From Mobula birostris (Eukaryota): DNA of 64,000 nucleotides. Both the position numbers and the translations under genes were made by a program. The stretch is taken from positions 13,404,346-13,468,345 of the forward strand of contig NC_092390.1 in the NCBI RefSeq assembly GCF_030028105.1, read 5' to 3'. The notes beneath the pieces were generated by a model that was given only the letters and a program-made list of their open reading frames with translations, was not told where the DNA came from and made no database searches. Of the stretch, positions 1 to 64,000 are shown piece after piece (the first letter of the stretch is position 1; every line of letters starts with the position of its first letter).

Positions 1-48
1 GACAAATCGCTCATCCTTTTAGTCAACGGGAGGTACATTTGGCAGTAT

Positions 49-690
49 CACGGATTCCAGTTAATTTGGACACATTGGGATGGGTACATTTTGGCCCAAG
101 TACGTGGCTGTCCCAGTTAGCCGGTTTTATGGAAATAGTTTAAAAAGGTATAATATAAAAAGACAAAATAATGTGTAACTGAGTGACAAATTACATATTT
201 ACATGAAATGCAGAAATTAGAACACCAGTACCACAGTATTATTAATTTTAATAGTTTCATCCAGTGTATACTGCCATGTTCTTTTTGATTGTAACAGACT
301 CCTACGGTAAATTTTTTGGCTATTGTCAAATCTTTTCGCAGCATCTTGGCAAGGGTCTGAACTTTATTTAAAAGAACTCAAAATAAAATACAAAATAAAT
401 CAAAACAAATCACTGCTTTTTTTTTGAATTGGCATCCGTTGGCCCAAACGAAGAACATAACATATGTACACACAACTAACGCCATTTAAAAAGTGTTCAC
501 TCTAACAAGGTGTGCACTCTTAACAGTCACACATCTGCACATGACAGATGCTAGTTAGAAACTGTTCTGCAACATTCTGTCCCAATTAAGTGGCAAAGTG
601 TCCCAAATAAACAAAGGGAATCCAGGCTATCTTCTTGATTAGTTTTTGTCCAAAATAAGTGGCTACCCTGATTAACGGAACCCATTATAC
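49..690 (-). mobile_element. Non-autonomous Tc1/mariner-superfamily element (MITE), copy 1
   Basis: Reverse-complement similarity to the TIR-bounded copy at 32852-34122. Confidence 0.7.
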
Positions 691-884
691 TTCTAAGATT
701 ACTCGCTCTGAAAGCAAAAGCAGTCATTCATTTGTATGCTGTAAATGAGACATACAATTGAAGATTGTAATAAGTGAAGCAGACTGATACAGCTATTCCC
801 CCCCCCCCTGTATATAAACACAATTTATTCCTCCTTTGCTTGGCATCCAGTTGCCAAGGTAACATTTCTATCACCTTCAAGAGA

Positions 885-1300
885 TCAGAATCAGGTTTAA
901 TATCAGTGGCACTTGTCGTGAAATTTGTTGTGTTTGCAGCAGCAGTACAATGCAATTCTTAATTAAAAAAACATGAATTACTGTGTGTATTATATATAAT
1001 AATTAAATTAGTGCAAAAATAGAAATAAAGTAGTCCATTCAAAAATCAGATGGCAGAGGGGAAGAAGCAGTTCCTGAATCATTGATGTGTGCGCCTTCAG
1101 GCTCCTGTACCTCCTTCCTGATGGTAGCCATTAGAACAAGGCATAACCTGGGTAATCTGGGTCCTTAAAGATGAATGCTGCCTTTTTGAGGCTTCACTCC
1201 TTGAAGATGTCCTAGGTGGTTACTATGGGAGCTAGTGCCCATCATGGAGCTAAACAAGTTTACAACTCTCTGCAGTTTAATTTGATCCTGTGCAGTAGAC
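885..1300 (-). mobile_element. Rex1/Babar LINE 3' fragment
   Basis: Same tail (tcagaatcaggtttaatatc...aagaagcagttcctga) as the RT-bearing copies at 45838 and 57035. Confidence 0.7.
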
Positions 1301-2926
1301 CACCCCCCCCACCCCCCGCCACCAACACAATATAAAATAATAGATTTAAGCTTTCTGTCAATGCTGTTTTTCTATTCAGACTTAATGCAATAGTGGTCTG
1401 ATAATAAATCATGCTCAAATTTACCCCTATTTTCTGAAAGCACAATGAAATACTGAATTAAGATTAGAAATTACAGTATATTGCAGTCAAGTCAAGGTAG
1501 TTATCAGAATGCACAGCAAATTAAAATGTTCCTGCAACATTTGTTATTTTAAGCTAAACACCTCAGTACAGTTCTGGTCTTAAAACTAACAGCAGGAAAA
1601 ATACAATGGACATAGATACTGAGACTACTAATTGTTACCCGTTTTCACTATATGCCACACCAATGACTTTCCTTAATTCACCATCAAGCGATAATCAAAA
1701 TGCCAGAAATGTCCTAAACAGCAAGCAGCAGAGAATCTACCATTGAATTTGGACTGCAGCACAATGTTGAATCAAACTAATGAGAGCTTTATACAGCATC
1801 TTATCAGGTTAGTGTGAAACAGGGCACCTGGAATGAATCATAACCCTTATCCAGCTTTAACATACTTCACTATTCTGTCAATAAAAAGAATAAGTATTTC
1901 CAACAATTAACTGCATATGATGTAAAGATGAGTAAATAATAGTCAACTCAAGAGGTGTGGCAACTAAATTTAAATAGATACACAAAATTATATACTCAAA
2001 CATGAATTAAGTCAGTAGAATTTTAAAATTTAAAATAAAAGCTAGTGTCAGGCAAGCCCAATACCACTACTGCCATATTTTAAATTAGAAACTTCTAAAA
2101 AAAAATATCTCCAGACATGTTCTTAGTGCCCACCTTTTATTTATCTGATGATCAATAACAACAAATGGAAAAAAAAGGATCCCTTTTCAATATGGCCACA
2201 GTTCCACAATACTTGCAACTTGGGTCTAAAAATTGACAATTTACATTTTCCCTTAAAAATATACATTAACGTGAGCTGCTTCTAAAAAAAATGAGTAACA
2301 CCAGTTTTTGCAAAGTAAGTATCCCTCCAACACATAAAAACCAAAATAGATAAATATTGTCTCATATCATTTATGCAAAGAAAAATCAGAGACTTGTCTA
2401 CGGCTTACATTATCTCTAGTTATTGCCATCTCAGGATCTAGCTGAGAATTTAATATTTTCCTTTGAATTCCATTTCACATTTTCACCTTTGCCAAGGCAA
2501 GCCAAAACTAATTACTATTCTCAGAACAAAAAAAATTTAAACACAAAAGTGAAAAATCTGTTTTAATTATTTTATACAAATTCCATTGATAGAAGGACCT
2601 CCAAACTTCCAGGAAGATTTTTGCAAAATGAACTTCACTGTAAAGTCCATTTGTTTGTTTGTTTCATTAACAAAATAATGTATTTTATTAGTCATGCTTA
2701 TGCCTCATCCAATTTTTGAAGACATTCATTACTCAGTTTTCTATTTAGTGGATAATGAGCATAGACAGTGTCTATTAATTTACAGAACATTTAGTTTGAG
2801 TCCGAAAACTTGTCTTGCTCTCCCATCTCTAAAATGCAAACCTGCGGAATACAAGAAACAAAAAAACCTGCACTTTCCTTCTGATTTTATTTTGGGAGAC
2901 TTCATTAAAACAAATTAAGTGTTTAC

Positions 2927-2991
2927 CTTCAAACAGGCTGATATCTTTAGAAGTCAAGGTCCAAACAGCCAATCCAAAAAGCTTTCAAACC
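2927..2991 (-). pseudogene. LCOR: Decayed copy of the LCOR 'GFESILEGLFGPGLLKDLSLF' exon (in-frame TGA plus 1-nt deletion)
   Basis: The minus strand reads tcctataag|GG TTT GAA AGC TTT TTG GAT TGG CTG TTT GGA CCT TGA CTT CTA AA- GAT ATC AGC CTG TTT GAA G|gtaaac, i.e. GFESFLDWLFGP*LL(K)DISLFE. It is 65 nt long, whereas 66 nt is needed to keep frame. AG and GT are intact, and the entry phase matches exon 17694-17790. Confidence 0.75.
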
Positions 2992-4014
2992 CTTATAGGA
3001 AAACAATTATGACAATATGAGTGCAAACAATCATTCTGGCAACAACCCATAGGAGCTGAAATAGTAAGAGTTAATTTTAGAATTTTAAAATCTAACAAGT
3101 TGTTGCACAGCATCATCAAAATGCAATAAACAGCATTACTCAGTATATTTACAAACAATGAACATTAGCAATTTAAACATCTCGTCAATATTTATAAGAA
3201 ACAGAATTTAGCTGGAAACTAACTTCATAATACAAGCATTGTTGACCCTTTGCTGTACATTAAAATACATGGTTGGCAGACAGAATCAATAATGATTCAT
3301 TAAATATAACAAGAGCTTCACTGTATATTGTGCTTTACTTAACCTGCAGTGCTTGATGTAATTATTCATGTTCCAGTGCATGCAGACAAACAATTGTTTC
3401 TTTCATTGTTATAACAATCAGGCAACTGAAAGTGCCCAATCCTTTACACACCACCTATACAATATCAGATTTAATATCTGTCTGCATGTCAAATTAGATC
3501 ACTTACTATACTTTTGAGGAAAGATTTACATACTTTAAAATTAAACTGCATGACACCTGCTTTGACCAAATCATATGAACATCAGAAATAGCAGCAGGGA
3601 TTGGCAATTGACCATCTAAGGCTATTCAGCCATTAAATAAGATCATAACTAAACTTAAAGCTCATCGAATTCCCAATCATCATATCCCAGTAGCATCCAA
3701 AAATCTACCAATTTCAACTTTGAAAACTTTGTGTAGTGGTACAAGACGCTTGGCTCATCTCAACAAGTCTTCAGTATTTCTGTGCTCCAAACTTATTGTG
3801 ATGAAGGCCAATTAAACAATTTGCCTTCCTAGTTGCTTGCTGTATCTGCACATTTACTTTGTCTTTTGTATGAATACAATTCTGCACAATTCACTATTTT
3901 CACACCAATAAATTAATTACTCAGCTTTTCTACACTATCACATTAATTTGTATGAGCAGAGGTCAGCATCAGTATATTAGACCAAAGGGCTGTTCCTGTT
4001 CTGTACAAATATGG

Positions 4015-5510
4015 CAGACATCCCACCCTGCAAAAACTCATTTGAAGGAGGTAGTACCAACACCCCTGTCCCCCGCAACCCCACATTCCACCCCCCCCCA
4101 GTCGACCTCCAAGGGTGCATGTCTACAGGACATTTGATTATGAAAGAACACAACAATTTATTTGATCACATATTGAAACTATTTACACATATATATTCCT
4201 TGTTGAGTATTTTTTTGGCAGTCTCAATGCTAATAGCTAAATGCAAATACAAATAGCTTTTCTATTTCTTTTGCAAACTTTCCTTGTACTGTGATGTGGC
4301 TTGCTTGGCAGATTTGAGCATTTTGCCAGAAGTCTCAACCTCATAGCAGTCTGTATCAATGAATTTATTAATCTTGCAAGACATCAGATTCACAAGTGTT
4401 TTGTGAGACAGCTGACTTTTGAATTGTCTTAATGTGATGCACCAGGCTGAATGCCCTTTCTACATCACAATTAGAATTTGGCGGCACCAAAAGCAGCTTC
4501 ACAAACTGGTAGAGCTCTTTGAATTTCAACTGCCTTGTGCTCACAGATTTTACTTTGGATAGCTTCCCCCAGAACTCATCAATTGGCAAACTTTTGCAGT
4601 TTGGCACCAGTCCTTCAAGGTTAGTTGAGACATAATCCAGGACTTCCAAGTGGAGCTGTTCTCTTGCATCTGCCTTGATCACATTTGGAAATCTCAGCTC
4701 TAGTGACCTTCTCTGTCAGACTTTGGTTTTCTGCTGAGAAGAACTATGAAATACTTGAGCAGCCTTCCCTGCACTTAGCCTCCCTAATATGTTGTGATCT
4801 CCAAAAGAAATAAAAGCATAAGGTGTATCCTTATTATATTGTTTTATGCAGAAAATGTGACATTAAAATATGTACTTATATTATCATGGAGTCTTTTTTT
4901 ATTCTATTACAACTTTAAGCAAGTCTACAGGGAGTTTGGCCTCATCACGTAGGACATCAATAGACTCGCTCCTTAGCAGCTAGCCAGCTAGTTTAAATAA
5001 CGTTAGCTATGCTAATGAATGAATGACACCTGCTAAACTCACCTCAACATGTCTTTTACAGTCATTTAACCTACCATGAGCAATAGAAAAGTCACTGCGG
5101 CAAACAGCACAGCAAGCAACCCTGTCATTTTTTTTTACCCCTATTAGGCAGGGGTACACTTTATTGTAGTCTGGGGTGAAGTATACTTTATATTTTCTTT
5201 TTTTGGAATACTCTGCCATGGTGCTGCAGGACACTAAACTGAACTGATGGACAATGAAAGGGAGAGAGAGGTCGACTGTAAAGCCTGCCCACAGAGAAAA
5301 CTGATTGGTCTCTCTTTGTGCTAAGTAGACCTATCAGGATGCTCTCTCTGTCACTCTCTCACTATGTCTGTCACTCGCTCTCTCTGTCTGTCTCTCTCAA
5401 AAAAATCTATTTCCGGGATATTGTATATAATTTGCAGGCGTCAGGGAGCCGCTATCAATATGCAAGGGTGGGGGGCACTCCTGGAACTTCCGGGAGAGGT
5501 GGGATGTCTG
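4015..5510 (-). mobile_element. Internally deleted hAT DNA transposon
   Basis: TIR CAGACATCCCACC...GGTGGGATGTCTG. The minus strand has a BED-type zinc finger (CAVCRSDFSIAHGRLNDCKRH) and a hAT dimerisation motif (FW...PPNSNCDVERAFS). Confidence 0.85.
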
Positions 5511-6059
5511 CTATGGAATTGTACTCCACCTGTCATTTTCATGCTCTGACCATGCTCTGATCAAACTGACCTTCCTAACTAGCTTTGAATTATCAGGAAA
5601 CAGCTATTTTATACCCATTCTTTTCAGCTGTCATGTATGTAAATTCTGCTTTAGGCTAAAACTGATCCTATCAACAGAGCAACCTGAAAATGTCCTGCTA
5701 ACTTCTACTTACTTGTTTTCTGTCCTAGTACCAATCTACCACCAATGATAAAAGCTTACCTTTAACAAGACCTCCTATTTTAAGTAATCTTTTCTGTGAC
5801 ACCTTAGCAAATAAATTATGAAAAATAAATATTTTCTATCTCCTGCCTATTTTTTGTTACTCCACTGTTCCCCCCCAGAAGAAAATAGTACAACCAGCTG
5901 TTAAATTACTAATATAATTCACCACATACTGTGCAAATAAAATTGATTAAAGTCTTGTGTATTACCATGGATGCCAGGGTTGCTTAAACAACTACTATGA
6001 AACTAACACACATTTCAACCTCACTGACAATCAACACATATGCACTTCAAAGTTACGTG

Positions 6060-8250
6060 CTTAGCTCTCTACTCTACTCATGACTGTGTGGCTAGGCACA
6101 GCTCAAACACCATAAATTCACCAATGACAACTGTTGTTGGCACAATCTCAGATGGAGACAAGGTGGTGTACAAGAGTGAGATAAACAAGTGGTGTCACAA
6201 CAACATCCTTGTATTGACTGTGGATTTCAGAAAGGGGAAGTTGGGGGAATACACGCCAGTCCTCTGAGGGCTCAGAGGTGGAAAAGGTGAGCAGTTTCAA
6301 TTCCTGGGTGTCAGCATCTCAGAATATTTGTCCTCGGCCCAACTCATTAATGCAATCACAAAAAAAAGCATGTTCATTTTAGCATGTCAGGAAAAACTCT
6401 AGTAAATTACAGATGCACTAGGGAGAGCATTCTGACTGGTTGTATCACTGCCTGATATGAAAGCTCCAATGCACAAAGTCGAAACGGGGTTGTAGACTCT
6501 TGCCAGCATCATCACAGGCACAAGCCTCCCCTCCATCAAGGATATCTTCAAAGATAGTTCCTCAAGGTGGCATCCATCATTAAGGTTCATCCATTTATCT
6601 CATTACTACCATCAAGGAGGTGGAACAGGAGCCTGAAGCCTACATTCAATGTTTTTGGAACAGCTTCTTTCCCTCGGTCAACAGACTTCTGAACAGTCCA
6701 CAAGCCAGTGAACACTATTTCATCATTCCTCTTCTGCACTATTTTATGTTTTATTGTACAAACCCCATTTCCAGAAAAGTTGGGATATTTTCCAAAATGC
6801 AATAAAAACAAAAATCTGTGATATGTTAATTCATGTGAACCTTGATTTAACTGACAAAAGTACAAAGAAAAGATTTTCAATAGTTTTACTGACCAACTTA
6901 ATTGTATTTTATAAATACACACAAATTTAGAATTTGATGGCTGCAACACACTCAACAAAAGTTGGGACAGACTTAAAATAAGATTGAAAAGTGCACAGAA
7001 TATTCAAGTAACACCGGTTTGGAAGACTCCACATTAAGCAGGCTAATTGGTAGCAGGTGAGGTATCATGACTGGGTATAAAAGTAGCGTCCATCAAAGGC
7101 TCAGTCTTTGCAAGCAAGGATGGGTCGTGGCTCACCTCTTTGTGCCAAAATTCATGAGAGAATTGTTAGTCAGTTCAAAAGGGACATTTCTCAACGCAAG
7201 ATTGCAGAGAATTTAGGTCTTTCAACATCTACAGTACATAATATTGTGAAAAGATTCAGAGAATTCAGAGACATCTCAGTGTGTAAAGGGCAAGGTCGGA
7301 AACCACTGTTGAATGCGTGTGATCTTCGAGCCCTCAGGCAGCATTGCCTAAGAAACCTTCATGCTACTGTGACAATTATAGCCACCTGGGCTCGGGAGTA
7401 CTTCGGAAAACCATTGTCACTCAACCCAGTCCGTCGCTGCATCCAGAAATGCAACTTGAAACTGTATTACGCAAGGAGGAAGCCATACATCAACTATGCA
7501 GAAACGCCAGCGGGTTCTCTGGGCCCGAGCTCATCTCAGATGGACCGAAAGACTGTGGAACCGTGTGCTGTGGTCAGATGAGTCCAAATTTCAGCTAGTT
7601 TTCGGAAAAAATGGGCGTCGAGTTCACCGTGCCAAAGATGAAAATGACCGTCCAGATTGTTATCAGTGAAAGGTGCAAAAGCCAGCATCTGTGATGGTAT
7701 GGGGGCACATCAGTGATGAGTTGCATGCATGTGAAGGTACCACTGACTCTGAAAATGAATGGCGCATCATGAAGAGGAGAATCAGACAACGGAGACCACG
7801 GACTGTTGAGCAGCTGAAGACTTATATCAAGCAAGAATGGACAAAATTTCCAATTGCAAATCTACTACAATTAGTATCCCCAGTTCCAAAACGATTAAAA
7901 AGTGTTATTAAAAGGAAAGGTGATGTAACACAATGGTAAACATGGCTCTGTCCCAACTTTTGTTGAGTGTGTTGCAGCCATCAAATCCTAAATTTGTGTA
8001 TGTTTACAAAATACAATTACGTTGGTCAGTAAAACTATTGAAAATCTTTTCTTTGTACTTTTGTCAGTTAAATAAAGGTTCACGTGAATTAACATATCAC
8101 AGATTCTTGTTTTTACTGCATTTTGGAAAATATCCCAACTTTTCTGGAAATGGGGTTTGTAATTTATAGTAATTTTTGCCTTGCACCATAATGCTACGAC
8201 TAAACAAATTTCACGACATGTCAGTGACAATAACCCGTTTCTAATCCCTC
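6060..8250 (+). mobile_element. Rex1/Babar LINE relic (6060-6756 and 8162-8250), split by the Tc1 insertion
   Basis: RT remnant HDCVARHSSNTI...TTVVG. The 3' tail resumes right after the Tc1 TA duplication. Confidence 0.75.
6759..8159 (+). mobile_element. Tc1 DNA transposon, defective transposase
   Basis: TA duplication at 6757-58 and 8160-61. TIRs of about 210 bp starting CAAACCCCATTTCCAGAAAAGTTGGGA, with internal direct repeats. Paired-like HTH (from ATG 7120), SDES and VMVWG motifs. Frameshift, stop, and a deletion removing the second catalytic D region. Confidence 0.95.
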
Positions 8251-9739
8251 TATTCATCAACATTCTTTATACCATTTTATACACTTGTTATTCCTTTGAC
8301 TTCCCAAAAATCATCAGGATTAAATCTCATTTTATCAACACTGCATGCAATTTTCTAATCTGATCTATATTATCTGACCTCAGCTATAAAATGCCAATTT
8401 AATATGCAAATTTCTTAGTACTCATCTAATTAAGTGTTGATAACATTAATACTTTTATTCCACATTATACAACTGACCATGATATCCTGATTATCTGGAA
8501 GTTTATCACTGAATAAATTACAGAAGTATTGAACATTCAATATACATACACACATGAACAGCTCACATCATCAACAATCTCCAGTAATTCCAAGTGCCAG
8601 ATGTAAATAAGTGACATGTAATTTTTAGTCAATATACTAAAAGCAGTCAATTCACAATTCTAGTCACTCTCATTTCTTCTCCTTTCCTCACTAGCCCGTC
8701 ATCTCCCTCTAGTTCCTCTCCCTTTTTTTCCATGGTCCACTGTCCTCCATTAGATTCCTCCTTCAGCCCTTTACTTCTTCCATCTATCCCTTCCCAGCTT
8801 CTTAGATCATTCACCCCCCCACCCATCTTTCCCTTAATCTCACCTATTACCTGCCAGTTGACATATTTCCTGATGTGCGTATATGTATATATGCATATAC
8901 ACACACAACTCCAGCAAATCAGGAAACATTAATAAATAATACTGTAAAAGAAAAATCTCTGATACCTGCAAAATACATGCAAAGAGAAAATTCACCAGGT
9001 TTTGCAAAACAAGTAGAGGCTAGGCAGTTTAGAAAATTGAGAATCCCAAAATAAGTTCCATAATATAAGCAAAACAACTACAGAGAGGGAAAAATTGCAT
9101 GGAAAAATTTTGTCACATTGTCCATGAATGATGTAACAGCACAAGAAAATTTTCATAGACAACACACAGGAAGCACAATTTGTTTCTCGTGCTCCCAAGC
9201 CTGTTACTTTCCATTTGCTAATTTTACCATATTGAAACTTTTGAGCTAAATAACACAGAAGTATAACATTTGGCCAAATTTGCACCATGAGCACTATCAA
9301 CAAATACTGCTACTCCTAATAGACCATTGAACTATGTCGCAAATACAACAGCTTAAAAGGGGAAGTTGGGATCAAACTTTAGGGGTAAAACTTGTTGGGG
9401 AGTAGCAATGTTTCCTTGGCAGCTGCTGCCATTGACCCTCAAACCCAGTAGGTTCCACACATCACAAAGCAAATTAACAGACAGAACCAGCCAATGCTCC
9501 GTGCTACTGGGCTCAGCATGGGCTCCAGAAGGACAGCTGTGCCGATTTCTCCAGTACAGTAGTTTCATTGGGGACTCTGCTCATAGATCCCACTTCAGAA
9601 TGCTCAAACACATTCATTTCAAGGGAGATTTTATTGCTGCTGCAAAGGCAGCAGAGAGGGACTTTTTGTTTCAGTTATTTAGTAGCCATCACATATTTAC
9701 GTGGTTTGATAACCTAGATTTACAAGTTATTAACAAGTG

Positions 9740-12700
9740 TAGAACCATATCTGCACATGCTCAACATCCTTCCATTCTCTGACTATCTGTGCGTCTGTCT
9801 AAATGCACCTTAAACTTGGCCATTGTATCAGCTTCTACCTGGTCACATATTTCAAGCATCAATCCTTCTGTGTAAAAAAAACTTACCCCCCCCCCACTTT
9901 AATCCTATGCCTTCTAGTATTTGATATTATACCTCAATTTTATATACTTCCTTTAGCCTTGATTTTCTAGGATAAACTAGCATAGCCAATGTAGTGTCTC
10001 TCCAAGGCAACATCCTAGTGAACCTCTTCTACACCCTCTCCAAAGGCATGGCCTCTTTCCTGTTGCGTCAGTACCAGAACTGCACAATATTCCATGAGGC
10101 CTAATCGAAGCTTTGAATTGTTGCAATATGATTTTAGATTCAATACCCCAACTGATGAAATTATACTATAGACTTTCCTTGCCACTTTGTCACTAGCGTT
10201 GCCACTTTCTGGAACCTATGGATTTCAACCCCAAGACTACTTTAAATCAACAGTCCAAAAGGCCAACCATTTACTGAACACTTTTCTCTGGTATTTGACA
10301 CCCCACCTGCTAACAGATCACCTTATGCCTGCCCAGATGAAACTCCACCTGCCATTTCTCCTCCCAAATATACTGATGACAACTTTCTTCTATCCACATA
10401 CAGGTTTCCCCCGCCACCCGAAGGTACAGCGTTCCTATGAAACGGTTCGTAAGCCGAAATGTCATAAAGCGAAGAAGCAATTACCATTTATTTATATGGG
10501 AAAATTTTGTGAGCGTTCGCAGACCCAAAAATAACCTACCAAATCATGCCAAATAACACATAAAACCTAAAATAACAGTTACATATAGTAAAAGCAGGAA
10601 TGATATGATAAATACACAGTCTATATAAAGTAGAAATACTTTTCCACAATCATTACTGAACTGTTCACCGTAGCGAAAATCTCATGCAAGCACCGTCGGC
10701 AGAAAATCTCACGCAAGCGCTGTGGCAAAAACATGGCGCAAGCACTCTCCAATAACCTTTAAGCTATGAAGCTGCCAAATCACACCAAATAACACGTAAA
10801 AATACACAGCCTATATAAAGTAGAAATAATGTATGTGCAGTGTAGTATCACTTATCGGAATCGGGACAGCGCCGAGCACACTGATGATGGTGTGTTAGGC
10901 TGAGTCATCGCAGGTTGGATCGTGCAGTGGCCCCCACCCTCCAGGCCACCGAGCGATGCATTGCCGTGAAGCGTGCAGGAATGCAGCAGTAGCCGGGAGG
11001 TACACAGCACATCTTTAAGAAAAAAGCCGAAATAAACAAGCTAATTAATTAGGTGCCACCTAGCACATAAATGTCACCCAGATCAGTGCCGATTTCCGAT
11101 TGCATCGCCTCTGATCTGGGCCGACAATTACGTGTCGGCGGCACCTAATTAATTAGCATGTTTATTTTGGCTTTTTTCTTAAAGACGTGCTGTGTGCCTC
11201 CCGGTTACTGCTGCATTCTCTGCGAATCGGTACAGTATCTGTCCGTGGCCTGGGGGTTGGGGTGGTGGGACACTGGGGTGCCATCTCGTCGCCTGTTTCT
11301 ATTAGAGCAGGAAGCTCATCTTCTCCTATGACTGCACACCTCGATGTCTAAGGTCGAGGTTCGTCCTCTGCTGTGGCTGATGTGGAAGGCTTGCTTGACT
11401 GCTGAGCCTCGCGCATTTTTCTATCACACAGTTTTTTAATAAGGACTCAAACCATCCTGCAAATATCTCCTAAACCGATGTACCCTTTCAAAATTAAGTG
11501 GTACTTTATCATTACTCATTTGGTTTCGATTGTTATCCTTTTTTCTTCCAATTGCATCAGCTCTTCATCTGTCAGTTCTTGGTAATGGGATGCCAAAACC
11601 TCTTCAACATCATGTTCGTCAGCTTCCACAAGCCAAACTCACTTCGTCCTTACTTCGTTCACCACGATCGAAACGCTTAATTATGTCTAGTTTTACCATA
11701 AGTGTAACACCCTTATGAGCTCTTTCAGCTTTTCCGATACCTTAGAACTCATCTTGCAAACAGCTGCTCACAGGCACGTGTTAAAGCAATGCCGGCGAGA
11801 ATCTGAGGCAGAGCGGCTGCTCGGGGCACACACTCTCATTTATCGTGCGCTGATTTTTTTTCGTAACAGTGAAAACACTTTCTGAAAGCGAAAACAGGGT
11901 ACTAATGTAGGTCTTTCGTAACAGTGAGGTTTTGTAAAGCGAACGTTCAAAAAGCGGGGGACACCTGTATTCCAATTTTCACTTAAGCTACAAGCATACT
12001 AATCAGATTACCTACATTCACATCCAAAACATTAACAGACCCCAGTACTGATAAATTATGGTATAAAAGTGGACAGACCTCCAGTCAGAGAAAGACCCCT
12101 CTCCCACTACCTTATTATCTTCTATGACAAAGCCAGTTTGGATTCAATTTACCAACTCGTCATGGATTCTATGTGACTGAATCAGCTGGATCAGGCCATT
12201 ACGAGGGAACTTTGTCAAATACTTTTACTAAAGTCCATGAAGACACTATCCACTTCCCGATCCTCAACCATCTTCTTCACTGCCTCAAAAAGAAATCCTC
12301 AATCAAATTTGAGAATCAGGGCCTCCTCCAGACAAGTCCAGGCTTTTCCAGATGGAAATTAGTTCTATATGCAAGAATTTTCTCCAGTAACTTCTGTACC
12401 ACTTAATGCAAAGCTCAAGCCTATATTTCCTGTGTGTACCTGTTACTCATCTTAAGGACAACATTGGCTCATTTCCAATCCTCTGGTTTCTTACCAATAA
12501 CAAAGGATACAAGGATCTGTTTCAAGGCCTCAAATCTTCTTCCTTGCTCCTTTTAGTAACCCTAAATCCCATAGAGCCTGGGAATCTATCCACTTTCTTT
12601 TTTAAAAATCATTTCCTCCTTAATATCTACGTCATATAGTCAAGAATATCAATACACCCTTCCTTAATCTCACTATCAATGTCTTCTCCTTTGGGAGTAC

Positions 12701-12900
12701 TAATGCAATGTGTTCATTAGAGGGGCCTCACCAATGAACAAATTTCCTTTCTTGATCTACTCTTTGTCCAGCTACCTTCTTGCTTCAAATTCACATGCAA
12801 AATGACTTTGGAAACCTATCTGCCATGGACATTTCATGGCCCCTTTCAGCACTACTATTTTCTTGTTTAATTTCTTTCCCATCTCCTTTTTATTCTTCAC
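9740..12900 (-). mobile_element. Old CR1 LINE relic interrupted by a Tigger element
   Basis: Degenerate CR1 ORF2 motifs on both sides of 10401-11967 (e.g. ttgtcaaatacttttactaaagtccatga = reverse of MDFSKxFDK). Confidence 0.6.
10401..11967 (-). mobile_element. Internally deleted Tigger/pogo DNA transposon
   Basis: TA-flanked TIRs CAGGTTTCCCCCG / CGGGGGACACCTG. The minus strand has an N-terminal HTH remnant (VKLDIIKRFDRGERSKD) joined to the C-terminal remnant DVEEVLASHYQELTDEELMQLEE. Confidence 0.88.
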
Positions 12901-13949
12901 ATTGAAAAAATTAAATGTTTATAAAGGCTTTGAATAACAAAGGCATTAATAGTGCTTGAAGTAGTAAGTGACAATTGTCAGTTGTTTCCTCAGTGGTTTC
13001 TTGGCTTTTTCTCAATTACCCACATGATTAAATTAGGTTACACAAGGCCCTTCAACTATACACAGCCAAATTCACAATGATGTATAAACAAAGGATGTTG
13101 GATAGTTAATTAACAGGGACATTAAATACATTTGATATTTAACAAATCTGTAAATCTGCAAAGTCTTCTCAATTATCCAAGAATTAAGAAAAACAGAATG
13201 CCTGACTTTTAATTCCTGAACTATATTGACAACTGAAACATAAAAAAATGCTTTTGTACAGATAACATATTAAACAGCCTCCTGATGAAAAGTATCAATG
13301 TATAGATAAAATAGAAAGGTACAGTTTAACTATGATAATCTTCATGACTGAATACAGTACTTAGGAACATTTATACAGTATGCTCATATTGAAAAACTTT
13401 TTTATTTGGCAATGGACAAAAAGTTTAGAAACTGTGACAATTTAAAATCATTCTACCAACCCACATCTTCAGGGGAAAATGACTAAACGGGAAAGAAGAA
13501 AATAGGTGTTGCCTACATGAGTACAAAGCTTTAGACTTGAGATCTGATTGAAAGATAAAGCCTAGTCAAATTAACAATTGCGTTGAAAAGAACTGATTCT
13601 GCAAAGGTTGCAGAATTTGCACTGAAAATAACAATCATTCTGCAAAGGTTCAATAGGAAACCACAGTACTCCTCACTTATGGTGTATGGTCAACCCTCCT
13701 GTTCTAGTAATGAAATTAGTATGCACATCTGTGATTAGAGATTTCTGATATTCCTGACACTGAATGTAACCCCACTAATTACCTCCAGCACTGCAAAATA
13801 AATATTTGTTTTACTTATTGTTCAGCAAATAACTTTCAATCCATGTCAATATATTAGCCACTAATATCACACCTCAAGCTAACCTTTTCAGGGACTTCAT
13901 CAAAGGCTTTATGAACATCCAAGTATAAACACATCCATTGGTTTTCTTT

Positions 13950-14570
13950 TACCCATTTCAATTCACTTCCCATTCCCTCACTGACATATCTGTCCACAGC
14001 CTCCTCTACTACCACAATGAGGCTAGATGCAGACTGGAGGAGAAACACTTCTTATTCCGGCTTGGTAATCTCCAACCTGACAACATCAACACTGATTTCT
14101 CCAACTTCTGGTAACCCCTCATTTCCATCTTTCTAAACACTCCCCCCCCCCCCCCATTTACCCACATCCTAAAACTTCCTCACTTGTTCTCTTCCCCTCC
14201 CCACCCTCACAATCTGCTCACCGTTTCCCTCTGGTCACCCATCTCCTTCCCTTTATTCCATGACCTACTGTCCTCTCCAATCAGATTCTTTTTTTCTTCA
14301 GTCCTTTGCCTTTTCCACCTAATGCCAGAGTTTCTCATCATTCCTTATCATCGCGCCCTCCTCCACTTACCCATTACCTGCCAGCTTGTACAGCTCCTCC
14401 TCCCTTTTTATTCTGCTTCTGCCCTCTTCCCTTTCAGTTCTCATGAAAAGTCTCGGCCTGAAACATCAAATGTCATTTCCTTCCATAGATGCTGTCTGAC
14501 CTGCTGTTCCTCCATAATTTTGTGTACATTGCTCAAGATTTCCGGTATCTGCAGAATCGTTTGGGTCTTG
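13950..14570 (+). mobile_element. Penelope-like element 3' part
   Basis: GIY-YIG C-terminal remnant (HFNS...RLEEKHFLFRLGNLQPD), pyrimidine-rich UTR, degenerate hammerhead. Confidence 0.75.
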
Positions 14571-15189
14571 ACTCTGTCCTTATTTACTATCTTGTTACCT
14601 CATTCTATACAATAGCTTCTAGCATTTTCTCCATTACTGATGCCTGAGGTTTACAGTTTTCTCTCTCCCTCATTCTCATATAATGGCATTGCATTTCCTA
14701 CCAATCAGTGGTGTTTTATAATCTGCAGAATTTTGGGTAATGATAACCGATGCTGCTTGTGCTGTTCTGCTGAACATTGTGGGCATGCTGTGTTGGCACC
14801 AGAATGTGTGGTGACACTTGTAGACTGCCTCCAGCATATTATTGGGTGTGCTTGTTGTTAACACATGCAAAACATTTCACAATATGTTTCAATGTATGAG
14901 TAATAAATCTGAATCTACTACTATCACAGCTACCTTCTTTAGGATGCAAAAATTATCAGGCCCTGCAGTTTTATTGCCTCTTGGTGCCATTAATCTAGCA
15001 TTATTTACTAAGTTTTAATTTCCTCTGGTTCCTTGCCATTAGGCTCTCAATTCCCTTACATTACAAGAAAATTACTTCTGCTCTGTGAAACTAGAATCAA
15101 AGTATTTGCTTAATTGCTTTGTTGCCCATTTCTGACTCAACAGAACCTACACTTGAATTTACCAATCATTTCCTTATTTGTCAAAACTT

Positions 15190-15790
15190 CTACAGTCCAC
15201 CTAATATCTCTACAAGAAGGGTCAGAGCCGTCTCTATTTCCTGAGGAGACTGAGGTCCTTTAACATCTGCCGGTCGATGCTGAGGATGTTCTACGAGTTT
15301 GTGGTGGCCAGTGCTATCACGTTTGCTGTTGTGTGCTGGGGCAGCAGGCTGAGGGTAGCAGACACCAACAGAATCAACAAACTCATTCGTAAGGCCAGTG
15401 ATGTTGTGGGGATGGAACTGGACTCTCTCACGGTCGTGTCTGAAAAGAGGATGCTGTCTAAGTTGCATGCCATCTTGGTCAATGTCTCCCATCCACTACA
15501 TAATGTACTGGGTGGGCGCAGATGTACATTCAGCCAGAGACTCATTCCTCCAAAATGCAACACAGAGCGTCATAGGAAGTCATTCCTGCCTGTGGCCATC
15601 AAACTTTACAACTCCTCCCTTGGAGGGTCAGACACCCTGAGCCAATAGGCTGGTCCTGGACTTATTTCATAATTTAATGGCATAATTTACATATTACTAT
15701 TTAACTATCTATGGTTCTATTACTATTTATGGTGCAACTGTAACGAAAACCAATTTCCCGCTGGGATCAATAAAGTATGCCTATGACTAA
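15190..15790 (+). mobile_element. Rex1/Babar LINE 3' end, little diverged
   Basis: Open C-terminal ORF MLRMFYEFVVASAITFAVVCWG...RHRKSFLPVAIKLYN, followed by an AATAAA and short-repeat tail. Confidence 0.8.
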
Positions 15791-16189
15791 ACATTTACTC
15801 TCCTACTCTAGTTTTGTTCTCCTTTGTCTTTATTTGAGAAACCTCCCCTGCTCCCAACTCAAGTTTTCCGCCAGTTGTGACAATCCTATATAGACTCTTA
15901 TTTGAATCAAATATCAACATTAACTTATTTTGTTAGTCTCAGTCAAATCATTTTCCATTTTTATGTCAGCTGGGAATGGATACCTTCACAAGGCAAGTAT
16001 GTGGCTGTTCATCATCTATCCATCACCAAGTCTTTAAACCCCAGTCTAGCATAATCAATTCAAAACTCACGTCTTCAAAAATGTTATTATGTTTAGAGTT
16101 TGCATACTAGCTTTATATTTAACTACTTCACCTTCTTTCAAAGCTGTCAAGGGAAAAAGGAGGACTGTTCGGATACTTGTGACAAACCA

Positions 16190-16410
16190 GAGCTTCCCAC
16201 CGCTGTCTGTACGTTCTCCCTGTGACAGCATAGGTTTCCTCCAGGTGTTCCAGTTTCCTCCCACAGTCCAAATATGCATCGGTTGATATGTATTGATCAT
16301 TGTAAGCTGTCCCATGATTAGGCTAGGGTTAAATCGGGGTTGCTAGGCAGCATGGTTCGAAGGGCTAGAAGGGATTATTCCGTACTGTATCTCAATAAGT
16401 AAATAAATTT
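16190..16410 (+). mobile_element. V-SINE with CR1-type tail
   Basis: V-domain core GGTTTCCTCCAGGTGTTCCAGTTTCCTCCCAC; tail gaagggattattccgtactgtatctc-(aaat)n. Confidence 0.7.
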
Positions 16411-16639
16411 AAATCATTTTTAACCTGCTCTCCACTATACTCCCATTACATTGCTTACATAGACAAGTCAAAGTAATTCAGAAGTAAATTTATCCTGGAA
16501 AAAAAACTAGACATTTTCCATTTGTATACATTAAATACTACACTCTCTTTATCGCCCCTTTACAAGCTTTACAAGGTGCATTAGATTAAAAAACAGGATA
16601 TTTCTGTCACCATCCTACTTCCCACCAATATAATTGGAT

Positions 16640-16770
16640 AACATGAGAAAATCTGCAGAAGCTGGAAATCCAAAGCAACAACACAAAATGTTGGAGGAAC
16701 TGAGCAGGTCAGGCAGCATCTATGGAAAAAGAGTAAACAGTCGACGTTTCGGGACCCTTCTTCAGGACTT
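16640..16770 (-). mobile_element. Short PLE 3'-end fragment
   Basis: Same terminus (atctgcaga.gctggaaatcc..agcaacacacaaaatg) as the GIY-YIG-bearing PLE copies. Confidence 0.8.
16739..16769 (-). ncRNA. Shortened hammerhead motif in a PLE 3'-end fragment (sense to LCOR intron)
   Basis: agtc-CUGAAGA-A-GGGUCCC-GAAA-C-GUC^gacu: core intact, 5 nt of the helix II loop deleted. Confidence 0.55.
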
Positions 16771-17220
16771 CGTTAGTTAGCTCGAAGAATACGAGGCAAG
16801 GTTTAGAGTAGATAAAGCGTGGGTAAATCAGAAATCGCATTAAACTCCTTTCACGATCCCCACCACCAAAACATAACACAAGAGCAACAAGAGTACAGCC
16901 TCAGAAGAAAAATGATTATTGCAAATATCCATCACAGAAATCGCTTCCAGGTTAAAAAAAACAACCTTAAATGTGTCACAATACCATCACAACATCGCAT
17001 TGCATGTTACGATGCCTCATCTGAAATCTGCAGCAGTTTCCACAGGGCAAGTATACGCGCACCATTTCCTTTCAAAGGCAGTAAGAGAAGGGGAAGGGAA
17101 TGGGAAAGAAACAAACGCCAATGCCAAAGGCTGCAAAAATAAAGCCAACGGGCAAGGTACACAGTGGGGGCAGGAAAGAAAGGAAGGTGATGATTAGAAG
17201 GGGGAAGGGACAGGGAGACA

Positions 17221-17270
17221 GACTACAATTCCCATGATGCCCGGTGAAACACCATATCACTGCGCACGCG
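17221..17270 (+). promoter_or_regulatory. ZNF143/Staf-type motif plus NRF1-like motif in LCOR intron
   Basis: GACTACAATTCCCATGATGC (17221-17240) matches the ACTACAnnTCCCA consensus; TGCGCACGCG at 17261-17270. Confidence 0.6.
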
Positions 17271-17693
17271 CGACGGCCTGATGCTTCGGATCTCCACTCC
17301 GCGCACTGCCTCTCCCCTTTATATTTTTTAAAAAACTAATGGCTTACTTCACAAAACGGACGAAAAGTAAACGGTTGAAACAGGGAGCAGGGTGAGAAAA
17401 GAGCTAAAATCTAAACGGAACAGTCTTGAGAAAAAAGAGGAATATCTCCAACTGAAGAATACCGATAAACCTGAGGTAAAATATTAATTTAACCAAACGG
17501 TGATTAATAATATCGGGCGAGGAAGAGAATGTTTGTATTTTGTGATGACGGTCAGCATATTTGAGCAATTTATTTTGGGACACGGGCACTTAAGTATAAA
17601 CTGTCGATGGAGAGGTGGTCGGGGGGAGAGGAGTTCTGCTCCTTTTAACCGTACCCTTCTCGATTCCCGGGAAGGAGAGTAAGTAAGGCTTAC

Positions 17694-17790
17694 CTACACA
17701 GCGGATAACTTTGTGCCTCCAAGTGTCAAGCTCCTGTCGAAAGCCAAGCCTTTCCTTCGAACAGTGTTGACCGTGACACGGGCTGGCCAT
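17694..17790 (-). CDS. LCOR: LCOR (ligand-dependent nuclear receptor corepressor), first coding exon of the N-terminally extended form
   Basis: The ATG at 17790 gives MASPCHGQHCSKERLGFRQELDTWRHKVIRCV-G and ends at a phase-1 donor G|GTAAGC (GT 17693-17692). This matches the recalled LCOR/LCORL N-terminus (ERxGFRxELDxWRHxxIxCVG). The MASPC start and proximity to EXOSC1 favour LCOR over LCORL. It lies in a CpG island. Confidence 0.85.
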
Positions 17791-18003
17791 GTTCTAACGG
17801 GGTTGTGTTTGGGGTAAGAAGTGGGTTGGGGGAGGGGGTTAAACTGTTCCATAAGCATCCAACCCCTCTCCTCCTCCTCCTCCTCCACCACCACCACCAC
17901 CTCTACCGTCGCCGTCGTCATCAACGACAACAACACGGTGACGGCAGCCGTAGGAAGGAGGCGGGGCGATGGGGCGACGGGTCGGACGTGCGCGCACCCA
18001 TAC

Positions 18004-18110
18004 CTGCCTGGGTGCCCGAGTGCGCAGTCTCGCTCCGAATTGGCTGATGTGGGTTTAAGGAGAGCAACTGTGCACGCCCACACGCGCGCCCTCTAGTCCC
18101 CGAGTCGGCA
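18004..18110 (-). other. LCOR: Putative non-coding first exon of LCOR (intron 17794-18003)
   Basis: Donor CAG|GTATGG at 18003, and a candidate acceptor ...ccccgttag|aacATG 3 nt before the start codon. The 5' boundary is a guess. Confidence 0.4.
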
Positions 18111-18219
18111 TGACGTAAACACGCAGCGTGGGTCACCTGGATTAAAGAGGTAGGAAGTGAGGATGGGAGCAGGAGTGTGGGGTCTTGTTGGGCTGATGGT
18201 ATGGCCACCAATGGTCCTC

Positions 18220-19060
18220 TGTTATAGAAAAGTACGGCACAGAAATAGGCCCTTTGGCTCATCCAGTTCATGCCGTACCATTTAAACTGCCTAGTTCCAT
18301 CTACCGGTACCCTCTATACCTCTCCATCCATTAACTTATCTTATATATAGGCATCTGGTAGTCTCATGAAACCATGAACTTGGAAGGTTTCCAGGCCACA
18401 GGCCTGGGTAAGGTTGTATGGAAGACTGGCAGTTGCCCATGCTGCAAGTCTCCCCTCTCCACACTTCCAATGTCGCAGAGTAATTTGTGGTTAAGTGCCT
18501 TGCTCAAGGACACAACACACTGCCTCAGCTGAGGCTCGAACTAGTGACCTTAAGATCACTAGACCGACACCTTCACCACTTGGCCACGTGCAAGCTTTTG
18601 TTCAACATCAAAATTGAGCTGGTATTCACCTCTTGTATCTTGTCTCCCACTCTCATGGCCCTCTGAGTGAAGGTGTTTCCTCTCATGTTCCCCTTAAGCT
18701 TTTCACCTTTCACTCATGATCTCTAGTTGTCCCACCCAACCTCGGTGGAAAAAGTTTGCTTAAATTTACCCTGTCTATACCACTCATCATTTTGTGTACC
18801 TCTATCAAATCTCCCCTCAATTTTCTACATTCCAAGCAAAGAAATGCTAACCTATTCAATCTTTCCTTAGAACGCAGGTCCTCTAGTCCTGGCAACATAC
18901 TTGTAAACTTTCTCTGTACTCTTTCAACCTTGTTTACATCTTTCCTGTAGGTAGGTGATCAATACTCCAAATTAGGCTTCACCAACATCTTGTACAATTT
19001 CAACATAACATTCCATCTCCTGTAGTCAATATGTTTGTTGATTTATGAAGGCCAATGTGC
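18220..19060 (-). mobile_element. CR1 3' fragment with a nested RTE-derived short element (about 18350-18590)
   Basis: LRGDLIEVHKMMSGIDRV motif. The insert is reverse-complementary to the element at 20095-20340. Confidence 0.75.
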
Positions 19061-19089
19061 CCTCTCCTATCAGATTCCTTCCTCATCAG

Positions 19090-19314
19090 TGTTTTGTTTT
19101 GAAAATTCTAAAAAAAAATTGAAAGGAAATCAAAGGAGTCAGGACATAACTCGTGCATGAAAATTTTTTTTACTGTAGCAAAGTGTACACATACGACATG
19201 GTGGCATGATGACATGCCATTTATATATAACCCATAATTAAATGAACAAGCATGCTGAATCAAATGATATATTTACAATATTACTTAAAATATGACTGAA
19301 ATATTAAATACTCA
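19090..19314. mobile_element. Solo LTR (Gypsy-like) inserted in a PLE fragment
   Basis: TG...CA termini with 4-bp TSD TCAG (19086-89 / 19315-18). The flanks rejoin into the PLE UTR sequence. Confidence 0.65.
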
Positions 19315-20094
19315 TCAGCCCTTTACTTCTTACAACTCACTTCCACCCCCTCCCCACCCACTTTCCTCTCACCAGGTCTCACCTATCACCTCCTCCCACC
19401 TTATTCTGCCCTTTACTCCCATCCTTTCCGGTGCTGATGTAGGGCCTAAAGCATTGGTTATTTCTTCCTCTCCATAGTTGCTGCCCGACCTATGAGCTTT
19501 CTGACATTTGGCATGTGCTGCATCTGTGGTGCTATGGTTTCGTCTAGGATGATCTAGAAACTGTAGTTGGAGGTGTGCAGATACCTAAGAGGGTTACTGG
19601 ACTGGGTGGAATTGTCATGTGTACTGGGATTCAGTGGAAAATCTTGTCTTGCATACTGTTCAAACAGATCAAGTGATTACATTGAGGTAGGACAAAGTAA
19701 AACAATAACAAAATGCAGAAATATGAAACAGGGACACCTCTTTTTCCCTTATTAAGGAGAGAGAGTGAGGGCCTGTGGTATGTCGAATTATCGGGTGAAC
19801 GAGTAGTCTTTGGTGTACTGCAAGTCTGTGTTTTTATTGATGTTTTGCTGCACACTTGCATGCTCGGTGGGGCCTGCCAATGTTTTTTTTGCTGGTGGGG
19901 AGGGGGGATTATTTATTTGCTGCTGCTCATGCGTGGGGGGGGAGCTGGGGGGGGCTTTGGGGTTCTAACATTTAACTGTCATTCATTCTTTGGGCACTCC
20001 TCTGTTTTTGTGGATGGCTGCGATGAAAAAGAATTTTAGGATGTATATTGTATACATTTTCCTGACATTAAATGTATCTATAGAGTGTTCAAAA

Positions 20095-20340
20095 CATTGC
20101 CTGAGGCAGCGTGTTGTGTCTTTGAGCAAGGCACTTAACCACACAGTGCTCTGCGACAACACCGGTGCCAAGCTGTATCGGCCCTACTGCCCTTCCCTTG
20201 GACAACATCGGTGGCATGGAGAGGGGAGACTTGCAGCATGGGCAACTGTCGGTCTTCCATACAACTTTGCCCAGGCCTGTGCCCTGGAAACCTTCCAAGG
20301 CGCAAATCCATGGTCTCACGAGACTAACGGATGCCTGTGA
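20095..20340 (+). mobile_element. RTE-derived non-autonomous element
   Basis: Shares gaggggagacttgcagcatgggcaac...atccatggt with the copies at 18350-18590 and 28445-28830. Confidence 0.5.
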
Positions 20341-21659
20341 ATACAGAGTACAGCTACAGAGAAAGTGTGGTGCAGGTAAACAATAAGGATCAAGATCATA
20401 AAGAAATAGATTGCAATGTCAAAAGTCCATCTTATCATACTGGTGAACCATTTAATAGTCTTATAACAGCAGGGTATATATGGTCTTTGAGCTTGGTGAT
20501 ACTTGCTTTCAAACTTTTATATCTTCTGCCCGATGTAAGGGAAAGAAAAGAGAATGCCCAAGGCTACAGAGTTGGGTCAAGCTGAGACTGTCAAGGGATA
20601 AGAGTTTTAAAATCAACTTGTTCCTTTAAGGACCTTCAGATTTCACATTAGTTTATTGTCATATACTAAGAAATATTTGCCTTCTTCCCGTTAACAACCA
20701 TTGGGATACAGAAGCATGAAGACGGACACTCAATGATTCAAGAGCAACTTCTTCAGGTTTCTGAATGGTCCACAAACTCATGAACACTACCTTGCTCCTT
20801 TTTTAACACTATATTTTTTTTATTTTGAAATTTATGTCTTTGCACTGTAATGCTGACGCAAAACAACAAATTTCATGTCATAAGACAGTGATGATAAACC
20901 TGATTCTGATTCTGGCAAGATCATGGCTGATTGGCAATCGGTTTATTATTGTCCATGCTTTGAGATACAGTGAAAAACTTCTTTTTGAATGCCATCCAAT
21001 CACATCATCACATCAGTGCATTCGGGTAGTTCAAGGAAAACAATAACAGGATGTAGAATAAAGTGATACAGTGCAGAGGAAGTGTAGTGCAGGCAGACAC
21101 TAAGTTCAAGGCCATAATGAGGTAGGTGATGGGGCCACAAGTCCATTGTATTGTACTAGGGGACCGTTCAATAGCAATTGTATTGATTCTCCAGGAAATC
21201 AGCAGATTGAGCAGTATTGGAATTGGTTTATTATTGCCACATATACTCATATACAGTTAAAAACTTGTCTTGCATACTGTTCATACAGATCAAATCATTA
21301 CACAGTGCTTTGAGCTAGAATAAGATAAAACAGTAATCATGCAGAATAAAGTGTAAAAGCTACCAGAAAAAGTGCAATGTAGTTAAATGATAAAGTGCAA
21401 GATCATAACAAGGTAGATGTTAAGGCAAAGAGTCCATTCAAGAGGTCTTCAAAAGTCTGATAATAGTAGGATAGAAGTTGTTCTTGTGCTTGATGGTATG
21501 TGCTTTCAGCTTCTGGAGAATGGAAGATCACCAGACTTGTAAGAAGATTTAAAAGTAATATTTAAAGATGGAGAATTTAGACTTTAAATGAGTAGAACGA
21601 TTGCGATACAAGTAATGAGAGGATCTGCAGGGAGCAGCTTGCAACGAGTTGCCGAGCTC

Positions 21660-21677
21660 CAGCGCCATCTGTGGGCG
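21660..21677 (-). promoter_or_regulatory. Candidate CTCF site
   Basis: The minus strand reads CCCACAGATGGCGCTG, close to the CCASYAGRKGGCRS core, in non-repeat sequence between the two divergent promoters. Confidence 0.45.
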
Positions 21678-24009
21678 GAAAGGAATTGTCGATGTTTTGA
21701 AACCCTGCCCTGATGTTGAGCTCGACTGCTGCCTATTTTTTTTGAAAAGGTGTCCTCAGGACCTCACTGATGACTCGTTATCACAGGTGTGTGTCTTCAT
21801 GGCTAATTCTCCCCATATCCCTTATTGCTACCATCAGGGAGGGGGTACACAAGCCTGAAGCTGCACACCCAGTGTTTTAGGAACAGCTTCTTCACTCCAC
21901 TATTGGATTTCTGTATGGTCCACAAATCCATGAACACTCCTCACTTTAAAAAATATTTCTTATTGTAACTTATTGTGATTTTTTAAATATGTATTTCACT
22001 ATACTGTGCCACAAAATAACAAATTTCACGACGTAAGTACTATGCAAAAGTCTAACTATAAATGTCACTAAGATTTTTGCATACTAATGTATGACAATGA
22101 TTTTTTTTAATCCTCGATCTGATTCCCTTTTTTACAAAAATCTGTTAATTTCTATTTTGAATGTAATTAAGGACCATACATCCTTGACTGTCTGCATAGA
22201 ATTGCATTGGGTAAATGAAAGAAAAAATTTTGTCTGAGTCCTACAGTTGACTGAGACTATTCCCCCAAGTTCCAGATTCTCCAACCTGACAGTCATAGTG
22301 TCATGGAGCACTGTGGCTCAGAAACAGGCCCCTTGGCCTGTCTAGTGCATACCGAATGTTATTTTGCCTAGTCCCATCAACCCGTACCTGGGCCATAGCT
22401 CTATGTACCCTCCCATCCATGTACTTATCCAAATTTCTTTGTTGAAGTCTTTAAGCATTAACCTCCAAAGCCCTCTCAAAATCATGTACATCACAATAAG
22501 ATTGCTTCTCATACCTCTTCAAATTCGAGTTTGAAGTTCATTGTCATTCAATCATACACCTTAACAAAAAAGTCGTTCCTCTGAGGCCAAGGTGCAAAAC
22601 ACAGTACATACAGTCTGACACAGTACATATAGTTATCATCCAGCACATACAGTCACAAAATTAGCACTAATCTGAGTGGCATGGCCTGAAAATTGGCAGC
22701 ATAAAGTGCAAGCTGCATGTTTATGTAAGACAATATAATATTATTGACAGAAGCTCAAAGAGACTGTGGGAAAGATAGGAGGGGTCTTTGACAATGCGGG
22801 AGACAATGCTTAGGCGGCGATTCTGAAATATGCCCTAACGGGGGTGGGAGAGCAAGAACTTGACGTTGATGATCTTTTCAGTGAAATGTATCATTTGTAT
22901 TAGCAACCAGCACATCTAAGGGTGTGCTGGGCGAAGCCTACGGGTGACGTCACACGTACTGGCACAATCATAGAATATCCGCAATGCTTAGAAGAACTAC
23001 ACAAAACACAAGCAACAAAACAAGCCCATTCCTCCCTCCCATCCATGCACATACACAGTTCTATAACCCCAAGACAGTCGTTTTCTTAGGTCTCCAGCCT
23101 CCAGCAGTCTCAGGTTCAGTCTTGTACACACAGTTGTTAGACCTTTGACTACCCCAGCAGACACGCAGAGATTTGCAGAACTGGGGCTCTGGCCACTGGG
23201 CTTCAATTTACAGAGATCGCAGCTCATTGCCTTTTTCAGGATCATGCTCTGCTAATACAGATTAATCTTAATCTGTCCTCTTAAATCAATATACTTGACC
23301 CAGGAATGAACTTGGATAATCTGTCCTGCCTCCAAGGCAAATATATCCTTACCATCTTACCTTCATATTTACTCTAAAACGGCCAAAATAAGTGCTTTCT
23401 GTAACCAGTATAGTGTGTGTCAGTAATGCAGCCACAAACTAAGCTCTCCAGTGGTAGAATATTCCTACAACTGCACGACGGTCATCCAGTCAATCCCACT
23501 AGTCTCCCTGGTGCTTGTCTGTATGCGTGGGCTGAATGTAGGTTGGGTGCTCATAACCTGTAAAGGACTTGTTTCATGTACTTGTGCACATGACAGTAAA
23601 CTCAACTTTGACTTTGGGATTTGGCATCGACAATTTTGCCCTAAATTGTAATCTGCTGTTTGTCATTTGTTCCAAACGCAAACTTGAGAAAGGTTGTCAA
23701 ACATTCTTGCTTCATGCCCTCAATGACAACTTCAGGTCACAAAAGGCCTGTATAATAATTTAAGCTGCTCAGCAGATGTATTTTGCACATGTTCACGAGT
23801 GAAGTTCATGCCCTGTGTGTCTTTGGATGTGATTTGGAGGGCAACTCTTAAGCCACTGGAAGAGACTGTTGAGGACGACCCTGGTGCTGACTTCCCATGT
23901 GGTTGACTCCAGAAGCACTGCTCTTGTTACCTCGGTGAAATTTGTCTCCCACCTTGTAGGTCATTATGACAGCATTTTTGTTCAGATGTGAAAAATGAAG
24001 TTGCAATTT

Positions 24010-24830
24010 TATGCAAACACGAGGAAATCTGCAGATGCTGGAATTTCAAGCAACACACATAAAAATTGCTGGTGAACGGAGCAGGCCAGGCAGCATCTAT
24101 AGGAACAGGTACAGTCGACGTTTCGGGCCAAGACCCTTCGTCAGGACTAACTGAAAGAAGAGATAATAAGAGATTTGAAAGTGGAAGGGGGAGGGTGAGA
24201 TCCGAAATGATAGAAGAAGACAGGAGGAGAAGGGATGGAGCCAAGAGCTGGACAGGTGATTGGCAAAAGGGATATGAGAGGATCATGGGACAGGAGGCCT
24301 AAGGAGAAAGAAAGGGGGAGGGGGGAAGCCCAGAGGATCGGCAAGGGGTATAGTGAGAGGGACAGAGGGAGAAAAAGGAGAGAGAGAGAGATAATAAATA
24401 AATAACGGATGGGGTACAAGGGGGAGGTGGGGCATTAACGGAAGTTTGAGAAGTCAACGTTCATGCCATCAGGTTGGAGGCTACCCAGACGGAATATAAG
24501 GTGTTGTTCCTCCAACCTGAGTGTGGCTTCATCTTTACAGTAGAGGAGGCCGTGGATAGACATGTCAGAATGGGAATGGGACATGGAATTAAAATGTGTG
24601 GCCACTGGGAGATCCTGCTTCTCTAGCGGACAGAGCGTAGGTGTTCAGTGAAACGGTCTCCCAGTCTGCATCGGGTCTTGCCAATATATAGAAGGCCGCA
24701 CTTGGAGCACCGGACGCAGTATATCACCCCAGCCGACTCACAGGTGAAGTGTCACCTCACCTGGAAGGACTGTCTGGGGCCCTGAATGGTGGTGAGGGAG
24801 GAAATGTAAGGGCATGTGTAGCACTTGTTC
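24010..24830 (-). mobile_element. Penelope-like element 3' part
   Basis: GIY-YIG remnant (GVIYCVRCSKCGLLYIGKT...LEEQHLIFRLGSLQPDGMN) plus pLTR with hammerhead. Confidence 0.85.
24113..24148 (-). ncRNA. Minimal type-I hammerhead ribozyme motif in a PLE
   Basis: agtc-CUGACGA-A-GGG-ucuugg-CCC-GAAA-C-GUC^gacu: full catalytic core, helix I (agtc/gact), helix II, and palindromic ACGU helix III. Confidence 0.75.
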
Positions 24831-27800
24831 CACTTATTTTATGGATTTTTCCTTCACATTTTTTGAACTTAAACTGGGAAAGCACCTACTCCAACAGTCT
24901 TGTTGATTGTCATTTGAATATGGCATTTGGCTGTTTGTCAATCTGGGGTGATGCTGAGATTAGTTTGCTGTTGACTGAAGTTCAAACTGCTCATGCCACA
25001 ATTGATGAGTAATTCAAAAACTCCCATCCAGTGGGTGCTATCTGCCTCTCTGTCCTTAATGACTTCACTTCTATTCTCAGCTCTTAGGGGGTGGCCCCTT
25101 GGGTGTTTAAAGCCTTGACAATGTTAAAGGATTTATGTATGTCATGGGTGTCAATGAGATGCTGGGCCTTTTATGTCCTGTCATGTTCCTTAGATGTTAA
25201 TTTTTCTTTTGTCTTCTATCTTTGACTGCTTGAGAACCAGTATTTTACTCTTTTTGCCACATTTTGCTCTCCAAGGAGCATCCCGCTATATAGGACAGAT
25301 AGGAAATGATTAATAGTCACAGTCCTAGAGATACAGAGCAAAAATAACTAAAGGGGAAGTCAACAATCGTGGATGAGTTTATAATAAAATATGTAAACAT
25401 GCTATAATATGTCAAATCTGATAATAATATCTTCCTTGGTTGATGGTCATTTTGAAAGTGTAAATTGCCCCTAGGCCACATTGCATATTAGTGTTAGTAG
25501 ACACAACACAGAACAGTACAGGCCCTTCGGCCTACAATGTTGTGCCAACATTTTAACCTACTCCAGGAGATTCTAACCCCTCCATCCCATATAGCCCTCT
25601 ATTTTTCTTTCGTCTATATGCTTTAAATCTCTTAAATGTCCCTAATATACCTTGCCCACTATTCCCATTGCTTTATTTCAAGTGGTGTGAACTCTATTGC
25701 AGCAAGCCACAGATTCCACGAGCATTTTGGGGAGTTATTCTATAATATTCCTCTTGAAGCAGTAGAATTCTATAGTAATTTCAAATTAAATTATGAAGCA
25801 AGACAATGTTTTCTTTGCTCTATTTAGTGACAACAACCTTAAAGCAACCATTTTTCCACAAATCCTGCACTAATCCATTTTATTCTCTCATTCCCATCAA
25901 CTACCACCTTCTCAGATTCTACCACTAACCCACATGCCAGTGCCAATCAACCTGCTAACTCATACGTGTGTGGGATGATGGAGGATTCCGAAGCACACAG
26001 TTTCGGAGAGTTGACTGGAGCTGTGAGGGAGAGACTGTACCAGCTGCTCACTGTCCCATCCGTTGAATTCATGTCTTCTCCTCTATAAATATAACATCCC
26101 AATGAGATTGGGAATCCTAGCCCAATACTGCACAGACTGGAGGAGGGGTGTTTGGGATAACTCTGGGAACTTTGTTCATTTTGGTAATAGCAAATGCAAA
26201 CAATGGGAAGGGAGCACCTCCTACTAAAACACCTGGCTGAGGTCAAGCCCATGAAGTGAGTGGGAGGAACAGGAATAAAGGTAAGACAATGAAAAGGATA
26301 AAATGGAACCAATAAAGGAGTGAGGAAAATAGGGCATGTAGGACAACAAATGAATTGGAAAAAGAGGACACAAGGAAAAAAATTAAGGTGAAGTTATTAC
26401 ATCTTATCAAAAACACTCAGCACCTGTGTGCTGGCTATTTAAAATGTCCCACGTTTCATTGTGCAAGTTAGTGAGGGAAAAAAATAGAATAAATGAAACG
26501 AAATTTTAAATTGTATGATATGCCGATGTAACTAGAAATAGGATGAGAAAGATTGAGTTTTAAATTGAAGAAAATTAAGAAATAAGAAAATGGTCAATGA
26601 CTAAAAGAAAAGTAAGGAAAATTTATAAGAGAAGAGGCTCAATAGAGTGAATCAGGTTGGAAAATGAAGTCGAAAAGTATGGTAGAAATTGAGACGTGTG
26701 TGAGGAATATGATCAAAAAAGAGGAAAATGAAGACAATTTACAATGCGAAAGGGCAAATGGGGAATAACTGGAGAGGAAATGGTCACAATAAGCCAAATT
26801 GACGATAAAAAAAAGTTGTGCAATGATTGTGGGTGGCAAAATTATGTGAAAGGGATCCTGTAGAAATCAAATTGTGAAAAGGGTCAAATAGGAAAATGAA
26901 ATGTTTAGATCAGTTAAATTTTGTTTTTTAAAAAAGCAGAAATGCAATGAGAGTTACACAAGAAAATGATAAAGAAGCAAAAATATTAATATATTAAGTG
27001 GGGTTATCAAGGTACAATGAAAAATATGTTTTGCATATCACCGTCACAACAGTGAGGAAGTTCAAGGTAAAAATAGCAAAATATGGAATAAAGTTACAGG
27101 AAAAAGTGCAGTACAGGCAGACAATAAGGTACAGGGCAGGGCAAGACAATAACAAGGTAGATTGTGAGATCAAAAGTCTATCTTATCATTCTAAGGAATC
27201 ATTCAATCTTATCATTCGATGGCTGTATAACAACGGGTTGGAAGCCATCCTTGAGTCATGTTTATAATTTAATAAAGTACAACTTATGTACATCAAGATT
27301 AACAGCAGTAGTTAGAATTAAGTTGATGAAACTCAAGTCGTGATTATATAATCTACATGTGAAAGTGATTAAAAATGTAAAGGAGAAATCTTTTATTTTT
27401 TTCCAGTCCTGTCCTGCTGAAGGGTCTCGGCCCAAAATGCCGACTGTACCCTTTTCCATAGATGCTGCCTAGCCTGCTGAATTCCTCCAGCATTTTGTGT
27501 GTGTTGCTAGGATTTCCAGCATCTATAAATTTTATCTTGCTTGTAAAGGAGAAAGAACCAGTTTTGCAACCTGCTGCATGTACAATAAGTGCTGTACAAA
27601 CTTGACTGCAGTGATCATAATGCTCTTTACAGCCTTGTAAATACTTTCAAGAGTTGTCTTCGGGGTATAAGGGAACATGTAAACCCGCCACCTTGAGAGC
27701 ATTCTGCAAGTAGTTTTGAATAATTTTCAGAAAGCAAATGAACTAACATTTCAATGGAAAGAAATCCATTGGATGAGAGGACTTTAGATATGGGGAGAGA

Positions 27801-28039
27801 TTGTATAGGCTGCATTAGCTTAGCCTGTAATGAAGGATGTTTTGCACTGAAAGGTGTACATACTTTTTTCCACGATTGACATGAATCTGCAAGCACTCTT
27901 AACACTTGATGTAAAACACAAAGGGTTTAATTTATATAATAGTTAAAGCTTGGAGTGTAATTTAACGATACATGTGTTGTGAAGCGCACAGAATGGGAAG
28001 AGGAATGTAAACTTCAACAGTAAAGGTTCTGGGTCAGAC

Positions 28040-28169
28040 TCGGATCGATGGTCCGTGAGGATAGGAATCGCGTCCCGGTGCAGCCACCGTACGAACAACA
28101 GCCTCTGGCCGAGCCCCTTTTGTGCATCAGCCAATCAGGACGCGGCATCAGATGCTCCGCGAAACTGCG
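28040..28169 (+). promoter_or_regulatory. EXOSC1 CpG-rich promoter / 5' UTR
   Basis: CpG cluster directly before the ATG; CCAAT box AGCCAATCAG at about 28129-28138. Confidence 0.7.
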
Positions 28170-28197
28170 ATGGCGCCGGTGAAGCTTTGTATCCCAG
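28170..28197 (+). CDS. EXOSC1: EXOSC1 exon 1 (MAPVKLCIP-G)
   Basis: ATG in good Kozak context (gcgATGg); donor G|GTAATT. Confidence 0.93.
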
Positions 28198-31100
28198 GTA
28201 ATTGCGGCCCTGGGGGCGTCAGAGGATCTGGGCGGGTGGATGGCCTCAGTAGCTGGGCTTTGGGGCGGGAGAATGTGGGGGATGTTATCGGAAGGGGGGG
28301 AGAGGGTGTATGGGAGATGTTACATGTGTATGTGTGGGGATGTGGCGTGGTTGGGGGGGAAGGAGTGATCAGGGGAGAGAATGATCAAGGGAGGAGTGAG
28401 ATCTAGTGCTGAGGATAGTTAAGGTGTTTTTGGATTCTTGTTGTTAGAAGATTGCATGCTTTCGGGCAGGTGGGGCTCGCCAACCAGAGTTGGCAGCTTT
28501 TCTAGAGGGAAAAATGATTTCAAAACTCTGCTGCTTTGCGGCTATGGGGAAGGTTTCGAGAGCAAACGCCAAGGAAAAATCCAGAGCTGGAGTCACTAAG
28601 GTTGGGTCCAACGTTGGCTGGCAACTCCTGTGACGCCGCTGGTGCCAAACCGTATCGGATTCTGCGGTTCCTTTGGATTCATTAGCTGCGTGGAGAGGGG
28701 AAGCTTGCTGCATGGGTAACGGCTTGCATCCCATAGCGTGCTGCCCTGGTTTGCATATCGACTGACGGCGACAATGTGGACAGCTAGGACGTAACATCCA
28801 TGGTGGACCCCGACCAACGGAGGCTTTCAATTAATGTATTAACGTGTGTAATCTCGTGTTGCATGCTTACAGGAGAGAGACTGTGCAGTATAGAAGACAG
28901 CACTCCTGGGGAAGGCACCTATTCCAGACACGGATACATTTTTGCGTCTTTAGCTGGATATGTGATGAAGAGAAATGATAATGGAATGGTGGGTAAGGCA
29001 AGTTGTCATCGATGCTGGCTCCGTTTGAGTACTCACTATGTGCAGTTTGTTCCTTGCTCATCCCTGCATTTTAGCTGCAGCACCAGAGGGAAGGTCCTGT
29101 GGCAGGTGAATCTCAGGGAAAGGCATATTGTTCACCAGTGCTAGTTTAAGAGGCTTTGCTACACTTATTACTAACCAAATCAGTAATTGGTTTTGTTGTT
29201 GTCACATGTGCAGAGATACAGTGAAAAACTTTGGTTTATTTATCTTCCAGAGATCTCATTCCAAACATAATTATATTAAGGTAGCTCAAAAGGAAGGTAA
29301 TACAAAATGCAGAATCTTTAAGAACTTAATTCAATTCCCCACTTGACACTTGATTCTGTCAGAAGGATATGGACTAAAACTCTTCTCAAGAAATTTGGTT
29401 GCATAATTAAAGTTTACTAGTTTTGAATGTGTTTATCAGATCAGAAACTAAATTGGGACTTTGACTGCCCTCTCATGGAGGTGGGGAATATTCCTCTTGA
29501 GTTATTTTCAAGAACAGTGCAAGAGCTTTTCCCTGGCCAATATTTCTTCCTTTCTCCATCTCCTCATCTTTACAGCAGGATCATCGTCACTGAGAAGCAC
29601 ATTATTTGAACACAGCATATGTTGTCTGTGTCAAATAATAACTCCACTTTAAAGTTCCTTGATTGTAAAGCACTTTAGTAATCTCTGGAGGCCATGAGAG
29701 TGTAACATAAACACCAGTTATTTGGTTTGATGCGGAGGAATAAAAGATAGAAATGTCCATTTCATGTAGGGTACAAATGAGTGAAGAAATCCTACCCCAG
29801 ACTTCCTGAGTTTAAAAGTTTCCCCTGGAGTTAATACAGTGAGAGTCAGTTGTACAGAAAGTTTGCAGTTGGCATGATTAATTTTTTTTGCATTTGTTAG
29901 GGCGACACGGTAGCTCTTACAGCTCCAGCAATCCACCTGCTAAGGACCAATTCCCGCAGCTGTCTGCAAGGTGTTTGTACATTCTCCCTGTGACCATGTG
30001 GGTTTCCTCTTCGTGCTCCAGTTTTCTCCCATGTTCCAAAGGTGAATGGATTAGGGATAGTGGGTTATGGCCATGCTGTATTGGCGCTGGAAGCATGGCA
30101 ACACTTGTGGGCTGCCCTCAGCACATCCTCGAATTGTGTTGGCAGTTGAAGTAAAACAATGCATTTCACAATGTTTCAGTATACATGCAACAAATAAGGA
30201 TAATCTTTTTAAAAGTCTCTCTTCGTTCCACTAACTATGGGGCATAACCCAGAGCACTAGCATGGAGGTTAACCCAGGATTGCTGATCTGGAAAAATTGC
30301 AAAATCTGATTTCAGTAATGGTGATCATAAAGCTACCAGATAGACATAAAACGCCTCCAATTCCCTCATGCCACCCAGGAAAGGAAATCTGCTGTTCCTA
30401 TCCATCATGTCTTCCATGCTTCTTCTGACCCAGTTTGAGCTGGACAATAAATGTAGCCTGATCATTGATGCCTATGTCCTGTGAACAAATAAGTATTCAA
30501 AATAGATCGTCCTCAACTTCACATGAGAGCACAGTGTGATCGTTCGCTGGGCAACATTCACAGCTGATGTTGCTGACTGTTGCTGCTTCCTTCATCAATG
30601 CTGCTGCTTGGCTGAGACTGAGCAGAGAGCGGCAGGTTTCATGATAAGTTGGTTGCAATTAGTAGGAAGTCGGGAGAAACTTCTATATCTGCAGTTTGGT
30701 CAGAGTGTTGAATTTGTAACAATGGAATAGTTGAAGTATTTAAAAATAAAAAAGGAAAACTGAATAAATAAATGTGTCATAGTGTAATACTGCACAAAAT
30801 AGGCCTTTCGGCGCAATTTGTACATACTGACTAAGCTATCCATTTTCCAGCGTTTGACCCATATCCATCTTAAATCAGGGGTTCCCAATATTTTTTTATG
30901 CCGTGGACTGTTATCGTTAACTGAGAGGTCCATGAACCCCGGGTTGGGAATTCCTGCTCTGAATCTTCCCTATCCATGAGGGAGAAAGGATAAGATACAC
31001 ATATAGACACAGCTAGCTGGATACAGTCCTATAGCCTTTGTCATAATTACATACAATTTTGCACTAATTCCAATTTGGTATTTGTAGGTGCCCATTATAT

Positions 31101-34100
31101 CAGTGGTTCGGGACTCAGAACCCCAGCTCCTACCAGAAGTTGGTGTTGTTGTAACGTGTAAGGTAAGGCTGTTTCAGATCTTCCCTTTGCAGCTTATGGC
31201 ACTGCTATATTTTCCGATATTATTGTCTTTACGGAGGTTGTGACAGTATATGCACACCAACTGTGTTTACTGTTAGAAAAGGCAGTAACCAAAGGAGGTA
31301 AACAGAGGGAGAGATGGGAATTTTGTTGGTATAAGAGACTGCTGGGATCTTGAGCAAAACATAGTCTGCTGGAAGAACTCTGCAGGTTGAGCAGCATCTG
31401 TGGGAGGCAAGGATGCTGCATTTTCAGCTGAAATGTTGACAGTTGCTTTCCTCATACCAATACTGCATGACCCACAGGGTTCTTCCAGCTGAGATTTTGT
31501 TGTTGTAATTTGGTTACAATGTTTAAAAGGGTGGTAGGTATAGATTAAGTACTAATCTCAAAAGGCAATTGGATTGGTACATGACAAGGTAAAATTTGGA
31601 GGGATAAGGGAAAAACATTGAAAAGTGGTTGTTGGAAAGCCCTTTCAACGAGCAAGTTCAATGGTCCAAAAGCAAAATTCTGAACCTTGAAATGACTAGG
31701 TAAATGAAGTACTGCTAAATCAACTGGCTGTACAAGAGAAAGTCAGAATATTCATACCCAGCACCACCATGTGGAGGCAACTAATCCCATTTCAACACAA
31801 AATACTCTGCAGGTGCTGGGGTCAAAGCAACACTCACAACATGCTGGAGGAACTCAGCAGGTCAGGCAGCATCCGTGGAAATGATGAGTCGACGTTTCGG
31901 GCCGGAATCCTTCATCAGGACTGAAGAGGGAAGGGGCAGAGGCCCTATAAAGAAGGTGGGGGGAGGGTGGGAAGGAGAAGGCTGGTGGGTTCCAGGTGAA
32001 AAATCAGTAAGGGGAAAGATAAAGGGGTGGGGGAGGGGAAGCAGAGAGGTGATAGGCTGGAAAGGTGAAGAAGGAATAGGGGAAAACACAATGGGTAGTA
32101 GAAGGAGGTGGAACCATGAGGGAGGTGATAGGCAGCTGGGGGAGGGGGCAGAGTGACATAGGGATAGAGGAAGGGAGGGGGAGGGAATTACCGGAAGTTG
32201 GAGAATTCAATGTTCATACCAAGGGGCTGGAGACTACCTAGACAGTATATGAGGTGTTGCTCCTCCAGCCTGAGATTAGCCTCATCATGGCGATAGAGGA
32301 GGCCATGTATGGACATATCCAAATGGGAATGGGAAGCAGAGTTGAAGTGGGTGACTACCGGGAGATCCTGTCTGTTGTGGCGGACGGAGCGGAGGTGCTC
32401 GACGAAGCGGTCCTCCAATCTGCGTCAGGTTTCACTGATGTAGAGGAGGCCGCACCGGATGCAATAGATGACCCCAACAGACTCAGAAGTGAAGTATTGC
32501 CTCACTTGGAAGGACTGTTTGGGGCCCTGAATGGTGGCAAGAGAGGAGGTGTAGGGACAGGTGTAGCACTTACGCTTACAGGGATAAGTGCCGGGTGGGA
32601 AATCCGTGGGGAAGGACCAATCCCTGCGGAAAGCGGAGAGGGGTGGAGAGGGAAAGATGTGCTTAGTGGTGGGGTCCTGTTGCAAGTGGCGGAAGTTGCG
32701 GAGGATAATGTGCTCGATCTGGAGGCTGGTGGGGTGGTAGGTGAGGACAAGGGGAACTCTGTCCCTGTTGTGGTGGCCCATTTCAAAATGCCCACTTTGA
32801 AGGTTTAAGTCACTCTGCTTAATCTCTCCATATTGGACAAGTTAGGAAATACAGTGGATTCTAGTTAATTGGGCTGTCGGTCAAACAGGGCAGCCGTTTA
32901 TTTGGGACAACTCTTTCTAAAAAAAAAACCCCAAAAAACTAATTGAGAAAATAGCCAGATTCCCTTCGTTTATTTGGAACGCTACGCCACTTAATTGGGA
33001 CAGGAGATTGTTGCTGAATGGTGTAGTGTCTCTAACAGCCCCACAAGTTCATTCGACTGAATGCTAGAATATGTTAGAGACATAGAAAACTTACAGCACA
33101 ATACAGGCCCTTTGGCGTTGATCATGTGGGTACTCAGAGGCTTTCTCCCAGGGCTCAAATGGCTAGCACGAGAGGGCATAGTTTTAAGTTGCTTTGAAGT
33201 AGGTACAGAGCAGATGTCGGGGTAAGTTTTTTTTATACAGAGAGTGGTGAGTGCATGGAATGGGCTGCTGGCAACGGTGGTGCAGGCAGATATGATAGGG
33301 TCTTTTAAGAGACTCCTGGATAGGTACATGGAGCTCAGAAAAATAGAGGGCTATGAGTAACCCTAGGTAATTTCTAAGGTGAGGACATGTTTGACACAGC
33401 TTTGTGGGCCGAAGGGCCTGTATTGTGCTGTAGGTTTTCTATGTTTCTAACATATTCTAATTAACATCAGTCGAATGACTTGTGTGGCCGTTAGACACTA
33501 CACTGTGCTTAGAGCAAACAGTTTTTAAAGCATCAGCGCCATGTATTTGTGTTCAAAAAGCAGTGAGCTTTTCTCTGATAGTTGGTGAGAAATGAGCAAT
33601 AAGACAATTCAGAACTGGTTTGCTCACCGTGATTTCAAGCATTAGGGATTAGTGATGCCAGAAAAAGCTGGGAGTGTAATTGAAATTATTTCACTCCTTC
33701 AACAAGTTAGGAACCACAGAAAATTTGAAGATATGAACAGTTACCTTGAATGTTACAAAGAAAATGAAGATTTGAAGCATGCGATTGTTGAAAGCATTGT
33801 ATGAAGATAGTCCATTATCTGCACTAGGATTTTGCACTGATTTTGTATATTTACAGTCAATCAAAAGAACAGCAGCGTACACTGAATGAATTCCTCCATT
33901 GACAAGTATTAATACAGTTTTGTAATATTTATGTAATATTGGTATCATTCTAATTTGTTCTGTATTTCATTCAATTACACAATTCACTACTCAATTAAAT
34001 AGTAGTCTGTCTTTTTTATACCTTTTTAACTATTTCCATGAAACTTCACTTGATTGGGGCAGCTGCTTAATTGGGCCAAAATGTATTGGTCCTGATGTGT

Positions 34101-37100
34101 CCCAATTAACCAGAATCCACTCTATCCATTGCAAGTATACTGTCTTGAGGTGGGAGGAACCAGGCTAGTTTACAATATTCCAGTACCCTTTTAATTTCTC
34201 AAATTCTCTTGCAATAAAGACTAACCTCCTGTTTGCTCCCTAATTACTTGCTGAACTTGTTAACATTCAAGAATTAATTTCTCTTCAAGTTGCACAGTGT
34301 CCTAACTTGGAGACAGATCACTGCATCTGTGTTGTCCCTGGGTCAGAATTTTATGAGTCACGAATTGATTGTTTTGTGACCACCATCTACTGGAGTCCAG
34401 AGGATTGAACATTAAATTCTGGCATTGCCAATGGGACTAATACCTCTTAGAAAATTACCTGTCATAAAATTAATTACCAGCCTATTATTTATGTGCTACT
34501 AACTGGACAGAGGCTGCCTCAGAACCACCTGTGTTATCTGCAATCTAGAACCTTAAACATGATGGCTAGTTTTCCATACACTGGATATATCTCAGATATG
34601 AAATTTTATACCAAGGCAGCCCCGCTTTGGAAGTATTGAATTTTACCTGCCTCCCTCCCCCCTCATACACTTTCTTTTCACGCACCAATCTTTCTAGTTA
34701 TCTGATCCTTTGTATTTTACTAAATTGCAGGAGTACGCTATGAGAGCTATGTCTGTGTTTTAACTCATTCCAGTGTATTCTTGTGCCTCTTTGTACAATT
34801 ATAACAATGTAAACCATTGTACCTTTCTGCCTAATGTGTTTCTCTCACCCCCTTTTAAACATTACTGTTTCTTTTGCCTCAATTATTCCCTGTGGTAGTA
34901 AGATCCACCTTATGGCTGCTCTTCAGGTGACTAAACTTATCCTGAGTTACTTAATTGGTGATTATTGCATATATTTCTTCTTCACAAATAGACAACAGTG
35001 GTTCATTCATCAAATCCTTGTGCCATTTTAGAAACATTCAAAGGGTCAAGAGAAAGAAGACCTGTTGATCTTTACTGATTGGGCATAACCTTGCAGCCCT
35101 GATGGCATCCATTTGAATTGTTCTTTCCATTCTCTCCAATGCTTGAAAATATGACCAAACGAATTTCACTGTTCAACATATTTTCTGCACTTATGAACAC
35201 AAGAGATTGTGCAGATACTAGAAATCTTGTGAGCAAAACACGCAAAGTGCGAGAGGAACTCAGCAGGTCAGGCAGCATCTATGCAGCAGAATGAACAGTT
35301 ATTTATTTCAGGCTGAGATACCCTGAAGAAGGATATTTCTAAAATGGCACAAGGATTTGATGGATGAAGACCAAAATATCGTCTGTTCATTTTCCTCCAT
35401 AGATGCTGCCTCTTTATTTTTCAACATTCACTGCTGGAACATTGAAGAAATAGACCACCTCAGAGGTCTCTGAAAACAAGGAAGCATCTCTGGCTGGTCT
35501 AGTGTCAACATGATAAGATGGGGTGCTCCTACTTGTACATGAGACCTGTGACTGTGCTCTGAGGCCAACTCACAGGCTTGCTTTGTGCCCTTCACGGTTG
35601 AAATTCTTTAAATTGGGTGGACACATCCCTCTGAAAAGTATAAACCTTAGTATTTCATGCATTGCTGTTATAATCAATAAACCACTGTAAGACTTAGCCA
35701 AGCGTTCCCATTATAAATACTAATGTTTTTTTTTGCTTTTGTTGTCAGGTAACCAGTATTAACCCACGATTTGCTAAAGTTCACATTTTATACGTACGAT
35801 CTACTCCGTTGAAAGGGGCTTTTAAAGGAACCATCAGGTAATGTTAAAGAGTCATTTGACTCTGTTGTATTAAACAAGAGGTTCTGAAGATGCTGGAAAT
35901 CTTGAGCAACACACACATAAAGGTACTCAACAAGTGGAGGGAAGGGTCTCAGCTGAAATTAAGTTTATGCTGCCTGACTTACTGAGTTCCTCTAGAATTG
36001 TGTGTGTGTGGCTGTGTTGTATACCTACTCTAGTAGGGTTGAAATCATTTGTCTATAAATTTGCTTTACATTTCCTCTTAGACTATTCACATGTCTGATT
36101 CCACGCTTTGTACACTAAGCCTGCTGATTGTCCACGTTTCTCCTTTTGATCTCTTTCATACTCTAGTTGAAGTAAGCTGCTCAGTTCCCAGAGACACCGC
36201 ACTTGTAATTCAGTAGCAAACGCACAGCTCTCCACTCTCCCCAGCATTCATTCAACTCCATAAGGCTTGTGTTTGGTCTGAAAGACAGTTCTAGTCCTGG
36301 GAAGATGTAGATATATAATTGCAGAGTTGTGCACTGTTTTGCATGTATTCCAGCACCCACTTGTTTCCGGTAGTCTGTGACCTCTTCCTATTTCTTCACA
36401 CTGTGTCGTGAAGAAATTAAACAATGGTGCCATGAGAATTACTCTCGGTTGGGGGTGGAAGTCGGTCAAGTTTTATCCAGGCGCACTTGCTCCAGGTCAC
36501 TGGCTTTCCCCACTGGTAGGCATCAGATAAGATCGTGTAAGATTATGAAGATCAAAGAGACAATAGTTGATGGCATCTGGAACACAAAAAGAACTCAGCA
36601 GGTCAGTCAGCATCTATAGATACAAAAGGTGTGAGTCAATGTTTCAGGTCAGGACCCCATACCAGGATCATGATCTGATACAGGGTCTTGACTTAAAAAG
36701 TCAGCTTATACCTTTTGCATCAGAGACTGGTATTGGTTTATTATGACCGCATATACCAAGATACAGTGGCACTGCAGTAGCGTAGCTGTTAGCATGACAC
36801 TGTTACAGCTCAGGGTGTTGCAGTTCAGAATTCAGTTCTGGTGTCCTCTGTAAGACATTTGTACATCCCTCCTGCAAGCATTGGGGTTTCCTCCGGGTGC
36901 TCTGGTTTCCTCCCAACTGTCCAAAGGTGTACCAGTTAGTAGGTTAATTGGTCATTGTAAATTATCCTATGACTGTTTTAGGGTTAAATAGGTGGCATGC
37001 TAACAGTGCAGCTCATTGGGCCAGAGGGCCCTGTTCTAAAGAGCTTGTCTTGCATACTGCTCACAAAGATAAAAACATGACACAGTGCATAGAGCTAAAA

Positions 37101-40100
37101 TAAGATAAAATAATAAGACCATAAGATGAAGGAGCAGAAGTAGGCCATTTTATCATGAGCTGATCCATTTTCTCCTATTTAGTCCCACTCCCCTGCCTTC
37201 TCACCATAACCTTTGATGCCCTGGCTACTCAGATACCTATCAGTCTCTGCCTTAAATACACCCAATGACTTGGCCTCCACTGCTGCCCGTGGCAACAAAT
37301 TCCATAGATTCATCACCCTCTGACTAAAAGAATTTCTTCGCATTTCTGTTCAGAAAGGGCGCCCTTCAATCCTTAAGTCATGCCCTCTCGTATTAGACTC
37401 CCCCATCATGGGAAACAACTTTGCCACATCCACTCTGTCCATGCCTTTTAACATTCGAAATGTTTCTATGAGGTCCTCCCTCATTCTTCTAAACTCCAAG
37501 GAATACAGTCCAAGAGCGGACAAATGTTCCTCATATGTTAACCCTCTCATTCCTGGAATCATTCTAGTGAATCTTCTCTGTACCCTCTCCAACGTCAGCA
37601 CATCAGAATAACTGCAGAATAAAGTGTAAAAACTAACGGAAGAGTGCATTGCAGGTAAACAGTAAAGTGCAAGATCATAACAGAGCAAGACTCCATGTTA
37701 TCATGCAATAGGTCCATTCAAGGGTGTGACAACAGTGGGATGGAAGCTGTCCTTGAGCCTGATGTTACATGCTTTTATGTTTTTATATCATGCCCAATGA
37801 AAGAGGGGAAAAGAGAGAATGTCCAGGATGGGTGAGGTCGTGATTTTGCTGTCTGCTTTACTGAGGCAGCAAGTAGTATAGACAGAGTCCATGGAGAGGA
37901 CGGTCGTTTCTCTAACATGCTGAACTGTGCCCACAACTCTACAGTTTCTTGCGGTCACTTGTGGAGCAACTGCTATATTGAGCCATTATGCATTCAGACA
38001 GAATGCTCTCTATGGTACATCAATAAAATTTGGTAAGATTCTAACCTGCTGTGTTATTCCAGTCCTCAGTTTTTTAATGTCAGGTTAGGCTGTGTCATTG
38101 CTACCAGGGTGCAAAACCTTTTCTAGTGCTTGCTTGACTTGGGCAGATGTTTCAAAGGTGTGGAGCTGGATTCCTGAAGAGAACAAGCTAATTGAACAGA
38201 GACAAAACTGTAGGGCTGTGCTGATGACCCACTTAGTCCATTTAAAAGTATTCACAATATTCCCTAAATACAGTATTCAATCAAGGCTATGTTGCAACCT
38301 TCCTTTGGCCTTGGAAGTTCCCTTACACCAGCATTTTCTTGGACATTTACTTTTGGCAGAATTATAAGAATTACATCAAAAGATAAATACCAGAAATTCA
38401 AATTCAGGGCAACATCTGGGAATGTGTACTCAGTCAGGTATTGTAATGTGGTGACATGGTAGTAATTAGCATAATCGCTTTTATAGTGCCAGCGATCACT
38501 GATAGGGATTCTATCCCCACCACTGTACGTAAGGAGTTTGTACGTTCTGCCTGTGACCGTGTACATTTCCTCCAGATGCTCTGATTTCCTCCTGCATTCC
38601 AAAGACATGGGTTAGAGTTAGTAAATTGTGGGTGTGTTTTCTTGGTCATTGGCTGGATGTGTGGCAACAGTTGCAAGCTGCTCAGCATATTCCTAGGATG
38701 ATGTTTATTGACACAGAGCAACACATTTTACTGAATGTTTTGACGTACATGTGACAAATAAAGCTAATCTTTATCATCTCTCTTTAATGTTATTTATCAC
38801 AGGCGAGAAGACATACGAGCAACAGAAAAGGACAAGGTATGCACCTTCCTTCAGTTCTTAAGTCTTTTTTTATCTTAGAGAGAATGGTAACAAACCCAAC
38901 CCAACCCGATTATATTTGTGTCCAATTAATTTACTAAACCGTACGTCTTTGGAATGTTCTGGACAATGTTTATCAACAACTAGTATCACTGGAGAACAGA
39001 TTTATTTGTCATTTATCTCATTTAACTGTTGTGAATTCTGTGACAAATAAATTATCTGGCATATTTTCCAAAACTAACACCATTTACCATTTACTCACTT
39101 AAGGCATTCCCAAGTGTCTACCCCTGTGTGTAAGGAGTTTGTGTTTTTCCCTGTGATCATGTGTGTTTCCTTGGGATGTTCTAGTTTCCTTCCGCATTCT
39201 AAAGACGTATGGTTAAAGCTAGTGAGTTGTTAGCACGCTATGTTGATGCCGGAAGCATGGCGATACTCATGGGCTGTCTGCAGCCCAATCCTTGGACTGC
39301 GTAGGTCGTTGGTGAAAACTATGCCTTTCACTCTTAAGTTTTGATGTGCATGTGACCAATAAAGTTAATCTCTATCTTTTAAGTGCTTATGTATCAGCAA
39401 GTTACTTTATCTTCTGTGAATAACAATAGGGTATCCTGATGATCTTAAACGTATTACTGAAAGATTTTCTGCTCCTTTCATGCAGATCGAGGTCTACAAA
39501 TGTTTCAGGCCTGGCGATATTGTTTTAGCAAAAGTGGTATCCTTTACAATTAAAATCCGATTAGAAACCCGTATTTTTCAGCCTTAACTATACCGGAGGA
39601 CTTTGACCCCTACAGATCCCTCTAGTGAGAGGTTCCAAAGACATTCCACTCTGAGAGACAAAATTCTTCTCCATCTCAGTCTTAAATAGGCACCTCCTTA
39701 TTCCCTGACCATGCCCTCTGGTTCTGAACTCTCCCAGGTAAGCAAGCTCCTTCAAATTTTACCTTGTTAGGACCTTTAACTATCTTGCACTTCAATAAGA
39801 TTGCTTGTTATTTTTCAAACTCCAACAAGTAGAATCCTTTTTATCTTTTTCTCGTAGGACAGTCCCTTGAGTCCTGATATCATCTTTAGTATGGGAATCA
39901 AGGTTGTTTACAGTACTCTTAATGTGGTCTTACTAGTCCTACTGAAGTTACAGAAAGGCTTTCCTACTTTTATACTCTGACCCCTTTGAAACTGGACATG
40001 AAGTTCCAATATCCTTCCCCAACGTTCTGCACATTAGCTGAAGTTTTGCTGCGGTTCTACAGTGCTATGTTGCCATTGTAACTGACAGCTGAGTGATGTA

Positions 40101-43100
40101 ACAACCCTAAGGCAATATTTAATGAAGATTAATTTTCCACTGACTTGGCTGATGTTCCTTCTTCATCCAATGGCTCTTACCAGCTAGCTGTTCCTCTGGT
40201 TTGCAGTGTGAAAACAGAGTTGTCAAGCTTTGCTTCAGCCATGTTCTTGCAATACAAAGGGTTGCACATGCTCAGTGTATGTTCAAGGTCTGCTGCTGCC
40301 ATAACCCATCCATTTCAAAGTTCAATGTGGTGTGCATTCAGAGATGCTCTTCCAGACATCACTGCTGTAACATGGTTATTTTGAGTTACTGTTGCTTTCC
40401 TGTCAGCTTGAACCAGTCTGGCCATTCTCCTCTGACCCTTCTCATTAACAAGGCATTTTTTGACCACAGAACTGCTGCTCACTGGACTTTTTGTTTTACA
40501 CACTATTCTCTGTAAACACTAGAGACTGGTGCATGTGAAAATCTCAGATCATCAGTTTCTGAGATAAACCATCCCATATGACACCAAAAATTATTCCACA
40601 TTCCCAAAATCACTCGGGTCACTTTTCTTCTGCATCCTGATGTTTAGTCTGAACAACACTGAACCTCTTGACCATGTCTGCATGCTTTTATGCATTGAAT
40701 TGCTGCCACATGATTGGCTGATGAGATATTTGCATTAATGAACATGTACAGATGTACCTTATAAAGTGGCCACAGAATGTATAAAGTGATTGTGAACTAA
40801 AAAGGGACAGATTATATTGTTTTGTATCAAGTGCAATGTCTCCATTTAGAGAGTTCCAGGAAGTTCTTCATTCCCCACTGGTGAGCATGTTGAGTTGGGC
40901 ACTAAGACATCCAGCACTGAACTCAGAAATAGAGACAAGAGTTCCCTTTTCGACTCAGTGACTTTTTCCTCAGGCACCCTGGCTCTAAGTCACTCACTTT
41001 CCCCACTGGTAGGCATCAAATAAGATGGTGCCAATTATGAAGACTAAAGGGACTGTAGAAGCTGGAACCTGGAACAAAAAAGAGAACTCAGCAGGTCAGT
41101 CATCATCTGTGGATGAAAAAAGTGTGAATCAATGTTTCAGGTCAAGACCACATACCAGGATACAGGGCTTTGACTTAAGGAGTCTAGCTTGTACCTTTTC
41201 ATCCACAGATTGGTATTGGTTTGGCTTATTGTTGTCACATGTACCAAAAGACAGTGAAAAGCTTGTCTAGCATACTGTTCATATTCATCAAACCATTTCC
41301 CAGTGCATTGACATTAAAGTTGCTGGTGAGCGCCGCAGGCCAGGCAGCATCTATCGGAAGAGGTACAGTCGACGTTTCGGGCCGAGACCCTTAGTCAGGT
41401 GTGTTGCTTGAAATTCCGGCATCTGCAGATCTCCTCGTGTTTGTGTCCCAGTGCATTGAGATAGAATAAGGTAAAACAACCACCGCAACTTATCCAGGTG
41501 CAGCGGCTCCAGATTTCCACTCACCATTCACTAACACTCCCTAGTCCGTGTCAGAAAGGACACACGTGGCTTGGGTTCCCACTTCCGTGCACAGGCAACA
41601 ACATGTGGAAGGTCCAGCTCTGTTGTGATGGCCCTGCTGTTGAGCACCTCACCAACGCCTGTTGTTAACACAAGAGAAAACATTTGCTCTGTCGTGACAA
41701 CATTTAAATTGATTAGTGGGAGACAAGCTGTGCAGGAATCTGATGAGGGACAGGAGTTCCATAAACATATTCATTTTCATCCCCCCTCTCCCCCTCACAC
41801 AAGGATTGAAATCAGCGAATGTGTTATTCACTGACTCATGGCTCTGAGGAGGAGCTGGCCCCCTTAATTTGGTACAACTGACTGTGGATTGTTATGTTGC
41901 TGTGGATCTGCAGTCACACAGAGCCCACATGAATTGAGACAGCAGATTCCTGTGTAAGAGGACAGTGGTAAACCAGATGGGCTTTTACAACAGTCCAGTA
42001 GATGTTAAATTTAGAAATACAGCCCATCGAGCCAGCACTACCACTTTACACCCATGTGACTATTTACCCTACCAAATTGTATGTCTTTAGAACATGGGAG
42101 GAAACCGTAGCACCCAGAGGAAACCCACATGGTAACAGGTAGAATGCAAAAACAGACAGCAGCAGGAATTGAGCCCAATCGCCAGCACTGTAACAGTGTT
42201 AGGGTACCGTGCTGTTCCAGTAGTTCTCCCTATAATTGACGATAGCTTTTTACTGGAGAATCATTTTATTAGTTGGAGTTAAATTCTTCGGCTTCTCTGT
42301 GTCGTTGGATATTAACATGTCTCCAGATGGTAGGTCCAGTACCATAAGCACTACTATACCCTGCAACTTGATCATCTGATAACTAAACTGATAATCATCT
42401 GATAACTAAACTGTCAGATTTCCTATTTTGTCCTTAACATCTACTCCCAGATCTCCCTAGGTGACGCTCAGTCCAACTACCTGCTGACGACAGCAGAAAA
42501 TGAGCTGGGAGTGGTCGTCGCACACAGCGAAGCAGGTGAGGATATCCTGGTGCTTTCTCACCTTCTGTACTTCCAGTGCGAGTCCTACAAACCTCATTAC
42601 AGGCCAAGTTTGACAGGCAGGGCTGTGGTTTAATCGTGAACTGAAAATTATGCTTAATTAGACTGTGCTTTGAGGATGAGAGGTAACTTGATAGATGTGT
42701 ATGTGATGAGAGGCATAGATAGAATAAACAGAGAGACTTTTTCGCGAGGCAGCAGTGACTAAAACCAAAGGGGATAATTTTAAGGTAATTGAAAGAAAGT
42801 ATAGGGGGATGTCAGGTTTTTTTTCACACAGTGTGTGGTGGGTACATGGAACACTCTGCCAGTGGTGATGGTAGAGGTAGATACATTAGGAACATTTACA
42901 AGACTTCACTAGATGCATGAATGAGAACAAAATGGACGATTGAATGGAAAAATGAAATAGCCTCTGATCCGATAAATGGAACAAAAGAGATTGAATGAGT
43001 TAGTTTACATTCCTGTTCCCATATTTTACAATAATATATTTCCTTTCCTTAGGTGCACAGATGGTCCCCATCAGCTGGTGTGAGATGCAGTGCCCCAAAT

Positions 43101-43159
43101 CACATGGGAAAGAGTTCCGTAAAGTGGCTCGAGTGCAGCCCGAATTCCTGCACACCTGA
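28170..43159 (+). CDS. EXOSC1: Exosome complex component CSL4 (EXOSC1), whole gene span, 8 coding exons, 194 aa
   Basis: Exons of 28+116+75+89+34+51+85+107 = 585 nt splice in frame to MAPVKLCIPGERLCSIEDSTPGEGTYSRHGYIFASLAG...WCEMQCPKSHGKEFRKVARVQPEFLHT*, colinear with vertebrate EXOSC1. Confidence 0.97.
28445..28830 (+). mobile_element. RTE-derived non-autonomous element in EXOSC1 intron 1
   Basis: RTE-like 5' motif (ctagagggaaaaatgatttcaaaa) and a 3' end shared with 20095-20340. Confidence 0.45.
28873..28988 (+). CDS. EXOSC1: EXOSC1 exon 2 (ERLCSIEDSTPGEGTYSRHGYIFASLAGYVMKRNDNGM)
   Basis: Acceptor ttacag; 116 nt; frame-preserving donor ATG|GTGGGT. Confidence 0.93.
29900..30210 (+). mobile_element. 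V-SINE with Rex1/Babar-type tail
   Basis: tRNA-like head, V-domain, tail gtatacatgcaacaaataaggataatctt. Related copies at about 14740, 38480, 39115 and 63530. Confidence 0.7.
31088..31162 (+). CDS. EXOSC1: EXOSC1 exon 3 (VPIISVVRDSEPQLLPEVGVVVTCK)
   Basis: Acceptor tttgtag; donor AAG|GTAAGG; 75 nt. Confidence 0.95.
31795..32780 (-). mobile_element. Penelope-like element 3' part
   Basis: ORF remnants RVPLVLTYHP...GVIYCIRCGLLYISET and DRFVEHLRSV...LEEQHLIYCLGSLQPLGMNIEFSNFR (GIY-YIG endonuclease). Confidence 0.88.
31887..31922 (-). ncRNA. Minimal hammerhead ribozyme motif in a PLE (antisense to EXOSC1 intron 3)
   Basis: agtc-CUGAUGA-A-GGA-uuccgg-CCC-GAAA-C-GUC^gacu: core intact, one helix II mismatch. 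Confidence 0.7.
32852..34122 (+). mobile_element. Tc1/mariner-superfamily MITE, copy 2, containing a CR1 3' fragment (about 33117-33450)
   Basis: TA-flanked TIR CAGTGGATTCTAGTTAATTGGG...CCCAATTAACCAGAATCCACT. Confidence 0.8.
35749..35837 (+). CDS. EXOSC1: EXOSC1 exon 4 (VTSINPRFAKVHILYVRSTPLKGAFKGTIR)
   Basis: Polypyrimidine tract plus cag; donor AG|GTAATG; 89 nt; S1-domain sequence. Confidence 0.95.
36767..37035 (+). mobile_element. V-SINE with CR1-type tail
   Basis: tRNA-like head ggcactgcagtagcgtagctgttagc, V-domain, tail gggccagagggccctgttc. Confidence 0.7.
37115..37600 (-). mobile_element. CR1 LINE 3' end
   Basis: LERVQRRFTRMIPGMRGLTYEE...LEFRRMREDLIETFRMLKG. Confidence 0.85.
38803..38836 (+). 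CDS. EXOSC1: EXOSC1 exon 5 (REDIRATEKDK)
   Basis: Acceptor tcacag; donor AAG|GTATGC; 34 nt. Confidence 0.95.
39486..39536 (+). CDS. EXOSC1: EXOSC1 exon 6 (IEVYKCFRPGDIVLAKV)
   Basis: Acceptor tgcag; ends at the U12 donor GTATCCTTT; 51 nt. Confidence 0.95.
40290..40782 (-). mobile_element. Tc1-derived non-autonomous fragment
   Basis: Remnant KCLVNEKGQRRMARLVQADRKATVTQ; terminal ...taaagtggccacagaatgta. Confidence 0.65.
41312..41445. mobile_element. Short 5'-inverted PLE insertion with 14-bp TSD
   Basis: TSD TCCCAGTGCATTGA at 41298-41311 and 41446-41459. The two halves of the insert are in opposite orientation. Confidence 0.8.
42451..42535 (+). CDS. EXOSC1: EXOSC1 exon 7 (ISLGDAQSNYLLTTAENELGVVVAHSEA-G)
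   Basis: Near-invariant CSL4 motif; donor G|GTGAGG; 85 nt. Confidence 0.96.
43053..43159 (+). CDS. EXOSC1: EXOSC1 exon 8 (AQMVPISWCEMQCPKSHGKEFRKVARVQPEFLHT*)
   Basis: Acceptor ttccttag; C-terminal zinc-ribbon-like region; TGA at 43157-43159. Confidence 0.96.
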
Positions 43160-43382
43160 GACCAGAGACCAGACACCAACGTCACACTTTATTGCAGAGG
43201 AGTTTTCTAATGACTGCAATTTGTATTCAGATGGCTTCAAAGGACGGATGATTCCTGGAGCCCAATGTAAAACTGCAGAACTTAGCCCAGCTGGAAAATG
43301 ATGCCAGGACACATACCATCTTCTACTATATGGCATCTTCTCAGGGTACTGAGTAAAGTTACAAATCTTCTACTTTTTAAAC

Positions 43383-43392
43383 ATTAAATAAA
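43383..43392 (+). terminator. Probable EXOSC1 polyadenylation signal
   Basis: Overlapping ATTAAA/AATAAA about 225 nt after the stop, followed by a T-rich tract. A second AATAAA lies at 43512-43517. Confidence 0.55.
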
Positions 43393-44154
43393 TTAATATT
43401 TTTCTTTACGACAGATCTTTAACTTTTCCAAATGTGTCATGTGCAAGTTACCTTTCACTGTCTACCTCTTACCGTATTTTGGCAAAGTTTTTGTCAGTGT
43501 CAATGAGAGAGAATAAAGCCAAGGCACATACTTGGACAGATCTTCACCACACTTGTATCTTGCACCACATTTGCTTGTCATGAACCTGATCAGGAGAAAT
43601 ATGGGAATCGAAGCTTTACCTCCCTTGCTGTTGACTGTAAAACATTTCAGGATATTTTGTGAATACAGTATCAAGCTGGGGAATTGCTTGGGAGCTTTAA
43701 ACTTTTCATCTGTTTTCCTTCAGACCTAATCCAAAATACATGTGCAGATGATCACAAATTCCATAACCTACAAACTCACTTTCAAGGACTCTACAACTCA
43801 TGTTCTCGGTATTATTTATTTATGTATGCACATATTTGTCTTTTATAAATTGGTTGTCTATCACTCTTTGTTTTTGTTTAGTTTTCATAAAATGTATTTC
43901 TTTTTTTTTAAAGGCATGCAAGAAAATGAATCTCAAGGTCGTAACCTATGCTTACTTTGATAATAAATTTACTTTGAATTTGATGAGAGAGCAGAGCTTC
44001 TAATGAGCAAGCCATTAATAGATTCATTGTGTGCATTTGACAGGTTCAGTTGCCTAGTATATTAAATTGGTAAATGGGTTTCTTATTGTCATATGTACTG
44101 AGGTACAGTGAACATCTTGTCTTGCATACTCTTCATACAAATCAAACTATTGCA

Positions 44155-44980
44155 ACAGCTGAGAAGTGGCAGATGGAGTTCAACCCAGATAAGTGCGAGG
44201 TGGTTCATTTTGGAGGTAAAATATGATGACAGAGTATAGTATTAATGGTAAGACACTTGGCAGTGTGGAGGATCAGAGGGATCTTAGGGTCCGAGTCCAT
44301 AGGACACTCAAAGCTGCTATGCAGGTTGACTCTGTGGTTAAGAAGTCATACAGGGCATTGGCCTTCATCAATGATGGGATTGAGTTTAGGAGCCAAGAGG
44401 TGATGTTTCAGCTATATAGGACCCTGGTCAGACCCCACTTGGAGTACTGTGCTCAGTTCTGGTCGCTTCACTACAGGAAGCATGTGGAAACCATAGAAAG
44501 GGTGCAGAGGAGATTTACAAGGATGTTGCTTGGATTGGGGAGCATGCCTTATGAGAACAGGTTGAGTGAACTCAGCCTTTTCTCCTTGGAGCGACGGAGG
44601 ATGAGAGGTGACCTGATAGAGGTGTATAAGTTGATGAGGGGCATTGATCGTGTGGAATCTCAGGGGCTTTTTCCCAGGGCTGAAATGGCTGACACGAAAG
44701 GGCACAGTTTTAAGGTGCTTGGATGTAGGAACAGAGGAGATGTCAGGGGTAAGTTGTGGTTGTTTATGCAGAGAGTGGTGAGTGCGTGGAATGGGCTGCT
44801 GGCAACGGTGGTGGAGGTGGATACATAGGGTCTTTTAAGAGACTCCTAGACAGGTATATGGAGCTGAGAAATACAGAGGGCTATGGGTAACCCTAGGTAA
44901 TTTCTCAGGTAAGAACATGTTCGGCACAGCTTTGTGGGCCGAAGGGCCTGTATTGTGCTGTAGGTTTTCGATGTTTCTAA
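44155..44980 (+). mobile_element. CR1 LINE 3' end
   Basis: 201-aa ORF with LYRTLVRPHLEYCAQFWS and LERRRMRGDLIEVYK motifs; (ttcta)-type tail. Confidence 0.9.
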
Positions 44981-46480
44981 CAGTGCACTGAGGCAGAAGG
45001 ATGATAAACGATAACTGAGTGCAGTTGGAAGTTACAGAGAGGGTGCTGTGCAGGTAGACATAATACAAGGACACAATGGGGTTTGTGAGGTCAAGTTTCC
45101 ATTGTATATAAGAGAAACAACAGAAGGATAGAAGCTGTCCTTGACAATGCCAGCATGTGATTTCAAGCTTCTGTATCATCTGCCTGACGGGAGAGGAGAG
45201 AAGAGAATGTCTCGCATCAGTGGTGTCTTTAAGTTGGCTGCTATACTGAGGCAGCAGGGTGTGTAGACAGACCATGGAGAGGAGGCTGTTTTCCTTGGTA
45301 GGCTGAGTTGTGTCCACAATTCTCTGCAATTTCTTGTGGTCCTGTGCCAAGCAGTTGCCACGCCAGTCTGTGATGCATCCAGGTAGAATGCTTTCTATGG
45401 TGTATCAGTCAAAATGGGTAAGGGTTGACGGGGGCATGCCAAATTCCTTTTGCCTTCTGAGGAAGTAGATGTGCCGATGAGGTTTCTTGGCTGTATCGTC
45501 AACGTGGTTGGTGATGTTCTCTCTATAGTGGTTCAATTAAGCCCAAGGAATGGACTGCTGACCCAGAAAAAGCGGTTTGAACAGCAGGGAGTATAAATTA
45601 ATTAAATCTGAAATAACAAGCTACTCCTTGTCATGGTGTTCATGAAAATACCAGATTGTGGTAAAAATCCACTAATGCTCTTCGAGGAGGGAAATCTGGA
45701 TCTTATGAGATCTGGGAACCTAGCAAATTGCTACTTTCAAGAGTTAGCGTCACTTCCATTTACCTTGGTGATCTGATCTGAGTGCCAGATTGTTGGCTGA
45801 CATTGTGCTATAACAACATGGAAGGGATATGATTAAAGAATCAGAATCAGGTTTATTATCACCAGCATATGTCATGAAATTTGTCAACTTTGCAGCAGCA
45901 GTTCAATGCAATACATAATACAGAAGAAGAAAAACATAATAATACATAAGTAAATCAATTACAGTATACATATATTGAATAGATTTTAAATTGTGCAAAA
46001 AAAAACCAAATAATATATCTTAAAAAAGTGAGGTAGTGTTCACGGGTTCAATGTCCATTCAGGAATCGGATGGCAAAGGGGAAGAAGCTGTTCCTGAATT
46101 GCTGAGTTTGTGCCTTCAGACTTCTGTACCTCCCACCTGATGGTAACAGTGAGAAAAGGAAAGGGCAGGTCCTGAGGTGCTGGAGATCCTTAATAGTGGA
46201 CGCTGCCTTTCTGAGACACCGCTCCTTGAAGATGTCCTGGGTACTTTGTAGGCTAGTACCCAAGATGGAGCCAACTAAATTTACAACCCTCTGCAGCTTC
46301 TTTCAGTCCTGTGCAGTAGCTCTCCCCCCACCCCCTGCCCCATACCACACAGTGATGCAGCCTGTGAGAATGCTCTCCACGGTACATCTACAGAAGTTTT
46401 TGTTGACATACCAAGTCTCTTCAAACTTATAATGAAGTATAGTTACTGTCTTCCTTTATAACTGCATTGATATGTTTGGC

Positions 46481-47454
46481 AAACACAAGGAAATCTGCAG
46501 ATGCTGGAATTTCAAGCAACACACATCAAAGTTGCTGGTGAATGCAGCAGGCCAGGCAGCATCTCTAGGAAGAGGTACAGTCGACATTTCGGGCCGAGAC
46601 CCTTCGTCAGGACTAACTGAAGGAAGAGTTAGTAAGAGATTTGAAAGTGGGAGGGGGAGGGTGAGATCTGAAATGATAGGAGAAGACAGGAGGGGGAGGG
46701 ATGGAGCCAAGAGCCGGACAGGTGATTGGCAAAAGGGATATGAGAGGATCATGGGACAGGAGGCCTAGGGAGAACAAAAGGGGGAGGGGGGGAGGCCCAG
46801 AGGATGGGCAAGGGGTATAGTCAGAGGGAGAAAAAGGAGAGAGAGAAAAAGAATGTGTGTATATAAATAAATAATGGATGGGGTACGAGGGGGAGGTGGG
46901 GCATTAGCAGAATTTTGAGAAGTCAATATTCATGCCATCAGGTTGGAGGCTACCCAGATGGAATATAAGGTGTTGTTCCTCCAACCTGAGAGTGGCTTCA
47001 TCTTTACAGTAGAGGAAGCCATGGATAGACATATCAGAATGGGAATGGGACGTGGAATTAAAATGTGTAGCCACTGGGAGATCAGCTAATGCCCCATCTC
47101 CCCCTTGTACTCCATCCATTATTTTCCTTTTTCTCCCCCTGTCCCCCTCACTATACCCCTTGCCCATCCTCTGGGCTTTCCCTCTCCCCCTTTCTTTCTC
47201 CCTAGGCCTCCTGTCCCATGATCCTTTCATATCCCTTTTACCAATCAACTGTCCAGCTGTTGGCTCCATCTCTCCCCCTCCTGTCTTCTCCTATCATTTC
47301 GGATCTCCCTTCCCCCTCCCATTTTCAAATCTCTTACTAGCTCTTCTTTCAGTTAGTCCTGACAAAGGATCTCGGCTTGAAACATTGACTGTACCTCTTC
47401 CTAGAGATGCTGCCTGGCCTGCTGCGTTCACCAGCAACTTTTATGTGTGTTGCT
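46481..47454 (-). mobile_element. PLE with inverted pLTR (fold-back insertion)
   Basis: 46515-46908 and 47085-47454 are inverted copies around a GIY-YIG C-terminal fragment. Confidence 0.88.
46579..46614 (-). ncRNA. Minimal hammerhead ribozyme motif in a PLE
   Basis: agtc-CUGACGA-A-GGG-ucucgg-CCC-GAAA-U-GUC^gacu: core intact, C>U in the helix III palindrome. Confidence 0.65.
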
Positions 47455-48449
47455 GAATTTGTTGGGACCAGGTTAGATCTTCAGAGATCTTGACACCCAA
47501 GAATGTGTAACTGCTCACACTCTCCACTTCTGATCCCTCTATGAGGATTGGTATGTGTTCCTTCGTCTTGCCCTTCCTGAAGTCCACAATCAGCTCTTTC
47601 ATCTTACTGACATTGAGTGCAAGGTTGTTGCTGTGACACCACTCCACTAGCTGGTACATCTCGCTCCTGTATGCCCTCTCGTCTGCATCTGAGATTCTAC
47701 CAACAATGGTCGTATCATCAGCAACTTTATAAGATAGTATTTGAGTTTTGCCTAGCCACACAGTCATGGGTATGGAGAGAATAGAGCAGTGGGCTAAACA
47801 CATATGCCTGAGGTGCACCAGTGTTGATCGTCAGCGAGGAGGAGATGTTATCACCAATCTGCACCGATTGTGGTCTTCCGGTTAGGAAGTCAAGGATCCA
47901 ATTGCAGAGGGAGGTACAGAGGCCCAGGTTCTGCAACTTCCCAATCAGGATTGTGGGAATGATGGTGTTAAATGCTGAGCTATAGTTGACAAACAGCATC
48001 CTGACATAGGTCTTGTTTCAAGTGTACTGGAATGTGTACACTACCACATTTACTGACACATCTAGCTACCAACTCTCACTGTGATACAGTTATTCTGACG
48101 TTGTCCCTTGCTGGAACACAGTTCTTGTACTGACACTTACAAAACTGATTCCAATGGCTCCAATTTCAACCATTTTACACTGCAACATTCAAGAGGCCAC
48201 ATATAAAATGGACTCTTCAGGAAGATATCTCCCCAGCAAATAATTTTAACATATCTAAGGACAACCTCCCGTCTTGCCAATGATTAGAACTGGGCACAGT
48301 AGTCAAGGAGGAAGGTTTTGAACTATCCGATGTCGACTTGGCCTTTTATTTTTAAGTAGACTAATAATGCATCAGTGAACTATTCTGCAGAATCAGAATC
48401 GGGCTTAATATCACTGGCATATGTCGTGAAATTTGTTTTGCAGCAATAA

Positions 48450-49295
48450 TACATTGAAGAGAGATTTAGGCCAGTTGGAAGAGTGGGCTGAAAGATGGCA
48501 GATGGAGTCTAATGCTGATAAATGTGAGGTGCTACACTTTGGTAGGACTAATCAAAATAGGACATACATGGTAAATGGTAGGGCATTGAAGAATGTAGTA
48601 GAACAGAGGGATCTAGGAATAATGGTGCATGGTTCCCTGAAGGTGGAATCTGATGTGGATAGGGTGGTGAAGAAAGCTTTTGGTATGCTGGCTTTTATAA
48701 ATCAAAGCATTGAGTATAGGAGTTGGGATGCAATATTGAAATTGTACAAGGCATTGATGAGGCCAAATTTGGAGTATTGTGTACAGTTTTAGTCACTGAA
48801 TTATAGGAAAGATGTCAACAAAATAGAGTACAGAGGGTTACTAGAATGTTACCTGGGTTTCATCAGTTAAGTTACAGCGAAAGGTTGAACAAGTCGGGTC
48901 TTTATTCTTTGGAACGTAGAAGGTTGAGGGGGGAACTTGATAGAGGTGTTTAAAATTATGAGGGGGATAGATAGAGTTGACGTGGATAGGCTTTTTCCAT
49001 TGAGAGTGGGGGAGATTCAAACAAGAGGACATGAGTTGAGAGTTAAAGGACAAAAGTTTAGAGGTAATAAGAGGGGAACTTCTTTACTCAGAGAGTGGCA
49101 GCTGTGTGGAACGAGCTTCCAGCAGAAGTGGTTGAGAAGTGGTTCGATGTTGCCGTTTAAAGTTAAATTGGACAGGAAAGGAATGGAGGGTTATAGGCTG
49201 AGTGCAGGTCGGTGGGACTAGGTGAAAGTAGGAGTTCGGCACGGACTAGAAGGGCCGAGATGGCCTGGTTCCGTGCTGTAATTGTTATATGGTTA
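48450..49295 (+). mobile_element. CR1 LINE 3' end
   Basis: DLGQLEEWAERWQME..KCEVLHFG and LYKALMRPNLEYCVQF motifs. Confidence 0.88.
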
Positions 49296-49342
49296 ATAAA
49301 AAGTATAATTTACAATAAATAATCTACTCAGTGTTCTTCATT

Positions 49343-49442
49343 CTTGTCTGTTGCATCTTTATATACACACACGTGTATATAATTTAATTTTATAATTAAA
49401 TTATATACACGTGTGTGTGAATATAAAGATGCAACAGACAAG
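49343..49442. repeat. Near-perfect 100-bp AT-rich palindrome
   Basis: Arm CTTGTCTGTTGCATCTTTATAT(..)ACACACACGTGTATATAATTTAATT, loop TTAT, then its reverse complement with a 2-nt indel. Confidence 0.9.
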
Positions 49443-49619
49443 CATTTTACTTATAAAATTAGATAGGTAGTGCGAAAAGAGGAAACTTAGTGAGGTACTG
49501 TTCGTTATCCATTTAGAAACTTGATGGGGGGGGTCAGGGGATGTTGTTCTTGAAACGTTGTGCAGGCTCCTGCATTGTAATGCATTAGCTGTGATGGATG
49601 GCGAGTAAAACTGGAATAG

Positions 49620-50000
49620 GGGGCCAGTGGGGACACCTCCATACAGTCCTGCCGCCTTCCTCTTCCGACGCCACCTGTTCCTTTGTAGGCACGTAAATCG
49701 AACATACCTCTCAACAATACCTCATGCCTTGCTGTATGAATGGGAAGGAAGGCTGACGGGAACTGTAGTTTTTAACAGCAACACCGCCGGAGGTTTCCTT
49801 TCGCTGACATTAACTGGACTCCAGTTCCCAGAATGCGCCGGGTGGGCTGCGGCATGCCGGATTATTGCGCAGGTGCAGTTGGAGCGTCCCGTCTTTTGTT
49901 ACTTCAACTGGGTTGACGTGAGGTGGCGGCGGGAGTGGACGGGAGGAGCGGCCGCCGTGAAAGAACACGAGAGAGGTTGCCGGAACAACGGTGAGAGCAG
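49620..50000 (+). promoter_or_regulatory. CpG-island promoter and probable non-coding first exon (donor ACG|GTGAGA at 49991) of an unidentified gene
   Basis: CpG-dense non-repeat block. Two ZNF143-type motifs (ACTACAGTTCCCG on minus about 49757-49769; GGACTCCAGTTCCCAGAATGC 49816-49836), TGACGTG about 49914, and a pyrimidine-rich stretch after the donor. Confidence 0.65.
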
Positions 50001-53000
50001 CGTTTCTGAGCGTTGACTGTGGCTTCCCTCCCTCATCATCTGCCCCATCTCCCATCTGATCGTCTTTCTGCCGCCTCTCCCCTTATCCCCTGTCACCTAA
50101 TCTACTCCTCAGTCTTCCCCACTCTCTTGTTTGCTGCATCTTTCTTTTAAGCCTCTCCTTCCACCCCCCCCCCAAGTTGGCCAAGAACCTTCATGAGCAC
50201 TGGAAAGGAAATTGGCAGGTTGGATAGGAGAATTGGGGTCTCACAAATGAGGTTTTTTTTCTGAAGACGTGATCAAGAGGATTGATCAGAGCAGGGTGGT
50301 AGATGATGTCTATCAGCAAGACCTTTACATATTAGGCATTGGTGTGGAAGATTAAGTTACAAGATGGGCGAGGCAAATGAATACAATATGGACTTGGTGG
50401 TTGGAGTCAGAGGGTGCGGCGGGGGCAGTTGTGGTGTCCTGTTGTTGCCTCTGTTGGGCTGATGTAAATTGCCAGCGCTTGGTGGGGATGAACACAGAGA
50501 GGCCTTTGGTGAGAGTGACAGCTGGGCGTGAGATTACACTGTGGGTTCCCTCCTCCACTCTCCATCATCTCTCTGCCTTCACCATCCCTCCCTCAGGGGA
50601 TCTTTTGCAGATTGGAGGCCTGTGATAGTGCTGGGCCCAACATTGTTTCCCATATTTGGATAATGATGTAGATGGCCTGGTTAGTAAATTTGCAAAATTA
50701 GTGCTATAGTGAACTGTCAGAAAGATTATGGCACAATATAGATCATCTGTCAATGTGGATCATGTGTTTGAATTTACCCTGGACAATTACAAATGTTGTA
50801 TTTTATTTTATTTCAAGATACAGCATGGTAACAGGCCCTTCTGGCCCAATGAGTCTGCGCCACCTAATTTCACCCATGTATCCGATTAAACTACAAACCC
50901 TTACTCCTTTCGAATGTGGGGGGAAACTGAAACAGCTGGATGAAAGCCATGTGGTCATGGGGCCAATGTACAGACTCCTTACAGACAGTGGTTTGCACCT
51001 AAATTGTAGGTGGACCGATATCCTAGCAGGAAGGTTTACTAGTACTACAGGTGGCGGGGGGGGGGGGACACAGGGTTAGTTGTGGGGAGGAGTTAAACTA
51101 GAGTTGCGGGGGGGGGAACAGAACAGAACAGATATGTTGTTAAGACCTTAAAGTCAGAAATCAAAAGGTTGTGCAAGATATGACTAATGTCCTGAGTTTT
51201 GTGTATTTCAATGCAATGAGTATTGTAGGAAAGGCAGATGAGCTCAGGGTATGGATCAATACATGGAATTCTGACCTTGTAGCCATTAGTGAAGGGACTA
51301 ATGAAGGGACAGGTCTGGCAGCTCAATATTCCAGGGTTCCGTTGTTTTAGACGCAACAGAGCGGGAAGGATTAAAGGAGGGGGGGCATTACTAGTCAGTG
51401 AAAATACCATGGAAGTGCTCAGTGAGAACAGACTGGAGAACCTGTTTAGTGAGGCTTTATGGGTGAAACTGGAGGATAAAACAAGGTACGACTTTGTTAA
51501 TGGGACTATATTATAGATCACCTAACGGTCCATAGGATTTAGAGGAACAAACTTGTAGTGAGATTGCAGACTGTTGCAAGAAACATGAGGTTGTGATGGT
51601 AGGTGTTTTTAACTTTCCACATATTGACTGGAACTCCAATACTATAAAAGGACTAGATGGGATAGAGTTTGTCAAATGTGTTCATGAAAGTTTCCTTAAT
51701 CAGTATATGGAATTTCCAACAAGAGAGTGTGCGATACTTGGATCTGCTATTCAGGATTGAGACAGGGCAGGTGGCAGAAGTTTGTGTAGGGGAACACTTT
51801 GCATCTACTAATTATAATACCAATAGTTTCAAAGTAAATATGGAAAACAATTGGTCTGGTGTGTGGGTTAAGATTCTAAAAGGCCAATTTTGATAATATC
51901 AGTAAGGATCTGGCAGGTGTGGATTGGGACAGGCTGTTTTCTGCAAAGGTGTATTTGATAAGTGTGAAGCCTTCAAAAATGAAACTTTGAAAGTACAAAG
52001 CTTGTATGTGCCTGTCAGAATAAAAGGAAAGGATAACAGGTTTCAGGAACCTTGGATTTCAAGAGATATTGAGGCCCTGATTAAAGAAGAAAAAGGAAGT
52101 GCATGCAGGTACAGGCAGGTAGGAACAGATGAGATTCTAATGGAGTATAAGAAATGCAAGAGAACACTTACAAAATCAGAAAGGCTGAAAAAAGGCATGA
52201 GGTTGCCCGAACAGACAAGGGGAAGGAGAATTCTTCAGGGATTCTGCAGATATATTAAGAGCAAAAGGATTGTGAAGGACAAAATTGGTCCTCTGGAAGA
52301 TCAGAATGGTAATCTACTTGTGGAGCCAAAATAAATGGATGAGATCTTAATGGATTTTTTGCATCTGTATCTACTCAGAAGATGGAATGGAGTCCATAGA
52401 AATGAGGCAAAGAAGCAGAGAGATCCTGGACCCTATACAGATTACAGACAAGTGTTTACTGTTTTGAGGCAAATTAGGGTGGACTAATCCCAGGGCCTAG
52501 TATGGTGTTCCCTCAGACCCTGTGAGAGGCAAGTGCGCAAATTACAGAGTCCTTAGCAGAGATATTTAAATCATTCTGGGCAGCAAAGAGGTACCGGCCG
52601 ATTAGAGTATAGCTGATGTTACTCCACTGTTTAGGAAAGGCTTTCAGAATGAATCAGGAAATCTGAAATCTGGTGAGCCTGACATCAGTAGTGGGAAAGT
52701 TATTGGAAGGTGATGAGATATTTTGGAAAGACAGGGACTGATTAAGACTAGTCAGCGTGGCTTTGTGAGTGGTAGGGCATGCCTAACGAAAGTTGTCGAG
52801 TTTTTCGAGGAAGTTACCAGGAAATTTGATGAAGGCAAGGCGGTGGATGTTGTCTACATGGACTTTAGCAAAGCAATTGACAAGGTCCAGCATGGGGGGT
52901 TGGTTAACAAGGTTCAGTGGCTTGGTGTTCAAGATGAGGTAGTGACAGAGATTAGACATTGGCTTTGCAGTTGAAGCCAGACAGTGGTAATGGATAGTTG

Positions 53001-53010
53001 CCTCTCTGGA

Positions 53011-55112
53011 ATCAACAAGGGATGCTCAACGGCTGTGGCAGGGTTTGAATGTTATAACCTCCAGCAAAGTTAAATCTTGTGGCATGGGGGACTGCAGGTC
53101 TTTGCTTCCAGATGAGCTCAATGCTGCCTATGCTTGCTTTGACCGCCAGAACATGGAGGAGTCATCGTGAATGCCCACGTCTCCTGATCCTTTGATCTCG
53201 GTATCTGAAACTGACATGTGGATTGTCTTCAGGAGGATGAATCCAAGGAAAGCATCTGGTCCAGACAGGGTACCTGACCATGTACTAAAGACCTGTGCTG
53301 ACCATCTGGCTGGTGTGTTCACTGATATCCTTAACCTCTCAACTGCTTCAAGCAGGCTTCAATTATACTGATGCCCAAGAAGAGTGTGGCGACCTGCCTC
53401 AATGACAGTTACATCCACAGTGATGAAGTGTTTTGAGAGGCTGGTAATGAAACATATCAGCTCCTGCCTGAGAGGCGACTAGGATCCGCTCCAGTTTGCC
53501 TACCGGAGCAACAGGCCCACAGCAGATACCATCTTATTGGCTCTTCACTCAACCCTGGAACAGCTGGACAGTAAGATGCATACATCAGGATGCTCCTTAT
53601 CGATTAAATCTCAACATTTAATACCAACATCCCCTCAAAGCTAATCAGTAAACCTTGGCTTCAACACCTTGTTGCGCGATTGGATTGTGGATGTCTTCAC
53701 TTGTAGATCCCAGTCAGTTCGGATTGGCAAAAACATCTACACGATCTCCATCAGCACAGGTGCACAACAGGGATGTCTGCTTAGCCCCCTTACTCTACTT
53801 GCTCTACACCTATGACTGCGAGGCTAAGCACAGCATTAACACCATGTACAAGTTTGCTGATGACATCACTGTTGCGGGCTGTATCAAAGGTGGTGATGAA
53901 TCCGCATACAGGAGATTGAATATTTGACAGAGAGGTGTTATAACAACAACCTCTCACTCGATGTCAGCAAGACCAAGGAACTGCTTGTAGACTTCAGGAG
54001 AGGAAAACCGGAAGTCCATGAGTCTGTCCTCATTGGAGGATCAGAGGCAGAGAATCTGTCTAACCATTAAGCACGTTTACATGTAACTCTGTCATAGGCA
54101 AGCAGTGTCATCATCAGAGATCCTCAGCACCCAGGCCATGTTCTTTTCTGGCTGCTGCCATCAGGTAGAAGGTACAAGTGCCTCAGGACTCACATCACCA
54201 GGTTCAAGAACAGTTACTACCCCTCAACCATCAGGCTCTTGAACAAAACGGGATAACTGCACTCACTTTCCCCACAACCTGTGATCTCATTTTAAGGACT
54301 TTTATCTTCCCATTTCATGTTCTCGTTATTTTTTGCTATTTATACTTCCATTTCCACAGTTGTTATCTTCTGGTTCATCTTTCATTTATTGTGTTATAGT
54401 CATTGTTCTATAGATTTGCTGAGTATACCCACAGAAAGAAGAATCTCAAGGTTGTATGCGGTGACGTGTATGTACACGTGTGTGCGGCTTAACGTCCATT
54501 TGGACAACGTCCAATCGCATGTACGTCCGTAGTCCCGATCAGAGAATGTGACGTAGCGGACGTAACCAATCAATCTCGTGTATCGCGTGTCTCTTGAGTG
54601 TGGTAGCGTTATCTCGCTGTTTCATTTTCTTTCGAAAATATTACCGTAAAGTGCATCATGGCTTCCAAACGCAGCAAAACCACTCCTAGTGATAGCAGCA
54701 GCAAGAGGCAAAGGAAAAGTATTGATTTGGAAGTGAAACAAAAGGTTATTAAACAATATGAGATGGAAAACCAGTGAATGCTATTGCTCGGGATTTAGGC
54801 ATGTCGCACTCGACAATCACGACGATCCTGAAAAACAAAGAAAAAATTCTCGTAGCTGTTAAAGGATTGACTGCACTGAAAACTACAAGGCTCACAAAAA
54901 TGCGAGAGGGACCTATATCGATATGGAGAAATTGCTAATGACATGAGTTTAGTCAATACAAGTACATTACAGTACTCCACATAGGTTTTCTCAGTATATA
55001 ATATGGTGTTCGCACATCATCCAAATCACATAACATCCGATTTCACAGAACGTATCATGGACATTAAGCGACACATACCTGTACTCTGATAATAAATTTA
55101 CTTTGAACTTTG
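53011..55112 (+). mobile_element. Rex1/Babar LINE nested in CR1
   Basis: [25 protein letters not shown] and YKFADDITVAG motifs; tail ataaatttactttgaactttga. Confidence 0.85.
54475..55081 (+). mobile_element. Internally deleted Tigger/pogo element nested in the Rex1/Babar tail
   Basis: TA-flanked imperfect TIRs. N-terminal HTH MASKRSK...RQRKSIDLEVKQKVIKQYE/GKPVNAIARDLGMSHSTITTILKNKEKI with a frameshift. Confidence 0.82.
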
Positions 55113-57699
55113 AAGGGCTATGACTAGTGCTGCAGGGATCAGAGCTGGCTCCATTGTTGTTTGCTATTTACCTCAACAATCTCAGTGATAATTTGGTTAA
55201 CGTAATCACTAAATTTGTGGATGACACCAAGATTGGGGCTGTAGTGGACAGCGAAGAAGACTATCAAAGCTTGCAGCGGGATCTGGACCAGCTGGAACAA
55301 TGGGCTGAAAATAGCAGATAGAACTTAATGCAGACAAGTTTGAGATGTTGCACTTTGGGAGGACGAACCAGGTATACTTGCATAGTAGGCACTGAGGGGT
55401 ATGGTGGGACAAAAGGATCTGGGAATACAGGACCATAATTCATTGAAAGTGGCGTCACAGGTAGATAGGTTTGTAAAGAAAATTTTTGGCACGTTGGTAT
55501 TCATAGATCAAAGTATTGAGTACAGGAGATGGGATGTTATGTTGACCTTGTATAAGACATTGTTGAGACCTAATTTGGAGTATTGTGTAGATTTTGACAA
55601 TCTACTCAGCTTCTTTTCTGCAGTCCTGCTGAAGTGTTTCAGCCTGAAATGTCAATGATACTCTCTTCCTAGCTGCTGCCTGGCCTGCTGAATTCCTCTG
55701 GCATTTTGTGTGTGTTGCTTGGAGTATTGAGTTCAGTTTTAGCCACCTACCTACAGGAAAGATGTAAATAAGATTGAAAGGTACAGAGAAAATTTACAAG
55801 TGTATAGCTGAGGGGGGAGGACCTGAGCTATAAGGAAAGATTGAATAAATTAGTATATAGAAGATTGAGGGAGATTTGATAGAGCTATAGAACATTGAGG
55901 GGTATAGATAGGGTAAATGCAAGCAGGCTTTTTCCACTAAGGTTGGATGGGACTACCTAGAGATCATGGGTGAGACGTTTAAGGCGAACACGAGGGGAAA
56001 CCTCATCACTCAGAGGGTGGTGAGAGTGTGGAACGAGTTGTCAGCACTATAGTGGTGCATGTAATTATGATTTTAGCATTTAGGAGAAGTTTGGATGGGC
56101 ACATGGATGGGAGGGGTGTGGGCTGGGTGCAGGTCAATGGGACTAGGCAGTTTAAATGGTTCACATGGACAAGAATGGACGAAGGGCCTGTTTCTATGTT
56201 GTAGTTTTCTGTGACTCTTGATTGAGCCCTGGTCTCTGCCACTGTAATAGCATTGCAGTAACTGCTATGCTCGTGCTACCCACACATGATGAGCTAAACC
56301 TGAGCAGGACTTGCGCAGTAAATGCCAGGGCCCAGAAGGGACTGCAGTACAGAGAGACCTAGTATATAAATCCTCATTTTGGCAACAACTTATACATGGG
56401 CACATGGCCTCGTAATCTACTTCGTTATAATCTTGCACTTTATCATTTAGCTGAACTATGCTCTTTCGGTAACTTTTACACTTTATTCTGCCTTGTTTTA
56501 CCTTGTTCTAGCTCGATACACTGTCATGATTTGATATGTATAGACAAGCTTTTCACTATCTTGGTACATGTGACAATAATAAACGAATATTGATACCATA
56601 GGTGGTGAAGACAGCATTGTCTTCAAATGCTTGCCTTCATCTGTCAAAGCACTGAGTACAAGAATTGGGGTATCATGTTAGAATTGGACAAAACTTTGGT
56701 GACCAAATTTGGAGTATTGTGTGAGCTTCTGGTTACTTAGCTATTGAAAGTACGTCATTAGGCTGGAAAAGGTGAAAGGAAGATTCACAAAGATGTTACT
56801 GAGACTGGAGAGCTTGATTGAAAGATGGATTGTTTCCCCTGGTCTGTACTGTTGCTGAGGGGTGCAAGATCTGGTGATTTTTTTTTCAATCCCCAGGTTT
56901 TTTAGGAGTCCAAGAATGAGTGAAAACTTATTTCACAATTATTTATTTTAAAGATTAAACAAAGGACAGATACAGAACATTTGAAGCTAAAGGGAAGGAC
57001 TGAGATGAAGAGAAAAGACAAGTTGCCAATTTTTCAGAATCAGGTTTAATGTCATGAAATTTGTTAACCTAGTGGCAGCAGTACAATGCAATACATGATA
57101 ATATAGAAGTAAATATATAAATCAATTACAGTAAATATATATGTATGTTAAATTAAAAATGGTGCAAAAAACAGAAATAATATTTTTTATAAGTGAGGTG
57201 TCCATGGGTTCAATGTCTATTTAGGAATTGGATGTCAGAGGAGTAAAAGCTGTTCCTGAATCATTGAGTGTGTACCTTCAGGCTTCTGTACCTCCTTCTT
57301 GATGGTAACAATGAAAAGAGGGCATGTCCTGGGTGATGGGGATCCTTAATAAGAGACTGACACTTTTATACTGATATAAGGCAAACTGCTGAAATAAATG
57401 AAGGACCAGATAAAAGGTACAGTCACTGCATGTGCATCATGTGCTAATACTTAGCCAATGAAAAATGAAACGGTGATAAACTGTTATCAGAGTGCTGGCT
57501 GCATAGTTGTATTCATGTGCGCAACGAGGGCAGTAGTGAAAAGGTGGCTGGTCTTCAGAGGCATTGCCCACGGACTGGATCTGCATCTGAATGCTGTAGA
57601 CAATCATGTTGGCTTCTGAGCCAAGCAACATTGATTGCCAAGACCTGGAGGCAAGATCAGATTGTGGCTCATCAATTGTGTCTTCCTGATGCTGAAGTG

Positions 57700-59650
57700 A
57701 AACCACAATTAGCATCATGAGCCCGTGCCAAAGCTGAAGTGGCAAGAATGAGAGCAGTGTTTGCTTAAGTGCGGAGAAAGCTCGTATAGACACGGAGAGC
57801 ATGTATTGAGCTCATTAAGTGCACTCAAGGAAGAGTGAAGCTAAGGCTGCCTCAGTAGAATCAAGCTAATATGAAGCAGCAGCTGACTTAGACAGTGGAG
57901 TGCCTAACTTTGCGTCAGAACAGCCAATGCATCTTATTAAGGAATATGCCCAAACGCTTTCTGTGCTCCCGTACTCCAGCTCTACAAGGAGTCCACATCA
58001 CTCAGCCAGCTTGTCTCTCTCGTTGTCCAGGTGTTGACAGTCAAGGTCAACAGCTACATCCCCTTCCACAGTTGAACCACAGCGCTACTGATGCCAATCC
58101 CATCAGCACAAACATGGACAGACTGCACCTCCCTCCATCCCAGGACACACATTTGGCAAACCATTCTCCACATGCTCTCATTCAGGAACTGTAGGTGCAT
58201 TAGATTTGGCTTGTCGAGACTGAGTCACAGCAGAACTAAAAGTGTTCGACAACCAGTCTGCCAGTTATCTATCCTGGAAGTCAAACCATCACAAAGTTTT
58301 CCAAGCGCTCCCAAAGAATCACAGAAGTTCCAGGAGTTTGCAGATTTGTTGGCGGAACTGCAAGCCACAAAAAAATGAAGGTTACCTACAAGGGCTGAGT
58401 TTCTTGCATACAGCAAAAGGAATAAACCCTGTAGTGGAGAAACTACAAAGCAATATGCAAAAGCAGTGGATAACTGAAGGGTTCAAGACTAAAGCAAAGT
58501 ATCATGCCCCCATTGACCATTTTCATTCTTGTGGAATGCATCTCCCTCCATGCAGAAATACGCAATGCTATTATAATTTGGGATGTCAGAATTCAATCCC
58601 GGCAGCTTCTGTAAGGAGTTTGTATGTCCTCCTGTGGAATGTTTCCTCAGGGTGCTCTGGTTTTCTCCCACAGCCTAAAGATGTACTGGTTAGTGGGCAA
58701 ATTGTCCTGTGATTAGGCTAGGGTTAAATTGGGGGTTTCTGGCAGAGCAAGTCAAAGGACCAGAAGGGCCTCATTCTGTGCTGTATCTCTACATAGATAA
58801 ATAACGTAAAATAACCCTAGTTTTATGCTTTCAACTTCCTGTACATGTCAGCAAAAGCATGGAAAGCGCAAACCCCTAACAAGGATGGCAAAACTGAAGT
58901 AGAACATTTTACTATGAAATCCGATGGACAATGCCCCATCCATAAGAAACTTCACCCCCTAAGAAAATGCAGAGGATTCGGAGGAAAACTGCTTGCAGAC
59001 TAGGGGCATATTCTAAAGGAGCACTCAACATGTTTCAAATGTGGTTCAACGGCACACCGAGCAAAAGACTATAAAGCTATCAATTCAGGGCCAGCACCTG
59101 GGTTACTACCGGTTCCAGCATACCCACTGCAGAGTCTGGTGGGATCCAGCTGATCGTCTGTCAGACGTAGATACTTCCTCACGCACAGCTGTGTACAGGA
59201 AAGACTTCCAAGGCAAATTCTGCTCTAAAATTTGTCTGGCTAACATTTATCTGATAGGACATACTGAGCAAAAAATAAAGGCGTATGTGATATTAGATGA
59301 TCAAGATAATTTGTCATAGGCAAAATCAACACCTTTGATGTATTCAGTATTACAAGTTCCCCATACTCCCTACTAAAGACGTGTTCTGGAACATCAGAAG
59401 TTGCTGGAAGGAGAGCCAGTGGATTTGTCCTGGAGTCAATAGTGGAGGAGGTCTGCTTACTCTTCCAGCCCTCATAGAGGAGTGCAATTCCAACTCCTGA
59501 AGCTGTACACAGTCATTCACATCTCAAGGCCCCAGCTGACAAGATTCCTCCACTTGACTCTTCTGCTGAGGTTCTCCTGATGCTTGGCAGAGACATCATC
59601 TGTGCACATAAGGTAAATGAACATTGCAATAGTTGACATGATGTACCTTA
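57700..59650 (+). mobile_element. BEL/Pao LTR-retrotransposon gag-protease relic, interrupted by a V-SINE (about 58555-58810)
   Basis: CPIHKKLHPLRKC...CFKCGSTAH zinc knuckles, GINPVVEKL, and aspartic protease AYVILDDQ; many stops and frameshifts. Confidence 0.75.
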
Positions 59651-59654
59651 TCGA

Positions 59655-60092
59655 TATCTTCAGGTTCTTTGTCGTTCCGAACTTGTTGAAGTAATTAAAC
59701 TGTTTAATTTACACTCCTAGCCATTTCTGGCAACTTCAAATCTGAATGCTTGAAACTGCAGTGAGCAAAACAGTTCTGAATTATCTTCTTACTTATTTCT
59801 CACTAACTATCCGTGACAAAAATAATGGCTTTTGAACACAAACACACTCAACTGACACTATTTTAACACTGTCTGCTCTAAGCACAGTGTAATGTCTAAC
59901 AGCCACACAAGTGCATGCAACTGATGGTGTTAGAAACTATTTGGCAGCAATTTCCTGTCCCAATTAAGTGGCATAGTGTTTCAAACAAAGGGAATAGTGG
60001 CTATTTTCTTAATTAGCTTTTGTTCTTTAACAGTTCTCCCAAATAAGTGGCTGCCTCGATTAACTGATGACCCAATTAACCAGAATCCACTG
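59655..60092 (-). mobile_element. Tc1/mariner-superfamily MITE, copy 3 (partial)
   Basis: Ends in CCCAATTAACCAGAATCCACTG; internal similarity to copies 1 and 2. Confidence 0.75.
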
Positions 60093-61774
60093 ACATAAAA
60101 TTGTGATACGTTAACAGTCAGAATCTTTTTTCCAGAGCAGAAGTATCAAATACCAGAGAGTGTAGCTTTAAAGTCAGAGGGGAAAAGTTTAGAAGAGATC
60201 TGTGAGGCAAGTTTTTTTCCTACACAAGTTGGAAGATGCCTGGAACATGGTTGAAGCTGATATGATAGCAACATTTGAGAGACCTTTAGGCACATGAACA
60301 GGCAGGGAATAATGGGTGGATATAAACCAGGCAGATGCATTTAGAGTAGGAGATTGTTTTTCTTTCATTATTTCCAGAAAGAATTGATGTTGTGGTCGAA
60401 TACTTGAATAGTCTTTGCTTCTAAGTCAAGGTGTTCACTTTGATTAGTGAATTAGCAAGTTTTGTACTTTCATTATTACTGTCTTCAGCACAAACTTGTT
60501 TATTTCAGTCACATTCTATTTAATTACTTGAATTTAACATGTCTGGATCAGGGTCCAGTAACACAAGCATGGGGATTTATTTCCATGACTGAACCTCCAT
60601 TCTCCATCTGGATTCATTCCTTTTCTTATTTTCGATACAACGATTTACTGTCTCGAGATTAACCAGAAGGGGATGTTTGGAATCTGTTGTAATGCTTTTC
60701 AAGATTAAATGTTGTGCTGCATATTAACAGTAAGCAAGTTTCAATCTCTGCTTCAGAACGCCGAGGATCATCAGGTCATCACTGGAGGAAACCATTCGCA
60801 CTGTTGTGATTGTGCTGATCTTCTGTACACTATACTATTGCACCATTCTTTGCCCATAGTCCTGAAAATTTTCCCCTTCATTTGCTTTTGAAAGTTGCAA
60901 TTGAATCTGCCTTCATTCCCCTTTCAGGCAACACATTAGTTGGATAATTATTGTCACATGTACTGATGTACAGTAAGAAACTTTGTTTTCATGTCATCAT
61001 ACAGATCATTTCATGACACAAGTGTAATGAGGTAGTACACGGGAAAACAATCACAGAGTGCAGAACAAAGTGTTACATGTACAGAGAAAGTGCAGGAAAG
61101 GCAAACAAGGTGCAAGGACATGAGGTAGATTGTGGGGTCGAGTCAATCTTATCATACCAGGAGACAATTCAATAATCTTATAACAGCAGGGTAGCAGCCG
61201 TCCTTGAGCCTGCTGGTAGGTGATTTCAAGCTTTTGTACCTTCTGAACAATGGGAAAGGCGAGGAGAGACTACACAGGGTGGGTGGGGTCTTTGATTATG
61301 TTAGTAGCTTTCCTGAGGCAAGAAGTGCAGAGAAAGCCCGTGGAGGGGAGGTTGGTTTCTGTGCTTTGCTGAGCTATGTCCACCACTACTTGGAGTTTGT
61401 GGGACTGGTGTGTATTCTCCCAATTTCCTCTTCTTGAAATCCATAACCAAATCCTTGGTCTTACTGATGTTGTGCAAGGTTGTTCTTACCACACTGCTGA
61501 ACTATTCGATCATGGATGCCTCCTCGTCACCGTCTGAGAATCTTTCAACACCAATGATGTCATCTATAAACTTATAAATGCCATTTCAGGTGTGCCCAGT
61601 CACACAGTTGTGAGTGTAGAGAGCGTAAAGCAATAAAGCAAAGACATTCTGTGTTTCTTGAGTTAGTACAATGGGATAGCAGTAACAGAAGTTTGATAAT
61701 TTTGAATGGCTCTGTCAAAATTCATCTTAAGCTCCACAGGTCTAAGGAGAATTACAAGTTCTCTTCAGTGAATG

Positions 61775-63390
61775 GGTTCTTCTCCTACCGATTCCTGTGG
61801 CTTACTTGATCATACCTCTTCCCACCCTATCTTTGTTTCTCAGTTCCTTCCTTTCTGTTGCATCTGTTCACAGGATGAGGGTTTCCTTTCCAGGACATCA
61901 GGGATGTCCTCTTTCAAAGAACGGGGATTCCCTTCCTCCACCATTGATTCTGCCCTCACCCGCACCTCCACTTCCTGGACATGGTGCTCACCCCATCTGC
62001 TCACGCCTTAACTGGGATAGAGTTCCTGTTGTCCTCACCTACCACCCCATGAGCCTGCACACCACTCTCTGCAACTTCCACCATCTACCATCAAATACAT
62101 CTTTACCTCCGCCTCACTCTCCACATTCTGCAGAGATTGGTCCCTCCATGATTCCCTTGTCCATCTGTCCCTCCTGACTAATCTCCCTCCTGCTTTTTTT
62201 CCCTGTAAGTGGCAGAAATGCAACACCAGCCCATTCACCTCGTCCCACACAGTCCTTCCAGGTGAGGCAACACTTCATCTGCGAATCTGTTGGGGTTGTC
62301 TACTGTATCCGGTGCTCCCAATGCGGCCACCACTACACTGATGAGACCTGGCAGGGACTGCTTTGTCGAGCACCTCGGCTCCATCTGCAAAAGTGGAATT
62401 TCATGCTACCTAACCGTTTAATTTTCCTACCCCCATTCCTGTTCTGACGTGTTGATCCAACAGCCTCCTCTTCTGCCACAATGAGGCCACTCTCAGGTTG
62501 GAGAAGCAGCACCTCATATTCCGAACATGAGGCAATCTGCAGATGCTGGAAATCCAAAACAACACACACACATTGTTGGAGAAACTCAGCAGGCCAGGCA
62601 GCATCTATGGAGAAGAGTAAACAGTCAACATTTCAGGCTGAGACGCTTCATCAAGACTGGAAAGGAAAGGAAGAAGGTGGGAGGAGGGGAGGAAGAGTAC
62701 AAGGTGGTAGGTGATCGGTGAAACCAGTCGAGGGGAGGGGATGAAGTAGGAGCTGGGAAGTTGTTTGGTGAAAGAGATAAAGGGCTGGAGAAGAGGGAAT
62801 CTGATAGGAGAGGACAGAAGATCATGGAAGAGAGGGAAGGGGGAGGAGCACCAGAGGGAGGTGATGGGCTGATGTGATTTTGCTTCCCATTCTGATATGT
62901 CAGTGCATGGCCTCGTCTCCTGCTGTGATGAGGCCACACTCGAGTTGGGTAGCCTCCAACCTGATGGCATGAACGTAGATTTCTGGAGCTTCCAGTAATT
63001 CTTTTCCCCCCTCCCAACATTCCCCATTCCTGTATCCCCCCCCTTCTCACCTTATCTCCTTACCTGGCCGTCACTTCCCTCTGGTGCTCCTCCCTCTTCC
63101 CTTTCTCCATGGTTTTCTTTCCTTATCAGATTCCCCTTCTCCAGCCCTTTATCTGTTTCACTAATCAACTTCCCAGCTCTTTTCTTCCCCACCTTGTACT
63201 TCTTCCTCTCCTCCCCCCCACCTTCTTACACTGACCTCACCCCTTCCTTTCCAGTCTCTGCCCGAAATGTCGACTGTACTCGTTTCCATAGACCCTGCCT
63301 GGTCTGTGGAGTTCCTCCAGCACTTTGTGTGTATTACCTCATATTCCGTCTGGGTAACCATCAACCTGATGACATGAACACTTATTAGAA
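61775..63390. mobile_element. Cluster of PLE fragments in alternating orientation
   Basis: RT-thumb/GIY-YIG remnants (DRVPVVLTYHP, GVVYCIRCSQCG) on plus, pLTR on minus at about 62527-62875, and another plus copy at about 62880-63340. Confidence 0.8.
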
Positions 63391-63807
63391 TCTAGTTCTG
63401 TAACAGCATTATGGTAGCAGTATGCTGCTGTGCTGCCCTGGTTCTGGGTTGAAATCCAGGAATCTTTTCCCCATCTGCACTGTAGATGCATCTTCAGCAG
63501 AAGAGACCCAAAGCTTAAGTAGCACATGAGTGTGGTGGTTAGCGCAGTGCTTTACAGCGCCTGCTGTTAGATCAGTGTTTGCTTCCCCCTGCTAACTGTA
63601 AGGAGTTTGTACTTTCTCCCTGTGACCCAGGTTTCCTCTGGGTGATCTGGTTTCCTCCCACATTCCAAAGCTGTATGGTTAAAGTTAGTGAGCTGTTGGC
63701 ACTGCAAATGTAGTAATACTTGCATGCTGCCCCTAGCACAATCCTTGCTGGTTTGAATCAATGCAAATGATACATTTCACTGTATGTTTTGATGGACGTG
63801 CAACAAA

Positions 63808-64000
63808 GGAGGAGAAGATGGCGACGCGATGGCAGCGCACGCGGCCACTTCAGTGGTGATGTCTGTTATCTGTCAAGTAGGGGACCGTGCACAATCCTGA
63901 TTTGATGGAGACAAACGTGAGAGTACGGAGGAACATCTGGAAAGCTTCTGAAATGCCCGCTTCGCTGCCACTGCTACTGTGTGGTAACCGGAATCTCCGG
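63808..64000 (+). mobile_element. CpG-rich 5' end of a young retroelement inserted into a V-SINE tail
   Basis: Abrupt switch from the SINE tail (gtgcaacaaa) to GGAGGAGAAGATGGCG (YY1-type motif). Family not determined. Confidence 0.45.

Follow-up and report, generated by a model that had tools for sequence, protein, structure and literature searches.

The corepressor gene LCOR gives rise by splicing to PALI1, a form that carries an NR box together with CtBP- and PRC2-binding regions, as described in PMC8864842. In the long LCOR isoforms of vertebrates, such as those of axolotl (XP_069467691.1), Dama (XP_061018259.1) and paddlefish (XP_041116922.1), coding exons 1 and 2 open a 142-residue extension ahead of Met 143, from which the annotated short isoforms begin. 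Conservation of this extension spans hagfish and lamprey to primates; paddlefish, frogs, birds and primates have it open, and so do sawshark LCORL and lamprey. Annotation places short isoforms with this downstream Met as their start in axolotl, Xenopus, sheep and primates. Exon 2 is symmetric, measuring 66 nt in intact relatives, and its in-frame skipping has been seen in other vertebrates; among 200 family proteins, 65 use exons 1-2-3, eight join exon 1 to exon 3 and 11 join exon 1 to exon 4, the rest having another first exon with exon 2 (59) or without it (16), or a later start (41). Poison exons of the SR-protein type are minor at steady state, rise when NMD is blocked and often lie in ultraconserved DNA. 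Neither the extension nor its loss nor a uORF is mentioned in the accessible parts of PMC8864842, PMC5343783, PMC6155025, PMC11177368, PMC12223765 and PMC6886504, the last of which, in that part, mentions LCOR for its last exon only. A literature search that covered few subscription papers returned no work that treats this exon, describes an LCOR uORF or deals with LCOR in cartilaginous fishes.

At the LCOR locus of Mobula birostris, analysed in a window of 64 kb (the whole stretch of DNA, to which all positions refer; Table 1), the exon-1 and exon-2 peptides and the phase-1 junctions correspond to those of the long isoforms; whereas both exons are open and strongly conserved in those isoforms, here exon 2 is interrupted by a stop as well as a frameshift, and the score of exon 1 is the lowest in the family. 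The protein predicted here would start as do the LCOR/PALI1 short isoforms of Xenopus (NP_001122135.4) and Colobus (XP_011806589.1), but species with short isoforms also have an intact long form, which exon-2 inclusion precludes here from these exons. The exon-2-skipped isoforms of Xenopus, snakes, bat and sciurids leave the same exon out of the protein, with an ordinary exon 1 and the frame kept; in contrast, exon 1 is degenerate here and the contigs listed point to inclusion. Exon 2 resembles SR-protein-type poison exons in being a splice-competent internal exon with an in-frame stop, one of the marks of a poison exon, yet it looks like the assembled path, is derived from a coding exon and has seemingly decayed neutrally.

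Table 1. Features of the LCOR locus and its surroundings in the 64-kb window. L001 and L002 are the two intact exon-2 references described in the text.
Feature	Position	Strand	Remarks
LCOR coding exon 2 remnant	2927..2991	minus	65 nt (intact relatives: 66 nt); both junctions in phase 1
TGA, exon codon 13	2954..2956	minus	in frame with exon-1 ATG; end of a 44-codon ORF when joined to exon 1
A run	2946..2948	minus	one base shorter than in L001; frameshift 3' of the TGA
Exon-2 acceptor AG	2992..2993	minus	same column in L001 and L002
Exon-2 donor GT (AAG/GTAAAC)	2925..2926	minus	same column in L001 and L002
Internal AG (2946-2945) and lesion-free 18-nt tail	2927..2946	minus	frame-keeping as acceptor; use hypothetical
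LCOR exon 1, coding part	17694..17790	minus	97 nt; ATG, 32 codons + 1 nt; open, degenerate
Exon-1 donor GT (GTAAG)	17692..17693	minus	RNA-type contigs of two species leave the genome match here
Out-of-frame upstream ORF	17694..17921	minus	ATGs at 17921, 17858, 17852; overlaps ancestral start; TAG is the last three exon-1 bases
CpG-rich stretch around exon 1	17501..18000		GC 0.54, CpG observed/expected 0.86
EXOSC1/CSL4, first two coding exons	28170-28197, 28873-28988	plus	head to head with LCOR; ends read from sequence
Tc1-like transposon remnant	6757-8161		215-nt inverted repeats, 96% complementary; transposase HTH fragment 7087-7578
Palindromic element	10932-11262		82-nt arms, 93% complementary; very high copy number in the runs compared
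hAT-like transposon remnant, LCOR intron 1	4053-5520		weak dimerisation-domain match 4368-4712, below cut-off
Third CpG-rich stretch	49501-50000		135-codon frame, no Pfam match

The exon-2 remnant was aligned with two intact 66-nt references from a metagenome contig scan, one encoding an LCOR-type peptide (L001) and the other an LCORL-type peptide (L002). Read in the exon-1 frame, the remnant gives GFESFLDWLFGP and then the TGA at 2956-2954; the alignment places a one-base gap at codon 16, and the DISLFE tail lies in a different frame from the start of the exon. Across the 66 columns the window differs from L001 at 16 and from L002 at 19, while the two references differ from each other at 15, and all three have AG and GT at the same columns. 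Four substitutions, the stop included, fall within codons 5-13, and all four are to T. Codon 5 encodes F, where 61 of 61 distinct family peptides have I; the W at codon 8 occurs in none of the 61 and the D at codon 7 in two, whereas the F at codon 10 is LCOR-like. A profile built from 97 family exon-2 peptides scored the remnant at 42.0 bits with one frameshift, the weakest family member scoring 55.3; because the next independent site in the window reached only -18.6 and the top of 10 shuffled controls -7.1, the homology is not due to chance. The preliminary description had reported a broken LCOR exon 2 with this TGA, a one-nucleotide deletion, several replacements and both splice sites intact, and alignment and profile bear out its coordinates, its lesions and its splice sites alike. 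Upstream AGs that would restore a multiple-of-three length (extensions of 64 and 100 nt) were considered as acceptors and set aside: the TGA region is still included with either, and support for them is absent.

Of 24 sequencing runs, four were compared with positions 2800-17860 at 80% likeness: X5, from this species, and X10, from a second species, both taken by guess to be RNA; X19, from a third species and recorded as RNA; and X6, from the second species and taken by guess to be DNA. Repeats dominate the comparison, with 877 differences, 150 gaps, 1,380 joints and 7,418 loose ends beyond those listed. A single X6 contig (record 25) spans 2800-4037, that is 1,238 bases including exon 2, with 13 other letters and five gap letters; all five gap letters stand for bases that the relative has in addition, and exon 2 could hold one of them. 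Divergence between the two species is 1.4% (98 differences over 7,032 bases in the eight X6 pieces listed), at which a single lineage would gather four substitutions within 65 nt with a P of about 0.001; the exon-2 lesions are thus likely older than the split of the two species and would be common to both.

These comparisons bear on one reading put forward in the preliminary description, namely that the real exon 2 is open and 66 nt long and that the assembly is in error. The deletion does lie within an A run, a typical place for a long-read error, but four substitutions in codons 5-13, among them the stop, are unlike homopolymer error, the 13 letters by which the second-species DNA differs over 1,238 bases do not exceed the 1.4% seen elsewhere, and the degeneracy of exon 1 is confirmed by an X5 contig. 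We therefore regard an assembly error as very improbable.

Exon 1 retains an open frame, three Cys and a Trp, and an ATG in a strong context (A at -3, G at +4; ATG at 17790). To this extent the preliminary description, which called the upstream coding exon intact, was right; the peptide itself is degenerate. Against a profile of 46 distinct LCOR and LCORL peptides from 164 proteins, including hagfish, lamprey and sawshark LCORL, its 28-residue core scored 66.6 bits, compared with a leave-one-out minimum of 85.2 and a median of 99.7 for the family. The weakest member is that of hagfish, and lamprey and sawshark LCORL are outside the 12 lowest; since all three outscore the window, the drop does not come from distance alone, although the named comparators include no chondrichthyan LCOR and lineage distance may account for part of the divergence. 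Three residues of the window peptide are found in no family member, compared with at most two in each of the 12 lowest-scoring members listed. The X5 contig matches exon 1 without a difference over 165 bases, so the degeneracy is real and not an assembly artefact. In neutral simulations of the 97-nt exon at 5-11% change, the ATG was kept and the frame remained open in 22-59% of cases; the open frame thus requires no selection.

Judged by its sequence, the exon-1 peptide is best assigned to LCOR and not to LCORL. Position 8 is Q, the residue that all 30 distinct LCOR-type peptides have there, and 16-20 of 28 residues are identical to LCOR-type peptides, versus 14-18 for the remaining ones. A phmmer search with exon 1 over 1.84 billion representatives returned 120 matches, headed by axolotl LCOR (76%). 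A word-index protein search with exon 1 gave no match at 78-2000 or 24-77 residues; this method also misses relatives that phmmer finds, and its blanks are therefore uninformative on the uORF peptide. The EXOSC1/CSL4 exons, which have a CpG-rich stretch of their own, begin at 28170 on the opposite strand, 10 kb from LCOR exon 1; human LCOR and EXOSC1 presumably both lie at 10q24.

The two visible exons are both degenerate, as would be expected if the whole gene were decaying, with a transcribed LCOR pseudogene, lost or made redundant by a duplicate, accumulating lesions through its main frame. That frame, which a functional LCOR has open with an NR box, CtBP motifs and an HTH_psq or DUF4553 last exon, would lie beyond position 1 together with the downstream Met. 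The search with the axolotl query points weakly the same way, in that its best 120 of 791 matches include no chondrichthyan LCOR; coelacanth, gar and bichir LCOR are missing from them too, which makes this result uninformative for chondrichthyans. Against such decay stand the CpG-rich promoter region, the presence of the EXOSC1 neighbour and spliced contigs of two species that extend more than 640 nt downstream, as well as the lowered H3K27me3 reported on PALI1 loss in mouse embryos in the accessible part of PMC8864842. Loss of the gene as a whole is, in our estimate, quite unlikely.

Evidence on exon 2 from the RNA-type runs takes the form of bin depth and contig ends; no exon-2 letters and no exon 1-exon 2 joint occur among the rows listed. 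One contig of this species (X5 record 24, depth 34.1, 0 differences) and one of the second species (X10 record 8, depth 23.5, 3 differences) match exon 1 as far as 17693, one base into the intron, and the 642 and 645 contig bases beyond this point are not intron. Splicing thus takes place at the exon-1 donor in these RNA-type contigs of both species. As the match reaches 17693, the next exon begins with G, as does exon 2, unlike exon 3, which would start with A, as exon-2-skipped isoforms have D or E at the codon split by this junction. Past exon 1 the contigs continue for about 643 nt (X5) and 646 nt (X10). From tetrapod and sturgeon exon lengths, the distance to the last-exon branch is predicted to be roughly 657-669 nt with exon 2 and 591-603 nt without it; the observed lengths lie nearer to inclusion than to skipping, a weak indication. 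In X10 the bin that holds exon 2 (2800-3302) has a depth of 2.98, where 64 nt of record 8 would give 2.99; in X5 its depth is 4.95 compared with 4.34 expected, leaving an excess of about 307 depth x nt beyond record 24. The adjoining bin has a depth of 0 in both runs. Depth is also 0 in both exon bins of X19, which is not evidence of absence. From these depths and contig ends we infer that the contigs carry this copy of exon 2.

An in-frame route around the damage is offered by the internal AG within exon 2. Were it used as the acceptor, the 18-nt tail would be kept and the lesioned 47 nt would become intron; the five lesions are confined to the part of the exon before this AG, T is the new base in each of the four substitutions, and the residues of the tail occur in the family. 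In that case, however, exon 1 would be followed by A instead of G, and the bin would show cover of 18 nt, not 64, while five lesions would fall within 47 of 65 nt by chance about once in five. We consider such a rescue highly unlikely.

A further alternative is that exon 2 is a poison or dying cassette, whose skipping joins exons 1 and 3 in frame to give an extension 22 residues shorter and whose inclusion leads to a stop, the two together forming an NMD switch. Precedent exists in the eight of 200 family proteins that join exon 1 to exon 3, in 16 more that skip exon 2 after another first exon and in the sciurid entries, six of six of which are listed without exon 2; at the locus itself, the exon-2 splice sites are retained and exon 1 is open with its three Cys and Trp. 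A productive skipped form was nevertheless not found as the main stable mRNA: the exon-1 contigs listed for both species go on with G and not with the A of exon 3, and the X10 depth fits inclusion. Contigs lose rare splice forms, so that a minor skipped form may escape them, but an NMD target is not expected as the assembled path. Moreover, exon 1 is degenerate here whereas that of sciurids is ordinary, and Rfam gave no match in 1-30000. We judge a cassette of this kind to be improbable.

Similar contig data would arise from an exon duplicate, where the spliced exon 2 is an intact copy beyond position 1 and the copy in the window a decayed tandem duplicate. The window ends 2.9 kb downstream of exon 2 and does not reach exon 3, and an intact copy at least 80% alike, also starting with G, would map to the same bin. 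No second copy of exon 2 was detected in the 64-kb window, either by profile or by a degenerate pattern allowing up to three mismatches, which gave one match; this pattern was made to accept the window's own letters and is informative for a second copy only. A weak tblastn match at 43160-43116 was considered as a second exon 2 and rejected, being outside the top profile sites. For exon 3, the best profile score in the window was -19.7, within the shuffle range of -13.3 to -25.0; of the 94 members of this profile, three score negative, probably through indels. The preliminary description had likewise seen neither an intact copy nor the next exon. A duplicate would leave unexplained why exon 1 scores 19 bits under every family member; a doubled exon 2 occurs in no family protein among those listed, and a cover so close to 64 nt suggests, if weakly, an exon nearly identical to this one. 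On this balance a duplicate is a doubtful explanation.

Together, the exon-1 donor contigs with their G-starting exon, the cover of the exon-2 bin and the degenerate exon 1 are fitted best by loss of the extension, and we think it probable that the whole extension has lost coding constraint, that exons 1 and 2 now form a leader with a 44-codon uORF, and that LCOR/PALI1 is made from the downstream Met. A long release from protein constraint is indicated by two independent frame-breaking lesions and by two residues that none of the 61 family peptides has, and the short isoforms annotated elsewhere mean that a start at the downstream Met exists. The preliminary description had offered among its readings that the N-terminal ORF had become a uORF ahead of a downstream start; this agrees best with the G-starting exon, the depth and the state of exon 1, with inclusion of this particular copy among the parts that we infer. 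The extension would have lost constraint as one unit, ahead of the split of the two species, while exons 1 and 2 would have stayed in the spliced mRNA as leader. Translation from the strong exon-1 ATG would end at the TGA after 44 codons, and LCOR and PALI1 would be made from the residue equivalent to Met 143 of the long form, which would lie about 290 nt further on if exon sizes are as in tetrapods. This Met could be reached by leaky scanning, by reinitiation or from another first exon. The putative uORF would probably reduce output and might leave some of the mRNA open to NMD, a damping that might be selected or merely tolerated.

Further points weigh against the loss of the extension with retention of its exons as leader. 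An intact exon-2 duplicate would yield the same G and a similar depth; and expression should suffer from a strong ATG ahead of a 44-codon ORF with junctions downstream, a cost that may be too high for a dosage-sensitive regulator. The arrangement could also be a selected translational brake, in which selection retains the strong exon-1 ATG together with the splice sites and the new stop, and the 44-codon uORF sets the dose of LCOR/PALI1. Such a brake would include the upstream ORF that overlaps the ancestral start as well as a transcript antisense to LCOR that begins in intron 1, and newts may have lost the extension independently; we put this forward tentatively, as rather unlikely.

An X10 contig of 1,637 nt (depth 92.5) matches the plus strand at 17267-17475, with its start inside LCOR intron 1, and departs from the genome sequence after 17475, at a GT donor; it looks like a spliced antisense transcript with an intron spanning LCOR exon 1. 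Its frame is open to the donor, with no ATG and no Pfam or PDB match. A motif just upstream, at about 17221-17240, resembles the ZNF143 site. Elsewhere in the window, some contigs skip 4054-5486 within the hAT-like remnant, and the CpG-rich stretch at 49501-50000 is possibly another promoter.

Absence of parts of the extension was also observed in other lineages. All six sciurid LCOR entries (P0198, P0201, P0222, P0236, P0242 and P0243) among the best 120 of 791 matches miss exon 2 in frame, regardless of their first exon, while their exon-1 peptide is ordinary for mammals; from these sequences, the loss of exon 2 in squirrels is possibly fixed. The newt LCOR models of Lissotriton (P0214) and Pleurodeles (P0229), which are known from annotation only, start near the downstream Met without the extension (further proteins are P0218 and P0002), and axolotl LCOR exon 2 is divergent and one codon short. 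Parallel decay of the extension in salamanders is thus possible, as read from annotation models.

The extension matched no Pfam family above cut-off and no relative among solved structures. In the ESM Atlas, exon 1 alone gave low matches and the extension gave LCORL clusters at 0.82-0.86, which serve as leads only. An AlphaFold model of a 231-residue LCOR N-terminus was mostly helical (mean pLDDT 54, pTM 0.27); this weak model, which is below the quality needed for a fold claim, has one long helix in the part encoded by exon 1 and two short ones in that of exon 2.

Coding exons that decay into a leader with a uORF are of a known kind, and a case for the LCOR extension was not found in print. 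The finding would be an ordinary one if exon 2 were a duplicate that has died or a cassette that is skipped. If the extension has been lost, exons 1 and 2 would be a coding pair caught midway on the path to a 5' leader, which would be surprising for a segment this conserved. A lineage lacking the extension would be a natural deletion mutant, and comparison of sharks and rays with or without the extension, of sciurids without exon 2 and of newts may serve to address its function. Loss of the extension would suggest that the long form is dispensable for the core work of LCOR with PRC2 and CtBP.
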